From: a virus | Reading direction: 5' to 3' (one strand) | DNA length: 40,569 nt | Virus record (IMG/VR): IMGVR_UViG_3300045988_053499 | Coordinates: 1-40,569 of that record | Shown: in pieces, positions 1 through 40,569 of the stretch | How the letters are laid out: the number at the start of each line of letters is the position of its first letter | How positions within the stretch are numbered: the first letter of the stretch is position 1 | Program-made: the position numbers and the translations under genes | The notes under the pieces: generated by a model | What the model was told of the DNA's origin: nothing | Database searches by the model: none | The model's input: the letters and a program-made list of their open reading frames with translations, nothing else

Positions 1-24
1 GTTCGACTCCCATCGCCTCCACCA
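1..24 (+). repeat. attL core, equal to the 3' end of a tRNA gene (GTTCGACTCCCATCGCCTCCACCA)
   Basis: Exact copy of 40546..40569. Reads as T-loop TTCGACT, T-stem CCCAT, acceptor strand CGCCTCC, discriminator A, CCA. Confidence 0.9.
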
Positions 25-30
25 TGCAAA

Positions 31-69
31 AAGGACACCATTTCGTTGAGAATTGGCGTCCTTTTCTTT
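31..69 (+). terminator. Putative intrinsic terminator after the reconstituted tRNA 3' end
   Basis: Stem GGACACC/GGCGTCC with one mismatch, followed by TTTTCTTT. Confidence 0.4.
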
Positions 70-73
70 ATCA

Positions 74-94
74 TGGTAACATTTTTGGTAACAC
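74..94 (+). promoter_or_regulatory. Two direct TGGTAACA(C) repeats, candidate integrase arm-type sites
   Basis: TGGTAACA at 74..81 and 86..94. The same motif pair with the same 12-bp spacing occurs at 40410..40430. Confidence 0.45.
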
Positions 95-121
95 ACCGCT
101 GAAAAACAGCTTTATAAACGC

Positions 122-160
122 AAAAACAGCCCCGAGGAACCGTCAGGAGCCCCGGGGCTG
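122..160 (-). terminator. Intrinsic terminator of the leftmost - strand operon
   Basis: 8-bp stem CAGCCCCG/CGGGGCTG (127..134 and 153..160), followed on the - strand by TTTTTG. Confidence 0.55.
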
Positions 161-227
161 CTGCTATGTATGGCTTTTTTTGGCTGGGCGACTTACTTTC
201 CCTGTGCCTTCAGCCTATTGGGCATCG

Positions 228-566
228 TCACTCAGACAAAGAGACGATCTTCCGCATTACTAGCTCATACTCTTTCGGGTACACCAGCTTTATTGCGCTC
301 ATGTGCCTGTCCAGCACCTCCATCAGTCCGCCGAACGGCACAGCGCTTGCAGCCTCTACAAATTCGCTCTGCGGCTCTTGCGATCTTGTGGAATACTCCA
401 TCTGTCGCACTGGTTCAGGCTGCGGAGCGGGGCTGTTTTCCCGGCTTTCCGCTTCGCTCAACTCATTTCGAACAGTGCAGAGGGCGGCAAGCTTTTCCAC
501 GCTCTGCCAGTTCGTTTCTTCGCATTTCAGTTTGCGGATGTGCTCGTTTATCTCCACGATGTCCAT
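228..566 (-). CDS. Hypothetical protein
   Basis: ORF 228..587. The internal ATG at 566 is preceded by AAGGGGGG. Last gene of a 3-gene operon. Confidence 0.6.
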   Translation of the reverse strand: MDIVEINEHIRKLKCEETNWQSVEKLAALCTVRNELSEAESRENSPAPQPEPVRQMEYSTRSQEPQSEFVEAASAVPFGGLMEVLDRHMSAIKLVYPKEYELVMRKIVSLSE

Positions 567-583
567 GCCTGCCGCCCCCCTTA

Positions 584-982
584 TCACATATTGTTCAGGA
601 TGTCCAGAGCACGCTTGTATGCGTCACGCTCGGCGCCGGTTGCGTCCTGCATCATGTTTTCGATGTCAGAAATCATCCGCTCCCGACCATCGCCGCGCGA
701 GTAGTGACCGCGCACATAGTGCCGCCCACGGTTTGCGTAGCTGTTGCCTCGGTTATAGTTTTCGGTACGTCCGTAGTTGCCGCGCATATCAGCTTCCCAC
801 TCACCAGCGCGGCTATAATCGCCGTCCTCCAGCATCATGATCTTGTCAATGTTCTTGATGGTGTCGGTCAGCTTGTGCACGGTGTCCAGCGTGCGCTCGT
901 TCAGGCCGTTCTTGGCATCGCGGTTGTACTCGTCCAGCTCCTCGCAGAGCATTTCACGCAGATCATAGAGATTCTTACTCAT
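584..982 (-). CDS. Hypothetical protein (Gly/Arg/Tyr/Asn-rich centre)
   Basis: 132-aa ORF with AAGGAG 8 nt upstream of the ATG. Confidence 0.7.
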   Translation of the reverse strand: MSKNLYDLREMLCEELDEYNRDAKNGLNERTLDTVHKLTDTIKNIDKIMMLEDGDYSRAGEWEADMRGNYGRTENYNRGNSYANRGRHYVRGHYSRGDGRERMISDIENMMQDATGAERDAYKRALDILNNM

Positions 983-997
983 GTTGTACTCCTTTCC

Positions 998-1423
998 TTA
1001 TGCTACCCGCTCAACGATCAGATTGCTGTTTGCAATGCTGATTGCCTGCGTGCTAGTGTTTTTGAGCGCCACAGTAACGCAGCAGCCCCGGGGGACTTCC
1101 ACGAACACCGCCGTAAAGACGTTGCTGTACTGATCCACTGCCGCAGGGGTGACAATTGCGGTTGCGCTGTTGAGCGCCTCGCCTCCGACAGCAAGCGCCA
1201 CAGAGATAGCGCCCACAGTGCCGCCGGTAGGGATGGCGATGTTGCCGCCAAAGCTTACTTTGAAGCGCGCAAAGCACTGCCCATTGGTCAATCCTCTTAA
1301 TGTTACAACTCCTGCGCCCTCTCTATGAACAACACAGGAAGAACCTTTTACAGACGTCTCAGTTAAAGGAAGATTCCCTCCTGCTGCCACAGTCTGAATT
1401 GCACTTGATGTAAATTCAGCCAT
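998..1423 (-). CDS. Hypothetical protein, possibly a BclA C-terminal / C1q-TNF-like jelly-roll
   Basis: ORF with AAGGAG 7 nt before the ATG at 1423. Gly/Ala/Val/Thr-rich beta-type sequence resembling exosporium BclA C-domains, judged from memory only. Confidence 0.55.
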   Translation of the reverse strand: MAEFTSSAIQTVAAGGNLPLTETSVKGSSCVVHREGAGVVTLRGLTNGQCFARFKVSFGGNIAIPTGGTVGAISVALAVGGEALNSATAIVTPAAVDQYSNVFTAVFVEVPRGCCVTVALKNTSTQAISIANSNLIVERVA

Positions 1424-1444
1424 ATCCAAACTCCTTTCTGAATT

Positions 1445-2101
1445 TTAGTTGTTATGTTTGGTCTTTTGATTATTTCCTTTTACCACTGGAATTTCAATGC
1501 AATCAGAATCTGACCACCCACGGCGTTTTCTGTCTGCAAGCGTTTCCTTTTTTATCCCAGTGATTTCAGCCCATTCAGAAACGGTCTTTGTTTTTCCTTT
1601 GTATGTGATAAAAACATTCCGTCTTGTATTGTTGCTTTGCTGCTTTGCAGTAACCCAGCGGCAATTCTCAGGGCAATAGTTTCCATTGCTGTCTATTCTG
1701 TCAATCGAAAGATTTTCAGCATATCCATTTTTTAGCGCCCATTCACGAAACGCTATAAAAGATTTTGCCCATTCTTTGCATACCGTTATGCCACGTCCAC
1801 CGTAAAAAGGATAACCGATGTTTTCTTTTCGGAAGCAGCGTTCTTTCATTCCGCGCCATATCGAATGAAGCCTTTTGTCCGAATCTTCGTATATCCGACA
1901 CCGTTTAGAAACAAGTTCTGCTTGTAAGCATCCACACGATTGGGTTCTTCCTGTTTTTAGACTGATACCATTTATGGATTTGACCGTGCCACAGTCGCAC
2001 TTACAAATCCACCTGGTTTCATCTTTTTTACATTCAAAATCCCTATGGAGCACGACCAATCTTCCAAATCTCATTCCAGTTAAATCAAACAACTTTGACA
2101 T
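1445..2101 (-). CDS. Phage DNA-binding protein: Cys4 zinc ribbon, YGGRGI..SIDRID..NCRW core, C-terminal HTH (often annotated HNH/AP2-like)
   Basis: 218-aa ORF with AAGGAG RBS. Motifs CKCDCG..SCGC, YGGRGITVC and SIDRIDSNGNYCPENCRW. AT-rich relative to its neighbours. Confidence 0.7.
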   Translation of the reverse strand: MSKLFDLTGMRFGRLVVLHRDFECKKDETRWICKCDCGTVKSINGISLKTGRTQSCGCLQAELVSKRCRIYEDSDKRLHSIWRGMKERCFRKENIGYPFYGGRGITVCKEWAKSFIAFREWALKNGYAENLSIDRIDSNGNYCPENCRWVTAKQQSNNTRRNVFITYKGKTKTVSEWAEITGIKKETLADRKRRGWSDSDCIEIPVVKGNNQKTKHNN

Positions 2102-2121
2102 AATACAAGCTCCTTTTTATC

Positions 2122-2198
2122 TTAATTAAGTTTAATTAAATTATAGTATATTCATGGCTTGATTTCAATGCAAAATTGTGTTAAACTTAATTAAGTTT
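2122..2198. promoter_or_regulatory. Divergent promoter region with repeated CTTAATTAAGTTT operators
   Basis: 13-bp direct repeat at 2122..2134 and 2186..2198. Three TTAATTAA octamers. TTGATT-17-TAAACT on + and TTGCAT-17-TATACT on -. Confidence 0.5.
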
Positions 2199-2211
2199 TA
2201 GGGGGTGCATT

Positions 2212-2373
2212 ATGAAAAATAACGACTTGAAGAACCGGGTAAGATTTTCAACCACCCTGCGTCCCGATGTGGAGCAGGCATTGAAAGAACATTCTCAAAA
2301 AAGCGATATTCCCATCAGCAAAATTGTAGACAAAGCTCTTTCCCAGTATCTGAAACTTGAAGAAAAGCACTGA
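2212..2373 (+). CDS. Ribbon-helix-helix (CopG/Arc-like) small regulator, 53 aa
   Basis: ATG 8 nt after GGGGGTG. Sequence RVRFSTTLRPDVEQALKEHSQKSDIPISKIVDKAL fits a beta-strand/helix/helix RHH pattern. Too short for the ORF track. Confidence 0.6.
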   Translation: MKNNDLKNRVRFSTTLRPDVEQALKEHSQKSDIPISKIVDKALSQYLKLEEKH

Positions 2374-2378
2374 AAAAA

Positions 2379-2400
2379 CGCCGGGACTTTTGCCCCGGCG
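2379..2400. terminator. Bidirectional intrinsic terminator
   Basis: Stem CGCCGGG/CCCGGCG, flanked by an A-run upstream and T-rich sequence downstream. Lies between convergent genes. Confidence 0.6.
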
Positions 2401-2467
2401 CTCTGGTTTGCAAAATCAGCTCAGGGGCTGAACAGGCTACAAATTGTAGTCAGTTGCCGTTATTCGG

Positions 2468-3244
2468 TTAGGCGCAACCGTTGCAGCCGCAACCGGTGCC
2501 GCAGTTACCGTACTGGTAAGGTGCAGGAACCGGGAATGCGGGCACGGGGCGCGGATTGTAGTAGGCCAGCTGACCGCTCATGTAGGCCTTGAGCGTTTCG
2601 TTCTGGGCTGCCTGAGATGCCGCCAGCTGTGCTGCGAACAGCTGCTGCCCCTGCTCGGCGATCTTTGCGTCCTTTGCCTCGATGCGCTGTGCGGTCAGGG
2701 CGTCAAGGATGGCGCGGGCGTTCTGGTTCTGGTTGTCGATGATGTCCCGGGTGGTGTTCTGCACCGTGTTCCGGGTTTCGCAGGACTGGGTAGCCATATT
2801 GTAGTTGACGCCCTGAATTGCAGAGCGGTTCTCGCAGCAGCATTCCTGCTGCTGCATCTGCATGGCAAACAGCTGCTGCATGAATGCCGCCTGCTGGTTT
2901 GCACGGCTGATCTCTGCAGACATAAAGCCGTTGCTCACGGTCTGCTGCACGCCGTTGACAAGCTGCGCCTGCTGGTAGAAGCCATCACACATGCCGTTGT
3001 TGATACCATCCATCTTGCGCTCGATGTTTGCAAAATCGGAGGTCAGGACGTAGCCATCAACGACGCCGGCACCGGTGTTGCCATTGCCGCCCCAGTTGCC
3101 GCCCCAGCCGCCGCAGAAGGCGAACAGGAACAAGATGATGATCCACCATGCGCCATCATTGCCAAAGCCAAAGCCGTTGCCGCCGTTGGTGTTTGCGGGC
3201 TGAACAGGCATGGTCAGAACCGCAGAATCGGAAGAAAGAGACAT
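2468..3244 (-). CDS. Membrane protein, Gly/Asn/Gln-rich with a Cys-rich C-terminus
   Basis: 258-aa ORF with AAGGAG RBS. Hydrophobic segment WWIIILFLFAFCGGW. Contains ECCCE and a C-terminal NCGTGCGCNGCA. Confidence 0.7.
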   Translation of the reverse strand: MSLSSDSAVLTMPVQPANTNGGNGFGFGNDGAWWIIILFLFAFCGGWGGNWGGNGNTGAGVVDGYVLTSDFANIERKMDGINNGMCDGFYQQAQLVNGVQQTVSNGFMSAEISRANQQAAFMQQLFAMQMQQQECCCENRSAIQGVNYNMATQSCETRNTVQNTTRDIIDNQNQNARAILDALTAQRIEAKDAKIAEQGQQLFAAQLAASQAAQNETLKAYMSGQLAYYNPRPVPAFPVPAPYQYGNCGTGCGCNGCA

Positions 3245-3307
3245 TTTTGTACTCCTTTCGTGTGTTTTGAATGATTTTTATGCTTGAACCGTGGCCACGG
3301 TTACGAC

Positions 3308-3532
3308 TTAATGAAGAAGCTGTTGAAACTGATTTGCCATCGTTTGAAGCCAGTTCAACTGATTTTGAGACATTTTGCCGGATTGCAGCAGCTTTTGCAC
3401 CTCTGCTTTCGGATCGCCCTGAAAATTCGCCTTAAACTGCTGGTACTGCCGCATCATCTGCCCGAACTGACCCATAGGGTTTGGCATGGCGGGCATACCG
3501 CCGCCTAGTGCATTAAAAAGAGGATTCGGCAT
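3308..3532 (-). CDS. Hypothetical small Gln/Met/Asn-rich protein
   Basis: 74-aa ORF with GGAGG RBS, tightly packed in the operon. Confidence 0.65.
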   Translation of the reverse strand: MPNPLFNALGGGMPAMPNPMGQFGQMMRQYQQFKANFQGDPKAEVQKLLQSGKMSQNQLNWLQTMANQFQQLLH

Positions 3533-3534
3533 AA

Positions 3535-3972
3535 TTATTTGACCTCCGTTTCAGGCTTTGCAGGCTCTTGCTTCTCAAGTGCCGCACAGCGGGCTGCCAG
3601 CGCGTTAAACTCTGCCCGGGTGACAAACTCCACGCCGGGCTGCTGCGCCGTTTGTGGCGGCGTTTTTGCGGATGTGGTGCGCTCCTTGTAGTCAAACACC
3701 CGGAGGGGAAGCGGCATCCCGCTTGCATCGGTGCTCTTGATATAAAAAGCGCTGTTTTCGCTGTCCATCAGTAAAACGCTGTTCCCGGCGGCAACCATGT
3801 ACGCCTTGGCTCCCTCCTCGCCTTGCACCCAGATGATGGACGGCGCCGCCTGCTGCGCAGCCTGACCGGGCATTGTCGGCGGCTGGTATGCGTTTTGCCG
3901 AAGCTGTGCAAGCTGATCCGGCATTGCCTGCCCATAATAGCCGGGCTGATATCCGTATGGAATGTATGGCAT
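3535..3972 (-). CDS. Hypothetical protein with a Pro/Gln/Tyr-rich N-terminus
   Basis: 145-aa ORF with AAGGAGG RBS. Confidence 0.7.
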   Translation of the reverse strand: MPYIPYGYQPGYYGQAMPDQLAQLRQNAYQPPTMPGQAAQQAAPSIIWVQGEEGAKAYMVAAGNSVLLMDSENSAFYIKSTDASGMPLPLRVFDYKERTTSAKTPPQTAQQPGVEFVTRAEFNALAARCAALEKQEPAKPETEVK

Positions 3973-3975
3973 CGC

Positions 3976-4353
3976 TTAGTCCTCCTTGTACCAGTAAAAA
4001 ATCGGGCACTCCCTGCCGCTGTCCCAGCTGTCCCACCACTCGCCGTTGACCACAGCCAGAACGTGACCAGAGCAGCCCAGAACGTAGATCCCGCGCGGGT
4101 ACTCCCTTGCAAAATCCTCCACGGTGTAGCAGGTGGAGCAGTCTGCCTCGACAAGGCGGCGCTTAAATCCGCGCTTTTGGAGGTACGCACCCCATGTGCG
4201 GTTAGCGCTTGGCATATCGCCCAACGCGTAGCCCATCATGGCAAGCCCTACATACGCCTGCTCCCAGCTTTGCCCGGTGGCAGCTGCAACGGCTCGCACT
4301 GCACAGTCTCCGACGCTGCTGCCGCGCGGGTTTGGGTTGAACTTGTGCCACAT
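3976..4353 (-). CDS. Putative papain-like Cys/His small protein (unknown function)
   Basis: ATG at 4353 lies 5 nt after AAAGGAGGGG. Has GDCAVRAV (Cys) and GHVLAVV (His) motifs. Confidence 0.6.
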   Translation of the reverse strand: MWHKFNPNPRGSSVGDCAVRAVAAATGQSWEQAYVGLAMMGYALGDMPSANRTWGAYLQKRGFKRRLVEADCSTCYTVEDFAREYPRGIYVLGCSGHVLAVVNGEWWDSWDSGRECPIFYWYKED

Positions 4354-4426
4354 GAGCGCCCCTCCTTTTGCGGTTATCATACCAGAATGCCACACCGGGA
4401 GAGACAACGAGCGTCAAACGAAGGAC

Positions 4427-4468
4427 AAAAAAAGAAAAGCGCCCACACGGAAAAATCCGCATGAGCGC
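4427..4468 (-). terminator. Intrinsic terminator
   Basis: Stem GCGCTCA/TGGGCGC, followed on the - strand by TTTTCTTTTTTT. Confidence 0.55.
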
Positions 4469-4562
4469 TTAACTGTTAAGGGCTTCACATTGGAAGCAAA
4501 AATAAAATATCACGTTTCAGCTTCCACGGCAAGCCTTTCGACAAAACTAGTGCGAATAAGAC

Positions 4563-4630
4563 AAAATCCCCCACTTTGCCTACAAAGTACCCCGCGTGGA
4601 ACGCAGGGCTTTGGCAAAGCAGGGGATTTT
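4563..4630. terminator. Long imperfect hairpin with an A-run and a T-run (bidirectional terminator-like)
   Basis: AAAATCCCC..CTTTGCC pairs with GGCAAAG..GGGGATTTT. Inner stem CCCCGCG/CGCAGGG. Confidence 0.45.
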
Positions 4631-4686
4631 TTATGTTGCCAAAACGGCGAAGTCTAAAATCAAGAGCGGAACCGCACAAAAAGAAA

Positions 4687-4712
4687 AGCGGCATACCCGA
4701 AAGCCTGCCGCT
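4687..4712. terminator. Intrinsic terminator after the HTH gene
   Basis: Stem AGCGGCA/TGCCGCT. T-run on the - strand (TTTCTTTTT) and TTTT on the + strand. Confidence 0.6.
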
Positions 4713-4766
4713 TTTGAATTGCCTGAGCAGAAGCCCAAAGCTAATTCGTTGCTCATGATTATTATA

Positions 4767-4991
4767 TCACACATCCAGCATTTTTTCAATGCCTTTCAGC
4801 CGGTAGCCTACCGCCGTCCGGCTGTAATGCGTCTGTGCTGCAATGTCCGGCAGCGGAAGCCGCTCAACGTACCGCAGTAAGGCTATCTTACGGTCTACCC
4901 TCCCAAGCGGTGCGCTTTTGATGGCGGCGGTCATCTGCTGTCGGTCAAGTCCTTGCAGCGCAGCGGGCAGCACTACACGAGCCGCCGCCAC
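4767..4991 (-). CDS. Small sigma-70 region-4-like HTH protein (start uncertain: GTG 4991 or ATG 4934)
   Basis: KIALLRYVERLPLPDIAAQTHYSRTAVGYRLKGIEKML resembles region 4 / LuxR-type HTH. No clear SD. Confidence 0.5.
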   Translation of the reverse strand: MAAARVVLPAALQGLDRQQMTAAIKSAPLGRVDRKIALLRYVERLPLPDIAAQTHYSRTAVGYRLKGIEKMLDV

Positions 4992-5184
4992 AGGCAGTAC
5001 CGAGCCAAAAAGGCTGCGGCAGCTGTCCGGCGTTGCGCACCATTACAGGGACGTTACCGAGATGGTATGTTTTCGTGAGGTCGCGAAAACGTCCACAGAC
5101 CATTTTCGTGACGTGCCGAAATTGCTCTTGTGCGGCGTACATTTTGTTGACGTCAACAAAATGGTCGTATGTAGTGCTTGCCAT
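4945..5184 (-). CDS. Questionable ORF overlying four palindromic DNA sites
   Basis: Strong AAGGAGG 6 nt before the ATG at 5184. However, the periodic peptide (HFVDVNKM / RHVTKMV / RDLTKTY) mirrors DNA palindromes and the C-terminus looks non-protein-like. Confidence 0.35.
   Translation of the reverse strand: MASTTYDHFVDVNKMYAAQEQFRHVTKMVCGRFRDLTKTYHLGNVPVMVRNAGQLPQPFWLGTACGGGSCSAARCAART
5041..5163. repeat. Four 24-bp palindromic sites, consensus about CATTTTCGTGACGTCACGAAAATG
   Basis: Sites at 5041..5064, 5068..5091, 5101..5124 and 5140..5163. The last is a perfect palindrome, CATTTTGTTGACGTCAACAAAATG. Confidence 0.75.
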
Positions 5185-5194
5185 GATATCCTCC

Positions 5195-5536
5195 TTACTG
5201 CTTTTGCAGTGCCGCTTTCATGCGGTCAAAGAAAAACTGAATTACCTTGCTCATGGTCTCTTCGGTGATAGCCCAGCTGACCAGCTTGCCCCACCGGCTG
5301 TTATTGAGATAAGTGCGCAGCATCTTGACGCACCACGCCTTGCGCTCTGCTCCGCGTTTCGTGCCCTGAATTTCTCGCTCCGCTTGGTCGATGAGGTCAA
5401 GCACCAGCGTCTTGACCGCTGCGCCGTAGCCCAGACGGATGCCGCCCAAGGCGTAGAAAACGAACCCGCCCATCATCAGCAGCAGCGCCGCCCATGCGGG
5501 GAGAACAGACAAAAGCTTAGTTACCAGTGTTTCCAT
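5195..5536 (-). CDS. Putative holin (LL-H-like)
   Basis: 113-aa ORF with GGAAGGAG RBS. N-terminal TM segment, then DQAEREIQGTKRGAERKAW. Sits in the lysis cassette. Confidence 0.55.
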   Translation of the reverse strand: METLVTKLLSVLPAWAALLLMMGGFVFYALGGIRLGYGAAVKTLVLDLIDQAEREIQGTKRGAERKAWCVKMLRTYLNNSRWGKLVSWAITEETMSKVIQFFFDRMKAALQKQ

Positions 5537-5909
5537 GCTTGGTTACTCCTTCCATTAAGTAGTTGTCGATTTTCGCCTTGCTGGCTTGCATGGCTGCCAC
5601 GTTGTTTCCGGTCAGCTGCGATTCCAGCAGGGCACGGACGGCTTCAAGCGTCAGGCGGTTCACCTCGTCGATTTCGGTAAATCGCTCAAGGTCGCGGGTC
5701 AGGGCAGCACCATGCTGCAGCTGTCCCTGTTCCAGCGCACCGATGCGCCTTTCCATCTCGTCAAGACGCTTGTCCTGTGCTGCGTCCGGCGCTTGTGCCT
5801 TTTTGATGTACTTGTGGATGATGCCCAGCACCTTGTCCAGCGTAATCGCTGCAGCGCACACACTGCCAAGGATGCCCAGCACCCACAGCAAAGCTTCTTT
5901 TTCGGTCAT
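5517..5909 (-). CDS. Membrane-anchored coiled-coil protein (lysis accessory or holin-like)
   Basis: ATG at 5909 overlaps the endolysin stop (ATGA). N-terminal TM segment LLWVLGILGSVCAAAI. Confidence 0.55.
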   Translation of the reverse strand: MTEKEALLWVLGILGSVCAAAITLDKVLGIIHKYIKKAQAPDAAQDKRLDEMERRIGALEQGQLQHGAALTRDLERFTEIDEVNRLTLEAVRALLESQLTGNNVAAMQASKAKIDNYLMEGVTKHGNTGN

Positions 5910-6700
5910 TTGCCCTCCCGAAGACGGGTCAGGCCCTTCTTTCTGATGATACGGGGATAGTTGAGGGTAGTGACGTTGAGGTCTACGTTGCCCATGATGC
6001 CCGGCACGTTGCCCTTGCTGGTGTGCTGATGGGCATTGTACTTGAAATTTACCTTCGGGGTCTTGCCGGTGTAGTCGGCCAGCCAGACGTCCCACCGAGA
6101 GGACAGCCGAGCCATGTCCAGCTCGTACTTGTAACCGGTGTAGGTGTACAGCTGGGCGTAAAAGCCCATTTTCTCCACCTGCTCCAGCGCGTAGGCGGTG
6201 AGGTTGGTGAGGTCGAGGGTGCTCATGGGCTTGAGCTTGTTTTCTTCCACGTCCACCGCGAGGGGCATGGTAAGCTCCTTGCCGTAGACCGCCTGCCGCA
6301 CAAGGGCAAGCTCTGCATCAGCCATCGCCTCGCTGGTGGCGTAGGTGTAGTAGTAGACCCCCACGTCCAGCCCGGCAGCCCGGGCGTTGCGGTAGTTGGT
6401 CTCAAATTTCGGGTCGACGTACAGCCCGTCCTTGCGTTTGCTCAGCTTGCTGTTGGTGGATACCGTCTTGAGCATGACCCCCTTGTAGCCCGCCGCCTTA
6501 ATTTTGCGCCAGCCGTCGAGGGTGATTTTGCCTTGATACCGGCTCACGTCAATGTATCGGTAGGGTGGTGCGCCATCCCAGCCGGGAGGAGCAGCGCTTT
6601 GGGTGTCCACGGTGGACACCGGGTCAGAAGTAGAGGCATCTGCCGCTCGGGAGAAGGCGGAGAAGAGGGAAGCGAGGAAGTTAAGGATGGTGTGCAGCAT
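5906..6700 (-). CDS. Endolysin, GH25 muramidase with an N-terminal signal-like segment
   Basis: IDVSRYQG..GVMLK..GVYYY..VDVE pattern typical of GH25. The N-terminus MLHTILNFLASLFSAFSRAADA is hydrophobic. Confidence 0.8.
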   Translation of the reverse strand: MLHTILNFLASLFSAFSRAADASTSDPVSTVDTQSAAPPGWDGAPPYRYIDVSRYQGKITLDGWRKIKAAGYKGVMLKTVSTNSKLSKRKDGLYVDPKFETNYRNARAAGLDVGVYYYTYATSEAMADAELALVRQAVYGKELTMPLAVDVEENKLKPMSTLDLTNLTAYALEQVEKMGFYAQLYTYTGYKYELDMARLSSRWDVWLADYTGKTPKVNFKYNAHQHTSKGNVPGIMGNVDLNVTTLNYPRIIRKKGLTRLREGK

Positions 6701-6745
6701 TTTGAGACTCCTTTTTTTGTTTTTAAGATTAGATAAAAACTTTCT

Positions 6746-8791
6746 TTAGCTATCCAAATTTATTTCACGGTCTTCTCCAACGCCAGCCCTTATACATTTA
6801 ATTTTGCGATTATCGTAATCCACAAATACCAAATCAAACGAGCAATCAGCTTTATAACTCTGATTATTGCCGCAATCAAGAGTGGCAATAATCGGGATAC
6901 CGCTGTCAACAAGCGTATAATCGGCGTGGCTATGACCAGCCAACATAAATTCCACCCGTCCTGTAGCATCAGCAAAATTATAGTTTTTTTCATTCACGCT
7001 AATTTCGCTTCTCCGGTTATATGCAGAAGAAATTTGCAGCAGCAGCCTTGTCAAAGGCTGTACGTCATCCGGTACAGCACCGTCTGGAATCGCACGGTAA
7101 GCATAGATGTGCGCAGCGATTGCCACATGGTCGTATTGCTTTTTCGTTAGATTTTCAGCGAACCATGCCGCCTGCTCGTATCCGTAATTGTTATCGTAGG
7201 TAAGCGCCTGATTCTCTATGCCGGTATCGAAGCAGTAAAAATGAGTGTTTACTCCATTGAAATCGTAGTAGGCACGTCCTGTATCTCTGTACCACAAATT
7301 ACGAATAGCCACCCGGCTTAAACGCGTTGTATATTTTTCGCTATTAGCATCTTTTTTGCCTTGATAGTTCGTGTCATGGTTCCCAACCAACATATAGAGT
7401 TTATCGAACATTGATCGACGGATGCCGTCAATATAGCCCATCTTATAGCAAGCCATTTCTGGGACATCGCTATTGCCAAGCCAATCTCCACCGCACAAAA
7501 CGAAGCTTGTTGGCGTGCTGTTATAGTATTTTTGAATTTGCGAAACATACTCTTCCATCATAGGTTCGCTACCAATGTCAGTATGCGCAGTAAAGAGATG
7601 TGGGTCTGTAAACCATAAGAACGCCTCGCATCGATTGACTGTCACAACATTATTTATTTCATCTCCGTTAAACAGTGAAGAATATCTTTTGCAGACTGTG
7701 TAAAAATCTTTTGCACCTGTGTGATAAGAAGCGTTGAAATCCTCTCTTTGAAATTCATCAGATAGCAGATAACTGTCTTTTTTATCGTTATAGTCGCTTG
7801 TAGCATAACTTTCGAGAATTTTACCGCCATATTTCTTATAATAAACCCAATACAAAACAACAAAATTATCCGATCTAGCGTTAAGTGTATTTTGAACCTC
7901 AAAGGACATACTATCCAAATTAAACCCAAATCGTTTTTCACCGCCATTAAGGTTTATGCTAAATGTTTTACTGTCTGCATCCCACAATGCATAAGTGCTA
8001 CCAATTTTAGCAGCAATATCCTCGAACGTATACGTTATCCGGCTTTTATTTTTAAAGTTTGCGATATATAACACATTATCGCCTGTCAAAGCAAATCCGT
8101 TAGCGTCCATACGTTCTATTTTTGTACTGTTTGTAAGTATTACATCAAAATCGCGCGCACTTAAAAAGCGCACTGTATTTGATAATGGATTGACAAGTTC
8201 CGCATAGTGTGCTGCGCAATCTTCAAAAATTTTACCGCCATATTGCTTATAATAAACCCAGTATAGAGATAAGAAACTGGTTGAACGTTTATTAACAGTT
8301 GACGCTGTTTGTACTTTTCCAGTCAAAAGGTCAACCCCGAATTGCTGTTCACTTCCTAAAGTCAAAGTAAATGTTTTTGTACTCTCATTCCACGTTGTGA
8401 CATCAGGGAGTTCAGACGCAATATCAGAGAAGTTATATTCGATTCTACGTCGATTTGAAAGGCTTGTAAGATAAAAGCCGGAAGAACCAACAACGGTAAA
8501 TCCATTGTTGGTTACGTTTGGTAATTTTGAATCCTTAAATATAACAACGGCATCAAAGTTGTTAGTATTAACTAAACCTTCCTTTAGCTGACCAACCGCA
8601 TCTCCCGTAGCCTTCGCATCCGCCGCCTTGCCGGAGAGGGAGAGGGTGGGGTCGATGGCTTTCTGGATGTTTTCACCCGCCGTGTTGGAGAACTGCTCCA
8701 CATACTCGCCCATCTGGGCGAGATCCTCGCGCACCTCGGATGCCATGACGGCTTTGCGGATGCCGTCAATTACTTCTTTAAACGGTTTCAT
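6746..8791 (-). CDS. Tail fiber / receptor-binding protein with a duplicated domain and a C-terminal calcineurin-like metallophosphoesterase
   Basis: GGAGG RBS before the ATG at 8791. N-terminal tail-fiber anchor (LSLSGKAADAKATGD). Two repeats of about 112 aa. Phosphoesterase motifs DPH, GGDW, GNHD and GHSHAD. Confidence 0.75.
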   Translation of the reverse strand: MKPFKEVIDGIRKAVMASEVREDLAQMGEYVEQFSNTAGENIQKAIDPTLSLSGKAADAKATGDAVGQLKEGLVNTNNFDAVVIFKDSKLPNVTNNGFTVVGSSGFYLTSLSNRRRIEYNFSDIASELPDVTTWNESTKTFTLTLGSEQQFGVDLLTGKVQTASTVNKRSTSFLSLYWVYYKQYGGKIFEDCAAHYAELVNPLSNTVRFLSARDFDVILTNSTKIERMDANGFALTGDNVLYIANFKNKSRITYTFEDIAAKIGSTYALWDADSKTFSINLNGGEKRFGFNLDSMSFEVQNTLNARSDNFVVLYWVYYKKYGGKILESYATSDYNDKKDSYLLSDEFQREDFNASYHTGAKDFYTVCKRYSSLFNGDEINNVVTVNRCEAFLWFTDPHLFTAHTDIGSEPMMEEYVSQIQKYYNSTPTSFVLCGGDWLGNSDVPEMACYKMGYIDGIRRSMFDKLYMLVGNHDTNYQGKKDANSEKYTTRLSRVAIRNLWYRDTGRAYYDFNGVNTHFYCFDTGIENQALTYDNNYGYEQAAWFAENLTKKQYDHVAIAAHIYAYRAIPDGAVPDDVQPLTRLLLQISSAYNRRSEISVNEKNYNFADATGRVEFMLAGHSHADYTLVDSGIPIIATLDCGNNQSYKADCSFDLVFVDYDNRKIKCIRAGVGEDREINLDS

Positions 8792-10496
8792 CGTCTGCCT
8801 CCATCGTTTGCAGCGCATAAGACTGCACATTAGATGCGTACCCCTTGAGCGTGCGGCTCAGGTCATACGCGGTGGTTGCTTTGCGGGCGCTGAGCGCCTG
8901 CAGATCGGATATGCTTGAGAACTTTTTGCCGAAGGTAAACTCCTTTTTTGCGGGCTTATCCAGCGGCTCCACAAGCTTGTTGCAATTGATCCACACATCA
9001 ATGCCATGGGGCGCGGAAATAATGTGCGTCAGCTTGCCGAAAGCGATGCGCTCCACGTCCACGCCCGCGTCCTTCAGGTCTACGGCTTTTACCGTGATGC
9101 CGTCCGCAAGGCGTAAGTGCTTGCAAAGCTCCATGTCGGCCTCGTCCTGCAGGGACTGCTGTGTGTTGCCCGTGCCGTCCAGCACAATATACCGGGTGAT
9201 AAGTCCGTAAAGCTTCTGGGCAGTTTCATCGTTGGCGGTGGCGGTCAGAGTATTGGTGGTTTCCCACAAAAACCAGCCGCTTTTTTTCTTGCCGATGGCG
9301 ATTACTCGGGTGACAATATCCTCTGCCTTGACGTAGCTGGTCAAGTCCAGCAGGTTCGTGCCGAAGGTGATGCCCTGCGTATTGCGTTCTGTTGCATCCT
9401 GTACATAGTCCAGCCGCCTGACGGCTATATCCAAGTCTGGCATTATCACTTCGCGGCGCGGGCACAGGTAGCCGCCGTACACATCCACAAGCTCGCTTTG
9501 CAGGATGTCCCACGTTTTGCCGTAGTTCTTGCCGTCGCCGAAGCCGTGCAGCTCCTCCACAAGCTGCGGGGTGTAGTCTGCGGACTTTTCCCCGCCGACG
9601 TACACGTTGACCGTGCCGTCTTTTTCCGTCTTGATGCTGTACGTTTTGGATTCGGTGTCCTTTTTGGTCACCTTTATGGTGGCGTCAAACTTATAGGTTT
9701 CTATCGGCGTGGTGATGGAAGGATTTACAATGGTCTGCTCTGCATCGTAAGTCTTGCTTCCCTGAGAGACCGCGTTCCGGCGGAGGGTGAACTGGTTGTC
9801 TCCTGTGCGCCAGATGAGATAGTCTTCTCTGGTCTTGATCTCGTTTAGTGTCCAGCTCTTTTCTGGAGGGGTCTGCACGTCCTCATAGTCGGAAAATACT
9901 GTTGAGAATATTTCAATGAGCCGGTTTTCGTTTTTGGAGTACAGCCCCCAATCTTGACGGTAGTCTCCGTCTGCATCCGGGCTACTGGCCGCATAGTCCA
10001 GCTCCATATAGCACTTTTCGGCTACCGGAACATACCGCCGCTGTTCTTCCACGGTTACATTGCCGATATAGAACTGCTTGTACTCATCGGTAAGCTTCGT
10101 GTGGTTGTCACAGAGAAAGTCCAGAAACTGCCGGATGGTCACGTCCTTGGCGGTGTAGGGCGGCACATCGGTGTCGTTGAGGTAGGCAAGTTCGCCCTCA
10201 CAGTACACCTTCTGCCGCAGCAGAAAATCCTGCTCGTGGTTCATGACCCGGCCCTGCCAGATTTCCTTTCCGTCCTGTTCCACGGATATCACCGTTTTCA
10301 GCTTTTGCAGGGCACTGTGCGCCACGTTGCCCAGCGGGATGGTAAACTCCAGACTTCCGGCCTTGCCAAACTCCCGGGTCAGGGTGGGGCTGATCAGCTT
10401 TGTGGTCTCCAACGCAGAGCCGGGCGCATAGATGCAGACCTTGTCCTCCATGTCGTATGCGGTATATCCTGTGCCTGCGTATATCTTGTAGCTCAT
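8778..10496 (-). CDS. Tail-associated protein Tal (prophage tail endopeptidase-like N-terminus)
   Basis: ATG at 10496 overlaps the Dit stop (ATGA). Position after Dit. The N-terminus is typical of siphovirus Tal. Confidence 0.75.
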   Translation of the reverse strand: MSYKIYAGTGYTAYDMEDKVCIYAPGSALETTKLISPTLTREFGKAGSLEFTIPLGNVAHSALQKLKTVISVEQDGKEIWQGRVMNHEQDFLLRQKVYCEGELAYLNDTDVPPYTAKDVTIRQFLDFLCDNHTKLTDEYKQFYIGNVTVEEQRRYVPVAEKCYMELDYAASSPDADGDYRQDWGLYSKNENRLIEIFSTVFSDYEDVQTPPEKSWTLNEIKTREDYLIWRTGDNQFTLRRNAVSQGSKTYDAEQTIVNPSITTPIETYKFDATIKVTKKDTESKTYSIKTEKDGTVNVYVGGEKSADYTPQLVEELHGFGDGKNYGKTWDILQSELVDVYGGYLCPRREVIMPDLDIAVRRLDYVQDATERNTQGITFGTNLLDLTSYVKAEDIVTRVIAIGKKKSGWFLWETTNTLTATANDETAQKLYGLITRYIVLDGTGNTQQSLQDEADMELCKHLRLADGITVKAVDLKDAGVDVERIAFGKLTHIISAPHGIDVWINCNKLVEPLDKPAKKEFTFGKKFSSISDLQALSARKATTAYDLSRTLKGYASNVQSYALQTMEADDETV

Positions 10497-11230
10497 AGGC
10501 TTGCCCCCAGATACTTGATGGTGATGCTGCTTGCAGCGGTGGCGGTAAAGGTCAGGGTAACGTTTTCGCCGTCCGGGATATCCAGCCCCTCCAGATACTG
10601 CCACTCGGTCGTTTTGGCAAGGCTGCCCGCATAGGACTTGTTGACCTGCAACGACACATTTGCCGCGCTTTCGCCGCGCTGGAAATAGACCGCCGCGGTG
10701 TGCGGTGCGCCGTAGATGACCACGTCCACCGGCGTATTGGCGGGCAGTGCAATGCTGCGGTAGTCCCGCAGGATGTCCGTCTCAAAGTTGATGTCATCCC
10801 ACCGGATGTCTTGCGTGCCGTCGTAGACGTTATACTTGTACGGGTTGCAGCTGCCGGTGATGGTGACCGTAGCGGAAAGCCGCCCCGGCACGAATTTGAC
10901 GTGCCACAGCCCCTCCCAGTACCACGATGGATCATCGTCAAACACGCATTGCAGCCACTTGCCTTCAAGGGCGTTGTGCAGGCGGCTTTGCAGTACCTTC
11001 CACAGCTTTTTCGGCGCTGTGCACAGCAGCTCCATGGTGATGGAGCGCTTTTTGTAGTGCACCTTGCCGTCCAGAGAGGTAGTAAGGTTGAGCAGCGTGT
11101 CAGAGCCGGGTATCTGCACAAGGGTCTCGTCTGGTTCGGGCTCCCCAATGTTCGGGCTGCCCACCTTCATGTACAGCCCCCACGTTGCAAGGGTGTCGTA
11201 GTTGCCCATCTTTGCGCTGTGAATCGCCAT
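10493..11230 (-). CDS. Distal tail protein (Dit)
   Basis: 245-aa ORF immediately after the tape measure gene, the usual siphovirus position. Confidence 0.75.
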   Translation of the reverse strand: MAIHSAKMGNYDTLATWGLYMKVGSPNIGEPEPDETLVQIPGSDTLLNLTTSLDGKVHYKKRSITMELLCTAPKKLWKVLQSRLHNALEGKWLQCVFDDDPSWYWEGLWHVKFVPGRLSATVTITGSCNPYKYNVYDGTQDIRWDDINFETDILRDYRSIALPANTPVDVVIYGAPHTAAVYFQRGESAANVSLQVNKSYAGSLAKTTEWQYLEGLDIPDGENVTLTFTATAASSITIKYLGASL

Positions 11231-13909
11231 TTAAACACCCCTTTCTGCCCGCAGGGTATACACGCCCATGCTGGTGTCCATGTTGGTTGCAAGGCGAGGT
11301 GTGATCATGTCGGCCACCTTTTCGCCGTCCATGACCAGCTGACCGGTGCCGATGTCCGGCAGGTGCTCGTCCAGCATATCGCGGATCTGCTGCAAAATGC
11401 CCAGCTGTGCATCCGTGCCGGTGGTCTTTTCCATATAGCGGTGCTGCATGGCTGCCCGGGTGGAGAACTCGGTCAGGCTGTCGTACACGTCATGCCCGGC
11501 AAAGGGGCTTTCGTAGTGGCTCACAGCCTGCCCGCCGTTGCTCTTGCCCTTGCCGAACTTTGCAAACAGCGCAACGCCCAGCGCCACCACGCCCGCCACA
11601 ATGGCGATGATCGCGGCAACCTCCGGGTTCGAGATAATCAGGCTGCCAACCTTTGCGATCAGCCCGCCTGCGCCTTCTGCGATCGTGCCAAGGCTGCCCA
11701 TGCTCCCGGCAAGGTTTGCAATATCCGTGCCCGCGTTGAGGGCCAAGCTGCCCATGCCGGAGCCAATGGTGTTCAGCACGCCCATGATATTGCTTCCGGC
11801 GTCAGAAACGTTGATGCCCAAATCCTGAAATACATTACTCAAGCCCTTAACGTCCGTTGTAATGCCGTTTGCATCTGCTTTGATGCCGTTGGACATGATC
11901 TGCTTAAAAGCGTTGTACGCCTCGCTCAGACCGCCGCTGGAATACGCCTCGTTGATGGCTTCCAGCGCCTTGTTTGCCCAGTCGGACAGGACTTCGCGCT
12001 GCTCCTGTGACACCTCGCCCCACATCATGTTGACGATATCCAGCCCAAGCGCCGCCCAGTCCTGATTTTTGAGGTCGGTGTACAGGTTTTTGCCAAGCCT
12101 GAAGATACCGCTGTTGAACTGCTGCTGCGCCTTGCTCTGGTTCTCTTCAATGCGTTTTTGGGTCGCCTTGATGCTCTTGTCGATGTTCTGTGCGGTCTCT
12201 GTCACCTTGTCCTGCACGCCGTCAACGTAGCTGATGACCTTGGTGTAGGTCTGCCGCACGCCGTCCACAATGCGCTCGCCGGTCTCGGTGGAGGTGGTCT
12301 TGATGTGCTGGCTGCCGTCCGCGTAGGTTTCCACGGCTTCCTGTGTTGTGGTGGTGATGCCGTTGAAGGTCTTTTCTGCAATGGTGGTCAGGGTGCCAAG
12401 CAGTGTCTTGGACATATCGGCGTAGACCTTCTTGGTCGTGGTGCTTATTTTGCCGTTTGTGTCCGTAACTTTCTTGGTCACAAGCGTATAGGTAGTAGCA
12501 ACGCCGTTGACCATCTCTTTACCGGTCTCGGTGGTGGTCTCTGTCACGCGGTCTTTGATGTTGCCCGCTGCGTCCTTTACCTTCTCCTGCAGGGTCTCAA
12601 CGCTTGTAGTCACGGCGCCAAGCGCGTTCTGTGCGGTGGTGGTTGCGGTGTGCGACACGGACGCTATGACGGTTTCGGTATTGGATTTTGCGCCGGGGCT
12701 CTTGCCGGAGGAACTGGAAGGGCTTGTGACGATGGAACTGCCGCCGCTCGCGGCCGCTGCTTCTGCTTGTCGCTCGGACCAGCTTTTGTTGCTTACGCTT
12801 TTGCCGGAAAGAGCATTCTGCCGTAGCCGGTCCCTGTTGCTTTGCTTTTGCTTGTCTGACTTGTAGTCGTCGTAGTTGTCGTACCCTGCGTAAGCATTTT
12901 TGCCCAGTGCCTTGTTCAGCCAAAAACTCGCCTTATCCATCGCATTAACGGCTGCATTCCCAAGCTGCCCAAACTTTTTGATGATGGCACTGATGGGATT
13001 ATCCAGAGAAAGAATTGCGTTCCCGAGACCCTTCCAGCCGTCCTCCTTGTAGGCTTCCTGCGCTGCGACAACCATGTCGTTCAGGTGGCCTATCACAACT
13101 CCGATGCCGGAAGAAAGGTCACCGGTCATAAGCCCTGCAAGCTGGCTGACGTTATCCTTCAGGGTGGATATACGCCCGTTCATGGTCTGGCTCTGGGTGT
13201 CCATTGCATTGTAGTAACGCCCGCCCTCCTCGCTGGCGGCTATAAGCGCCTGCGAAAGAAGGTTGTAGCTGATGGTCATGTTCTGGACTTCCTGCACCGA
13301 TTTGCCGGTGTAATCTGCCAAGATTTGATAGATATTGATGCCCGCATAGGCAAACTGCTTGATGTCGATTGCGGACGCTTTGCCCACATTGGCGATCTGC
13401 TGCAGGTTTGCAGCCATGCGGGATAGTTCGGCGTTACCGCCGCCGGTTGCGGAAACTGCATCGCCAAGTGCGTTGATAACCTTGCGTGAATACTCTGCGT
13501 TTTCGCCCGCACTGATGAGCAGCTGGTTTGCCTGCGTCAGGGATGCCACGTCAAACGGGGTGCGGGCTGCGTCCTCCTGAATGGCCTGCATGGCTTCCTG
13601 TGCGGCCTGTGCGCTGCCCAGCATATTGGTAAAGCCGGTGGTGTACTTTTCTATCTGGGCGTTATAAGAAATGCCCATCTCCACAAAGCCCTTTGCAAGG
13701 CCTACCGCTTTTGTCCCAAGCGAAGTAAGCATATTTGCAAGGACAGTCGCTTTTGCGCTGGCTGCTGCAAACTGGTTTGCCATGCCTGAAACGCCGCTCC
13801 CGGCTGTGTTTGCGCTGCGGTTCAGCGAGTTTGCGGCGCTTTGCGTCTCTTTTCTGGCCTGCTCGATGCCCTGCTCATACTCGGAGGTATCAAGCCCCAA
13901 AGTGGCCAT
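11231..13909 (-). CDS. Tape measure protein
   Basis: About 890-aa Ala/Gly/Thr-rich ORF after the G/G-T chaperone. Start is ATG 13909 or TTG 13912. Confidence 0.9.
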   Translation of the reverse strand: MATLGLDTSEYEQGIEQARKETQSAANSLNRSANTAGSGVSGMANQFAAASAKATVLANMLTSLGTKAVGLAKGFVEMGISYNAQIEKYTTGFTNMLGSAQAAQEAMQAIQEDAARTPFDVASLTQANQLLISAGENAEYSRKVINALGDAVSATGGGNAELSRMAANLQQIANVGKASAIDIKQFAYAGINIYQILADYTGKSVQEVQNMTISYNLLSQALIAASEEGGRYYNAMDTQSQTMNGRISTLKDNVSQLAGLMTGDLSSGIGVVIGHLNDMVVAAQEAYKEDGWKGLGNAILSLDNPISAIIKKFGQLGNAAVNAMDKASFWLNKALGKNAYAGYDNYDDYKSDKQKQSNRDRLRQNALSGKSVSNKSWSERQAEAAAASGGSSIVTSPSSSSGKSPGAKSNTETVIASVSHTATTTAQNALGAVTTSVETLQEKVKDAAGNIKDRVTETTTETGKEMVNGVATTYTLVTKKVTDTNGKISTTTKKVYADMSKTLLGTLTTIAEKTFNGITTTTQEAVETYADGSQHIKTTSTETGERIVDGVRQTYTKVISYVDGVQDKVTETAQNIDKSIKATQKRIEENQSKAQQQFNSGIFRLGKNLYTDLKNQDWAALGLDIVNMMWGEVSQEQREVLSDWANKALEAINEAYSSGGLSEAYNAFKQIMSNGIKADANGITTDVKGLSNVFQDLGINVSDAGSNIMGVLNTIGSGMGSLALNAGTDIANLAGSMGSLGTIAEGAGGLIAKVGSLIISNPEVAAIIAIVAGVVALGVALFAKFGKGKSNGGQAVSHYESPFAGHDVYDSLTEFSTRAAMQHRYMEKTTGTDAQLGILQQIRDMLDEHLPDIGTGQLVMDGEKVADMITPRLATNMDTSMGVYTLRAERGV

Positions 13910-13923
13910 CAAATTGAAAATAG

Positions 13924-14666
13924 TCAGGTCTCACCACCTCCGTTCTGCTCTGCGGCTTTTTTACTGTCTGCAAGCGTTTTTTCCCAGCACGCCTGCGCTT
14001 CTTCCAGTGTGGTTTCGTGTCGGCGCTGGGATAGCGGCTTGTCGTACTCTTCCATGATCTCGCTGAAGGACTGCTCCACCTGCTGCCCCAGCGATACAGC
14101 ACAAAGAAAAAGCATATCAGCCGTGTACAGCTGGTATGCCTTTGTGCGCTGGCGTTCGCGCATCTCGCTGATGACGAACCAGACGAAATACTTTATTCCG
14201 TAGGCGCTGAGATGCTGGAGGTCAGCGCGGCAGAGGTAGTGCCAAAACTCAGGCCGTTCAAGTCGGCCAGCGAGGACAAAAAATCCTGCATATCCTCCTG
14301 CATCACGGACTTGGTAAGCGCAGTGAACGCCTTGGGCAGGGTGTCTTTCTCGCCCTTTTCCAGCGTGTACAGCTGGTGCAGGGCGTTCATGGTGCGCTGC
14401 GGGTCAAGCTTCATCAGGGGCTTGATAAAGTCCAGCGCAGCCAGCGCAAACTCGCGCGGGGTCAGCTTTTTCTTGCCCTCTGCGGTTTTTGCAGGCTCTG
14501 CGCCCAGCAGCTTCATGGCGTTGGCAACGATGGTCTCCCGGGCGGCTTTGGTCTCTGGGTTGTCTACGTTGTCCTTTGCGTCCATGATCATGCGAGTAAT
14601 GCCGTCCACCGCATCATACAGCTTGGGCAGGGCTTCCACGGGGTCAAGATTGATGGTAAGAATCAT
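13924..14666 (-). CDS. Tail assembly chaperone, -1 frameshift product (G-T type)
   Basis: The -1 frame stays open from the TTTT run (14244..14247 on +) through to the stop at 13924. Position between major tail and TMP. Confidence 0.5.
14193..14666 (-). CDS. Tail assembly chaperone (G-type)
   Basis: 157-aa acidic ORF between the major tail gene and TMP. TAATG overlap with the major tail gene. Confidence 0.75.
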   Translation of the reverse strand: MILTINLDPVEALPKLYDAVDGITRMIMDAKDNVDNPETKAARETIVANAMKLLGAEPAKTAEGKKKLTPREFALAALDFIKPLMKLDPQRTMNALHQLYTLEKGEKDTLPKAFTALTKSVMQEDMQDFLSSLADLNGLSFGTTSAALTSSISAPTE

Positions 14667-15226
14667 TACTCTGCCTCCTTGACGTAGAACTCCATAGGCA
14701 CCTTGCTGGTGTCGGTCATGTCGTAGTGTCCCTTCAGGCTCAGATTGAGGTTGCCATTGCCGTCCTTAGTGGTTTTCAGCTCAAGGCCGCCGTCGCTGGC
14801 AGCTTTCATAAGCCGGATTGCGGCATCACCGCCGCCGACCAGATTGCCGTGCCACCAGATATCCTGAAAGTCCGTGTCCTTGTAGTCCTCACGCACGGTG
14901 ATCTTGTTGGCTTCCACGTCCGCAGCGCCCAAGGAAAGCCTGATGGTGTCTGCGCTGATAGTCATGCAGGTGGTAGACAGACCGCAGTCCCAACTTTTGA
15001 TGTGCTTCAGCTGATAGGTGTTCTCGGGAACTTCGTCCAGACCCTCGCCAAAGTCCACGGTGTTGGGCTTGCAGGTGATGGAGATGCCGCCGGAGGTCAG
15101 ACAGACCATATCCTCTGCTGCAATGGGAGTTGCTTCGGTCGTGTCAAACTTCTTGAGAAGCTGACCCGCCTGAAATTGCAGCTTTTTGAAAGCATCCGGC
15201 GAAATGGCGTGATACATTTTGTCCAT
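14666..15226 (-). CDS. Major tail protein
   Basis: 186-aa ORF directly upstream of the chaperone pair. Confidence 0.75.
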   Translation of the reverse strand: MDKMYHAISPDAFKKLQFQAGQLLKKFDTTEATPIAAEDMVCLTSGGISITCKPNTVDFGEGLDEVPENTYQLKHIKSWDCGLSTTCMTISADTIRLSLGAADVEANKITVREDYKDTDFQDIWWHGNLVGGGDAAIRLMKAASDGGLELKTTKDGNGNLNLSLKGHYDMTDTSKVPMEFYVKEAE

Positions 15227-15239
15227 GCGTTATCCTTTC

Positions 15240-15617
15240 TCACACCACAAAGGATGTGACGTCAAAAGTAAGGTATGTGCACAGGTATTTTTCCGGGGGG
15301 TTGTCCATAGACTGCGCCCACGGATTGCCCGCGCATAAAAGAATTGCGCCGCCCTCGCACTCGATGGTAAGCCCATCCCCGAGGGCAGCGCGCATCTCAT
15401 CTGTTTTGCGGATGATGGGTAGCTTGCCGCCGTCTACCGGATACCACAGCCGCGCATGAAAGGTGCTGCTCTCGTCAAAACCTTTGGGGATGACCGGCAG
15501 CACCGTGATATAGGGCAGGGAAGTGCCCTGCGGCACGAAATCCTCCGGGTATACCGGAATATTGAACAGCGTAAAATAGCTGTTCAGCGCCGTGGTAATG
15601 GCTTCTGCTGCGCCCAT
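15240..15617 (-). CDS. Tail completion / tail terminator-like neck protein (DUF3168-like)
   Basis: 125-aa ORF whose ATG overlaps the upstream stop. Position just before the major tail gene. Confidence 0.55.
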   Translation of the reverse strand: MGAAEAITTALNSYFTLFNIPVYPEDFVPQGTSLPYITVLPVIPKGFDESSTFHARLWYPVDGGKLPIIRKTDEMRAALGDGLTIECEGGAILLCAGNPWAQSMDNPPEKYLCTYLTFDVTSFVV

Positions 15618-15988
15618 CAGGAAAGCACCACCTTTTTGCACTGCACAACGGCAAGATTCATCCCGCTTTCGGCGGGGGAAATCTTGTCGCTGCTCGCGGT
15701 GGTCACCTCATAGGTCTGCCCATCGTCCAGCCGCTTGATGCGGTCGAAGGGGGACAGCTTGATGCCCTTATCCACATAGAGGGAGTAGGTGGACGCCGTG
15801 CCCTGCTGCTCTGCCTGCTGCGCTTCAATAGTCTGGTCGTGCCGTTCGATGGCGAGGAACTCCATGCCGTCCTCCCATGTGGTGGTAGAGCCAAACAGGC
15901 CGTCCGATACCAGCTTTTTTTCCATGAAGCAGAACTTTTTTGTAAAATTCTCCATCACGGTGAACTTGGTAAAATCGTTTACAGGCAT
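15617..15988 (-). CDS. Head closure / head-tail joining protein
   Basis: 123-aa ORF with GGAGG RBS and TAATG coupling. Sequence pattern W..G..F.A.E....E resembles head-closure proteins. Confidence 0.55.
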   Translation of the reverse strand: MPVNDFTKFTVMENFTKKFCFMEKKLVSDGLFGSTTTWEDGMEFLAIERHDQTIEAQQAEQQGTASTYSLYVDKGIKLSPFDRIKRLDDGQTYEVTTASSDKISPAESGMNLAVVQCKKVVLS

Positions 15989-16449
15989 TACAGTTTCCTC
16001 CATTGGTTGATCTCCCGGCGGTAGCGGGTGCAGCCGTCTGCGGGCAAGCCGTCCGTGCCGGTGGCCATGGCGCCGCTCCATCCGTTGAAGGACTGGGAAA
16101 CATAGCGCCCACCGCCGGGCGTGGCTGCATCGTAGTCGGTGATCTTCTTGGCAAGCTCTACAAACACGTTGGGAACCCGCATAGGCTGTACCGTGCCGGT
16201 GAAGGTTTCGGGGGTCAGAGGCTCGCCCGCCTGATGTACGCCGTCATTGAAGATAGAGCCCTCTATTTTGTAGAACTGGTGCGGCGCAAGCCCGGACAGG
16301 ATGTTTTCGGGATCCTCTGCAAGCACGTCCGTGTTGGAGTTGATCGCATCCCAGATATAGTCCACGCCAATGATGAACCGCCCTGTAAACGGTGCATCGT
16401 ACCGGTCAAAGAAGTTTCGCGTGTACACGCACAGTTCTGGCACAGTCAT
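15988..16449 (-). CDS. Head-tail connector position protein (hypothetical)
   Basis: 153-aa ORF with GGAGGTGA RBS, directly after the capsid gene. Confidence 0.6.
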   Translation of the reverse strand: MTVPELCVYTRNFFDRYDAPFTGRFIIGVDYIWDAINSNTDVLAEDPENILSGLAPHQFYKIEGSIFNDGVHQAGEPLTPETFTGTVQPMRVPNVFVELAKKITDYDAATPGGGRYVSQSFNGWSGAMATGTDGLPADGCTRYRREINQWRKL

Positions 16450-16469
16450 GCGGGGTCACCTCCAAATTA

Positions 16470-17495
16470 TCAGCCCAGAGAAAGCATCTGACCGATGCGG
16501 ATGTTCTCCAGCTTCATTTTGCGTTCCCAGTTCTTGGTTGCAGTCAGCTCTGCATCCGTAGGAGAAGCGCCAGTAACGTTATCTGCCTTGAAACTCATTC
16601 CGTTCGGGTGGATAACGCGGCCTTCCTTGGTGTACAGCTTCTGGATACCGGCCTTGCTCTCGGGGTCGTAGTCGGTATAGTACGGATTCTCGTAGTTGGT
16701 TTTTCTGCAACCAATGAAAGAGCCTTCTCCCAGAACATAGGTCTTGTATGCAGTGGTTGCTGCGCCGCCGTTGATAGCTTCGTCTGTGATGGACGCAGTG
16801 GTAAAGGCGTTGTTGACAATGACCACCATGCCGCCGATTCGCGCCAGCTGAGAAGCCTGCGACAAAGCGCCCGGGGTGGTGTACTTCTCGAACTCGACGA
16901 GGTTTGCGGCCTGATATTTTGCAAAGACGGTGGAGTGCATGACAAGCAGACCGCCGCTCATTGCATGATCGCCAAAAGCGGCCTCCTGCGCATAGATCAG
17001 AGATTCAGGCGTAACCTTGCCGTCATTCACCTTGGTGATGTCGTAGATGTGCTTTTTGAGATCGGTGGTGGACAGAACGGCGTTCGTGATGGTCATAAGG
17101 GTGTTCTGCCAAACCTGACGGTAGTAGTGCGCGACCTGATTTGCAACGTGTTGCATGGGAGCGGCGCCGGTCAGTTCCTTGGTAAAGTCCTGAGACTTCC
17201 ATGCTTTCATCCGCTGGACAAGCATGGTGGTCTGCTTGTTACCGGATACTTCAGTCGGAGTGTTGTCGGTATTGCCGTCATTGTTCAGGGGCTTATCAAG
17301 GTTTGCGTCCAGTTCCGTGTAGAACGGAATGGTTGCAACGTTGCCCTTTTCGCCGATCAGTCCCATGATGGAGGGGTCATCCTTGATAACGCCGGATGCT
17401 TCGATGCTGGTGTCAATGGTGTTCTGCTCGGCCATGTAGTCTCCGAACACCTCAACGTCAAAAGGATAGCCGCCAAAAGTATTGCTCTGTGCCAT
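16470..17495 (-). CDS. Major capsid protein
   Basis: 341-aa ORF right after the scaffold gene. Size and position are typical. Confidence 0.85.
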   Translation of the reverse strand: MAQSNTFGGYPFDVEVFGDYMAEQNTIDTSIEASGVIKDDPSIMGLIGEKGNVATIPFYTELDANLDKPLNNDGNTDNTPTEVSGNKQTTMLVQRMKAWKSQDFTKELTGAAPMQHVANQVAHYYRQVWQNTLMTITNAVLSTTDLKKHIYDITKVNDGKVTPESLIYAQEAAFGDHAMSGGLLVMHSTVFAKYQAANLVEFEKYTTPGALSQASQLARIGGMVVIVNNAFTTASITDEAINGGAATTAYKTYVLGEGSFIGCRKTNYENPYYTDYDPESKAGIQKLYTKEGRVIHPNGMSFKADNVTGASPTDAELTATKNWERKMKLENIRIGQMLSLG

Positions 17496-17516
17496 ATAAT
17501 TGCCTCTCTTTCTTAC

Positions 17517-18101
17517 TTAGCCCTTACTCCGGAGCTGCTGGTACAGTTCGGGGTCGCTGTTCTTGAGTTTGATTCGATCATCGAGATTCATTTTTTTGAA
17601 ATCTTCAGGGGTCGTTCCAGCGTAATTTGCGGGCGGGTTGTCCACCGGTGCGCCCTTGGTGGATGTGCTGCCCACATAGTCGCTCCAATCGGTTTTCAGG
17701 CTCTCAGCCAGCTTGTCCGCGTTCTTCACATTGCCCTTGCTGTCCAGTTCCATCTTGTCGATGTCCTCGCCAGACAAGCGCACGATGCGGTCAAAGTACT
17801 TTTCCAGCACACCTGCGGCCTTGAGCTGCTCCCGGAACTTGGATTCCTTTGCGGCTCTGGATTCCTTTGCGGTCTGCTGGGTCTTGTAGTCGGTCAGCGC
17901 CTGCTCTGCGGTCTGCTTACCGCTGTTGGCTGCGTCCCGTTCTTTTTCCGCTGCAACGCGGGCGTTTTTCTCGGTATCCAGTTCGTCCCGGAGGGCATCG
18001 GTCTCCTCGTGCAAGGCGTCCAGAATGGCTTTTGCCTTGTCATCGTTGGAGGTTTCGGTGTTTTCCAGAATCTTGCGGATATCTGCTCTTTTGAGTGCCA
18101 T
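17517..18101 (-). CDS. Scaffolding protein
   Basis: 194-aa highly charged coiled-coil ORF directly upstream of the capsid gene. Confidence 0.8.
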   Translation of the reverse strand: MALKRADIRKILENTETSNDDKAKAILDALHEETDALRDELDTEKNARVAAEKERDAANSGKQTAEQALTDYKTQQTAKESRAAKESKFREQLKAAGVLEKYFDRIVRLSGEDIDKMELDSKGNVKNADKLAESLKTDWSDYVGSTSTKGAPVDNPPANYAGTTPEDFKKMNLDDRIKLKNSDPELYQQLRSKG

Positions 18102-18179
18102 GTGTGTTCGTCCTTTCTGCCCTTGCTTGGGCTGCCATGCTTGGCAATAAGGTTTAATTTGCCGGACGTGCTGCCGGTG

Positions 18180-18256
18180 TGGTGCCGCCAGTAGGATTTG
18201 AACCTACGACCTTCCGATTACAAGACGGCGGCTCTGCCAGATTGAGCTATAGCGGC
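18180..18256 (-). tRNA. trnT: tRNA-Thr (anticodon UGU), CCA encoded
   Basis: Manual cloverleaf: acceptor GCCGCTA/TGGCGGC, D arm GCTC/GAGC, anticodon loop CTTGTAA, T arm GTAGG-TTCAAAT-CCTAC. The anticodon stem has only 3 Watson-Crick pairs. Confidence 0.8.
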
Positions 18257-18289
18257 ATAAAAAAGCGGCTGACGCTGTGCGCCAACCGC
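18257..18289 (-). terminator. Intrinsic terminator ending the inserted head-module operon
   Basis: 10-bp stem at 18265..18289, followed on the - strand by TTTTTTAT, which abuts the tRNA-Thr 5' end. Confidence 0.7.
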
Positions 18290-18302
18290 TGGATATTGAG
18301 TT

Positions 18303-18752
18303 TTAGTTATCCTGTGCTTCTCGAACTGCAATCTCTTGCAGTTCTTTGATATGATCCTCCACCGCCGGGCGCAGGAAGGGGCGGGGAGCCATGCCCCGGG
18401 TAAAGTGCCATTTGCCGTTGAAGTCTTGCCAGACCCACGGCGTTTTGCGTCCGTTGCCCTTCTCTGCAAAAATACCGGTGCCTAACTCCACATAGAGCGA
18501 ATACAGCAGACCGGAGCCCACGGTCACGGTCTTTTGCGCCGCAGATACAACGTAGGTAATGGATGCTTTCAGCGCACCGCCCACATAGCCCTCTATGCCG
18601 GTGCTGTCTGCCGTGCCGGTGGGCACAAGCAGCTGTGCATAGTCCTGCACCTTCATGCCCCAAATGGTCAGCACACGCTCCACCCATGCTTCCAGCGCTT
18701 CATGCAGCTGCGGGGTGTTGTCGGTGAATTTGATGTCGTAGTTAAAGTTCAT
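18303..18752 (-). CDS. HK97 gp10-family neck/tail-completion protein (displaced position)
   Basis: VPTGT..L..SI..V.VGS..YS.YVELGTG...PW...G..PRPFLRPA pattern typical of the HK97 gp10 family. Confidence 0.65.
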   Translation of the reverse strand: MNFNYDIKFTDNTPQLHEALEAWVERVLTIWGMKVQDYAQLLVPTGTADSTGIEGYVGGALKASITYVVSAAQKTVTVGSGLLYSLYVELGTGIFAEKGNGRKTPWVWQDFNGKWHFTRGMAPRPFLRPAVEDHIKELQEIAVREAQDN

Positions 18753-18755
18753 GGC

Positions 18756-19181
18756 TCACTTTTTCTTCCTTTTCCTCGAAACAAAGCCAATCCATGCGCC
18801 GCCCTGTTCAACCGTTACGCCAAACGGCTTTTGTGCCAGCTGCATCAACTTTGTACGGTCACTCGAAGTCATGCCCTTTAGGTCAAAAGCAACTTTCGGG
18901 CCGCTCTTGTCCCAATATGTGGTATGAGACGGAGAAGAACCATCGCCACTTCGATATTTGTTGAGGTCAACGCCAGCTTGCTCTTTTACGAAAGATACAA
19001 CGTCGTTATGCGTTTTCTTGTATCTGGAACTATCCACAACAACGGCGGCTCTCTTTGCCTCTTCTGCCGCAATTTTGCTGTAATCGGTGACCCATTTGCC
19101 ATTTACAAAAGATTCAAACTCGTGTTCGTTGGCGTTCCCTCCGCCCGCTCTCGCGGAACTTCCCGAACCTCTTTTACTCAC
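18756..19181 (-). CDS. Hypothetical protein with N-terminal SKRGSGSSARA leader and a Lys-rich C-terminus
   Basis: GTG at 19181 lies 7 nt after GAGGAGG. Shares its first 11 residues with the product of 19816..20208. Confidence 0.6.
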   Translation of the reverse strand: MSKRGSGSSARAGGGNANEHEFESFVNGKWVTDYSKIAAEEAKRAAVVVDSSRYKKTHNDVVSFVKEQAGVDLNKYRSGDGSSPSHTTYWDKSGPKVAFDLKGMTSSDRTKLMQLAQKPFGVTVEQGGAWIGFVSRKRKKK

Positions 19182-19797
19182 GGTAATGCCTCCTCTCGTA
19201 TTGAAATGGCTTAATTTTTGTGACATTCCAGTCAAATTCCGCCGGGCATTTGCCATACCACAAAATACCGCTCGGTTGCAGCACTTCCAACGCCTTACGG
19301 CAGTGCTTAGCAAAGCATTCCGCTTCGTATGGGTCGGATTGTGTGCCGTGGCTCGAAATGCTCACGATGGCGTTTCTGGGCTCGCCGTCAAAGCACCAGT
19401 CATAGCTTTGTTTTCCGCACCAGCAAAGCGTTGGGATAACGTGAATGCCGTGCGCCTGCCAGTATGCGGCCAGCCAGTGCTTTTTGTAGTGCATGAAAAG
19501 CTGCACCGCAAGCGGCATATCACTGTACAAAGAAAAATCCGGCGAACATACCGCGCCGAACTGCTGCAAAAGGGAAATGTATTTGTCAGGGTTGTTCCAG
19601 AACCGTTCAAATTGGTAATCGTCCTTGTAAAAATGCACGCCTTTTGTGGCCTTGTCTTTGGCGGTCAGCGCATAATTGACCGGGATCCATTCCAGCTTGT
19701 CAATGCGGATATCCGTTTCTGGATTGATAGCAGGGATGCCGTACTTACCCACACCGGGAAATATCATCCTCTCGGTGTTTTCCATTGGCAGAATCAC
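19174..19797 (-). CDS. DUF4417-like protein
   Basis: GTG start 7 nt after GGAGGG. GVHFYKDDYQFERFWNNPDKY..SPDFSLY.DMP matches my recollection of DUF4417. Confidence 0.6.
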   Translation of the reverse strand: MILPMENTERMIFPGVGKYGIPAINPETDIRIDKLEWIPVNYALTAKDKATKGVHFYKDDYQFERFWNNPDKYISLLQQFGAVCSPDFSLYSDMPLAVQLFMHYKKHWLAAYWQAHGIHVIPTLCWCGKQSYDWCFDGEPRNAIVSISSHGTQSDPYEAECFAKHCRKALEVLQPSGILWYGKCPAEFDWNVTKIKPFQYERRHYRE

Positions 19798-19815
19798 GGT
19801 TCATCCCTCCTAGCC

Positions 19816-20208
19816 TTACTTTTTCTTGAGTTTTTTTCCTGTTTTCCAGTTGTAACCACGTTTTTCCAGCGCACGGCGTGCTGCCTGTGTTGAAGGATTG
19901 TCAGGATGCCCTTTCGCTTTGCCCATCAAAACTTCAACACGGCTCTTTTCTCTGATTGTGCCAGACGCAACGCCCGCTTTGTATTCTGCAATAGCAGACT
20001 CTCGCCTTGCGGAATACTGTGCAGCGGCCTCGTGGGCTTCCCTTTGCATTTTTTCCGTTTGGCGGCGTGTCAAGCCGTGAGGAATACGCATCTTATCGTC
20101 CATGTAATCGCTGATGGGCGAACTTAAGCCACGTTTTGCGAGAAATTCATCAAGCGTAGTCTTCTCACTGCTCGCCCTTGTAGAACTTCCAGAGCCTCGT
20201 TTACTCAT
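19816..20208 (-). CDS. Hypothetical protein with N-terminal SKRGSGSSTRA leader and a Lys-rich C-terminus
   Basis: ATG at 20208 lies 8 nt after AAGGAGAG and overlaps the upstream stop by 8 nt. Confidence 0.6.
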   Translation of the reverse strand: MSKRGSGSSTRASSEKTTLDEFLAKRGLSSPISDYMDDKMRIPHGLTRRQTEKMQREAHEAAAQYSARRESAIAEYKAGVASGTIREKSRVEVLMGKAKGHPDNPSTQAARRALEKRGYNWKTGKKLKKK

Positions 20209-21265
20209 TTTTGGAACTCTCCTTTCTGCGTTTTCGCTCTTTTGCCCACCACATCTGTTCGGCTTCCGTGCCACCCTTTGCCTTGTACCACTCGGTATAG
20301 GTCAGGTCAGATGTGACCTCTTTTGTAGTGTTGTCCCGCCGCTGTGAGTTCTGCCGTGGGTACTTTACAAGCGCCCCGGTCACTTTGCAGCGGCAGTGAT
20401 AGACCATTTCCGGGGCGGCGTTGGGGTCTCCCGGGTACATGATCTCATAGCCCTGCACCTTAAACGGCTCGTTAAGGTCTGCGGTCTCCTGATCCAGCAG
20501 CCGGTGCATCTCGCGGGTGCGGTAGTCCAGCGTGCTATTCCAGCGCTTCTGCACCTCAATGCCAATGGCTTGGGCGTTGCGCAGCTGCTGCATCGTCCCG
20601 GCGTTCTGTGCGCCTGTAAGGGCTGTGATGGCGTTGTTCATCGCCCAGTGCACCTCGGTGTCTGCCATGCCCTGCACAGCCTGCACGGCGATGTCGTGGA
20701 CGCTCTTGCCCTGCACGATGCCCTGCATGACGTACCGGTTGAACACCCGGGCATCGTAGGTTTTGTTGCTCTCGCTCTTGATGCGCTTGTTTGGCACAAG
20801 CTTGGGGTTTTCCACCAGCAGGCGCTTGACTGCCTCGGTGTTGTACAAGGTCAGTCCGAACGCCACGCCTGCGGCCTGTTCCAGCTCGTAGAACGCAAAA
20901 TTTGCGCCAAGGGCAAAGATATCATATTGTTCATCACGCGCCAGCTTGTACGCGGTCTGCTGGGCTGTGGTGCACGTCTGGGTGATGCTGTCCAGCTTCT
21001 GGTGCATCAGTTCGGACTGAAACACCTGATTCCGCAGCCATGTGCGATAGTCGCTCTCGGTGATCTTCCCAGCTTCCAGCTGCGCCCGCTTGTAGGCGTC
21101 CAACTTCTGGTAATGCTCCAGAAACTCGGTCAGCTGCTCGGTCATTTCCAGGCGGGCTTTTCCATAGACCCGTAAAATGCGGCGGCGCAGGCGGTTCAGC
21201 TGCCGGGTGGAGATGCGGTCAAGGTCAGAAGTGGTGCTCATGGTTTTTATCCGACTTGATAGCAT
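20201..21265 (-). CDS. Head morphogenesis protein (SPP1 gp7 / Mu F-like minor capsid protein)
   Basis: Follows the portal gene. C-terminal region ..YPGDPNAAPEMVYHCRCK.. is typical of this family. Start uncertain (21241, 21265 or 21271). Confidence 0.75.
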   Translation of the reverse strand: MLSSRIKTMSTTSDLDRISTRQLNRLRRRILRVYGKARLEMTEQLTEFLEHYQKLDAYKRAQLEAGKITESDYRTWLRNQVFQSELMHQKLDSITQTCTTAQQTAYKLARDEQYDIFALGANFAFYELEQAAGVAFGLTLYNTEAVKRLLVENPKLVPNKRIKSESNKTYDARVFNRYVMQGIVQGKSVHDIAVQAVQGMADTEVHWAMNNAITALTGAQNAGTMQQLRNAQAIGIEVQKRWNSTLDYRTREMHRLLDQETADLNEPFKVQGYEIMYPGDPNAAPEMVYHCRCKVTGALVKYPRQNSQRRDNTTKEVTSDLTYTEWYKAKGGTEAEQMWWAKERKRRKESSKNE

Positions 21266-21372
21266 AGACAAGTTCAGGCGTCAGCTTGGGCGGCTTTGGG
21301 TCTGTCGTTTTGCAAAAAAGCGAATCGCCGCAAAAAATAAACCCATTTCCGCTGATGGATAAACTCGGCTCG

Positions 21373-22764
21373 TCATTCCTGATGTGTGCTTTCATTTTCT
21401 TTGTCCTCATCGTCCTCGTCTGTGGTCTCCCGCGTTGCGCTCTCAGCCATCAGCGCAGCCTTTGCCTGCTCCTTCTGTTCTTGTGTAAGGTTCGGCAGCA
21501 ACTCTATTGCCATCTCGTTTCCGATGATTGTCGCTTCTGCAATCGCCATGTCTACTTGCTCCTTGGTGTTGGAGATGCGCACATGGGTGTACTGCGGCTT
21601 TGCGTCCGGCAGACCGGCGATCTTGAGCACCTGACGAACAAACTTGGTGATTTGCTGTTCAAAGTCGCGGGCGTTCTCGTCCAGCGGCTGATAGGCGGCT
21701 TCCAGATGGTCGTTGGTGCTGTTTGCGCTTACGCAATGTACATCCAGACCGCCGAAATCCTCATACAGGGAACTGTGCAACCGCTGCAGCAGGGTCTCCC
21801 GCGCCTGTGTGGGGATCTCCTGCGTGTAGGGCTGCACACTGCCGCCGTTGTCTCCGGCGTTGTCTACGTTGGCGGCGTGGTTGAACCGCAGCCGCTGCAT
21901 GAACTTGCGCAGATCCGCGTCATTCATGCCGCCGTAGTTGGAGATCAGCCAATACACTTGCGCACACTCGCGCAGGTCATCGCAAAAGCCGTTTACGATC
22001 AAGTCAATGTTGTCAATATAACCTTTGAGGTTGACAAGCGTGCTCTGCTTGGAGCTGCTTCCCCAAAGCGGCACAATGGGAAGTGTGCCGTACCCTTCAC
22101 CCTCCACGATCTCGTCCCCTGCGGGGGTGGTAGTCGTGGTGGTTTTGTAGGGCTGCTGTTCGCCGTCCTGATGTAGCAGGCGCTCGCCCTTGCTGTCCTC
22201 TGTGTAGCGGGTGTATCCGCTCTCATCGTACAGCACCGCGTGCATGGGCTTGTCCGGCTGCAAGCGCCAGAACCTGATACCCGCACGCATGGTGCCGTCC
22301 TTCTCATCGTACAGCGGCGCAAACTCGGTCAACTTGAACACGTCCAAGTGGTCGTTGTTCCAAAATCCAAAGCTTTCCCCGTGGATGCAGGCAAGGTAAC
22401 CCAGCCGGTAAAGCTGCTCGTCAAAGCTTTCGCCCAGCTGCGCTTTTACTTCGTCTGCGTCCGGCAAGGTGATGCCGTTTGCAAGACTATACGCCACACG
22501 TTGCACGTTGAGCCGGTGGAAGGAGTTGCTTTTCACGGTCTCCGGGCGGGCTCTCTTGGTGATGCCGTTGAGTTTGTAGTCGATATCCGCGATCGCGTCC
22601 AAAAAATCATCAACGCCGGTGTTGAGCTGCCTGTCGTACTTATCAGCCTTTTCAGCGGTACGCACTGGTGCGCTGTTGGCGTGCTCTGCGATAAAACTCT
22701 GCACAAAAGCGGTTTTTGCGGCAGGGTCGTTCTGCACCGCTTCAAGGTCTTGGTATGTTCTCAC
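21373..22764 (-). CDS. Portal protein
   Basis: 463-aa ORF after the terminase gene. GTG start 8 nt after AAGGAG. Acidic C-terminus. Confidence 0.85.
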   Translation of the reverse strand: MRTYQDLEAVQNDPAAKTAFVQSFIAEHANSAPVRTAEKADKYDRQLNTGVDDFLDAIADIDYKLNGITKRARPETVKSNSFHRLNVQRVAYSLANGITLPDADEVKAQLGESFDEQLYRLGYLACIHGESFGFWNNDHLDVFKLTEFAPLYDEKDGTMRAGIRFWRLQPDKPMHAVLYDESGYTRYTEDSKGERLLHQDGEQQPYKTTTTTTPAGDEIVEGEGYGTLPIVPLWGSSSKQSTLVNLKGYIDNIDLIVNGFCDDLRECAQVYWLISNYGGMNDADLRKFMQRLRFNHAANVDNAGDNGGSVQPYTQEIPTQARETLLQRLHSSLYEDFGGLDVHCVSANSTNDHLEAAYQPLDENARDFEQQITKFVRQVLKIAGLPDAKPQYTHVRISNTKEQVDMAIAEATIIGNEMAIELLPNLTQEQKEQAKAALMAESATRETTDEDDEDKENESTHQE

Positions 22765-22776
22765 TTGCTTCGCTCC

Positions 22777-24432
22777 TTATTTTCCGGGCTTGTGCCACAC
22801 AAGCTCCATGGCGTATCGTGTAGCGTCAATGTGATGGTTATCGTGGTCTGGGTATCCGGGCAGCGGATCGCCGTTCTTGTCCGCATCATACTCGTACTCG
22901 GTGAACTCCTTCAGAGTGTCCGGGCAGCGCGCCGGATCAATGACGATGGCGGTCAGGCTTTGCAGCCACTTCACGCCCTGCCCAACGCTGTTGGGGCCTT
23001 TTATAGCGGGCAAGCACTTAATTCCCCATGCAGTATAGTCGGTGCAGCTCTTTGGCTCGGCGCTGTCACCGGTCAGGCGCTCGCTCTCCGGGTGCTCCAT
23101 AACGTGCCGGTCTTGTAGCATCTTGAACGTATCCTCGTTGCGTGTGCGCCGCACGGTGATCTCGTCATAGATATACAGGGTCTTGCGGGCTGCGTCGTAA
23201 CTCATGCAGTTATAGGCAAAGGGGTCAGGATACCAGCCCCAGTCAATGCCGTGATACTTGCGCTCAAACCTTGCGGGGTCTATCTTTTCTGCCCGGATGT
23301 TGGTAAAGACTTCCTTGCCGCAGCCAGTCACCTCGCCAAGATACTCGTGCTTGTAGGCGATCAGGTTGCGTTTCTTTAGTTCTTCGGCATCATCCAGAAA
23401 TCGCTTGCCAAGCCACTCCTGCGGCACCATCGTGTAGTCGGAGTGCTGGATGATCTTGCGGTCGCGCACTTCCAGAGCATAACGGTTTGCCCAGTTACGG
23501 GGTGATGCAGGCGGGTTGAAGCTCTTGAACGTGAAAGAGAAATCTCCTCCACGCAGACAGGACTGTTCCACGTTGCGGATTTGTTCCTCTCCGTCATACT
23601 GGTCTAGCTCTTCAAACCATAGAATGCCGATGTATCCGCGCGGTAGTTTGATAGATTTAAGCTTGCCGGGGTCATCCAGACCGAAGAAGAGGATCTTCTG
23701 ACCGGTATTTTTGTTGGTCATCTCCATCGGGGAAACCGTACACTTCCACATTCCGGGTTCCAGCTGGTCAACTGCCCACTGCATCTGTGCATACACGGAT
23801 GTGCGCAGGGTATTGCCCACCTTGCGGATGCATACCGCGTTGCAATCCGGGTGCAATTGCAGAAGTTTGATAACGCCGATGCTGCAGAAGCTGGATTTTG
23901 TGGAGCCACGTCCACCCTTTTCCAGCGCTTCGTCTGCATCGCCTCGCATGATCTTCTGCCATGTCGGCAGGAATTGCGGGGCCAAAAGCTCGAACAGCCT
24001 GTTTTCGGAGACTGCCGGGCTTGCGCTTTCGTTTTCTTCTGTTTTTTCCTCTTTGTTGTCCCAGCCAAAGTTAAACTTCAGGCTGAATTGTGCTCCGTTC
24101 GTTCCGTCCCGGTCGAACAGCCTCTCTTCGGAGTATTTTTCGCACCGGGCTTTTGCGCGCGTAATCGTGTTTACAAATTCCTGCTTTCCTTGATATTCCA
24201 GCAACGATTTTCGCGACGCAAACCCCAAAGCCAACGCTAATCCTGTGACAGTGGGCGGACGCTGATGCAGATATATTTCATTTCCGTACTTATCCAGAAC
24301 CGGTGCTCCATTCGCGTCCTTCAAGAGCTCTCCTTCGCAGTCAGCAAAGTAAGCATCTATCTTTTCCTGCATTTCTGCGGAATTTTTATATTTCGGCGGT
24401 GCGCCTACCGGATTCTTTTTCTTGTAGGTCAT
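22777..24432 (-). CDS. Terminase, in-frame fusion of a small-subunit-like N-domain and a PBSX-type large subunit
   Basis: N-terminal 125 aa resemble TerS (PPKYKNSAEMQEKIDAYF..PTVTGLALALG..FSLKFNFGW). This is followed by TerL Walker A GGRGSTKS and the nuclease part, with no stop codon and no internal start. Confidence 0.8.
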   Translation of the reverse strand: MTYKKKNPVGAPPKYKNSAEMQEKIDAYFADCEGELLKDANGAPVLDKYGNEIYLHQRPPTVTGLALALGFASRKSLLEYQGKQEFVNTITRAKARCEKYSEERLFDRDGTNGAQFSLKFNFGWDNKEEKTEENESASPAVSENRLFELLAPQFLPTWQKIMRGDADEALEKGGRGSTKSSFCSIGVIKLLQLHPDCNAVCIRKVGNTLRTSVYAQMQWAVDQLEPGMWKCTVSPMEMTNKNTGQKILFFGLDDPGKLKSIKLPRGYIGILWFEELDQYDGEEQIRNVEQSCLRGGDFSFTFKSFNPPASPRNWANRYALEVRDRKIIQHSDYTMVPQEWLGKRFLDDAEELKKRNLIAYKHEYLGEVTGCGKEVFTNIRAEKIDPARFERKYHGIDWGWYPDPFAYNCMSYDAARKTLYIYDEITVRRTRNEDTFKMLQDRHVMEHPESERLTGDSAEPKSCTDYTAWGIKCLPAIKGPNSVGQGVKWLQSLTAIVIDPARCPDTLKEFTEYEYDADKNGDPLPGYPDHDNHHIDATRYAMELVWHKPGK

Positions 24433-24444
24433 TTCCACCACCTC

Positions 24445-25326
24445 TCATGTAAATGAATTTTTATACTGTTCGACAAATCGCTTTTGAACAAACAGCTTTT
24501 CAGTGTTAGAACCGCCTTTATTCCCAGTGCCCATAGAAGATTGCTTCTTTATGCTTGCAACTTCCAAACATTCATATGGCGCTTCATATTCGCTGACAAC
24601 CACCATGAACGGAACTTCCGAAAGCCACTTTTCAAACGATTCATGGTCAAAACCATGTTTATAGCCTGTGCAGTTTGTTTGTTTATAGGGGGGGTCTGCG
24701 TATACAACTGCATTTGATGGAATTTGCACATCCCTATAATCACTCTGCAAGCGTTCAAGATTCTGCAAGCGTTCAAGATTCTCTAGTCTTGCAAGGTGAT
24801 CTAAATCATAGAGCCTTTTATGCTTTACTTGATGTCCGATCCACTGTGAATAGAGTTTTTTATATTCACCGTTGTTTGGCTTGATGTCCTTTGAACTTCC
24901 GTCCGAATTGATTCCGAACTCACGCAAAAGCGATGTATCGCCAAACACTCTTGCGTAGTGCAAAGCCTTTTTCCACGGTTCAATCTCTTTTGAGTAGAGG
25001 TAATCCGTGCGATTATTTCCAAAGCTCCAGCAAAGCGAAACGTAAGGGTCGGATTCTTTCAGACGGTGAAAATCTTCACGGCTAATCCAACGCTTTTCAT
25101 TGGCGTACTTGCCATGAACGGCATTCATAAACAACTGCGGTGCATCGCCAATGTCATTTGCTACAACGCGATTCCATTTTCCGGACAGTAATGCAGCGTG
25201 CGTGACCGCACAGCCACCAGCAAACAGGTCAATCAGCGTGTCACCAGCAGGAAGATTAGAGATAACCCACTGTGCAATTTTGTTCTTGCTGCCACGATAC
25301 GGCACACCATATCTCACGGTTGGCAT
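24445..25326 (-). CDS. DNA N6-adenine methyltransferase (D12 class, Dam-like)
   Basis: YRGSKNKI, DLFAGGCAV (motif I) and DPPY (motif IV). Lower GC than its neighbours. Confidence 0.8.
   Translation of the reverse strand: MPTVRYGVPYRGSKNKIAQWVISNLPAGDTLIDLFAGGCAVTHAALLSGKWNRVVANDIGDAPQLFMNAVHGKYANEKRWISREDFHRLKESDPYVSLCWSFGNNRTDYLYSKEIEPWKKALHYARVFGDTSLLREFGINSDGSSKDIKPNNGEYKKLYSQWIGHQVKHKRLYDLDHLARLENLERLQNLERLQSDYRDVQIPSNAVVYADPPYKQTNCTGYKHGFDHESFEKWLSEVPFMVVVSEYEAPYECLEVASIKKQSSMGTGNKGGSNTEKLFVQKRFVEQYKNSFT
24745..24780. repeat. Perfect 18-bp tandem duplication inside the methyltransferase gene
   Basis: CTGCAAGCGTTCAAGATT x2, giving an in-frame NLERLQ duplication. Confidence 0.85.
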
Positions 25327-25338
25327 CTCCTTTCCTGC

Positions 25339-25365
25339 AAAACAAAAGCCGCCCACACGGACGGC
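25339..25365 (-). terminator. Intrinsic terminator at the end of the RNA array
   Basis: Stem GCCGTCC/GGGCGGC with loop GTGT, followed on the - strand by TTTTGTTTT. Confidence 0.65.
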
Positions 25366-25497
25366 AGAATATCAAAATAAGCAGCGCTCTGTACATTCAG
25401 TTTTTCGGACAACGTAAACGGTGGAGCGCCGCTGCATCTGGAACTTTCGCCGCCATATGCCCGGCTATCTGCGCAGCCCCCTCACAGGGTACGCAGC

Positions 25498-25573
25498 TGG
25501 CATTCCCGGCAGGGCTCAAACCTGCAGCCTGCGGTTTTGGAGACCGCTGTTCCATCGCTTGAACTACGGGAAT
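25498..25573 (-). tRNA. trnW: tRNA-Trp (anticodon CCA), CCA encoded
   Basis: Manual cloverleaf: ATTCCCG/CGGGAAT, GTTC/GAAC, GCGGT-CTCCAAA-ACCGC, GCAGG-TTTGAGC-CCTGC. The D-loop lacks GG and the T-loop has U at position 56. Confidence 0.8.
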
Positions 25574-25580
25574 ATAAAAA

Positions 25581-25649
25581 GCCGCCCTTGGAATCGAACC
25601 AGCCGTGTCTACACACACGCGCCGCGCTCCAAACTGCGCTCAGGCGGCC
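25581..25649 (-). ncRNA. tRNA-like RNA with an aberrant anticodon arm (no CCA)
   Basis: Acceptor GCCGCCT/GGGCGGC. D arm GCGC-AGTTTGGA-GCGC. GGTTCGATTCC box. The anticodon region is only CGTGT-GTGTAG-ACACG (6-nt loop). Confidence 0.45.
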
Positions 25650-25654
25650 ATATA

Positions 25655-25684
25655 AAAACAGCTCCGGTTCTCCGCCGGGGCTGT
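25655..25684 (-). terminator. Hairpin plus T-run inside the RNA array
   Basis: 9-bp stem CAGCCCCGG/CCGGAGCTG with loop CGGAGAA, followed on the - strand by TTTTTAT. Confidence 0.55.
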
Positions 25685-25796
25685 TGGTTGGCGCACATCC
25701 TGTCAGGAAAGCTACACCTTGGCAAGGATTCTAAGGCCTTTTCTCGGCACGGGAGGTTACACGTGCGGCCTTTCGGGTTGTCTAGTCCATGCGCCA
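25685..25796 (-). ncRNA. 112-nt structured RNA closed by an acceptor-like helix and ending in ACCA
   Basis: Perfect 7-bp helix TGGCGCA/TGCGCCA, then A-CCA. Starts 2 nt after the CCA of the upstream tRNA-like gene. Inner hairpins AAGGCC/GGCCTT and GCACG/CGTGC. Confidence 0.4.
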
Positions 25797-25798
25797 TA

Positions 25799-25875
25799 TG
25801 GTGTTCCGGGATGGATTTGAACCAACTACTTGCTGCTTCAATAGGCTGCTGCTCTACCAGTTGAGCTACCGGAAC
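25799..25875 (-). tRNA. tRNA-like gene, anticodon arm not foldable (identity undetermined or pseudo-tRNA)
   Basis: Acceptor GTTCCGG/CCGGAAC. D arm GCTC-AACTGGTA-GAGC. T arm GTTGG-TTCAAAT-CCATC. ACCA end. Both halves of the expected anticodon stem read GCAGC. Confidence 0.5.
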
Positions 25876-26075
25876 ATAGAAGCAGCCCGCGAAACGAGAG
25901 GAAGAAAAATGCCTGTCAAGCCTTTGGAGGAAAGCATTTTGGGGGGATTCGTTTCGGAGACTGCGTGGCAAGCGGCGCTCCGCTATGCGCGGTTCCGCTT
26001 ATAGGAAGCATACCATATACGTCTTTCAATCGCAATGTATGTGGCATACTTACATAGTATTAGCAAGGTGTAATG

Positions 26076-26573
26076 TCAGCACGTATCAAATTTGTCCCAA
26101 ATGCGTGCCAGAAATTTTGCACCTTCTCTGACGTACAGAGATACTCTGTTTTCTTCTGGCAAAAGCAGCGATTTTGCAATTTTAGCTTGCTTTTGTCCTT
26201 CGATGTAATATCCGTAAAGGCAGTCTTGCATCATTTTGCTGCTTTTTGTTTTTGAGATATAGCTGATTCTGTGAATTGCTTCAGCCTGCAAAGACTTTTT
26301 TTGCAGTTCCAGTGTTTTAAGCCTACGTTCTTCTACGTCTTTCTTTTCTGCGTAGCTTCCGACTTTGTCCCCGTAACCAGAGCCGCCGGGCATACCGCTT
26401 AGATTTGCCGTGCATCCAGTTGCATCATCTTTTAAACGCTTTATCGCAATCTGTACGCTCACAATCTCTGCGTCAATGTCACGTAGCTGCTGGAACCACG
26501 CCTTTACCTCGTGATAGTCCACATCGGTGCAGGTCTTTGGGTGTTCGCTTTCAGGTGTCCATGTGCGTGTCAT
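26076..26573 (-). CDS. Putative late-gene transcriptional regulator (DUF1492 / sigma region-4-like)
   Basis: 165-aa ORF, the last early gene before the packaging module. C-terminal HTH-like segment YYIEGQKQAKIAKSL..VSLYVREGAKFL. Confidence 0.5.
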   Translation of the reverse strand: MTRTWTPESEHPKTCTDVDYHEVKAWFQQLRDIDAEIVSVQIAIKRLKDDATGCTANLSGMPGGSGYGDKVGSYAEKKDVEERRLKTLELQKKSLQAEAIHRISYISKTKSSKMMQDCLYGYYIEGQKQAKIAKSLLLPEENRVSLYVREGAKFLARIWDKFDTC

Positions 26574-26943
26574 TTGCGTGCCTCCTGTAGTAGTTCATAT
26601 CGACGGTCTGCCCGCAACAACGGCAGTACGCAACAGGTTTGTTGTCATCGACGTACTGGTTAAGCGCGTTGCATTCCGGGCAGTTCCACGACCCGGAAGG
26701 AGCATTGTCTGTGTATGGCCATCGAACGCGGTTTTTCAAAAACATTGTTTCAATGTCTTTTCTGTTTTGCGAATAGTACAAAACATCTGTTGGTTCAACT
26801 TTACATCTAACGCATATTTCCCTGAATTTTTCATCCCATATCTCGATACACAGTTCGGTCAGAATGCCCAAGAGAAAAATCATAATTCCGAACCCTCCAA
26901 CATAGCAGAGTGTTGCACCGATAACAAGAAAAACTTGGTTCAT
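26551..26943 (-). CDS. Membrane-anchored zinc-ribbon protein
   Basis: ATG at 26943. TM segment FLVIGATLCYVGGFGIMIFLLGIL. Motifs CPEC..CRCC. Confidence 0.6.
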   Translation of the reverse strand: MNQVFLVIGATLCYVGGFGIMIFLLGILTELCIEIWDEKFREICVRCKVEPTDVLYYSQNRKDIETMFLKNRVRWPYTDNAPSGSWNCPECNALNQYVDDNKPVAYCRCCGQTVDMNYYRRHANDTHMDT

Positions 26944-26944
26944 G

Positions 26945-27316
26945 TTATTTCTCCATTTCCTCAATCCAGATCTCCACTCTGGGGTTTTGCTTGTCATAGT
27001 CCACCCGGCTTCCGTCGTGGGCGGCAACGATGCGGCTGTTGTCGTCCTCCAACACCCGAACTTTCACCAGTATGTCGCAGGTCGCTTCTATCAGGTTGGC
27101 AAGGTCTACCTTGCGCCGGGTAGCCATGTAGTACACGCACCGCACGTTCACGCGGGCAGAGATGGGCTCAGGCGGGGCGCGTATCTGCCACAGGCAAGAG
27201 GTCTGGTATTCCTCAAACGCCGCGCTTGGGGCTACAAAGTGCCGTCCTCCGCGCCCTTGCAGGATGCGCGCACTGTTTTTCTTTGTGCGTGGGTCGCCGT
27301 AGAGGATAATTTTCAT
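26945..27316 (-). CDS. rusA: RusA-family Holliday junction resolvase
   Basis: MKIILYGDPRTKKN..VDLANLIEATCDILVKVRVLEDDNSRIV matches the RusA pattern. ATGA coupling at the start. Confidence 0.75.
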   Translation of the reverse strand: MKIILYGDPRTKKNSARILQGRGGRHFVAPSAAFEEYQTSCLWQIRAPPEPISARVNVRCVYYMATRRKVDLANLIEATCDILVKVRVLEDDNSRIVAAHDGSRVDYDKQNPRVEIWIEEMEK

Positions 27317-27507
27317 TCGTAATCCTCCATGTAGCACCAGCTCTGGGCGTCCTGGGCTGCTGCCGTCTGGGTGTTTTCCACAACACAAACAAGCTGCTCC
27401 AACTCGTTTTCCATGTCCGGGTTATACCATCCGCCCAAGATTTCCGGGGCAAGGTCGCGGATTCTCTGAATAACGTCCTCCGCATAGATCATACGTTTAT
27501 CGCTCAT
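27313..27507 (-). CDS. Hypothetical protein
   Basis: 64 aa from the ATG at 27507, which overlaps the upstream stop (ATGA). Confidence 0.55.
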   Translation of the reverse strand: MSDKRMIYAEDVIQRIRDLAPEILGGWYNPDMENELEQLVCVVENTQTAAAQDAQSWCYMEDYE

Positions 27508-27992
27508 TTTTTTATCATCCCTTCCATTGCCAGCTGCTCGCACTGCTTTTCATCTTCCCGGCGCTGCTGGTCATCCTCAAACAGCAGATCTGCGTACTCT
27601 CCGCCCACCCGGCGGATGGCTGTCTCCAGCATCTCCGTCACAAGGTCGGTGTACTTGTCCGAGCCCTTGCGGCTGTTCTTTGCAGCTTCCCGGGCTTCCC
27701 ACAAGTCGGTGAGTTTGTCCCGCCTGTCAGCCGTGATCTCGCCATAGCCGTAGGCGTCCTGAATCTGCTCCATGCTTTCCCAGCCTTCCAGCTCTGCAAA
27801 TGGATCCGCTTCAGCTTTTGCCATGCTGCGGGCTTTGGTCTTTTTCTTGACATACCGGGTCAGGCCATCCTGAATCACGGCGCGGGCATCGTCCATTGCC
27901 TTGCGGACGGCCTTGGCTTCCCGTTCTTTTTTGAGCTGATCCGGCTGGTTTGCCCATTCTTTCATCAGCTCTGATTTAGTTTTCGGCTTCAT
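27504..27992 (-). CDS. Hypothetical charged protein
   Basis: ATG at 27992 lies 6 nt after GGAGG. Confidence 0.6.
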   Translation of the reverse strand: MKPKTKSELMKEWANQPDQLKKEREAKAVRKAMDDARAVIQDGLTRYVKKKTKARSMAKAEADPFAELEGWESMEQIQDAYGYGEITADRRDKLTDLWEAREAAKNSRKGSDKYTDLVTEMLETAIRRVGGEYADLLFEDDQQRREDEKQCEQLAMEGMIKK

Positions 27993-28197
27993 GTTCTTCC
28001 TCCGTTTTGACAGCTTCACGAATGTCCAGCTTGCTAAGAGCCAGATCCAAATACCACAACTTCCAATTTACAAACAAACTCCGGTTTACAATTTTCCCCA
28101 TAAAGAAGATTCGTTCCTGCTCCATCAGATGATCGAGCGAAACGATATACTGTCCGGGCTTGTACTTCTTTGTCTGAGCCGTCTGTACCGTTTTCAT
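27976..28197 (-). CDS. Hypothetical protein
   Basis: 73-aa ORF with GGGGGT upstream of the ATG. Confidence 0.55.
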   Translation of the reverse strand: MKTVQTAQTKKYKPGQYIVSLDHLMEQERIFFMGKIVNRSLFVNWKLWYLDLALSKLDIREAVKTEEEHEAEN

Positions 28198-28200
28198 TTT

Positions 28201-28851
28201 TTACCCCCATTGTTCGGACATTGCCTTTGCCACGCCCGGAAACGTCTTTGCGCGGTTCCTTGCACGGTCAGTGGTAAATATTCCCTTGTGCTGCTCGCCA
28301 TGCTTGTGCGAGTAGGAACCAGACGGGCACCATGTCGCGGTAGGTTCTACGATGTTTGTCGGGTGCAGCGGCGGTACACCGCGCTCCCACAATAGCGTTT
28401 TCTTACTGTACGGATGTCCGTACTCGTAGGGCTGGATTGCCTGCGTAGGCTTTGGGTAATCAAAAATCTTGCTGGGGGTTGGATTCTCAATCACCACTTT
28501 TTCGCAATCTGCCGCCCACACGGCAAGAAAAAGCGCCTTGCCGCACAATCCCTCATAATACCGGGAAAGATTGAGCTTTCCTCCCTTGTACAGGTGTCTT
28601 GCTCCCGCGTTGCTCGTCTTTGTGCATGGGACAAATGCGATAATCATATCCCAGCGGGGCACATCATGCGCGATTCCGTCCATGGTCACGACCTGCCCCC
28701 CCTCAATAGCCTTTAGGCAGTCACCGAGAATATGCCACTCAGGATGCCCGCCGGACGGCTCAATCAGGTCGCAAGAGTAGGCTTCGTGACCTTTTGCGCG
28801 AAACGCTTTGCACACTTCTTGCGATTCCTCACAGGCAACTAAAACTTTCAT
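28201..28851 (-). CDS. Phage C5-cytosine-methyltransferase-like protein (PCT and ENP motifs, no FxGxG)
   Basis: MKVLVACEESQ..GHEAYSCD..FVPCTKTS..IENPTPS..TFPGVAKAMSEQWG matches a prophage family often annotated as DNA cytosine methyltransferase. Confidence 0.6.
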   Translation of the reverse strand: MKVLVACEESQEVCKAFRAKGHEAYSCDLIEPSGGHPEWHILGDCLKAIEGGQVVTMDGIAHDVPRWDMIIAFVPCTKTSNAGARHLYKGGKLNLSRYYEGLCGKALFLAVWAADCEKVVIENPTPSKIFDYPKPTQAIQPYEYGHPYSKKTLLWERGVPPLHPTNIVEPTATWCPSGSYSHKHGEQHKGIFTTDRARNRAKTFPGVAKAMSEQWG

Positions 28852-29063
28852 TTGTCTCCTCCGTTTTCGCCCAAATACTTTTTCTTGCCCTTCTCCCTGT
28901 GCTTGTCCTCGTAGTTGTAGCGGTAGACCCTGCCGGATACGGTCATCTGCCGGTTATAGTCCGTCTCTTTGGCGTGTTCTTTGCGCCAAGCGGCAAACTG
29001 CGGACAGTGGTCGTGACAGGCAGGGTACCGGGCAGGGCAGTCTTTGCAGCATGGATTTGTCAA
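28848..29063 (-). CDS. Small Cys-rich protein
   Basis: 71-aa ORF. CCKDCPARYPACHDHC. Overlaps neighbours at both ends by 4 nt. Confidence 0.55.
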   Translation of the reverse strand: MTNPCCKDCPARYPACHDHCPQFAAWRKEHAKETDYNRQMTVSGRVYRYNYEDKHREKGKKKYLGENGGDK

Positions 29064-29908
29064 GTGTTATCTGCCCCTTTCTTGTTTTTCCGCAGTCGTT
29101 CCCGGCTGTGCGCCATGCGCTCCGGGCTTAAAATATCATTTCCGGACGGCTCTGCTCTGTCCACGCGTGTGCATTTTGCCCGGCTGCCGCCGATAGGGCA
29201 GAGCTGGTTATACTCCGCAACGGTCTTGCAGCCAAGTCCTTCAGCTTCTTCCAGCGCCTTGCGGACATACGCCCAGCTGCCGCCGCCCAGATCCACACAC
29301 TTGTCCATGACCGCGTACACAAGATCCGCGCCCATGCGCTCTATGTAGCCGGTCAGCTCTTTTTCTCCAGTCTTGCTCAGATTGCTGACATTCTCCCGAA
29401 AAAAATCCACTAGAGATTTCGTCGTCCTCGTCCCTGTATAGGAGGAGTCATCTTTAGATGACGACGACTTATCTATATCTAATATCTTATCTCTAATATC
29501 TGTATGGACATTTTTGTGGACGTCTGTGTGGACATCCTGTGGACATTGTCCACAGTGTTCTGCATTAATTTGACGCTGGTTCGTTCTTTGCAACTTTTTT
29601 TGTGCTGCATAATCGGTTTCGCTTCCGACCATTTCCGAGTGGTTTGCAAGCACCAACGTTCCGTCTTTTTCCTGATAAATCAGCCCAAGTTTCGCGTAAA
29701 GTCCCAGCGCGACACGCACCGTATCGGTAGAAAACCACTTAGTATCGCGCTGAATCTTGTCCACGTCATACGGAATGATCACTTCACCGATCTGCCGCGA
29801 AAGCCTGCCGTTTGTGTTGATAGTCATAAGGCAGAGCATCTGGTACAGAACCACATAGTTTGCGCCGTTTTTCTGACCCATGAGAAAATCCACCGCGTCG
29901 GACCGCAT
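29060..29908 (-). CDS. Replisome organizer N-domain plus DnaD-like C-domain (conserved N-terminus extends to 29956 without a canonical start)
   Basis: In frame upstream of the ATG at 29908 the sequence reads T-A-T-G-K-R-Y-Y-W-L-K-L-K-D-S-F. ACG at 29956 sits 6 nt after GGAGGTGA. C-terminal DnaD-like segment L.GYIERMGADLVYAVMDKC..SWAYVRKAL. Confidence 0.75.
   Translation of the reverse strand: MRSDAVDFLMGQKNGANYVVLYQMLCLMTINTNGRLSRQIGEVIIPYDVDKIQRDTKWFSTDTVRVALGLYAKLGLIYQEKDGTLVLANHSEMVGSETDYAAQKKLQRTNQRQINAEHCGQCPQDVHTDVHKNVHTDIRDKILDIDKSSSSKDDSSYTGTRTTKSLVDFFRENVSNLSKTGEKELTGYIERMGADLVYAVMDKCVDLGGGSWAYVRKALEEAEGLGCKTVAEYNQLCPIGGSRAKCTRVDRAEPSGNDILSPERMAHSRERLRKNKKGADNT
29468..29553. promoter_or_regulatory. 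Candidate replication origin: AT-rich tract plus phased (G/A)TGGAC(A) iterons
   Basis: Copies at 29504, 29516, 29528 and 29539 (11-12 bp phasing). Inverted TGTCCAC at 29547. Adjacent TATCT-rich tract. Lies inside the organizer gene. Confidence 0.5.
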
Positions 29909-30014
29909 GAAGCTGTCTTTGAGCTTTAGCCAGTAGTATCTTTTCCCTGTAGCCGTATGATTTCACCTCCTTCCGCACACCCGTATAGCCAGATAGCACA
30001 GCTCTTGAGATGTG

Positions 30015-31070
30015 TCAGTCTTTGCTTACGTCAACCCCGGTGATTTCCTTGAAAATCGCCGCGTCGAAGTTCGGCAAACTGAGGATAACGTTTCGATCAT
30101 CGGCACTAAGCCCCGCCCACCACTTCCGGGCGTTGTCCGCTGTGGTGCGCTCCTTCAAATAACCGCCAGTCGTTTCAGCTTCAGGGTGCGCTGCCTTTTC
30201 TTCATCGGTCATATCAGGCAGATAAACGTATTCAAGCTGGCAATCGTCAATATCGTTCAGCAAACGCCGGGCACGGCAGTTAAACCACCGCCCAAACGTC
30301 CAGTCGGTAGGCTTGTTGAACATATAGATTTTGGGCGATACCGTATTGAAACAGCCATTGGAAAAGGATGTAGCGTTCCAGTCGCCGCTGTTCCTGTTGC
30401 CGCTGTTCCAGTCGCCGCTGTTCCTGTTGCCGCTGTTCCTGTTGCCGCTGTTCCTGTTGCCGCTGTTCCTGTTGCCGCTGTTCCTGTTGCCGCTGTTGCA
30501 GTCGCCGCTGTTGCAGTTGCCGCTGTTGCAGTCGCCGCTGTTGCAGTCGCCGCTGTTCCTGTTGCCGCTGTTGCAGTCGCCGCTGTTCCTGTTGCCGCTG
30601 TTGCAGTTGCCGCTGTTGCAGTTGCCGCTGTTCCTGTTGCCGCTGTTGCAGTCGCCGCTGTTCCTGTTGCCGCTGTTGCAGTTGCCGCTGTTCCTGTTGC
30701 CGCTGTTGCAGTTGCCGCTGTTGCAGTTGCCGCTGTTCCTGTTGCCGCTGTTGCAACGTCCAGTACAAGCCTTTCCCGTGTTCACGATGTCAAGGACTTC
30801 AGCCCAAGGGATTTCCCGCACAATTTCCAGCTTGTTCGTTGCACACTTATCCTCACCTTCTGCAACCGTACCGTGGGCGATCACTTCAGCGACGTGGTTG
30901 TTCGGGTCAAAATCATAGTAACGGAAACAGTCGGCAGCATTCTTGCAGAAGTGCATACCCACATTGCAGACAGACGGACTTACAAATTCTTCAAAGATTC
31001 CCGGGCAAGAATACTGTTTTCCGCGACACGTCCAATCAGAATTAAAAACTTTATATCCTTTTACGCTCAT
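30015..31070 (-). CDS. Protein with a DUF7666-like N-domain and 25 tandem NSG(N/D)(R/C/W) five-residue repeats
   Basis: 351-aa ORF with AAGGAGGAG RBS. N-terminus KGYKVFNSDWTCRGKQY..GMHFC. Central repeat array encoded by 15-bp units. Confidence 0.8.
   Translation of the reverse strand: MSVKGYKVFNSDWTCRGKQYSCPGIFEEFVSPSVCNVGMHFCKNAADCFRYYDFDPNNHVAEVIAHGTVAEGEDKCATNKLEIVREIPWAEVLDIVNTGKACTGRCNSGNRNSGNCNSGNCNSGNRNSGNCNSGNRNSGDCNSGNRNSGNCNSGNCNSGNRNSGDCNSGNRNSGDCNSGDCNSGNCNSGDCNSGNRNSGNRNSGNRNSGNRNSGNRNSGDWNSGNRNSGDWNATSFSNGCFNTVSPKIYMFNKPTDWTFGRWFNCRARRLLNDIDDCQLEYVYLPDMTDEEKAAHPEAETTGGYLKERTTADNARKWWAGLSADDRNVILSLPNFDAAIFKEITGVDVSKD
30378..30752. repeat. 25 x 15-bp perfect-register tandem repeat (coding)
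   Basis: Units (CCA/CCT/GCA)GT(C/T)GCCGCTGTT. Only four unit variants occur. Confidence 0.95.
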
Positions 31071-31087
31071 TGTTTATCTCCTCCTTT

Positions 31088-31561
31088 TCAGAACGGCAGG
31101 TCGTCGGTGTCGTTTATCACGGAAAAATCGTCCATGCTGCCCTGCGTGTAGGCGGGCTGCGGGGCGTTCTGCGCGGCTTTTGCCTGCTGCACATGATTCC
31201 TCGTCTGCTGCTCGTAGGACGCGGCAGTGGGCTTATCTGCCGTCTTTGCGCCTGCAAAGCTGATATTGTCTGCCACAACTTCCACAGCGGTGCGGTTGTT
31301 TCCGTTCTTGTCCTGATAATTCCGGGTCTGCAGGCTGCCGTCAATGGCGATCATGCTGCCCTTCTGGAAGAACTTGCAGATAAATTCGGCGGTCTTGCCC
31401 CATGCCACGATATCCACAAAATCAGCCTGACGCTGCTGGCCCTTCGGGGTATAGCTGCGCTCGCAGGCAATGCGGAAGGTGCACACGTTGGTTCCCTGCT
31501 GGGTGGTGCGGAGTTCCGGGTCTGCCACAAGGCGACCCATGATTGCTACTACGTTAAGCAT
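31088..31561 (-). CDS. ssb: Single-stranded DNA-binding protein
   Basis: MLNVVAIMGRLVADPELR OB-fold N-terminus and a C-terminal DDLPF tail. Confidence 0.92.
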   Translation of the reverse strand: MLNVVAIMGRLVADPELRTTQQGTNVCTFRIACERSYTPKGQQRQADFVDIVAWGKTAEFICKFFQKGSMIAIDGSLQTRNYQDKNGNNRTAVEVVADNISFAGAKTADKPTAASYEQQTRNHVQQAKAAQNAPQPAYTQGSMDDFSVINDTDDLPF

Positions 31562-32234
31562 GTTCTAATCCTTTCTCTTCTTTTGGTTGCTTCTGGGCAC
31601 AATCCCAACACAACAAACGTCCATACTTTTCTTTTGTGGTTTTTGCAATATGCGTGTTGGAGACGCGCTTGCCTTTATACATGGCATCTTGTATCGGCTT
31701 GCCACAACAAGCACACATTAAGATCATCGGCGTGTTGTCCAGCGCTGCCTGTACTTCTGGGTCACGCTTTGGTGCTGCAGGTACGCTCTCTGACCGCGCA
31801 CTGTACTTTGTCGGGTCTGCCCCCCAGTAAACATCTGCGCCCACGCCAAGTGCCTTGCACGCCACGCTCTGGGCGTCTGTGTAGGCTTTTTTGTAGGCGT
31901 CATCGTCTGTGCGCAAACCGCCCTGCTCCCTTGCGATCAGCAGCGATCCACCAACGCCGGGAATCGGTGCGCTCCATGGCTTTTCCTCGCCCTGCCGGAT
32001 GTAAAGGCTGGTGAAGCAATGCACTACGACCTCACCGTTTGCGCCCTGCTTTTCATCAAATACGGGCGGGTCAAACTTCCATCCCACCCCGGCAGCACCG
32101 AACAGCTCTGTCAGCTTCTTGATACGCCACATAGGGTTGATATCGCTTTTGCCCTTCAGGCGGCCGGCAGCGATTTTTCGTAGGGCTTCCGGTGGGGCTT
32201 TTCTTGCGCTGTTGTAGATTTCCATTTTATCCAT
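31554..32234 (-). CDS. Rad52-like single-strand annealing protein with a C-terminal zinc ribbon
   Basis: DINPMWRIKKLTELFGAAGVGWKF motif. Directly upstream of ssb. CACCG..CWDC. ATG at 32234 lies 9 nt after GGAGGTGG. Confidence 0.6.
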   Translation of the reverse strand: MDKMEIYNSARKAPPEALRKIAAGRLKGKSDINPMWRIKKLTELFGAAGVGWKFDPPVFDEKQGANGEVVVHCFTSLYIRQGEEKPWSAPIPGVGGSLLIAREQGGLRTDDDAYKKAYTDAQSVACKALGVGADVYWGADPTKYSARSESVPAAPKRDPEVQAALDNTPMILMCACCGKPIQDAMYKGKRVSNTHIAKTTKEKYGRLLCWDCAQKQPKEEKGLEHA

Positions 32235-32640
32235 GTTTGTATGCCACCTCCGGGCATCCGTGCGCGCGGCACCGGCTTTGCAGCGATAGGTGCTGTACGT
32301 TGTATGCGGCATCTGCCCCAATAGCAAGGTCTTTTGCAGTAGTGAACAGGCTGGACTGCGTAAGGATCACTTCCAGCGCATACATTGCCTTGCCGAGTGC
32401 CTCTGCGGCATTCTTGCAGGCAAGCGCACGGTCGGTAGGGATCGTTCCCATATAGACGCAATCCGGGTTGTTTTTCGTCCACGCAAGGTCACCGGCAACC
32501 GCTTTTTGCACTTTGCCAAGTGTGGAAACCGCCTCGCCAATGTCTGCGAGTGCTCCCAGCGTGAGACCTAGCTGCCACTCCGGCACGTTGCTTGCATAGT
32601 TCAAGCAGATCTGTTTTTTTTCATCACAATGCATAAACAT
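32227..32640 (-). CDS. Hypothetical protein
   Basis: 137-aa ORF packed between neighbouring genes. Confidence 0.6.
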   Translation of the reverse strand: MFMHCDEKKQICLNYASNVPEWQLGLTLGALADIGEAVSTLGKVQKAVAGDLAWTKNNPDCVYMGTIPTDRALACKNAAEALGKAMYALEVILTQSSLFTTAKDLAIGADAAYNVQHLSLQSRCRAHGCPEVAYKHG

Positions 32641-32805
32641 TCACCTCGCGTAAACCTTGCTGCGGTGCTCGTCAAGTACAACATAAATCCTTGCCGGGGT
32701 TTCCTTTGCAAGGTCGTCCGCGTACTGCACACCCTCTAGCGTGGTGCGCACCGGGATCTCGTTCACGAACCGGCGCTCTGCATCATAAATCTGTACCGTG
32801 CACAT
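32641..32805 (-). CDS. Hypothetical small protein
   Basis: ATG at 32805 lies after AGGAGGTGA. 54 aa. Confidence 0.5.
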   Translation of the reverse strand: MCTVQIYDAERRFVNEIPVRTTLEGVQYADDLAKETPARIYVVLDEHRSKVYAR

Positions 32806-32954
32806 ACGCTCACCTCCTGTTGTTGTGGCGCCAGCCAAGGGCGATGTACCCAAGGTTTGCGCACAGAACGATAAAAATTAAGGTTTTCACGCTTTACCTC
32901 ATTGCGGTTTTCCGCATATTGTGGTATTTTTGTGGTGATGGGCGGCGAGACTCA

Positions 32955-33242
32955 TCACCCTTTTGGCTTGTCCGTGCTGGCGCACGGGCAGGCCCTTCTT
33001 TTTTTGCGGCGTATCAACGGCAGACTGTCCACCTCGTCGCGCTTTATGACTTCTTGAAAAAAGGAATACTTGTGCGGATTTCTCTTTTTCTTGCGGCAAT
33101 GATAAACCGATGATGCAAAACTGTTTGCGCTTTTATAGCCGAGCCGCCGGGCGCACATATCAGATGTGCCGGATGCAAGCAGATTGCCAGTTTTTGCATC
33201 GTACACGGTGTACCACATGACATGGTGAACAGTGTCAGGCAT
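32955..33242 (-). CDS. Hypothetical basic protein
   Basis: ATG at 33242 overlaps the upstream gene by 8 nt. 95 aa. Confidence 0.5.
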   Translation of the reverse strand: MPDTVHHVMWYTVYDAKTGNLLASGTSDMCARRLGYKSANSFASSVYHCRKKKRNPHKYSFFQEVIKRDEVDSLPLIRRKKRRACPCASTDKPKG

Positions 33243-33444
33243 ACGTGATCTCCTCGGATTCCTCTTGCAGCATCTCCCGCACGTTGTCCATTTCTTCGGC
33301 GCACATCTCCCAGACGTTTGCCCGTGCGGAGTATCCAGCCCGGACAACAATGTCATCTGAGGCTTCGGCTTGTAACCTGCAATGTTCGGCAAGCCGCGTG
33401 TAGGACTTGACTTTGCCCTCAACGTACTCTTTGGCCGTCATCAT
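33235..33444 (-). CDS. Hypothetical acidic protein
   Basis: ATG at 33444 overlaps the upstream stop (ATGA). 69 aa. Confidence 0.5.
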   Translation of the reverse strand: MMTAKEYVEGKVKSYTRLAEHCRLQAEASDDIVVRAGYSARANVWEMCAEEMDNVREMLQEESEEITYA

Positions 33445-33725
33445 GCCCCACGCTCCTGATTCTCCGGGTACTCCGGGTTGCGGGCGTGGGTGCGGTTGAT
33501 CTTGCCGTACTTGCGCCGCTTTGCGGCTCTCTCCCTGTCCTCTGCGGCAAAGCCCAGACGAGCCAGCAGAACAGCGGCCAAAATCAGCACCAGCGACACC
33601 GAAAACAGCGTGCCGGAGATGTATCCGGTGGTCTGCGCGGTGCCCTCTGCGCCCATAGCTGTGCCTATTCCAACGCCGCCCAAAATGACAGCCAACCAGT
33701 AGTAAGTAGTGGATTTGATCTTCAT
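33441..33725 (-). CDS. Small membrane protein (two hydrophobic segments)
   Basis: 94-aa ORF with ATGA coupling. YYWLAVILGGVGIG and LFSVSLVLILAAVLL. Confidence 0.6.
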   Translation of the reverse strand: MKIKSTTYYWLAVILGGVGIGTAMGAEGTAQTTGYISGTLFSVSLVLILAAVLLARLGFAAEDRERAAKRRKYGKINRTHARNPEYPENQERGA

Positions 33726-33979
33726 GCGGATTCTCCTTTCTCAAGTGAGGGGAAAAAAAGTTCCCCGATCTCATCCTGTCGGATGTCCAGCAGTTCACAC
33801 ATTGCTGTGATCTCTGCGCTTGTCCACGGATTGTGCCCATGCATCCTGCCGCTCATGGTGTCCCGGCCAATGCCGATATACTTTGCGACTTCCTGATCAC
33901 GGTAGCCGCAGCTGTGGAACCGGCCCCGAAGTTTCCAGTACGGAATCTGCCGGAAGGTGCCCTGTATGACCTTCATCAT
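33722..33979 (-). CDS. Small HTH regulator (DUF739 / Cro-like)
   Basis: IPYWKLRGRF..GYRDQEVAKYIGIGRDTMSGRMHG..WTSAEITAMCELLDI matches small phage HTH proteins. AAGAGG RBS. Confidence 0.65.
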   Translation of the reverse strand: MMKVIQGTFRQIPYWKLRGRFHSCGYRDQEVAKYIGIGRDTMSGRMHGHNPWTSAEITAMCELLDIRQDEIGELFFPSLEKGESA

Positions 33980-34091
33980 GCTTCAACCTCTTTTCTTTGA
34001 TGTGTGCCAGCCGTGCAGGCTGGTTCTTGTCCCAGCGGGCTTCCCGCCAGTACTTATTGCACCCGTTCATCAGGAGATCCCCTTTTTTCAT
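33897..34091 (-). CDS. Doubtful small ORF
   Basis: Its ATG overlaps the KilAC stop (ATGA), but it also overlaps the next gene by 83 nt. Confidence 0.25.
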   Translation of the reverse strand: MKKGDLLMNGCNKYWREARWDKNQPARLAHIKEKRLKHDEGHTGHLPADSVLETSGPVPQLRLP

Positions 34092-34836
34092 GCGTCCAAC
34101 TGCTTGGCTTTGTCTTTCAGAAACAGGTTCACAAAGTAGATCTGACCCTTGCCGGTCACCTTGGGCGTCTTGTTGATGCTGGTGTGCCCATCGGAGTGCA
34201 CCACGGTTGTCTCCTTGATTTCAAACAGACCCTGCTCCACGGCGCGCTGCGTTGGCATATTGTAGTCGCTGCGCTTGGGGTCTCTGATGAGGTATCCGTG
34301 CTCCCGCATCCAGACAAACAGCCGGTTTTGCCCGATCTGCACGCTGTTCTGGCACAGCAGCTTTGCAAGTTCGCCCACAAGGATGCTCTTCTTGCTGGCG
34401 TTTACCGCGTCTGCAAAGATGCCCTTGGGCGTGAGTTCCGCGATCTGCCGGTCTTTGTGCTCCAGTTCATCGTGGGCGGCAATCAGTGCCTGTGCCATCA
34501 GTTCAGCCCGGGAAAGCTGCGGGCGCTGCGCCAGCTGCTTCTCCATCGCGTTAAACGCTGCAATGTACTTCAGCTTCCACTCATCGGCTTTCTTGCCGGA
34601 AAGCCCATCACGAGGAAAGAAAAACCATCCCGGTTCATTAAGTACATCGGGAGTTTTTTGTTCTGGCTGGTGGTGTACTCGGTCAGATGGAACATTTCGA
34701 GGAGAGCTGAATTTTCAGCTGTCTTATTTTCGATGGCCTGAAGTACATTTCTGTGGTCTTTTCCAAAGTTCTTGGCAATGTCCAGGCTGGATACCACCGG
34801 CTCGCCGTTCTGGGTGGATAAGATGATGTCTGTCAT
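34088..34836 (-). pseudogene. Rha-family / KilAC-domain antirepressor split by a 1-nt frameshift
   Basis: Frame 0 ends ..FLVMGFPARKPMSGS*. The -1 frame reads GKKADEWKLKYIAAFNAMEKQL.. and continues into the KilAC ORF. The break lies at the A3/T3 run 34600..34602. Confidence 0.75.
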
Positions 34837-34851
34837 ATTTTTTTGTCCTCC

Positions 34852-34879
34852 TTGTACTCTGCCCCTCCTGTGCTATACT
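34852..34879 (+). promoter_or_regulatory. Putative promoter of the antisense moron
   Basis: TTGTAC, 16-nt spacer, TGcTATACT (extended -10), about 20 nt upstream of the RBS. Confidence 0.4.
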
Positions 34880-34900
34880 TGAGCGGGAGGGGGTGAAAAA

Positions 34901-35212
34901 ATGAATCAGCGGGGATCCATGAACCAGCGTACAGATGAATTAGAGCGCATTCTGAACGCCAGCAAAGTGAATTATTCCAGTCCGCAAGTCTCGCAGCAGC
35001 CTACACTGTATGAGGTGCAGCGTGGGTATGCGGAAGATTTGAAGCAGCTGCGCCAGCAGTTTGAAGAAAGCCAGCAAAAACAGGAAATCAAAGACCGCGA
35101 ACAAGCAAAAGAAAACAAGAAAGATCAATTTTATTCTGCATCGGCTCTTGTTGTTGGAATTCTCACCTTAGCAGCCACCATAATATTTGGAATACTACAA
35201 GTGACACATTGA
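34901..35212 (+). CDS. Tail-anchored coiled-coil membrane protein (moron, opposite strand to the early operon)
   Basis: 103-aa ORF with GGGAGGGGGTG RBS. C-terminal TM segment ALVVGILTLAATIIFGIL. Has its own terminator. Confidence 0.7.
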   Translation: MNQRGSMNQRTDELERILNASKVNYSSPQVSQQPTLYEVQRGYAEDLKQLRQQFEESQQKQEIKDREQAKENKKDQFYSASALVVGILTLAATIIFGILQVTH

Positions 35213-35254
35213 TTGCAGTCACAATTACAGCCGCAACCATGATATCCGTAGGTG

Positions 35255-35291
35255 CCCAGTTGGAAAGCCGTTCTTTCCAACTGGGCTTTTT
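35255..35291 (+). terminator. Intrinsic terminator of the moron
   Basis: 13-bp perfect stem CCCAGTTGGAAAG/CTTTCCAACTGGG with loop CCGTT, then CTTTTT. Confidence 0.8.
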
Positions 35292-35318
35292 GTCGTTGTT
35301 CATACCGTTTTGCCCTCC

Positions 35319-35591
35319 TTACGCCACCCCGTCATGGTTGTTCTGGCTGTCGTTCTTGCGTACCGCTGCCATGCCCATACCCATCCAGAGCAGGGACAGC
35401 TTGTCCTGCGGCTCTAAGTCGTCGAACAGCACGTTGATGAGCGTATCCGCTGCGTGTGCTCCATCTGCCGGGATGCTGTACCGTTCTGCTGCCAGATCGG
35501 TGCGGTTCTTCTTCGTCTTTGCCAAAATTATCATCTCCTTCTGCGGTTGGCTCCCGCGACGCTCCGGGTGGAGCGTTTCGGCTGCTGCCAT
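35319..35591 (-). CDS. Hypothetical protein (start uncertain)
   Basis: C-terminal part of the 132-aa ORF. The ATG at 35591 lies 10 nt after the upstream stop. No clear SD. Confidence 0.4.
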   Translation of the reverse strand: MAAAETLHPERRGSQPQKEMIILAKTKKNRTDLAAERYSIPADGAHAADTLINVLFDDLEPQDKLSLLWMGMGMAAVRKNDSQNNHDGVA

Positions 35592-35601
35592 GCAGCCATC
35601 A

Positions 35602-35766
35602 TCAGGCGGGTTGCGTCCAGAAATCAAAATCGGCCAGAACATACTCCTGATTCTCCGGCGTGTCCGGAAGGGTATAACCGGAGCGATCGTTCTCGCAGAA
35701 CACTTCACCAAAGTCATTCACCCCGCACGAAACGCCTGTGCGTGCATCCTGTTTGAAAATTTTCAT
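35602..35766 (-). CDS. Hypothetical small protein, 54 aa
   Basis: ATG lies 8 nt after GGAGG. Below the ORF-track cutoff. Found by manual translation. Confidence 0.5.
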   Translation of the reverse strand: MKIFKQDARTGVSCGVNDFGEVFCENDRSGYTLPDTPENQEYVLADFDFWTQPA

Positions 35767-35786
35767 CGTTCAGACCTCCAATTTGA

Positions 35787-36188
35787 TTAAACGTCAAAGC
35801 TGACCGAATGATATGCGAACCAGTGCCCGCAGCGGCGGTGCAGCTTGTACCAGTTTGTGAAGTGCTGCCCGGAGCAGTCATAGGCCGTCGGGTAAGACTC
35901 GCAGTAGCGGTTTTCCCGGAACCACTCTGCTGCATCGGCCTTGCTGGCCTTGTCCAGCTCGTTCGGGAGCTGCACCAGCTCAATGTAGCCGTCAATGCCG
36001 CGCTCCTCGACAATGCGGCTGTCAGGTGCCGGGCGGTTGTTGTAGGCCCGGATCTCCTTCTTGATGCTGACCATAAATGCGGCCATGCCGGACTTCTGCT
36101 CGGCGGTGGTTGTGGGAACGTCGTCCCGGATGAATGCCAGCAGGGTGTAAGCGTCTCTCAGCTTCTCGGCGTCGGTGATCTTAAACAT
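35787..36188 (-). CDS. Hypothetical protein
   Basis: ATG at 36188 lies after AAGGGAGGA. 133 aa. Confidence 0.65.
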   Translation of the reverse strand: MFKITDAEKLRDAYTLLAFIRDDVPTTTAEQKSGMAAFMVSIKKEIRAYNNRPAPDSRIVEERGIDGYIELVQLPNELDKASKADAAEWFRENRYCESYPTAYDCSGQHFTNWYKLHRRCGHWFAYHSVSFDV

Positions 36189-36202
36189 CGTCTTGTCCTC
36201 CC

Positions 36203-36382
36203 TTACTCTTTGACTTCGCACACGTCGGTCGCTTCGTAGACATCCAGACCGTGCCCGGTCTCGTCGATCAACCGCTGCACGGCTACGTTCCGGGCGTCCA
36301 CCGGGTCATTGGCAAGGACTTCGTAGCAGTCCCAGAACTTATCAACCGTGTTGTAAACGTACACCTTATAGCGTTTCGTGAT
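36203..36382 (-). CDS. First early ORF, 59 aa if started at ATC 36382 (53 aa from GTG 36364)
   Basis: AGGAGG lies 5 nt upstream of an in-frame ATC that directly follows a TGA. No SD near the GTG. Confidence 0.4.
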   Translation of the reverse strand: MTKRYKVYVYNTVDKFWDCYEVLANDPVDARNVAVQRLIDETGHGLDVYEATDVCEVKE

Positions 36383-36424
36383 TCAGACCTCCTGTTTGCA
36401 TGCGTTTGCTAACCTTGTGAGATT

Positions 36425-36513
36425 AGTATAGCACACATAGTTAGATTTTGCAAGCATCTTTTTTGAGATTTTTTCAAAAATAAGTTGACATAGTTAGATT
36501 TTTGCACTATAAT
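36425..36513. promoter_or_regulatory. Lysis/lysogeny switch: divergent promoters, each overlapped by an 18/19-bp operator repeat
   Basis: + strand: TTGACA (36485), 17-nt spacer, TATAAT (36508). - strand: TTGCAA (36453..36448), 17-nt spacer, TATACT (36430..36425). ACATAGTTAGATTTT(T)GCA at 36435..36452 and 36488..36506. Confidence 0.7.
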
Positions 36514-36537
36514 ATGAAGCGTAAGGAGGGCAAGTAA

Positions 36538-36912
36538 ATGAACGAACGAATCGCGCTTGTCCGCAAGAGCTTAGGCCTTACGCAAGAGAAGTTTGCAGAG
36601 CAAGTAGGTCTGTCCCGTAACTTTATGTGGATGATCGAAAGCGGAACGCGAGTCCCCAGTGACAGAACGATCTCCGATATCTGCCGCGAGTTTAACGTCA
36701 ACGAGACGTGGCTGCGGACAGGGGAAGGGGGGATGTTCAACCAGATCACCAGATCGGAGAAGATCACCAGCTTCCTTACCGAGATCACGGAGGACGAGGG
36801 TGACGACTTCAAACGCCGGTTTGTTGAGATGCTGGCCGAACTGGAGCCGGAGGACTGGAAGCTTTTGGAGCGGATGGCTGAAAAGCTGCAAAAAAAAGAG
36901 GGAAACCCGTAA
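36538..36912 (+). CDS. XRE-family (cI-like) prophage repressor
   Basis: LGLTQEKFAEQVGLSRNFMWMIESG HTH motif. Divergent from the early operon. AAGGAGG RBS. Confidence 0.85.
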   Translation: MNERIALVRKSLGLTQEKFAEQVGLSRNFMWMIESGTRVPSDRTISDICREFNVNETWLRTGEGGMFNQITRSEKITSFLTEITEDEGDDFKRRFVEMLAELEPEDWKLLERMAEKLQKKEGNP

Positions 36913-36921
36913 GGGATTCCC
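36900..36921. terminator. Bidirectional terminator
   Basis: GGGAAACCC-GTAA-GGGATTCCC hairpin, flanked by an A-run and TTCTTTT. The repressor stop codon lies in the loop. Confidence 0.6.
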
Positions 36922-36940
36922 TTCTTTTGCTACCTTGATT

Positions 36941-37054
36941 CTATTTTACAAAACCTTTTGCGTGGATCCAGATCAGGCGCAGCGCCCGCAGGTCTGCACG
37001 TTCCAGAAGCTTGATAATAGCGTCGATGTAGCCTTGCCGGTCTGTTTCGTTCAT
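36941..37054 (-). CDS. Hypothetical 37-aa protein
   Basis: ATG lies 4 nt after TAGGAGGA. Found by manual translation: MNETDRQGYIDAIIKLLERADLRALRLIWIHAKGFVK. Confidence 0.45.
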   Translation of the reverse strand: MNETDRQGYIDAIIKLLERADLRALRLIWIHAKGFVK

Positions 37055-37102
37055 TGTGTCCTCCTATCTGATGCAGTATTTAATATGTGTGAGGTGGTTA
37101 TC

Positions 37103-37819
37103 ATGGCAAGTATCTGTCCCGTCTGCGGTGGCAAGTTGGGGCTGCTGAACCGCGAGAAGAGCGCGGACGGTCTAATCTGCGCCGGATGTAGCAGTTTCTT
37201 CTTTTCAAAACTGGGATTTCGGGCTGCAAAGCAACCGACAGCTGCACTTGCGGAATACTGGGCTACACTGGAAATCCGCCGCAGAACATTTAAAGAGACC
37301 GATTCCATCTTTGACCGCGATGCACTCTTTGTCTCTATCGATAAGGTCAACCGGCTGTTTTGCTTTGGGCACCGCGGTGGTGATAAAGGCCCACGCATGA
37401 TTTACAGTTTTGATGAAGTCGCAGGGTACGAATCGGATGCGCCTGACGATCTGACGGTGACCGAAACCAAGGGCGGCATTGGCAGGGCCGTGATAGGCGC
37501 TGCCGTTGCTGGGACTGTGGGTGCGATCGTGGGCGCTGCCACCGCCAAAACAGAGACCCGCAAGGGTCGCAGTAAAGAGAGCGTGTCTATCCACTTTGCG
37601 CTTCCACTGGGTGAAAGCTGCTTGCCGACAACGGTTTATCCCGGCGGAATGACTGCGTTTCTCAAGAGCTGCAAAGTCAGCCATGAGAAGCCGCAGGCTG
37701 CCTCTCCGGTTGCCCCCAGCGCCGCTGACGAGCTTTTGAAGTTTAAACAGCTACTGGATATGGGGGCCATCACGGAAGCGGAGTACAACGCAAAGAAATC
37801 TCAGTTGCTTGACCTGTAA
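37103..37819 (+). CDS. Zinc-ribbon / Gly-zipper / SHOCT-domain protein
   Basis: ATG lies 5 nt after GAGGTGG. CPVCG..CAGC. GAAVAGTVGAIVGAA. C-terminal LLKFKQLLDMGAITEAEYNAKKSQLL is the SHOCT pattern. Confidence 0.7.
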   Translation: MASICPVCGGKLGLLNREKSADGLICAGCSSFFFSKLGFRAAKQPTAALAEYWATLEIRRRTFKETDSIFDRDALFVSIDKVNRLFCFGHRGGDKGPRMIYSFDEVAGYESDAPDDLTVTETKGGIGRAVIGAAVAGTVGAIVGAATAKTETRKGRSKESVSIHFALPLGESCLPTTVYPGGMTAFLKSCKVSHEKPQAASPVAPSAADELLKFKQLLDMGAITEAEYNAKKSQLLDL

Positions 37820-37915
37820 ACTTGCTTACAACTGCATTTTACAACTGTTTGGCGTAATCGTCAATCAATTTTAATAGCGAAAAAAATCGCCAAAAATTTG
37901 AGATTTGCGCTGAAT

Positions 37916-37979
37916 CGCGCGATTTACGCGCACTTTTAAGCAAAAAACGCGCGATTTACGCGCACTTTTAAGCAAAAAA
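37916..37979. repeat. Two perfect 32-bp tandem repeats (plus a degenerate third copy to about 38010)
   Basis: CGCGCGATTTACGCGCACTTTTAAGCAAAAAA x2. Each copy holds a GCGCG-ATTTA-CGCGC hairpin. Confidence 0.85.
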
Positions 37980-38019
37980 CGCGCGGTTTACGCTGACTTC
38001 GCGCAAAATATGCGCGTTG

Positions 38020-38238
38020 TTACTGGTCGCCGGTGTCCAGCTGCTGCATTTTTTGCAACAACTGGGCGGCGCACTCCCCGCCGGGGCTTACCGCTGCGGC
38101 GCGCAGGGTGTGCAGGCCGGTGATCTTGCGGTTGGCGTACATGGTGGCAAGGGCTTGCTGCTCCGGGGTCATATCAACGTAACAGGCAAGCGCGGCGCGG
38201 ATGTGGTTGCAGAAACAGGCGGTCTTGTTGTTGGTCAT
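38020..38238 (-). CDS. Hypothetical protein, 72 aa
   Basis: ATG lies 7 nt after GGGAGGA. Second gene of a 2-gene micro-operon. Confidence 0.55.
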   Translation of the reverse strand: MTNNKTACFCNHIRAALACYVDMTPEQQALATMYANRKITGLHTLRAAAVSPGGECAAQLLQKMQQLDTGDQ

Positions 38239-38241
38239 GGC

Positions 38242-38352
38242 TCAATCCTCCCAAGGCTGCGGGGTTTTGGCTGTGCCGGTAAGCACGCTGGCGGGCATTC
38301 CGTCAATGATGGTCATTTCCGGGTCTTTGTTGCTTGTTTGACCGTTTTTCAT
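38242..38352 (-). CDS. Hypothetical 36-aa protein
   Basis: ATG follows GGAGGAAAACAAA. Its stop lies 3 nt before the next ATG. Found by manual translation. Confidence 0.45.
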   Translation of the reverse strand: MKNGQTSNKDPEMTIIDGMPASVLTGTAKTPQPWED

Positions 38353-38446
38353 TTTGTTTTCCTCCTGATTTTTGGTAATTGTGTCAACTTATGTACCAAA
38401 TTCTACCATGCGCCAGTGGAAAATGAAATCAGAGAAAATTTTGTCG

Positions 38447-38487
38447 AATGGCGCAGATTTTTTCTGCGCCATTTTTTGTTTTTTTCA
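38447..38487 (+). terminator. Strong hairpin plus T-run immediately upstream of the second XRE gene
   Basis: Perfect 11-bp stem AATGGCGCAGA/TCTGCGCCATT, then TTTTGTTTTTTT. Confidence 0.6.
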
Positions 38488-38516
38488 CGCATTATATTTG
38501 AGGGGGAAGGGTGCGT

Positions 38517-39104
38517 ATGAGTTATTTTACGGCTGCAAAAATTGGTGCTGCTCTGGCAAAGGCGCGTGTTTCGGCTGGGTTGAGCCAGCGCGAAATTGCA
38601 ATTTTGATAGAGAAGAACGAGCGCACCGTGCAGAACTGGGAGAAAGGGCAGTCCAGCCCGGACAGTGACGAGATCATGGATTGGTGTACAGCCTGCGGGG
38701 TGTCGCCCATTGCGGTCTTTATGGAGGTGTTGCACCCGGACTTGTATGCGGTGCCGGATCAGCAAAAACAGGACGACGAGATAGATAGGGAGCTGTGCGC
38801 TATTGTGCAGGCGCTTCCGCCTCTAACGAAACGGCTGCTCCTCTTTGTGCTGAAGGGGCAGCATGGCAGCAGCGCCCCGGCGGTCATTTCCGAGATAGCC
38901 GCAAATCTGCATTGCCCTCTCAACAATCGCGTCAGCGTTTGCGGAACCATCATCGACCAGTACACATTTGCCCAGATCAGAGGGCTTGACCCATGCCCGG
39001 ACGACCCTCAACCGCCCATTGACGATCTGAAGATCCATTACAAAGCCGGGCGCGCTGCCGCTGAAAACGGCGCTCTTGGCTATATAGGGCGACGAAAGGA
39101 GTAA
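38517..39104 (+). CDS. Second XRE-family HTH regulator with a C-domain of about 130 aa of unknown function
   Basis: GLSQREIAILIEKNERTVQNWEKG HTH motif. ATG lies 6 nt after GGGGGAAGG. Confidence 0.75.
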   Translation: MSYFTAAKIGAALAKARVSAGLSQREIAILIEKNERTVQNWEKGQSSPDSDEIMDWCTACGVSPIAVFMEVLHPDLYAVPDQQKQDDEIDRELCAIVQALPPLTKRLLLFVLKGQHGSSAPAVISEIAANLHCPLNNRVSVCGTIIDQYTFAQIRGLDPCPDDPQPPIDDLKIHYKAGRAAAENGALGYIGRRKE

Positions 39105-39108
39105 GGTT

Positions 39109-39273
39109 ATGCAGTGCATCAGATGCAAACGAGAGATACCGGAAGATGCTGCATTCTGCCCATGGTGCGGCAAGCGCCAGCCGGATACCGCACCGCCCGC
39201 GCAAAGAAAAAAGCGCCGCCGTCCCAAGGGCAGCGGCACAGTGTACTCTTGTGTATGGAGGTGGATTTTATGA
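39109..39273 (+). CDS. Zinc-ribbon small protein, 54 aa, coupled to the integrase
   Basis: MQCIRCKREIPEDAAFCPWCGKRQ, then RKKRRRPKGSGTVY. Its TGA overlaps the integrase ATG (ATGA). Confidence 0.5.
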   Translation: MQCIRCKREIPEDAAFCPWCGKRQPDTAPPAQRKKRRRPKGSGTVYSCVWRWIL

Positions 39274-40406
39274 AAAAACGGGTCAACACGGCATTTTGGG
39301 TGGAAAAGGAAAAGCGCTGGTGCATCGCGGTTCAGAAGAACGGCACCCGCAAGCGGTTTTACAGCAGTACGCCGGGCCGAACAGGACAACGGGAAGCAAA
39401 CGCAAAAGCGGATGCATGGCTTGATGATAGCATCAGAGACGGAAAAAAGAAAGTCAGCGTCCTTTATTCGGAGTGGGTGGAAGAACTGAAGCTGACTTGC
39501 GGGACGTCCTATGTGACACAATGCCAGCGTTATGGGGACTGCTATATCCTGCCGACCTGTGGGAATATCCGCATTGACGAGCTGACCGAGGGCGATCTTC
39601 AAAAGGCCATTGACGTTTCGTTCCGGAAGCGCTCACAGAAAAAGAACCAGCGCAAGCCCATCTCAAACCAGCCGTTGAGCCGAAAGACGCTTATGACGAT
39701 CCGGGCTGCGGAAACCGCCTTTGTCAAGTGGTGCAGGAAAAACCGGTATACAACGCTCCACCCCGACCTGTCTATCCCGAAGAATGCCAGGATGGGTAAA
39801 CGTACGATCTTGCAGCCCACCGCCCTAAAGGTTCTGTTTAGCGTAGACACCCGCACCTACTATGGGAAGCCGGTATTTGATGAATATATCTACGCCTACC
39901 GCTTTGCAGTTGCGACCGGCCTGCGCCCCGGGGAGCTGATTGGTCTCTGGTATGGTGACATCAAGGGGAACACGGTCAACCTTCGGCGCAGCATCAATGT
40001 GCACCGGGAGCAGACCACCGGAAAGAATGAAAACGCCATCCGCTCTTTTGACATGGGCAAGGAAGCACGGGATGCCTATGAGGCGCAGGTACAGCTCCTA
40101 AAGTCTCAAGGCATACTGCTAAACTACAATACGCCGCTATTTCAAATTCCGTCAGAGCATACGCTCTATCGCCGCTGGGAATCGTATCAGGAAGCAAACG
40201 GGCTTGAGCCGAAAGTCTCACTTTACGAGCTTCGGCACACCTTTGTCAGCGTTGAATCAAGCGTCCTGACTGACAGCCAGCTAAAAATGCTGGTTGGTCA
40301 CAGCAAGAACATGGACACTTCCGGCGTGTACCATCATGAATTGCAGGGCCAGCGAGAAGATTTGGCAGCTGCAACGACCGCTGCATTTAGGAAGGCTCAA
40401 GGGTGA
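39270..40406 (+). CDS. int: Tyrosine recombinase / phage integrase
   Basis: ATG lies 5 nt after GGAGGTGG. Arm-binding-like N-terminus. C-terminal LRHTF..GHS...T..Y catalytic pattern. Adjacent to the att repeat. Confidence 0.9.
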   Translation: MKKRVNTAFWVEKEKRWCIAVQKNGTRKRFYSSTPGRTGQREANAKADAWLDDSIRDGKKKVSVLYSEWVEELKLTCGTSYVTQCQRYGDCYILPTCGNIRIDELTEGDLQKAIDVSFRKRSQKKNQRKPISNQPLSRKTLMTIRAAETAFVKWCRKNRYTTLHPDLSIPKNARMGKRTILQPTALKVLFSVDTRTYYGKPVFDEYIYAYRFAVATGLRPGELIGLWYGDIKGNTVNLRRSINVHREQTTGKNENAIRSFDMGKEARDAYEAQVQLLKSQGILLNYNTPLFQIPSEHTLYRRWESYQEANGLEPKVSLYELRHTFVSVESSVLTDSQLKMLVGHSKNMDTSGVYHHELQGQREDLAAATTAAFRKAQG

Positions 40407-40409
40407 TTC

Positions 40410-40430
40410 TGGTAACACATTTGGTAACAC
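40410..40430 (+). promoter_or_regulatory. Two direct TGGTAACAC repeats, candidate integrase arm-type sites
   Basis: Copies at 40410..40418 and 40422..40430. Same motif and spacing as 74..94. Confidence 0.45.
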
Positions 40431-40545
40431 TCTTTTTTCTAAATGTAAAAAAACGAATCGGGCATAACCCAACAAATCCGTATTATTCCTTCGTCCTTTC
40501 GTGCATCCCAGATGAATTTTTGACGACAATCCATCATTTTTAATT

Positions 40546-40569
40546 GTTCGACTCCCATCGCCTCCACCA
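40546..40569 (+). repeat. attR core (displaced tRNA 3' end copy)
   Basis: Exact 24-bp copy of 1..24. Confidence 0.9.

Follow-up and report, generated by a model that had tools for sequence, protein, structure and literature searches.

A conserved and apparently undescribed RNA locus, as distinct from a group of decayed tRNA genes, lies at the late-gene boundary of the virus analyzed here. The window, by which we mean the whole stretch of DNA that was analyzed (40,569 nt; positions 1 to 40,569 of IMG/VR record IMGVR_UViG_3300045988_053499), carries this non-coding locus of ∼720 nt on its minus strand between a late-regulator-like gene and the methyltransferase and terminase genes, with a core at 25421-25875. 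The array was found in >240 IMG/VR contigs in the form of swappable cassettes and, because it recurs in hundreds of contigs and shows compensatory changes, it represents more than a chance arrangement. The reading that we favor, with confidence a little short of even, is that the region is a late-boundary operon of non-coding RNAs built from tRNA-derived parts, in which a tRNA body would provide processing and stability and a replaced arm would display a functional sequence. The features of the locus and the genes around it, from upstream to downstream, are:

26076..26573, minus strand: upstream gene of 165 aa, phrog_36 'transcriptional regulator'
25970..26000, minus strand: leader hairpin HL1 (AAGCGG..CCGCUU), from the fold, conserved in all array lineages
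25882..25964, minus strand: leader hairpin HL2, long stem GCAGUCU-CCGAAACGA / UCGUUUCG-CGGGCUGC
25799..25875, minus strand: E1, tRNA-shaped RNA with an 8-nt anticodon loop, CUAUUGAA, and encoded ACCA
25685..25796, minus strand: E2, 112-nt cloverleaf-like tRNA-derived RNA of type A, closing helix UGGCGCA/UGCGCCA then ACCA
25752..25758, minus strand: AACCUCC, anti-Shine-Dalgarno core in the P3 loop of E2, predicted unpaired
25650..25684, minus strand: T1, intrinsic-terminator-like hairpin CAGCCCCGG/CCGGAGCUG then U5 (dG −13.2, z −3.1)
25581..25649, minus strand: E3, tRNA-like RNA without a decoding arm; acceptor of 6-7 bp, D arm with GG, GGUUCGAUUCC T box
25498..25573, minus strand: tRNA-Trp(CCA), found by ARAGORN, Rfam tRNA 57.3 bits, encoded CCA
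25469..25496, minus strand: E5a, variable hairpin directly 3′ of tRNA-Trp (minimum free energy fold; other hairpins in relatives)
25435..25465, minus strand: E5b, H-type pseudoknot with S1 GCCG/CGGC, L1 GG, S2 CAUAUGG/CCAGAUG and L3 GAAAGUU
25381..25434, minus strand: E6, long hairpin GCAGCGGCGCUC..GAGCGCUGC then UUAUUUU (dG −24.1, z −3.6)
25341..25365, minus strand: T3, final intrinsic terminator before the first downstream gene (terminator scan; fold z −3.7)
24445..25326, minus strand: downstream D12-class N6-adenine methyltransferase, its ATG probably at 25326 judging from the sequence
22777-24441: TerL, downstream of the methyltransferase
21373-22764: portal, downstream of TerL

An initial annotation of this DNA had placed five back-to-back elements at 25421-25875, and their coordinates, strand and tight packing are as first claimed. 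That interval is right as far as it goes but too small, since the leader hairpins (25882-26000), E6 (25381-25434) and the terminator at 25341-25365 also belong to the array. The virus is a Faecalibacterium-type prophage, a temperate siphophage with a Faecalibacterium-like gut host; the prophage flanks, reached via an ORF of the window, carry smpB, recR and dnaX, with a RecR 84-86% identical to Faecalibacterium RecR. This genus is a dominant and medically relevant one in the gut. The upstream regulator matched phrog_36 alone, searches of Pfam, NCBIfam and PDB returning nothing for it, and to the eye it may resemble sigma region 4. The array accompanies every homologue of this regulator that was found, down to 47% identity. 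A scan of the region found no sigma-70 promoter; by eye there is a weak candidate, TTGCGA-17-TGgTATGCT. E2 and E6 are each followed by a terminator, as is the end of the array, and because only ∼20-40 nt separate this last terminator from the ribosome binding site of the first late gene, late transcription probably has to read through it.

When the whole region was compared by blastn with 50,697 phage records, only 3 uncultured faecal phage fragments and tRNA-Trp genes were recovered; mycobacteriophages accounted for 432 matching records, and among the matches listed the alignments fell on the tRNA-Trp segment. We found no Rfam family that matches the array as described here, and a literature search turned up no paper on it. 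Parts of it may nonetheless be among the ∼10,000 candidate viral RNAs already catalogued (PMC10690425). Candidate RNA families absent from Rfam 15 are E2, the anticodon-less E3 and the E5 pseudoknot.

As had been noted, only one element folds as a normal tRNA: ARAGORN and the Rfam tRNA model do not fold all elements as standard tRNAs, and tRNA-Trp(CCA) alone is canonical, with a cloverleaf, a 7-nt loop, anticodon CCA and an intact D/T elbow. The ARAGORN search covered tmRNA as well, without a hit. The lack of G19 and the presence of U56 in tRNA-Trp were correctly observed in the initial annotation, but they are not two separate oddities; they form one compensated A19:U56 tertiary pair. Among 116 copies of this tRNA in relatives, the 19:56 pair is A19/U56 in 38, G19/C56 in 77 and G19/U56 in 1, so that A19 never occurs without U56.

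E1 reaches 50.9 bits against the Rfam tRNA model RF00005, above the gathering threshold of 29, and is called by ARAGORN as 'tRNA-???(attg)', with a 4-base anticodon. It departs from a canonical anticodon arm in having a loop of 8 rather than 7 nt, and in the Rfam alignment its anticodon and T stems are each interrupted by a mismatch, A.A in the former and U.U in the latter. The two GCAGC halves of the anticodon stem, thought in the initial annotation to be direct rather than complementary, give G-C, C-G, A.A, G-C, C-G when read antiparallel, and are thus 4/5 paired. One could suppose that E1 does decode, either by reading quadruplets or by suppressing a +1 frameshift (anticodon AUUG or UUGA), and that some phage gene needs it. 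Its Rfam score, canonical D and T loops, perfect acceptor stem and encoded CCA would suit such a role, as would its conservation at 96-100% in ∼30 loci (20 further contigs coming from one scan), and 8-nt-loop tRNAs can decode quadruplets according to one report (PMC9094753). However, both mismatches speak against decoding, loop position 2, the equivalent of U33, varies between U and C in relatives, and the slot is filled elsewhere by at least 6 further forms, none of them accepted by any tRNA model, as well as by a recombinant with non-complementary acceptor strands. We consider a decoding role for E1 quite improbable.

The E1 slot as a whole is occupied by at least 7 interchangeable tRNA-shaped forms. 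All of them have a 7-bp acceptor stem, a T arm adjoining the acceptor 3′ strand and NCC, with A76 often replaced by G; form VI consists of acceptor and T arm only, and form I shows compensatory changes. The retention of NCC matches the dependence of RNase P on the RCCA motif (PMC12710915). Locus L192 has a chimeric, broken copy.

The anatomy of E3 is that originally described, with an acceptor stem, a D arm, the GGUUCGAUUCC box, a hairpin with a 6-nt loop where the anticodon arm should be, and no CCA. The box sits on a 3-bp stem, the hairpin reads CGUGU-GUGUAG-ACACG, and a U-run follows the element. E3 was found at 123 loci (31 unique sequences), and many copies have no G1. Across these, the 13 shared pairs of the acceptor, D and T stems are 99.5% paired and change by wobble only; the hairpin is represented by 3-4 unrelated sequences, one of them a compensated CGUGG/CCACG. 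In Rfam, E3 drew only tRNA-Sec, at 18.6 bits against a threshold of 47 (E 0.77), and the tRNA model gave no match at E≤10.

E2 is closed by a perfect 7-bp helix, TGGCGCA/TGCGCCA, followed by A-CCA, as first recorded. It had also been described as having no D or T signature; the predicted fold comprises P1 (7-8 bp), U8 and a small D-like hairpin, P2-P3 at the position of the anticodon arm, and P4-P5 at the position of the T arm, abutting the P1 3′ strand. No Rfam family hit E2, and the tRNA model gave nothing at E≤10. E2 occurs as 8 barely alignable sequence types that share one predicted topology, and a covariance model built from types A and B alone finds types C-H at full length with 20-44 bits. 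Types A and B together are 100% paired, with 2 compensated pairs, in P1 and P4. MAFFT, applied to all types together, misaligned P2 and P3, and the covariance-model alignment was used instead; it includes a probable false positive (L157) and chance matches confined to loops, leaving only its P2 counts clean, and in it all 6 pairs of P2 are changed on both sides across types. An alanine identity (G3:U70) was considered for E2 and dropped, being neither conserved nor correlated, and G3:U70 occurs only as an intermediate between G-C and A-U; a T-box-like UGGN reading was dropped for the same reasons.

The 3′ tail of E2 is ACCA in type A only, the other types having AACA, ACAG, ACUC or AUCA, and every type is then followed by its own hairpin and U-run, that is, by an intrinsic terminator. 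These terminators are unrelated among the 8 types and none overlaps P1. In the window, the hairpin with a T-run previously reported after the 112-nt element is present at 25650-25684 (T1); it shows compensatory changes, and its loop is found in both orientations. T1 and T3 both have the GC-rich hairpin followed by a U-run expected of an intrinsic terminator.

The P3 loop of E2 holds a short motif, CCUCC, that is common to all 8 types; of the 90 unique E2 sequences, 84 have it. It is predicted to be unpaired in 7 of the 8 (P 0.7-1.0); in type C it can pair with a downstream CGGAGG (P unpaired ∼0.37). When the types were compared with CACCUCCUUUCU, which we take to be the Firmicutes 16S tail and which may not be the host's own, type G showed a 12-nt identity (reached in 0.05% of shuffles) and type H a 9-nt identity (0.25% of shuffles). 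The chances of each type holding CCUCC multiply to 2e-5, a figure that overstates independence because the 8 types are homologous. GGAGGUU, the extended complement of the E2 loop, has 3 matches in the phage genome against 3.7 expected, which gives no enrichment and no specific target, and a search of GTDB genomes with the E2 loop pattern returned 23 matches, all of them chance occurrences in coding DNA or unrelated hairpins. E2 nevertheless has the marks of a small RNA with an anti-Shine-Dalgarno seed, namely a conserved C-rich complement of GGAGG that is predicted to be exposed, and its own terminator. This motif, in our view the feature of greatest weight in the array, was absent from the initial annotation.

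Downstream of tRNA-Trp, 25421..25497 had been read as a helix-closed RNA, but the proposed closing helix, GCUGCGU/AUGCAGC, shares nucleotides with the covarying S2 stem and does not recur in relatives. The segment is instead a hairpin (E5a) and a covarying H-type pseudoknot (E5b). Over 35 unique sequences from 105 copies, E5b is 95.8% paired, and 3 of its pairs show changes on both sides, in 19 cells. Its score was attained by 0 of 500 shuffles, and slid controls are 28-45% paired. The Rfam tRNA model has no match to E5 at E≤10, and among the Rfam pseudoknot riboswitches and ribozymes (preQ1, SAM-II, ZTP, pistol and others) the sole match in E5 or E6 was a sub-threshold ZMP-ZTP. This ZMP-ZTP riboswitch candidate (25344-25435; 20.2 bits against 39, E 0.67) was rejected, the region being E6 plus T3 and a plain terminator in relatives. 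Relatives of E6 have the same or a simpler hairpin with a U-run, and those of T3 keep a conserved ACCGUUCGG-AUUUU-CCGGGCGGU-U5.

These comparisons bear directly on the view that the non-canonical elements are decaying, functionless pseudo-tRNAs, one of three roles that the initial annotation offered without choosing among them. The mismatches of E1, the weak T stem of E3 and the broken chimera in L192 are in keeping with decay. However, in the homologous phages that were examined, the non-canonical elements show both conservation and covariation: each form is 96-100% conserved over tens of contigs, compensatory changes occur in E1 form I, E2, the E3 hairpin and E5, the tRNA-Trp tertiary pair covaries, and one motif is invariant through 8 diverged E2 types. 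Decay is already largely refuted, and we regard it as scarcely credible.

The arrangement of the locus suggests another possibility, that the region is a cis-acting leader of the late operon, in which structured RNAs and 3-4 intrinsic terminators would gate the packaging genes by attenuation or antitermination, the likeness to tRNA being incidental or serving only to cut the leader off. Comparators for such a device are pR′-6S-tR′ of lambda and put of HK022. The order phrog_36 regulator, array, terminase is kept in all relatives, terminators with probable readthrough of the last are spread along the array, and in types E and H the array is E2 plus its terminator alone, directly before the first late gene. 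The leader hairpins are conserved as well. HL1 is kept in relatives whose regulator is only 47-50% identical; HL2, whose 3′ strand ends 6 nt before E1, has a stem that covaries in L172-type loci (CGAAACG/CGUUUCG vs CAAAG/CUUUG), and the leader folds with dG −46.4 (z −3.8). The HL2 interior is inverted in L004 only. However, alternative pairing between E2 and its terminator is absent, the 8 types having unrelated terminators clear of P1, and the region is therefore no riboswitch-type switch; the closed terminal helices, T boxes and genuine tRNA suggest discrete released RNAs, and the anti-Shine-Dalgarno motif has no obvious role in antitermination. We judge a cis-acting leader to be rather improbable.

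Another explanation is that the RNAs are anti-defense agents: decoys, sponges or resistant substitutes for tRNA-attacking host effectors (anticodon nucleases, acceptor-end modifiers and acceptor-stem nucleases), with tRNA-Trp replacing a targeted host tRNA. In its favor, several parts of the array (E1 slot, E2, E3 arm and E5 hairpin) come in distinct types that recombine and are each conserved internally, a typical arms-race pattern. A conserved acceptor/T module with NCC is what a sponge for acceptor-end effectors would need. Phage tRNAs with altered, non-standard anticodon loops have been proposed to evade host anticodon nucleases, and tRNA-Trp is a frequent one of these (PMC10264068). tRNA-Trp is also among the tRNAs that phages most often carry. 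Those evading tRNAs are decoders with 7-nt loops, whereas the loops here differ from one relative to the next, measuring 6, 8, 9 or 10 nt where they exist at all. For the non-canonical elements, the proposal of anticodon-nuclease decoys is disfavored because conservation is lowest in the anticodon-loop region, which several forms lack altogether. Moreover, the invariant motif of E2 is an anti-Shine-Dalgarno sequence and not an anticodon, and no defense or anti-defense gene was linked to the locus in this analysis. An anti-defense function for the array seems to us unlikely; tRNA-Trp itself could possibly act as a decoy or substitute against anticodon nucleases.

Of the three roles offered at the outset, the RNase P/Z-processed scaffold fits the comparative data best. 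Every cassette keeps an acceptor helix, a T-arm-like helix stacked on it and NCC, and the anticodon-arm position is taken by unrelated hairpins or large inserts. E1, E2 and E3, with E7 in relatives, would keep the features by which RNase P, RNase Z and the CCA-adding enzyme know their substrates, among them the terminal helix of 7 bp stacked on a T-arm-like helix, the discriminator base and often CC; their shape suggests that they may be cleaved by RNase P and RNase Z and receive CCA. In the operon we propose, presumably transcribed from a late promoter, tRNA-Trp(CCA) would be the working tRNA, and E1, E2, E3 and E7 would not be decoders, because their anticodon arm is deformed, replaced or greatly expanded. 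The tRNA body would be a natural scaffold that confers defined ends and stability, and the replaced arm would be the display site. Against this reading, the T stem of E3 is only 3 bp and many of its copies have no G1, and the E2 tail is ACCA in type A only. The series as a whole, with >240 contigs, 8 E2 types and at least 7 E1 forms, shows selection on the acceptor/T module and on the displayed loop.

E2, the most widely conserved member, would display (A)CCUCC(UUU) in an exposed loop and end at its own terminator. Late in infection it would most likely pair with Shine-Dalgarno sequences and thereby shut off translation or retune it; alternatively, it would imitate the 16S rRNA 3′ tail for some factor. 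We tentatively suggest, while thinking it doubtful, that E2 founds a class of its own among phage RNAs, with a cloverleaf derived from tRNA and the ribosome's anti-Shine-Dalgarno sequence borne on the 'anticodon arm'. Temperate gut phages would employ it late in infection to capture Shine-Dalgarno sites, and so reprogram translation through RNA, or to impersonate the 16S 3′ tail to a host factor or toxin, all within a cassette system of natural tRNA scaffolds with exchangeable functional loops. A simple sponge for Shine-Dalgarno sequences would strike the phage's own mRNAs too, and E2 alone could be recognized by RNase P, so that the upstream scaffold is not obviously needed. If E2 does bind Shine-Dalgarno sites or mimic the 16S tail, it would represent an RNA route to translational takeover in Faecalibacterium phages.

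Several known systems share parts of this design. YrlA and the bacterial Y RNAs mimic tRNA (PMC4201824). Like E2, these ncRNAs of ∼110 nt combine a closing stem with a module resembling tRNA, and phages encode some of them; unlike YrlA, the array was not seen in a Ro/Rsr context, and the YrlA model (RF02553) had no match in the window and, in L001, only 19.4 bits against a gathering threshold of 69, over E3 and tRNA-Trp rather than E2. That phage tRNA clusters may include odd stable RNAs resembling tRNA is a long-standing observation, the examples in T4 being species 1 (RNA C) and species 2 (RNA D). Those are small stable RNAs of a phage tRNA cluster, co-transcribed with tRNAs in T4, and they have a tRNA-like terminal helix, a CCA end and maturation by tRNA enzymes; the elements here are likewise encoded in a phage tRNA cluster with an acceptor-like terminal helix, and their shape suggests similar maturation. 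No sequence homology to RNA C or RNA D emerged from the blastn comparison of the region with 50,697 phage records. The array differs in its exchangeable cassettes, its position at a late-gene boundary and its temperate Firmicute phage, and in that E2 has an anti-Shine-Dalgarno motif and its own terminator.

In the TMERs of murine gammaherpesvirus 68, a viral tRNA-like element is fused to hairpin RNAs. The TMERs form a tandem array in which a viral tRNA-like, non-aminoacylated element is a tRNase Z processing handle for linked small RNAs, a likeness to the array proposed here; they belong to a eukaryotic pol III system with miRNA cargo downstream, whereas here the anticodon or variable arm of the tRNA-like body would itself hold the cargo. 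Gram-positive small RNAs of the RNAIII/RsaE type present a C-rich exposed seed loop on a GC stem, and RegB of T4 targets GGAG in Shine-Dalgarno sites. With E2 they would share an action on Shine-Dalgarno sequences that reprograms translation; E2 differs from them in its tRNA-derived body and in a motif that is the 16S anti-Shine-Dalgarno sequence itself, up to 12 nt, and RegB is a protein nuclease. In the tRNA scaffolds engineered to express recombinant RNA stably in bacteria, a foreign RNA takes the place of the anticodon arm, and the remaining acceptor, D and T portions ensure that the product is processed and stable. That man-made architecture is exactly the one seen in E2, E3 and E7. We know of no natural evolving family of this design that has been described, and if our reading of E2 is true, E2 would be the natural counterpart of the engineered tRNA scaffold.

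The array lies on the - strand in a gene-free stretch of ∼720 nt, downstream of a 165-aa gene whose sole match is phrog_36 ('transcriptional regulator') and upstream of genes for a D12 methyltransferase, TerL and portal. Its parts in the window are as follows.
25882-26000, - strand, HL1 and HL2, two conserved leader hairpins 5′ of E1
25799-25875, - strand, E1, a tRNA-like element
25685-25796, - strand, E2
25581-25649, - strand, E3
25498-25573, - strand, tRNA-Trp(CCA)
25469-25496 and 25435-25465, - strand, E5
25381-25434, - strand, E6, a long hairpin

Relatives were collected from IMG/VR by three pattern scans, using an E2 14-mer, an E1 seed and a generic E2 signature. The 14-mer occurred in at least 119 stretches, with the array present in 84 among the matches listed; adding the other scans gave at least 241 loci and at least 90 unique E2 sequences, and GenBank held three array fragments from human faeces. 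Wherever a homologue of the upstream regulator, to 47% identity, was found with sufficient sequence beyond it, the array followed, usually in the order HL1-HL2, E1 slot, E2, terminator, E3, tRNA-Trp, E5, E6, optional E7 (an extra tRNA-like element), terminator and first late gene. The array is conserved and modular, and its blocks recombine. Differing E1 and E2 types lie downstream of near-identical regulators, and the E1 slot of one relative (L192:3214-3286) is a chimera of the 5′ half of the window E1 and the 3′ half of another tRNA, with non-complementary acceptor strands, which is evidence of recombination via the common D-arm sequence. This 3′ half comes from a tRNA(CAU) of the type at L187:3213-3285, where a near-canonical tRNA(CAU) fills the E1 slot and E2 and E3 are absent. 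An inversion of the HL2 interior (∼45 nt, with the inverted repeat CAAAACGG/CCGUUUUG on either side) is present in L004 and absent from the ∼130 other leaders examined. In relatives (L108, L104, L078, L042, L029, L119 and others), T1, the terminator after E2, has a constant stem whose 7-nt loop is found either way round (CGGAGAA or UUCUCCG). Such hairpin-loop inversion suggests that structure alone matters.

The window is DNA of a temperate siphophage or prophage. Its genes include those for an integrase (39114-40406), a GH25 lysin, portal and TerL with an N-terminal gp3 domain, and one that is HTH repressor-like. The same prophage adjoins smpB, recR, ybaB and dnaX in a 116.8-kb gut-metagenome contig, and because proteins named RecR from Faecalibacterium sp. 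share 84-86% identity with the flanking RecR, we regard the host as a Faecalibacterium-like gut Firmicute. The prophage borders these host genes at L197:12495-16056. Integration next to smpB suggests an attachment site in ssrA (tmRNA) or a tRNA gene. The methyltransferase ORF as listed has a GTG start at 25356 (- strand), within terminator T3; translation more probably starts at ATG 25326 (- strand), which has the RBS GGAAAGGAG. Among relatives, the first late gene has a strongly conserved RBS AGAGAGGUGGUG and a GUG start, and its identity differs (terS-like, ParB-like or, as in the window, methyltransferase). The segment downstream of the lysis region contains a full-length DUF3800-VIII RNA (4565-4628, - strand; Rfam RF03075, 80.3 bits, E 5.5e-14).

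ARAGORN made two calls in the array, tRNA-Trp(CCA) (25498-25573) and, for E1 (25799-25875), a 'tRNA-???' whose anticodon has four bases; the Rfam tRNA model scored them at 57.3 and 50.9 bits, respectively. Elsewhere in the array no Rfam family threshold was reached, and under relaxed thresholds E2 had no match and E3 matched only tRNA-Sec (18.6 bits). The initial annotation of a single canonical tRNA in the array thus holds. The GCAGC halves of the E1 anticodon stem, earlier considered unpairable, form a stem in antiparallel reading (G-C, C-G, A.A, G-C, C-G); the true anomalies in the Rfam alignment are this A.A mismatch, a U.U mismatch within the T stem and the 8-nt loop CUAUUGAA. In tRNA-Trp, the absence of G19 and the U at position 56 are real but are not defects, since they reflect one compensated tertiary pair. 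Among the matches listed, 116 relative copies were A19/U56 (38), G19/C56 (77) or G19/U56 (1), A19 being paired with U56 without exception, and tRNA-Trp is selected for an intact elbow. A solitary canonical tRNA-Thr(UGU) (18180-18256, - strand) lies within the structural-gene module. It comes after a terminator hairpin and UUUUUUUAU, which repeats the (U)nUAU context found ahead of array 5′ ends.

The E1 slot took at least seven forms.
Forms of the E1 slot (133 loci among the matches listed, as are the counts)
The window's tRNA with 8-nt loop, loop position 2 U or C: 30 loci
76 nt, 10-nt loop: 46 loci
73 nt: 33 loci
tRNA with A33 and a variable-region insertion of 65-85 nt (Rfam, 43-50 bits): 13 loci
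∼100 nt, containing CACCUCCC
58 nt, barely more than acceptor stem and T arm
One more form, at the single locus L174

All forms start immediately after the conserved ..GCUGCUUCUAU and share a terminal helix of 7 bp, a T arm next to the 3′ strand of this helix, and N-C-C, which is frequently followed by G instead of A. Compensatory changes occur within forms (e.g., CCUGUC/GACAGG to CUUGUC/GACAAG). Conservation of the slot is of the parts read by RNase P, RNase Z and the CCA enzyme, not of the parts read by the ribosome. Beside this pattern we weighed two alternatives: that E1 may have a decoding role, and that the array RNAs may be anti-defence sponges for effectors targeting the acceptor end. 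E7, not present in the window, gave tRNA-model matches of 136-155 nt and 43-50 bits (L001:1366-1501, L166:3199-3334 and others), with A33 and an anticodon loop of CAUUUAA or GAGUUAA; the variable arm has an insertion of 65-85 nt that differs between loci.

E3 occurs at no fewer than 123 loci as at least 31 unique sequences. Pairing in its acceptor, D and T helices is kept at 99.5%, and all changes there are wobbles; its T stem is just 3 bp and G1 is frequently missing. In place of an anticodon arm are three or four unrelated hairpins with loops of 6 or 9 nt, one pair being compensated (CGUGU/ACACG to CGUGG/CCACG). E5, first described as a helix-closed RNA, consists instead of a variable hairpin and, after it, an H-type pseudoknot of 31 nt (S1 GCGG/CCGC, L1 GG, S2 CAUCCRG/CYGGAUG, L3 GAAAGUU). 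The pseudoknot is 95.8% paired across 35 unique sequences among the matches listed, with three compensated pairs (including G-C to C-G in S1); its score was reached by 0 of 500 shuffles, and slid controls were 28-45% paired. Simple decay into pseudo-tRNAs, one of the origins initially entertained, is contradicted by conservation and covariation.

E2 is the core member of the array. Its eight sequence types (A-H; the window has type A) span 112-145 nt and are hardly alignable except at short landmarks, and separate MFE folds of type representatives gave one topology.
P1, 7-8 bp, UGRCGCA(U)/(G)UGCGYCA
U8 plus a small D-like hairpin, with a compensated change in type G (GGGG/CCCC to GGGA/UCCC)
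P2-P3 arm
P4, RAAUCC...GGAU, enclosing a variable P5 and abutting the P1 3′ strand directly

E2 is accordingly modelled as a cloverleaf in which acceptor-like and T-like helices stack coaxially. In types A and B, 18 pairs are 100% paired, two of them compensated. A covariance model from these types only matched all others at full length, and 6 of 6 P2 pairs changed on both sides in its alignment, which is model-fitted and includes one probable false positive and chance loop-only matches.
E2 types, with motif and score in the A+B covariance model
A, B: UAACCUCCC
C: CAACCUCCG; about 31 bits
D: AAACCUCCG; 30.8 bits
E: UCCCUCCUUCU; 42.7 and 40.3 bits
F: CGACCUCCA; 37.6 bits
G: AACACCUCCUUUCUGG; 20.4 bits
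H: GAACCUCCUUUU; 43.9 bits

The sole sequence feature common to all eight types is a predicted exposed (A)CCUCC in the P2-P3 arm loop, with a predicted unpaired probability of 0.7-1.0 (type C excepted, about 0.37). CCUCC is the core of the anti-Shine-Dalgarno (anti-SD) sequence. Against CACCUCCUUUCU, which we take to be the Firmicute-type 16S tail, type G has a 12-nt match (in 0.05% of shuffles) and type H a 9-nt match (in 0.25%). A strong hairpin and U-run follows each type, every type having its own, and in types E and H E2 and this terminator alone precede the first late gene. No pairing alternatives were found between E2 and its own terminator, so E2 resembles an sRNA gene more than a riboswitch. 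Alternatively, the array may be a cis-acting leader that gates late transcription via its three to four terminators.

These observations fit an operon of tRNA-derived ncRNAs, with the tRNA body as scaffold and the replaced arm as display site. The most plausible late-infection role for E2 is binding to SD sequences or imitation of the 16S tail; for these RNAs we infer processing by RNase P/Z, addition of CCA, late timing and binding to SD sites.

A literature search across 8 million papers returned no description of the array, parts of which could be in a catalogue of candidate viral RNAs (PMC10690425), and Rfam and phage-record searches gave no homology to the systems compared here. Nearest in kind are RNAs C and D of the T4 tRNA cluster, herpesviral TMERs and engineered tRNA scaffolds. 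Because the likeness is one of kind, without homology or published description, we place the array with the stable tRNA-like RNAs of phage tRNA clusters as a variant. Its one unexpected feature is anti-SD display, and the logic of the array resembles that of C-rich-seed sRNAs and T4 RegB.

Follow-up and report, generated by a model that had tools for sequence, protein, structure and literature searches.

A coding minisatellite of pentapeptide units varies in number and order within an early gene of temperate gut phages

Introduction

Within the replication module of a temperate gut phage, one gene is built around a gap-free run of 15-bp units that read, five residues at a time, as N-S-G-(N/D)-(R/C/W). 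The locus raises three linked questions: whether this repeat matters as protein or as DNA; whether its length and order change between related phages; and whether any such change is selected or simply tolerated. The window analysed here is the whole 40,569-nucleotide stretch of the virus record IMGVR_UViG_3300045988_053499. A preliminary description of this DNA had located the repeat, likened its period to that of pentapeptide beta-helices, proposed a Cys/Arg ladder and suggested that the gene could vary in length by whole units.

Results

The repeat-bearing gene and its neighbourhood

The repeat-bearing gene occupies 30015..31070 on the minus strand (351 codons plus stop, from the open reading frame list and its translation) and encodes a DUF7666 head, the pentapeptide array and a conserved C-domain, in that order. 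A Shine-Dalgarno sequence read from the DNA, AAGGAGGAG (31078..31086, minus strand), lies 7 nt 5' of the ATG and forms a strong ribosome-binding site right behind the ssb stop codon (31088..31090). The ssb gene (31088..31561, minus strand; Pfam SSB PF00436, E=8.6e-32) is directly upstream, in one operon with the repeat gene, and a replisome organiser, or DnaD-like helicase loader (29060..29908, minus strand; Pfam Phage_rep_org_N and DnaB_2; PHROG 5968 and 186), lies 106 nt downstream. This confirms the placement first proposed for the gene. No promoter-like or terminator-like sites were found on the minus strand between these three genes. Both neighbours are conserved beside the repeat gene throughout its close clade, and an early-region placement is also seen for distant homologues.

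Given the strong ribosome-binding site, the operon position and end domains conserved in >8000 database proteins matched by the full-length query, the repeat gene is genuine and translated, an early gene carried by a temperate gut phage. Its context is a prophage of Clostridia, and the host is probably Faecalibacterium. A plus-strand open reading frame of 379 aa (30012..31151) was set aside as a consequence of the repeat having no stop codons. A search of GenBank phage nucleotide sequences returned short matches only, including one to Faecalibacterium phage FP_Epona (~480 nt elsewhere in the window); a single match at low identity, to a gene of a Vibrio phage, is attributed to chance.

The array itself (30378..30752, minus strand; residues 107-231) consists of exactly 25 units of 15 bp, without gaps, drawn from four DNA variants: AACAGCGGCAACAGG (12 copies, encoding NSGNR), AACAGCGGCAACTGC (six, NSGNC), AACAGCGGCGACTGC (five, NSGDC) and AACAGCGGCGACTGG (two, NSGDW). 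Tandem Repeats Finder delimits it to 30375-30752 (period 15, 25.2 copies, indels 0%, score 546). The 12-nt core AACAGCGGCRAC has 25 exact copies in the window, every one within the array, and 27 matches when one mismatch is allowed, versus 0.74 expected by chance. The encoded peptide is strongly polar, with N, S and G making up 74% of its residues.

The array merges gradually into the domains on either side. The N-terminal head (residues 1-106; 30753..31070, minus strand) matches Pfam DUF7666 (PF24703) over residues 3-93, where it scores 94.3 bits (cut-off 27; E=6.6e-27) and covers profile positions 1-93 of 95. It ends in two degenerate pentads, NTGKA and CTGRC, that run into the array. The C-terminal segment (residues 232-351; 30018..30377, minus strand; alignment A3) matches no Pfam family. 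It begins with further degenerate pentads (NATSF, SNGCF, NTVSP and KIYMF; fifth place aromatic), and the C-domain proper extends from FNK (~residue 251) to LPNFD..IFKEITG. The array coordinates, the 25 units in four variants, the DUF7666 head and the existence of a C-terminal domain had all been correctly described, as Tandem Repeats Finder, translation and Pfam agree; the C-terminal segment measures 120 aa, not the ~110 first estimated.

Family membership and domain searches

The only Pfam families matched by the protein are DUF7666 and Pentapeptide_2 (PF01469, XNXGX), the latter in six stretches that score 85.9 bits (cut-off 26.4). As a whole, the protein is a member of PHROG 14105 (E=1.9e-134, 448.5 bits), which is categorised as 'unknown function'. 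Searches with the C-domain retrieved 1020 cluster representatives (50% identity) at E<=1e-3. Among 149 diverse C-domain proteins, Pentapeptide_2 is present in 111 and DUF7666 in only 57; in others the head is Bro-N or DUF551, is unannotated save for one ScaI-like match, or is absent, and the stand-alone versions of the C-domain begin MFNK. Intact natural proteins with only 1-3 units also exist. The family architecture is therefore a swappable N-terminal head, an N-x-G-x-x array and a conserved C-domain of ~100 aa, and the family is a very large, functionally uncharacterised phage protein family. Residues C15, C35, H40 and C42 of the head are invariant in a 12-sequence sample; a Cys-Cys-His-Cys metal site was dropped as a family feature, as divergent heads lack these residues.

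Searches for a characterised relative were negative. The NCBIfam library gave no match to the repeat protein and PADLOC gave no defence-system family at E<=1, both libraries being without anti-defence families. The early function first suggested from the gene's location, interference with host factors or defences, is accordingly putative. Nothing significant came from the PDB, whether searched by sequence with the protein or by profile with each end domain. In the literature, no paper mentioning DUF7666 was found, and searches combining pentapeptide repeats with prophages, anti-defence or early genes returned nothing on this family. As judged from these comparisons, no characterised family or defence system accounts for the repeat protein, while the Pentapeptide_2 type of repeat is itself already known.

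Variation in unit number and order

Length differences among close homologues come in 5-aa steps. The clearest cases are two loci whose flanking DNA is ~98.5% identical to that of the window. Over 681 nt of unique flanking coding sequence, L003 shows 0 differences from the window, yet has 15 units rather than 25; L002 shows 3 differences, yet has 33. Ten proteins whose end domains are 100% identical carry 13-25 units in an order that is different in each, and in two clusters formed at 90% identity every member read has its own array. The 225 unique arrays span a continuous range of 1-33 units, with some uncertainty in individual copy numbers, the population data being assemblies throughout, mostly under names typical of short-read assemblers. 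Related alleles have long prefixes of units in common, with block insertions and deletions between them, including blocks of 5 and 7 units.

What varies is a coding minisatellite, or coding VNTR, with a 15-bp unit whose copy number differs among near-identical genomes. Gain, loss and reshuffling of whole units and multi-unit blocks far outpace the accumulation of point mutations, and the frame is always kept. Length variation by whole units, which had been anticipated from the arithmetic of the repeat, is thereby borne out. Frameshifted alleles of the gene are nevertheless common (as in the P0139 cluster, 89 members), which suggests that some lineages can do without the gene.

Could this diversity arise in the assembly, by collapse or mis-threading of a repeat longer than the reads? 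The data are mostly metagenome assemblies, contigs frequently break in the array, some viral contigs start and finish within it, and many partial proteins terminate there. Nonetheless, the identical 351-aa protein is found on both JGI and ENA contigs, an identical 34-unit array occurs in three different metagenomes and an identical 32-unit array in two. Recurrence of such long arrays in independent metagenomes means that assembly error does not explain the diversity; it also indicates that the array is not altered at every transmission. The shared prefixes and block changes among related alleles are as descent predicts, and four variants in quasi-random order would leave most stretches of ~140 nt unique. 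An assembly artefact is thus extremely unlikely. With copy number variable, no characterised family matched and identical arrays recovered from independent assemblies, the original idea of a variable and novel gene stands.

Conservation and selection on unit residues

In a set of 3406 units, N1 and G3 never change (100%), and 96% have S or T as residue 2. Residue 4 is N or D. Residue 5 is W in 37%, R in 29% and C in 20%, less often Q, S or Y, with F at 1.1% and L at 0.5%. Almost every array holds both W and R at this position, and 36 of 194 arrays have no Cys whatever. The Cys/Arg ladder proposed from the window, where the array has 11 Cys and only 2 Trp, is consequently a trait of that allele and not of the family.

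At the nucleotide level, variation is almost confined to positions 10, 13 and 15 of the unit, which determine residues 4 and 5. Among 296 units of the close clade, minor-allele frequencies at these positions are 45%, 36% and 22%, whereas 2 of 1184 observations at third codon positions (codons 1-4) show variation. Localised hypervariability of this kind has a precedent in the same ecosystem, among the genes of gut and Faecalibacterium phages that diversity-generating retroelements target (PMC11792537). Those targets differ in mechanism, the phage array varying in unit number and order. A retroelement mechanism was rejected here: the window contains no second copy of the unit that could serve as template repeat and no long imperfect direct repeat. 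Also speaking against adenine-directed mutagenesis is the invariance of codon 1 (Asn, AAC).

Distant lineages retain the same N-[S/T]-G with other codons, AAT-ACT-GGA as compared to AAC-AGC-GGC. This bears directly on whether the repeat acts as DNA, perhaps in the form of origin iterons or of an array to which the replisome organiser binds, a role that its site in the replication module and its 25 identical unit cores might suggest. Origin iterons were rejected on the grounds that amino acids are kept while codons differ between lineages. The array is, moreover, always in frame inside a conserved open reading frame, and a better origin candidate lies within the organiser gene, where short repeats at 29470-29546 coincide with a GC dip to 0.42. 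A function as DNA is scarcely credible on this evidence.

The mixture of unit types also appears to be maintained. No array is homogenised to one unit type, and adjacent units share residue 5 slightly less often than in shuffled arrays (0.291 versus 0.319 +/- 0.008). Synonymous variants are also present at codon 5 (TGT/TGC and CGG/AGG), and some of the diversity there may accordingly stem from mutation or from old linked alleles instead of selection.

Structure predictions

Two AlphaFold2 models were made. The first, from an alignment of 120 close homologues (A1), had a mean pLDDT of 40.9 and was uninformative. The second, from a diverse alignment (A4), modelled both end domains confidently (pLDDT 94-98 for residues 1-100 and 80-95 for residues 250-345) and left the array without secondary structure. 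The array pLDDT was ~30 in both runs, so that the beta-helix first envisaged is unsupported by these models. Foldseek against the PDB gave a best E of ~1, neither end domain resembling a solved structure; against BFVD, the only matches were DUF7666 proteins of phages and giant viruses.

For PF01469 itself, a beta-solenoid with a 10-residue coil has been predicted (PMC9663297), with agreement of four predictors (bioRxiv 10.1101/2024.10.30.621056). The two faces of such a coil would be expected to impose a two-unit super-period. No such signal was detected at residue 5, where lag-2 identity is 0.330 versus 0.323 +/- 0.007 in shuffled arrays, and copy number shows no odd/even and no mod-4 preference (p=0.23 for each). 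Since proteins with 1-3 units exist and there is no odd/even or multiple-of-four preference, array length may be functionally irrelevant. Based on the low pLDDT, the lack of modelled secondary structure and the strongly polar composition, a disordered tether would fit at least as well as a rod.

The array shares with canonical pentapeptide-repeat proteins (A(D/N)LXX; Qnr, MfpA, AlbG and Rfr; PF00805 and related) a five-residue period and a D/N in register before the 'central' residue. If it belonged with them, it would form a right-handed quadrilateral beta-helix and, as a DNA mimic like Qnr, MfpA and AlbG, act on gyrase or restriction enzymes. NCBI labels relatives 'pentapeptide repeat-containing protein', and the PDB gave a weak, marginal match to designed proteins of the pentapeptide type (5dra, E=0.0015), in which the A, D/N and central L of A(D/N)LXX pair with G, N/D and residue 5, respectively, of the phage unit. 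The central residue, however, is W, R or C in the phage array in place of L or F, which together account for <2%, and Arg at 29% of core positions is incompatible with a quadrilateral beta-helix. Nor is the array acidic: its charge is approximately neutral (+5 in the window allele), unlike that of the strongly acidic DNA mimics. Pfam gave no match to PF00805, PF13599 or PF13576 even at E<=1, and AlphaFold2 built no helix. Taken together, a canonical pentapeptide-repeat fold is very improbable. The preliminary description noted that the central hydrophobic residue of the A(D/N)LXX consensus is missing. The repeat does not lie outside known families, however, because it passes the Pentapeptide_2 cut-off and the protein belongs to PHROG 14105.

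Predicted disorder also admits a low-complexity domain, by analogy to prion-like domain grammar, in which Trp and Arg would be stickers and N-S-G-N/D spacers. Such a domain could support multivalent self-association, or condensates around replicating phage DNA, with copy number tuning valence. Consistent with this, W and R account for 66% at residue 5 and occur together in almost every array, net charge is close to neutral (mean -0.11 per unit across arrays) and the gene sits within the replication module. Yet such domains seldom show so strict an N-x-G periodicity, alleles of 1-3 units exist, and the window array has just the two Trp among its Cys and Arg. This arrangement of stickers and spacers is accordingly judged quite unlikely.

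A simpler proposal is that the array is a neutral, unstable linker: microsatellite-like expansion would be tolerated within a disordered tether, and length and order would drift with no selected role. An N/S/G-rich segment with a pLDDT of ~30 in two runs is consistent with this, as are intact proteins with only 1-3 units, a continuous range of 1-33 units lacking parity or mod-4 preference, and frequent frameshifted alleles. Less easily accommodated is the retention of N-[S/T]-G in each unit across lineages of differing codon use, and of the repeat in 111 of 149 diverse C-domain proteins. Drift alone also sits poorly with arrays that never homogenise to one unit type, in which identical neighbours are slightly depleted, and with degenerate pentads that blend into both folded domains. 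Neutrality is therefore possible but doubtful.

Discussion

The best reading of these data, held with moderate confidence, is that the array is a middle segment of variable length and variable surface whose diversity is kept by selection; its function is putative. Units would change by replication slippage or by unequal homologous recombination between the identical 12-nt cores, and recombination genes adjoining the repeat gene may contribute. Selection would maintain several unit types per array against takeover by any one. The product would be an adjustable-length segment between head and tail, possibly a slim rod of the beta-solenoid type predicted for Pentapeptide_2, growing by ~4.8 A with every two units to ~60 A at 25, or, alternatively, a flexible tether. 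In either form, a Trp, Arg or Cys side chain would be presented at every fifth residue. These side chains could form a multivalent, fast-evolving contact surface for a putative cytoplasmic partner early in infection, with components of the host, of a defence system or of a rival phage as candidates.

A more far-reaching version of this proposal is that the array is a recombination-driven diversity generator. Here, a fixed N-S-G scaffold would carry a two-position code (N/D x W/R/C/S/Q/Y), shuffled by unit and block exchange into a unique recognition surface per strain. Selection on that surface would come from an arms race with a sensor of host defence, or from a part in setting specificity between related prophages that compete. 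This version is unlikely at present. If true, it would constitute a third route to targeted hypervariation of phage proteins, beside diversity-generating retroelements and tail-fibre cassette swapping, and one that acts on an early cytoplasmic protein and not on a receptor-binding protein.

The closest known repeat is that of the mycobacterial PPE-MPTR proteins ('major polymorphic tandem repeats', PF01469), which have an XNXGX repeat with the same invariant N and G. These repeats also expand polymorphically, by cassette duplication (PMC4858275), and both groups are without a solved structure. The resemblance does not extend to context or detail. PPE-MPTR proteins have a PE or PPE domain and are secreted or surface proteins, whereas the phage protein has neither domain by Pfam and is the cytoplasmic product of an early gene; its units are near-perfect N-S-G-(N/D)-X, lacking the alternating NxGxG/NxG pattern. 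In 2016, 95% of Pfam Pentapeptide_2 sequences were mycobacterial (PMC4858275). Set against that bulk, the phage repeat family has thousands of members.

In overall design, the family recalls Bro-N/KilAC-type early proteins, in which a swappable N-terminal head is likewise joined to a conserved C-terminal module in early regions. Indeed, the relative P0302 combines a Bro-N head, two repeat units and the same C-domain. The Bro-N/KilAC-type proteins have no counterpart of the repeat array, however, and the phage C-domain remains outside Pfam. A further group of repeat genes, borne by prophages of a different host phylum, has far longer units, of >100 bp, and is not known to be related to the phage pentapeptide family. 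In this group too, repeat number and arrangement vary between isolates, as they do in the phage array, according to a passage of PMC3862640 that cites Zhou et al. 2011.

The repeat-protein family brings Pentapeptide_2-type repeats, long held to be essentially mycobacterial, into a large viral family, and its natural variants of 1-3 units are convenient targets for a fold that is still unsolved. The array approximates a per-strain fingerprint usable for typing Faecalibacterium-type prophages; as a practical point, it is also a systematic assembly breakpoint. If its diversity is neutral, the locus is merely an unusually clear case of a minisatellite tolerated in a phage gene. The early replication region is a frequent location of anti-defence and takeover genes, and if the diversity is selected, the array would represent an unrecognised, rapidly evolving interface of temperate gut phages with their hosts or rivals.

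Array and operon context

The gene under study (30015..31070, minus strand) encodes 351 residues. Within it, 30378..30752 consists of exactly 25 head-to-tail 15-bp units without gaps, encoding residues 107-231 and built from only four DNA variants: AACAGCGGCAACAGG (12 copies, NSGNR), AACAGCGGCAACTGC (six, NSGNC), AACAGCGGCGACTGC (five, NSGDC) and AACAGCGGCGACTGG (two, NSGDW). This organization, proposed in the preliminary description, is reproduced by translation, by Tandem Repeats Finder (period 15, 25.2 copies, 0 indels, score 546) and by counts of the 12-nt unit core. The core has 25 exact occurrences in the window, all within the array, and 27 matches with ≤1 mismatch versus 0.74 expected by chance. 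The repeat is stop-free in all frames, which alone accounts for two long ORFs overlapping the gene, one on the plus strand (30012-31151, 379 aa) and one in another minus-strand frame (30280-30768, 162 aa); both could be mis-annotated by gene callers.

The neighbouring genes named here all lie on the minus strand. An exonuclease-like protein (31554..32327, PHROG 7838) and SSB (31088..31561) precede the gene; the replisome organiser or DnaD-like loader (29060..29908), a DNA methyltransferase of the early operon (28201..28851; PHROG 757, E=5e-50) and RusA (26945..27388) follow. A strong Shine-Dalgarno sequence, AAGGAGGAG (31078..31086, minus strand), lies 7 nt upstream of the ATG, directly past the ssb stop codon, and a search of the coding strand between the gene and its neighbours found no promoter-like or terminator-like sites. 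The position between ssb and the organiser, as first described, is retained throughout the close clade. Distant homologues likewise occur in temperate-phage early regions: one lies past the repressor switch, adjoining a SNF2 helicase and a PD-(D/E)XK protein; a second is near Gp157 and ERF; and in a Roseobacter phage, ~2.6 kb separates the relative, on the opposite strand, from ssb and the genes of PD-(D/E)XK nucleases.

The window is a prophage within a 116,791-bp metagenomic contig (JGI 3300029243), with 100% identity across the overlap. Its host is probably Faecalibacterium, given that its DNA partly matches phage FP_Epona and that the closest genome-collection relative is an uncultured Faecalibacterium MAG. 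The methyltransferase may shield the phage against host restriction. Inside the organiser gene, tandem repeats at 29470-29501 (period 14) and 29498-29546 (period 12, 4.2 copies) coincide with a drop in GC to 0.42; the 29400-29700 region is a plausible candidate replication origin, comparable to that of SPP1-type phages. In the lysogeny region, intergenic positions 37913-38008 hold three 32-bp direct repeats (AATCGCGCGATTTACGCGCACTTTTAAGCAAA; third copy 69% identical), each with a short GC-rich palindrome, which may serve as operators or as a different protein-binding array. Positions 4565-4628 (minus strand) match the DUF3800-VIII RNA (RF03075; 80.3 bits versus a gathering score of 40.2).

Variation in unit number and order

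The best 120 database homologues listed span 281-398 aa, with arrays of 8-33 units; nearly all have a constant 106-aa head and 120-aa tail, and in most cases lengths step by 5 aa. In the unique coding parts (318 + 363 nt, array left out), two syntenic prophage loci show 0 nt (L003) and 3 nt (L002) of difference from the window, and the DNA around their genes is ~98.5% identical to it. The L003 array has 15 units and the L002 array 33, ordered differently. The predicted in-frame length variation by whole units is observed, as 15, 25 and 33 units accompanied by 0-3 nt of flank differences. Similarly, among ten proteins whose head and tail are 100% identical, arrays comprise 13-25 units and no order recurs. 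Related alleles share long unit prefixes followed by block indels of 5 or 7 units, each member read within single 90%-identity clusters has its own array, and the full-length genes, taken all together, contribute 225 unique arrays with 1-33 units. These comparisons show the array to behave as an in-frame minisatellite, in which unit number and order change faster than point substitutions accumulate. Such changes could arise through slippage or unequal recombination between the identical 12-nt cores. A repeat search of the window found neither a second copy of the unit nor a long imperfect repeat, and on this basis the array is excluded as the target of a diversity-generating retroelement.

The repeat is also a systematic assembly breakpoint. 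Contigs of Faecalibacterium MAG HGM13298 (L010/L012) break within the array, IMG/VR contigs 3300045988_031937 (L084/L103) and 3300045988_048250 (L094/L090) both start and end inside it, and many database proteins are partial, ending in the array. Through such breakpoints, ~40-kb viral contigs might falsely seem to carry terminal repeats. That the array itself is an assembly artefact is unlikely, as the same arrays recur in different metagenomes: the window's exact 351-aa protein is found in JGI and ENA data alike, and an identical 34-unit array occurs in three metagenomes and an identical 32-unit array in two, with identical flanks. This recurrence suggests that arrays are stable within a strain and distinct between strains, single copy numbers from assemblies being somewhat uncertain.

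Three database relatives (P0139, P0137 and P0145) are frameshifted or truncated alleles, in which, three units in, reading shifts to an alternative C-domain frame; P0139, from a cluster of 89 members, ends ...FQWLFQYGIAQNLYVQQAH. Either they are genuine pseudogenes, or errors of sequencing or assembly recur at the repeat.

Variation within the unit

Among the 73 units of the three closest loci, variation is confined to nucleotides 10 (A/G), 13 (A/T) and 15 (C/G), apart from a singleton at 11, and every change is non-synonymous. Among the 296 units of 22 close-clade IMG/VR loci, variants at the third position of codons 1-4 make up 2/1184 observations; minor-allele frequencies are 45% at nucleotide 10, 36% at 13 and 22% at 15, and codon 5 includes the synonymous pairs TGC/TGT and AGG/CGG. 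A role of the repeat at the DNA level is unlikely. In distant lineages N-[S/T]-G is retained but written in other codons, such as AAT-ACT-GGA in low-GC phages, and the constraint on the unit thus acts on protein rather than DNA.

Over 249 arrays (3406 units), residues 1 and 3 are N and G in 100% of units, residue 2 is S (88%) or T (8%), residue 4 is N (50%) or D (42%), and residue 5 is W (37%), R (29%), C (20%), Y (4%), Q (2.5%) or S (2.3%). Adjacent units share residue 5 slightly less often than shuffled ones (0.291 versus 0.319 +/- 0.008), and identity rises slightly at lags 5-8, a pattern that fits block duplication. Selection may keep several unit types in each array. The Cys/Arg ladder initially suggested is peculiar to the window's allele and does not extend to the family: 36 of 194 arrays lack Cys, six lack Arg and four lack Trp. 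Mean net charge is -0.11 per unit across arrays; the window's array carries +5.

The prophage encodes three Rfam-confirmed tRNAs on the minus strand (18180-18256, 25498-25573 and 25799-25875): Thr(TGT), Trp(CCA) and a third with a four-base anticodon, 'attg', according to ARAGORN. As TGG is the commonest residue-5 codon in family arrays, the tRNA-Trp might be connected with the arrays.

Family assignment and predicted structure

Pfam assigns residues 3-93 to DUF7666 (94.3 bits, cut-off 27), upholding the proposed N-domain, and the array to Pentapeptide_2 (PF01469; 85.9 bits, cut-off 26.4). Canonical pentapeptide families go unmatched in Pfam even at E<=1. The only PDB sequence matches are designed canonical pentapeptide proteins, at a marginal E=0.0015, with G, N/D and residue 5 opposite A, D/N and the central L of A(D/N)LXX. 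DNA mimicry of the canonical pentapeptide kind is unlikely here. The whole protein belongs to PHROG 14105 (E=1.9e-134; category 'unknown function'), NCBIfam and PADLOC searches with it gave no match, and relatives are annotated at NCBI as 'pentapeptide repeat-containing protein'. Pentapeptide_2 denotes the XNXGX repeat known from PPE-MPTR proteins of mycobacteria, which in 2016 supplied 95% of the Pfam members; at that time the structure was unknown (PMC4858275). A later prediction is a new beta-solenoid whose coil spans 10 residues (PMC9663297), on which four prediction methods concur (bioRxiv 10.1101/2024.10.30.621056).

AlphaFold2 gave a mean pLDDT of 40.9 with a shallow alignment. With a diverse alignment of 141 sequences, the head (residues 1-100; pLDDT 94-98) is predicted as beta-rich with one helix and the tail (residues 250-345; pLDDT 80-95) as mixed alpha/beta, whereas residues 103-239 have no secondary structure (pLDDT ~30). 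Foldseek found nothing in the PDB (best E ~1) and, in BFVD, only other DUF7666 proteins from phages and giant viruses, all uncharacterised; PDB profile searches with the head and with the tail were both negative.

The array may be a folded repeat, as favoured by its strict N-[S/T]-G periodicity, its Pentapeptide_2 membership and the degenerate pentads that merge into both domains (NTGKA and CTGRC ahead of it; NATSF, SNGCF, NTVSP and KIYMF behind). Alternatively, it may be a flexible tether, consistent with its polar composition, its low pLDDT, despite AlphaFold2's documented bias towards predicting solenoids too often when repeats are perfect (bioRxiv 10.1101/2024.10.30.621056), and an unconstrained copy number, which has no parity or mod-4 preference (p=0.23 each).

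Family architecture

Matches to the C-domain number 1020 cluster representatives (50% identity) at E<=1e-3 and 401 at E<=1e-10. Among the best 149 of these 1020, Pentapeptide_2 is present in 111 and DUF7666 in only 57. Other proteins have Bro-N (P0302), DUF551 (P0438) or unannotated heads, or no head (Roseobacter phage CRP-811); P0361 and P0363 have two [repeat + C-domain] modules in tandem, and P0363 has hydrophobic N-terminal segments that may span a membrane. Stand-alone C-domains, starting at MFNK, and proteins of head, 1-3 units and tail (233-235 aa) also occur. With the head replaced or absent in several of these arrangements, the repeat and C-domain form the conserved core and the head is swappable.

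In loci L016-L022, from Ruminococcus, Oscillospiraceae and other Clostridia MAGs, a DUF7666 head precedes an array whose units have 9 residues, SAATNTG[N/D/Y][W/R/Y/C] or AKIGSSG[D/N/Y][S/F/Y], and the tail is a different one. They share a G-[D/N/Y]-variable theme, the variable pair after Gly mirroring pentapeptide residues 4 and 5. A 12-sequence sample shows no change at head residues C15, C35, H40 or C42, but divergent heads lack them.

Functional implications

No description of this protein family or its hypervariability was found in the searchable literature. Its closest known counterparts are of two kinds. PPE-MPTR proteins have the same Pfam repeat and are also polymorphic, but their architecture and biology are different. 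In 'Ca. Liberibacter asiaticus', the hypervariable prophage genes hyvI/hyvII likewise vary in repeat number and arrangement (PMC3862640).

The main rival explanation is neutral, tolerated expansion of a linker. The hypervariability is clear and widespread, but any function proposed for the protein is putative. We favour an adjustable middle segment, which would present W, R or C at every fifth residue toward a cytoplasmic partner early in infection.
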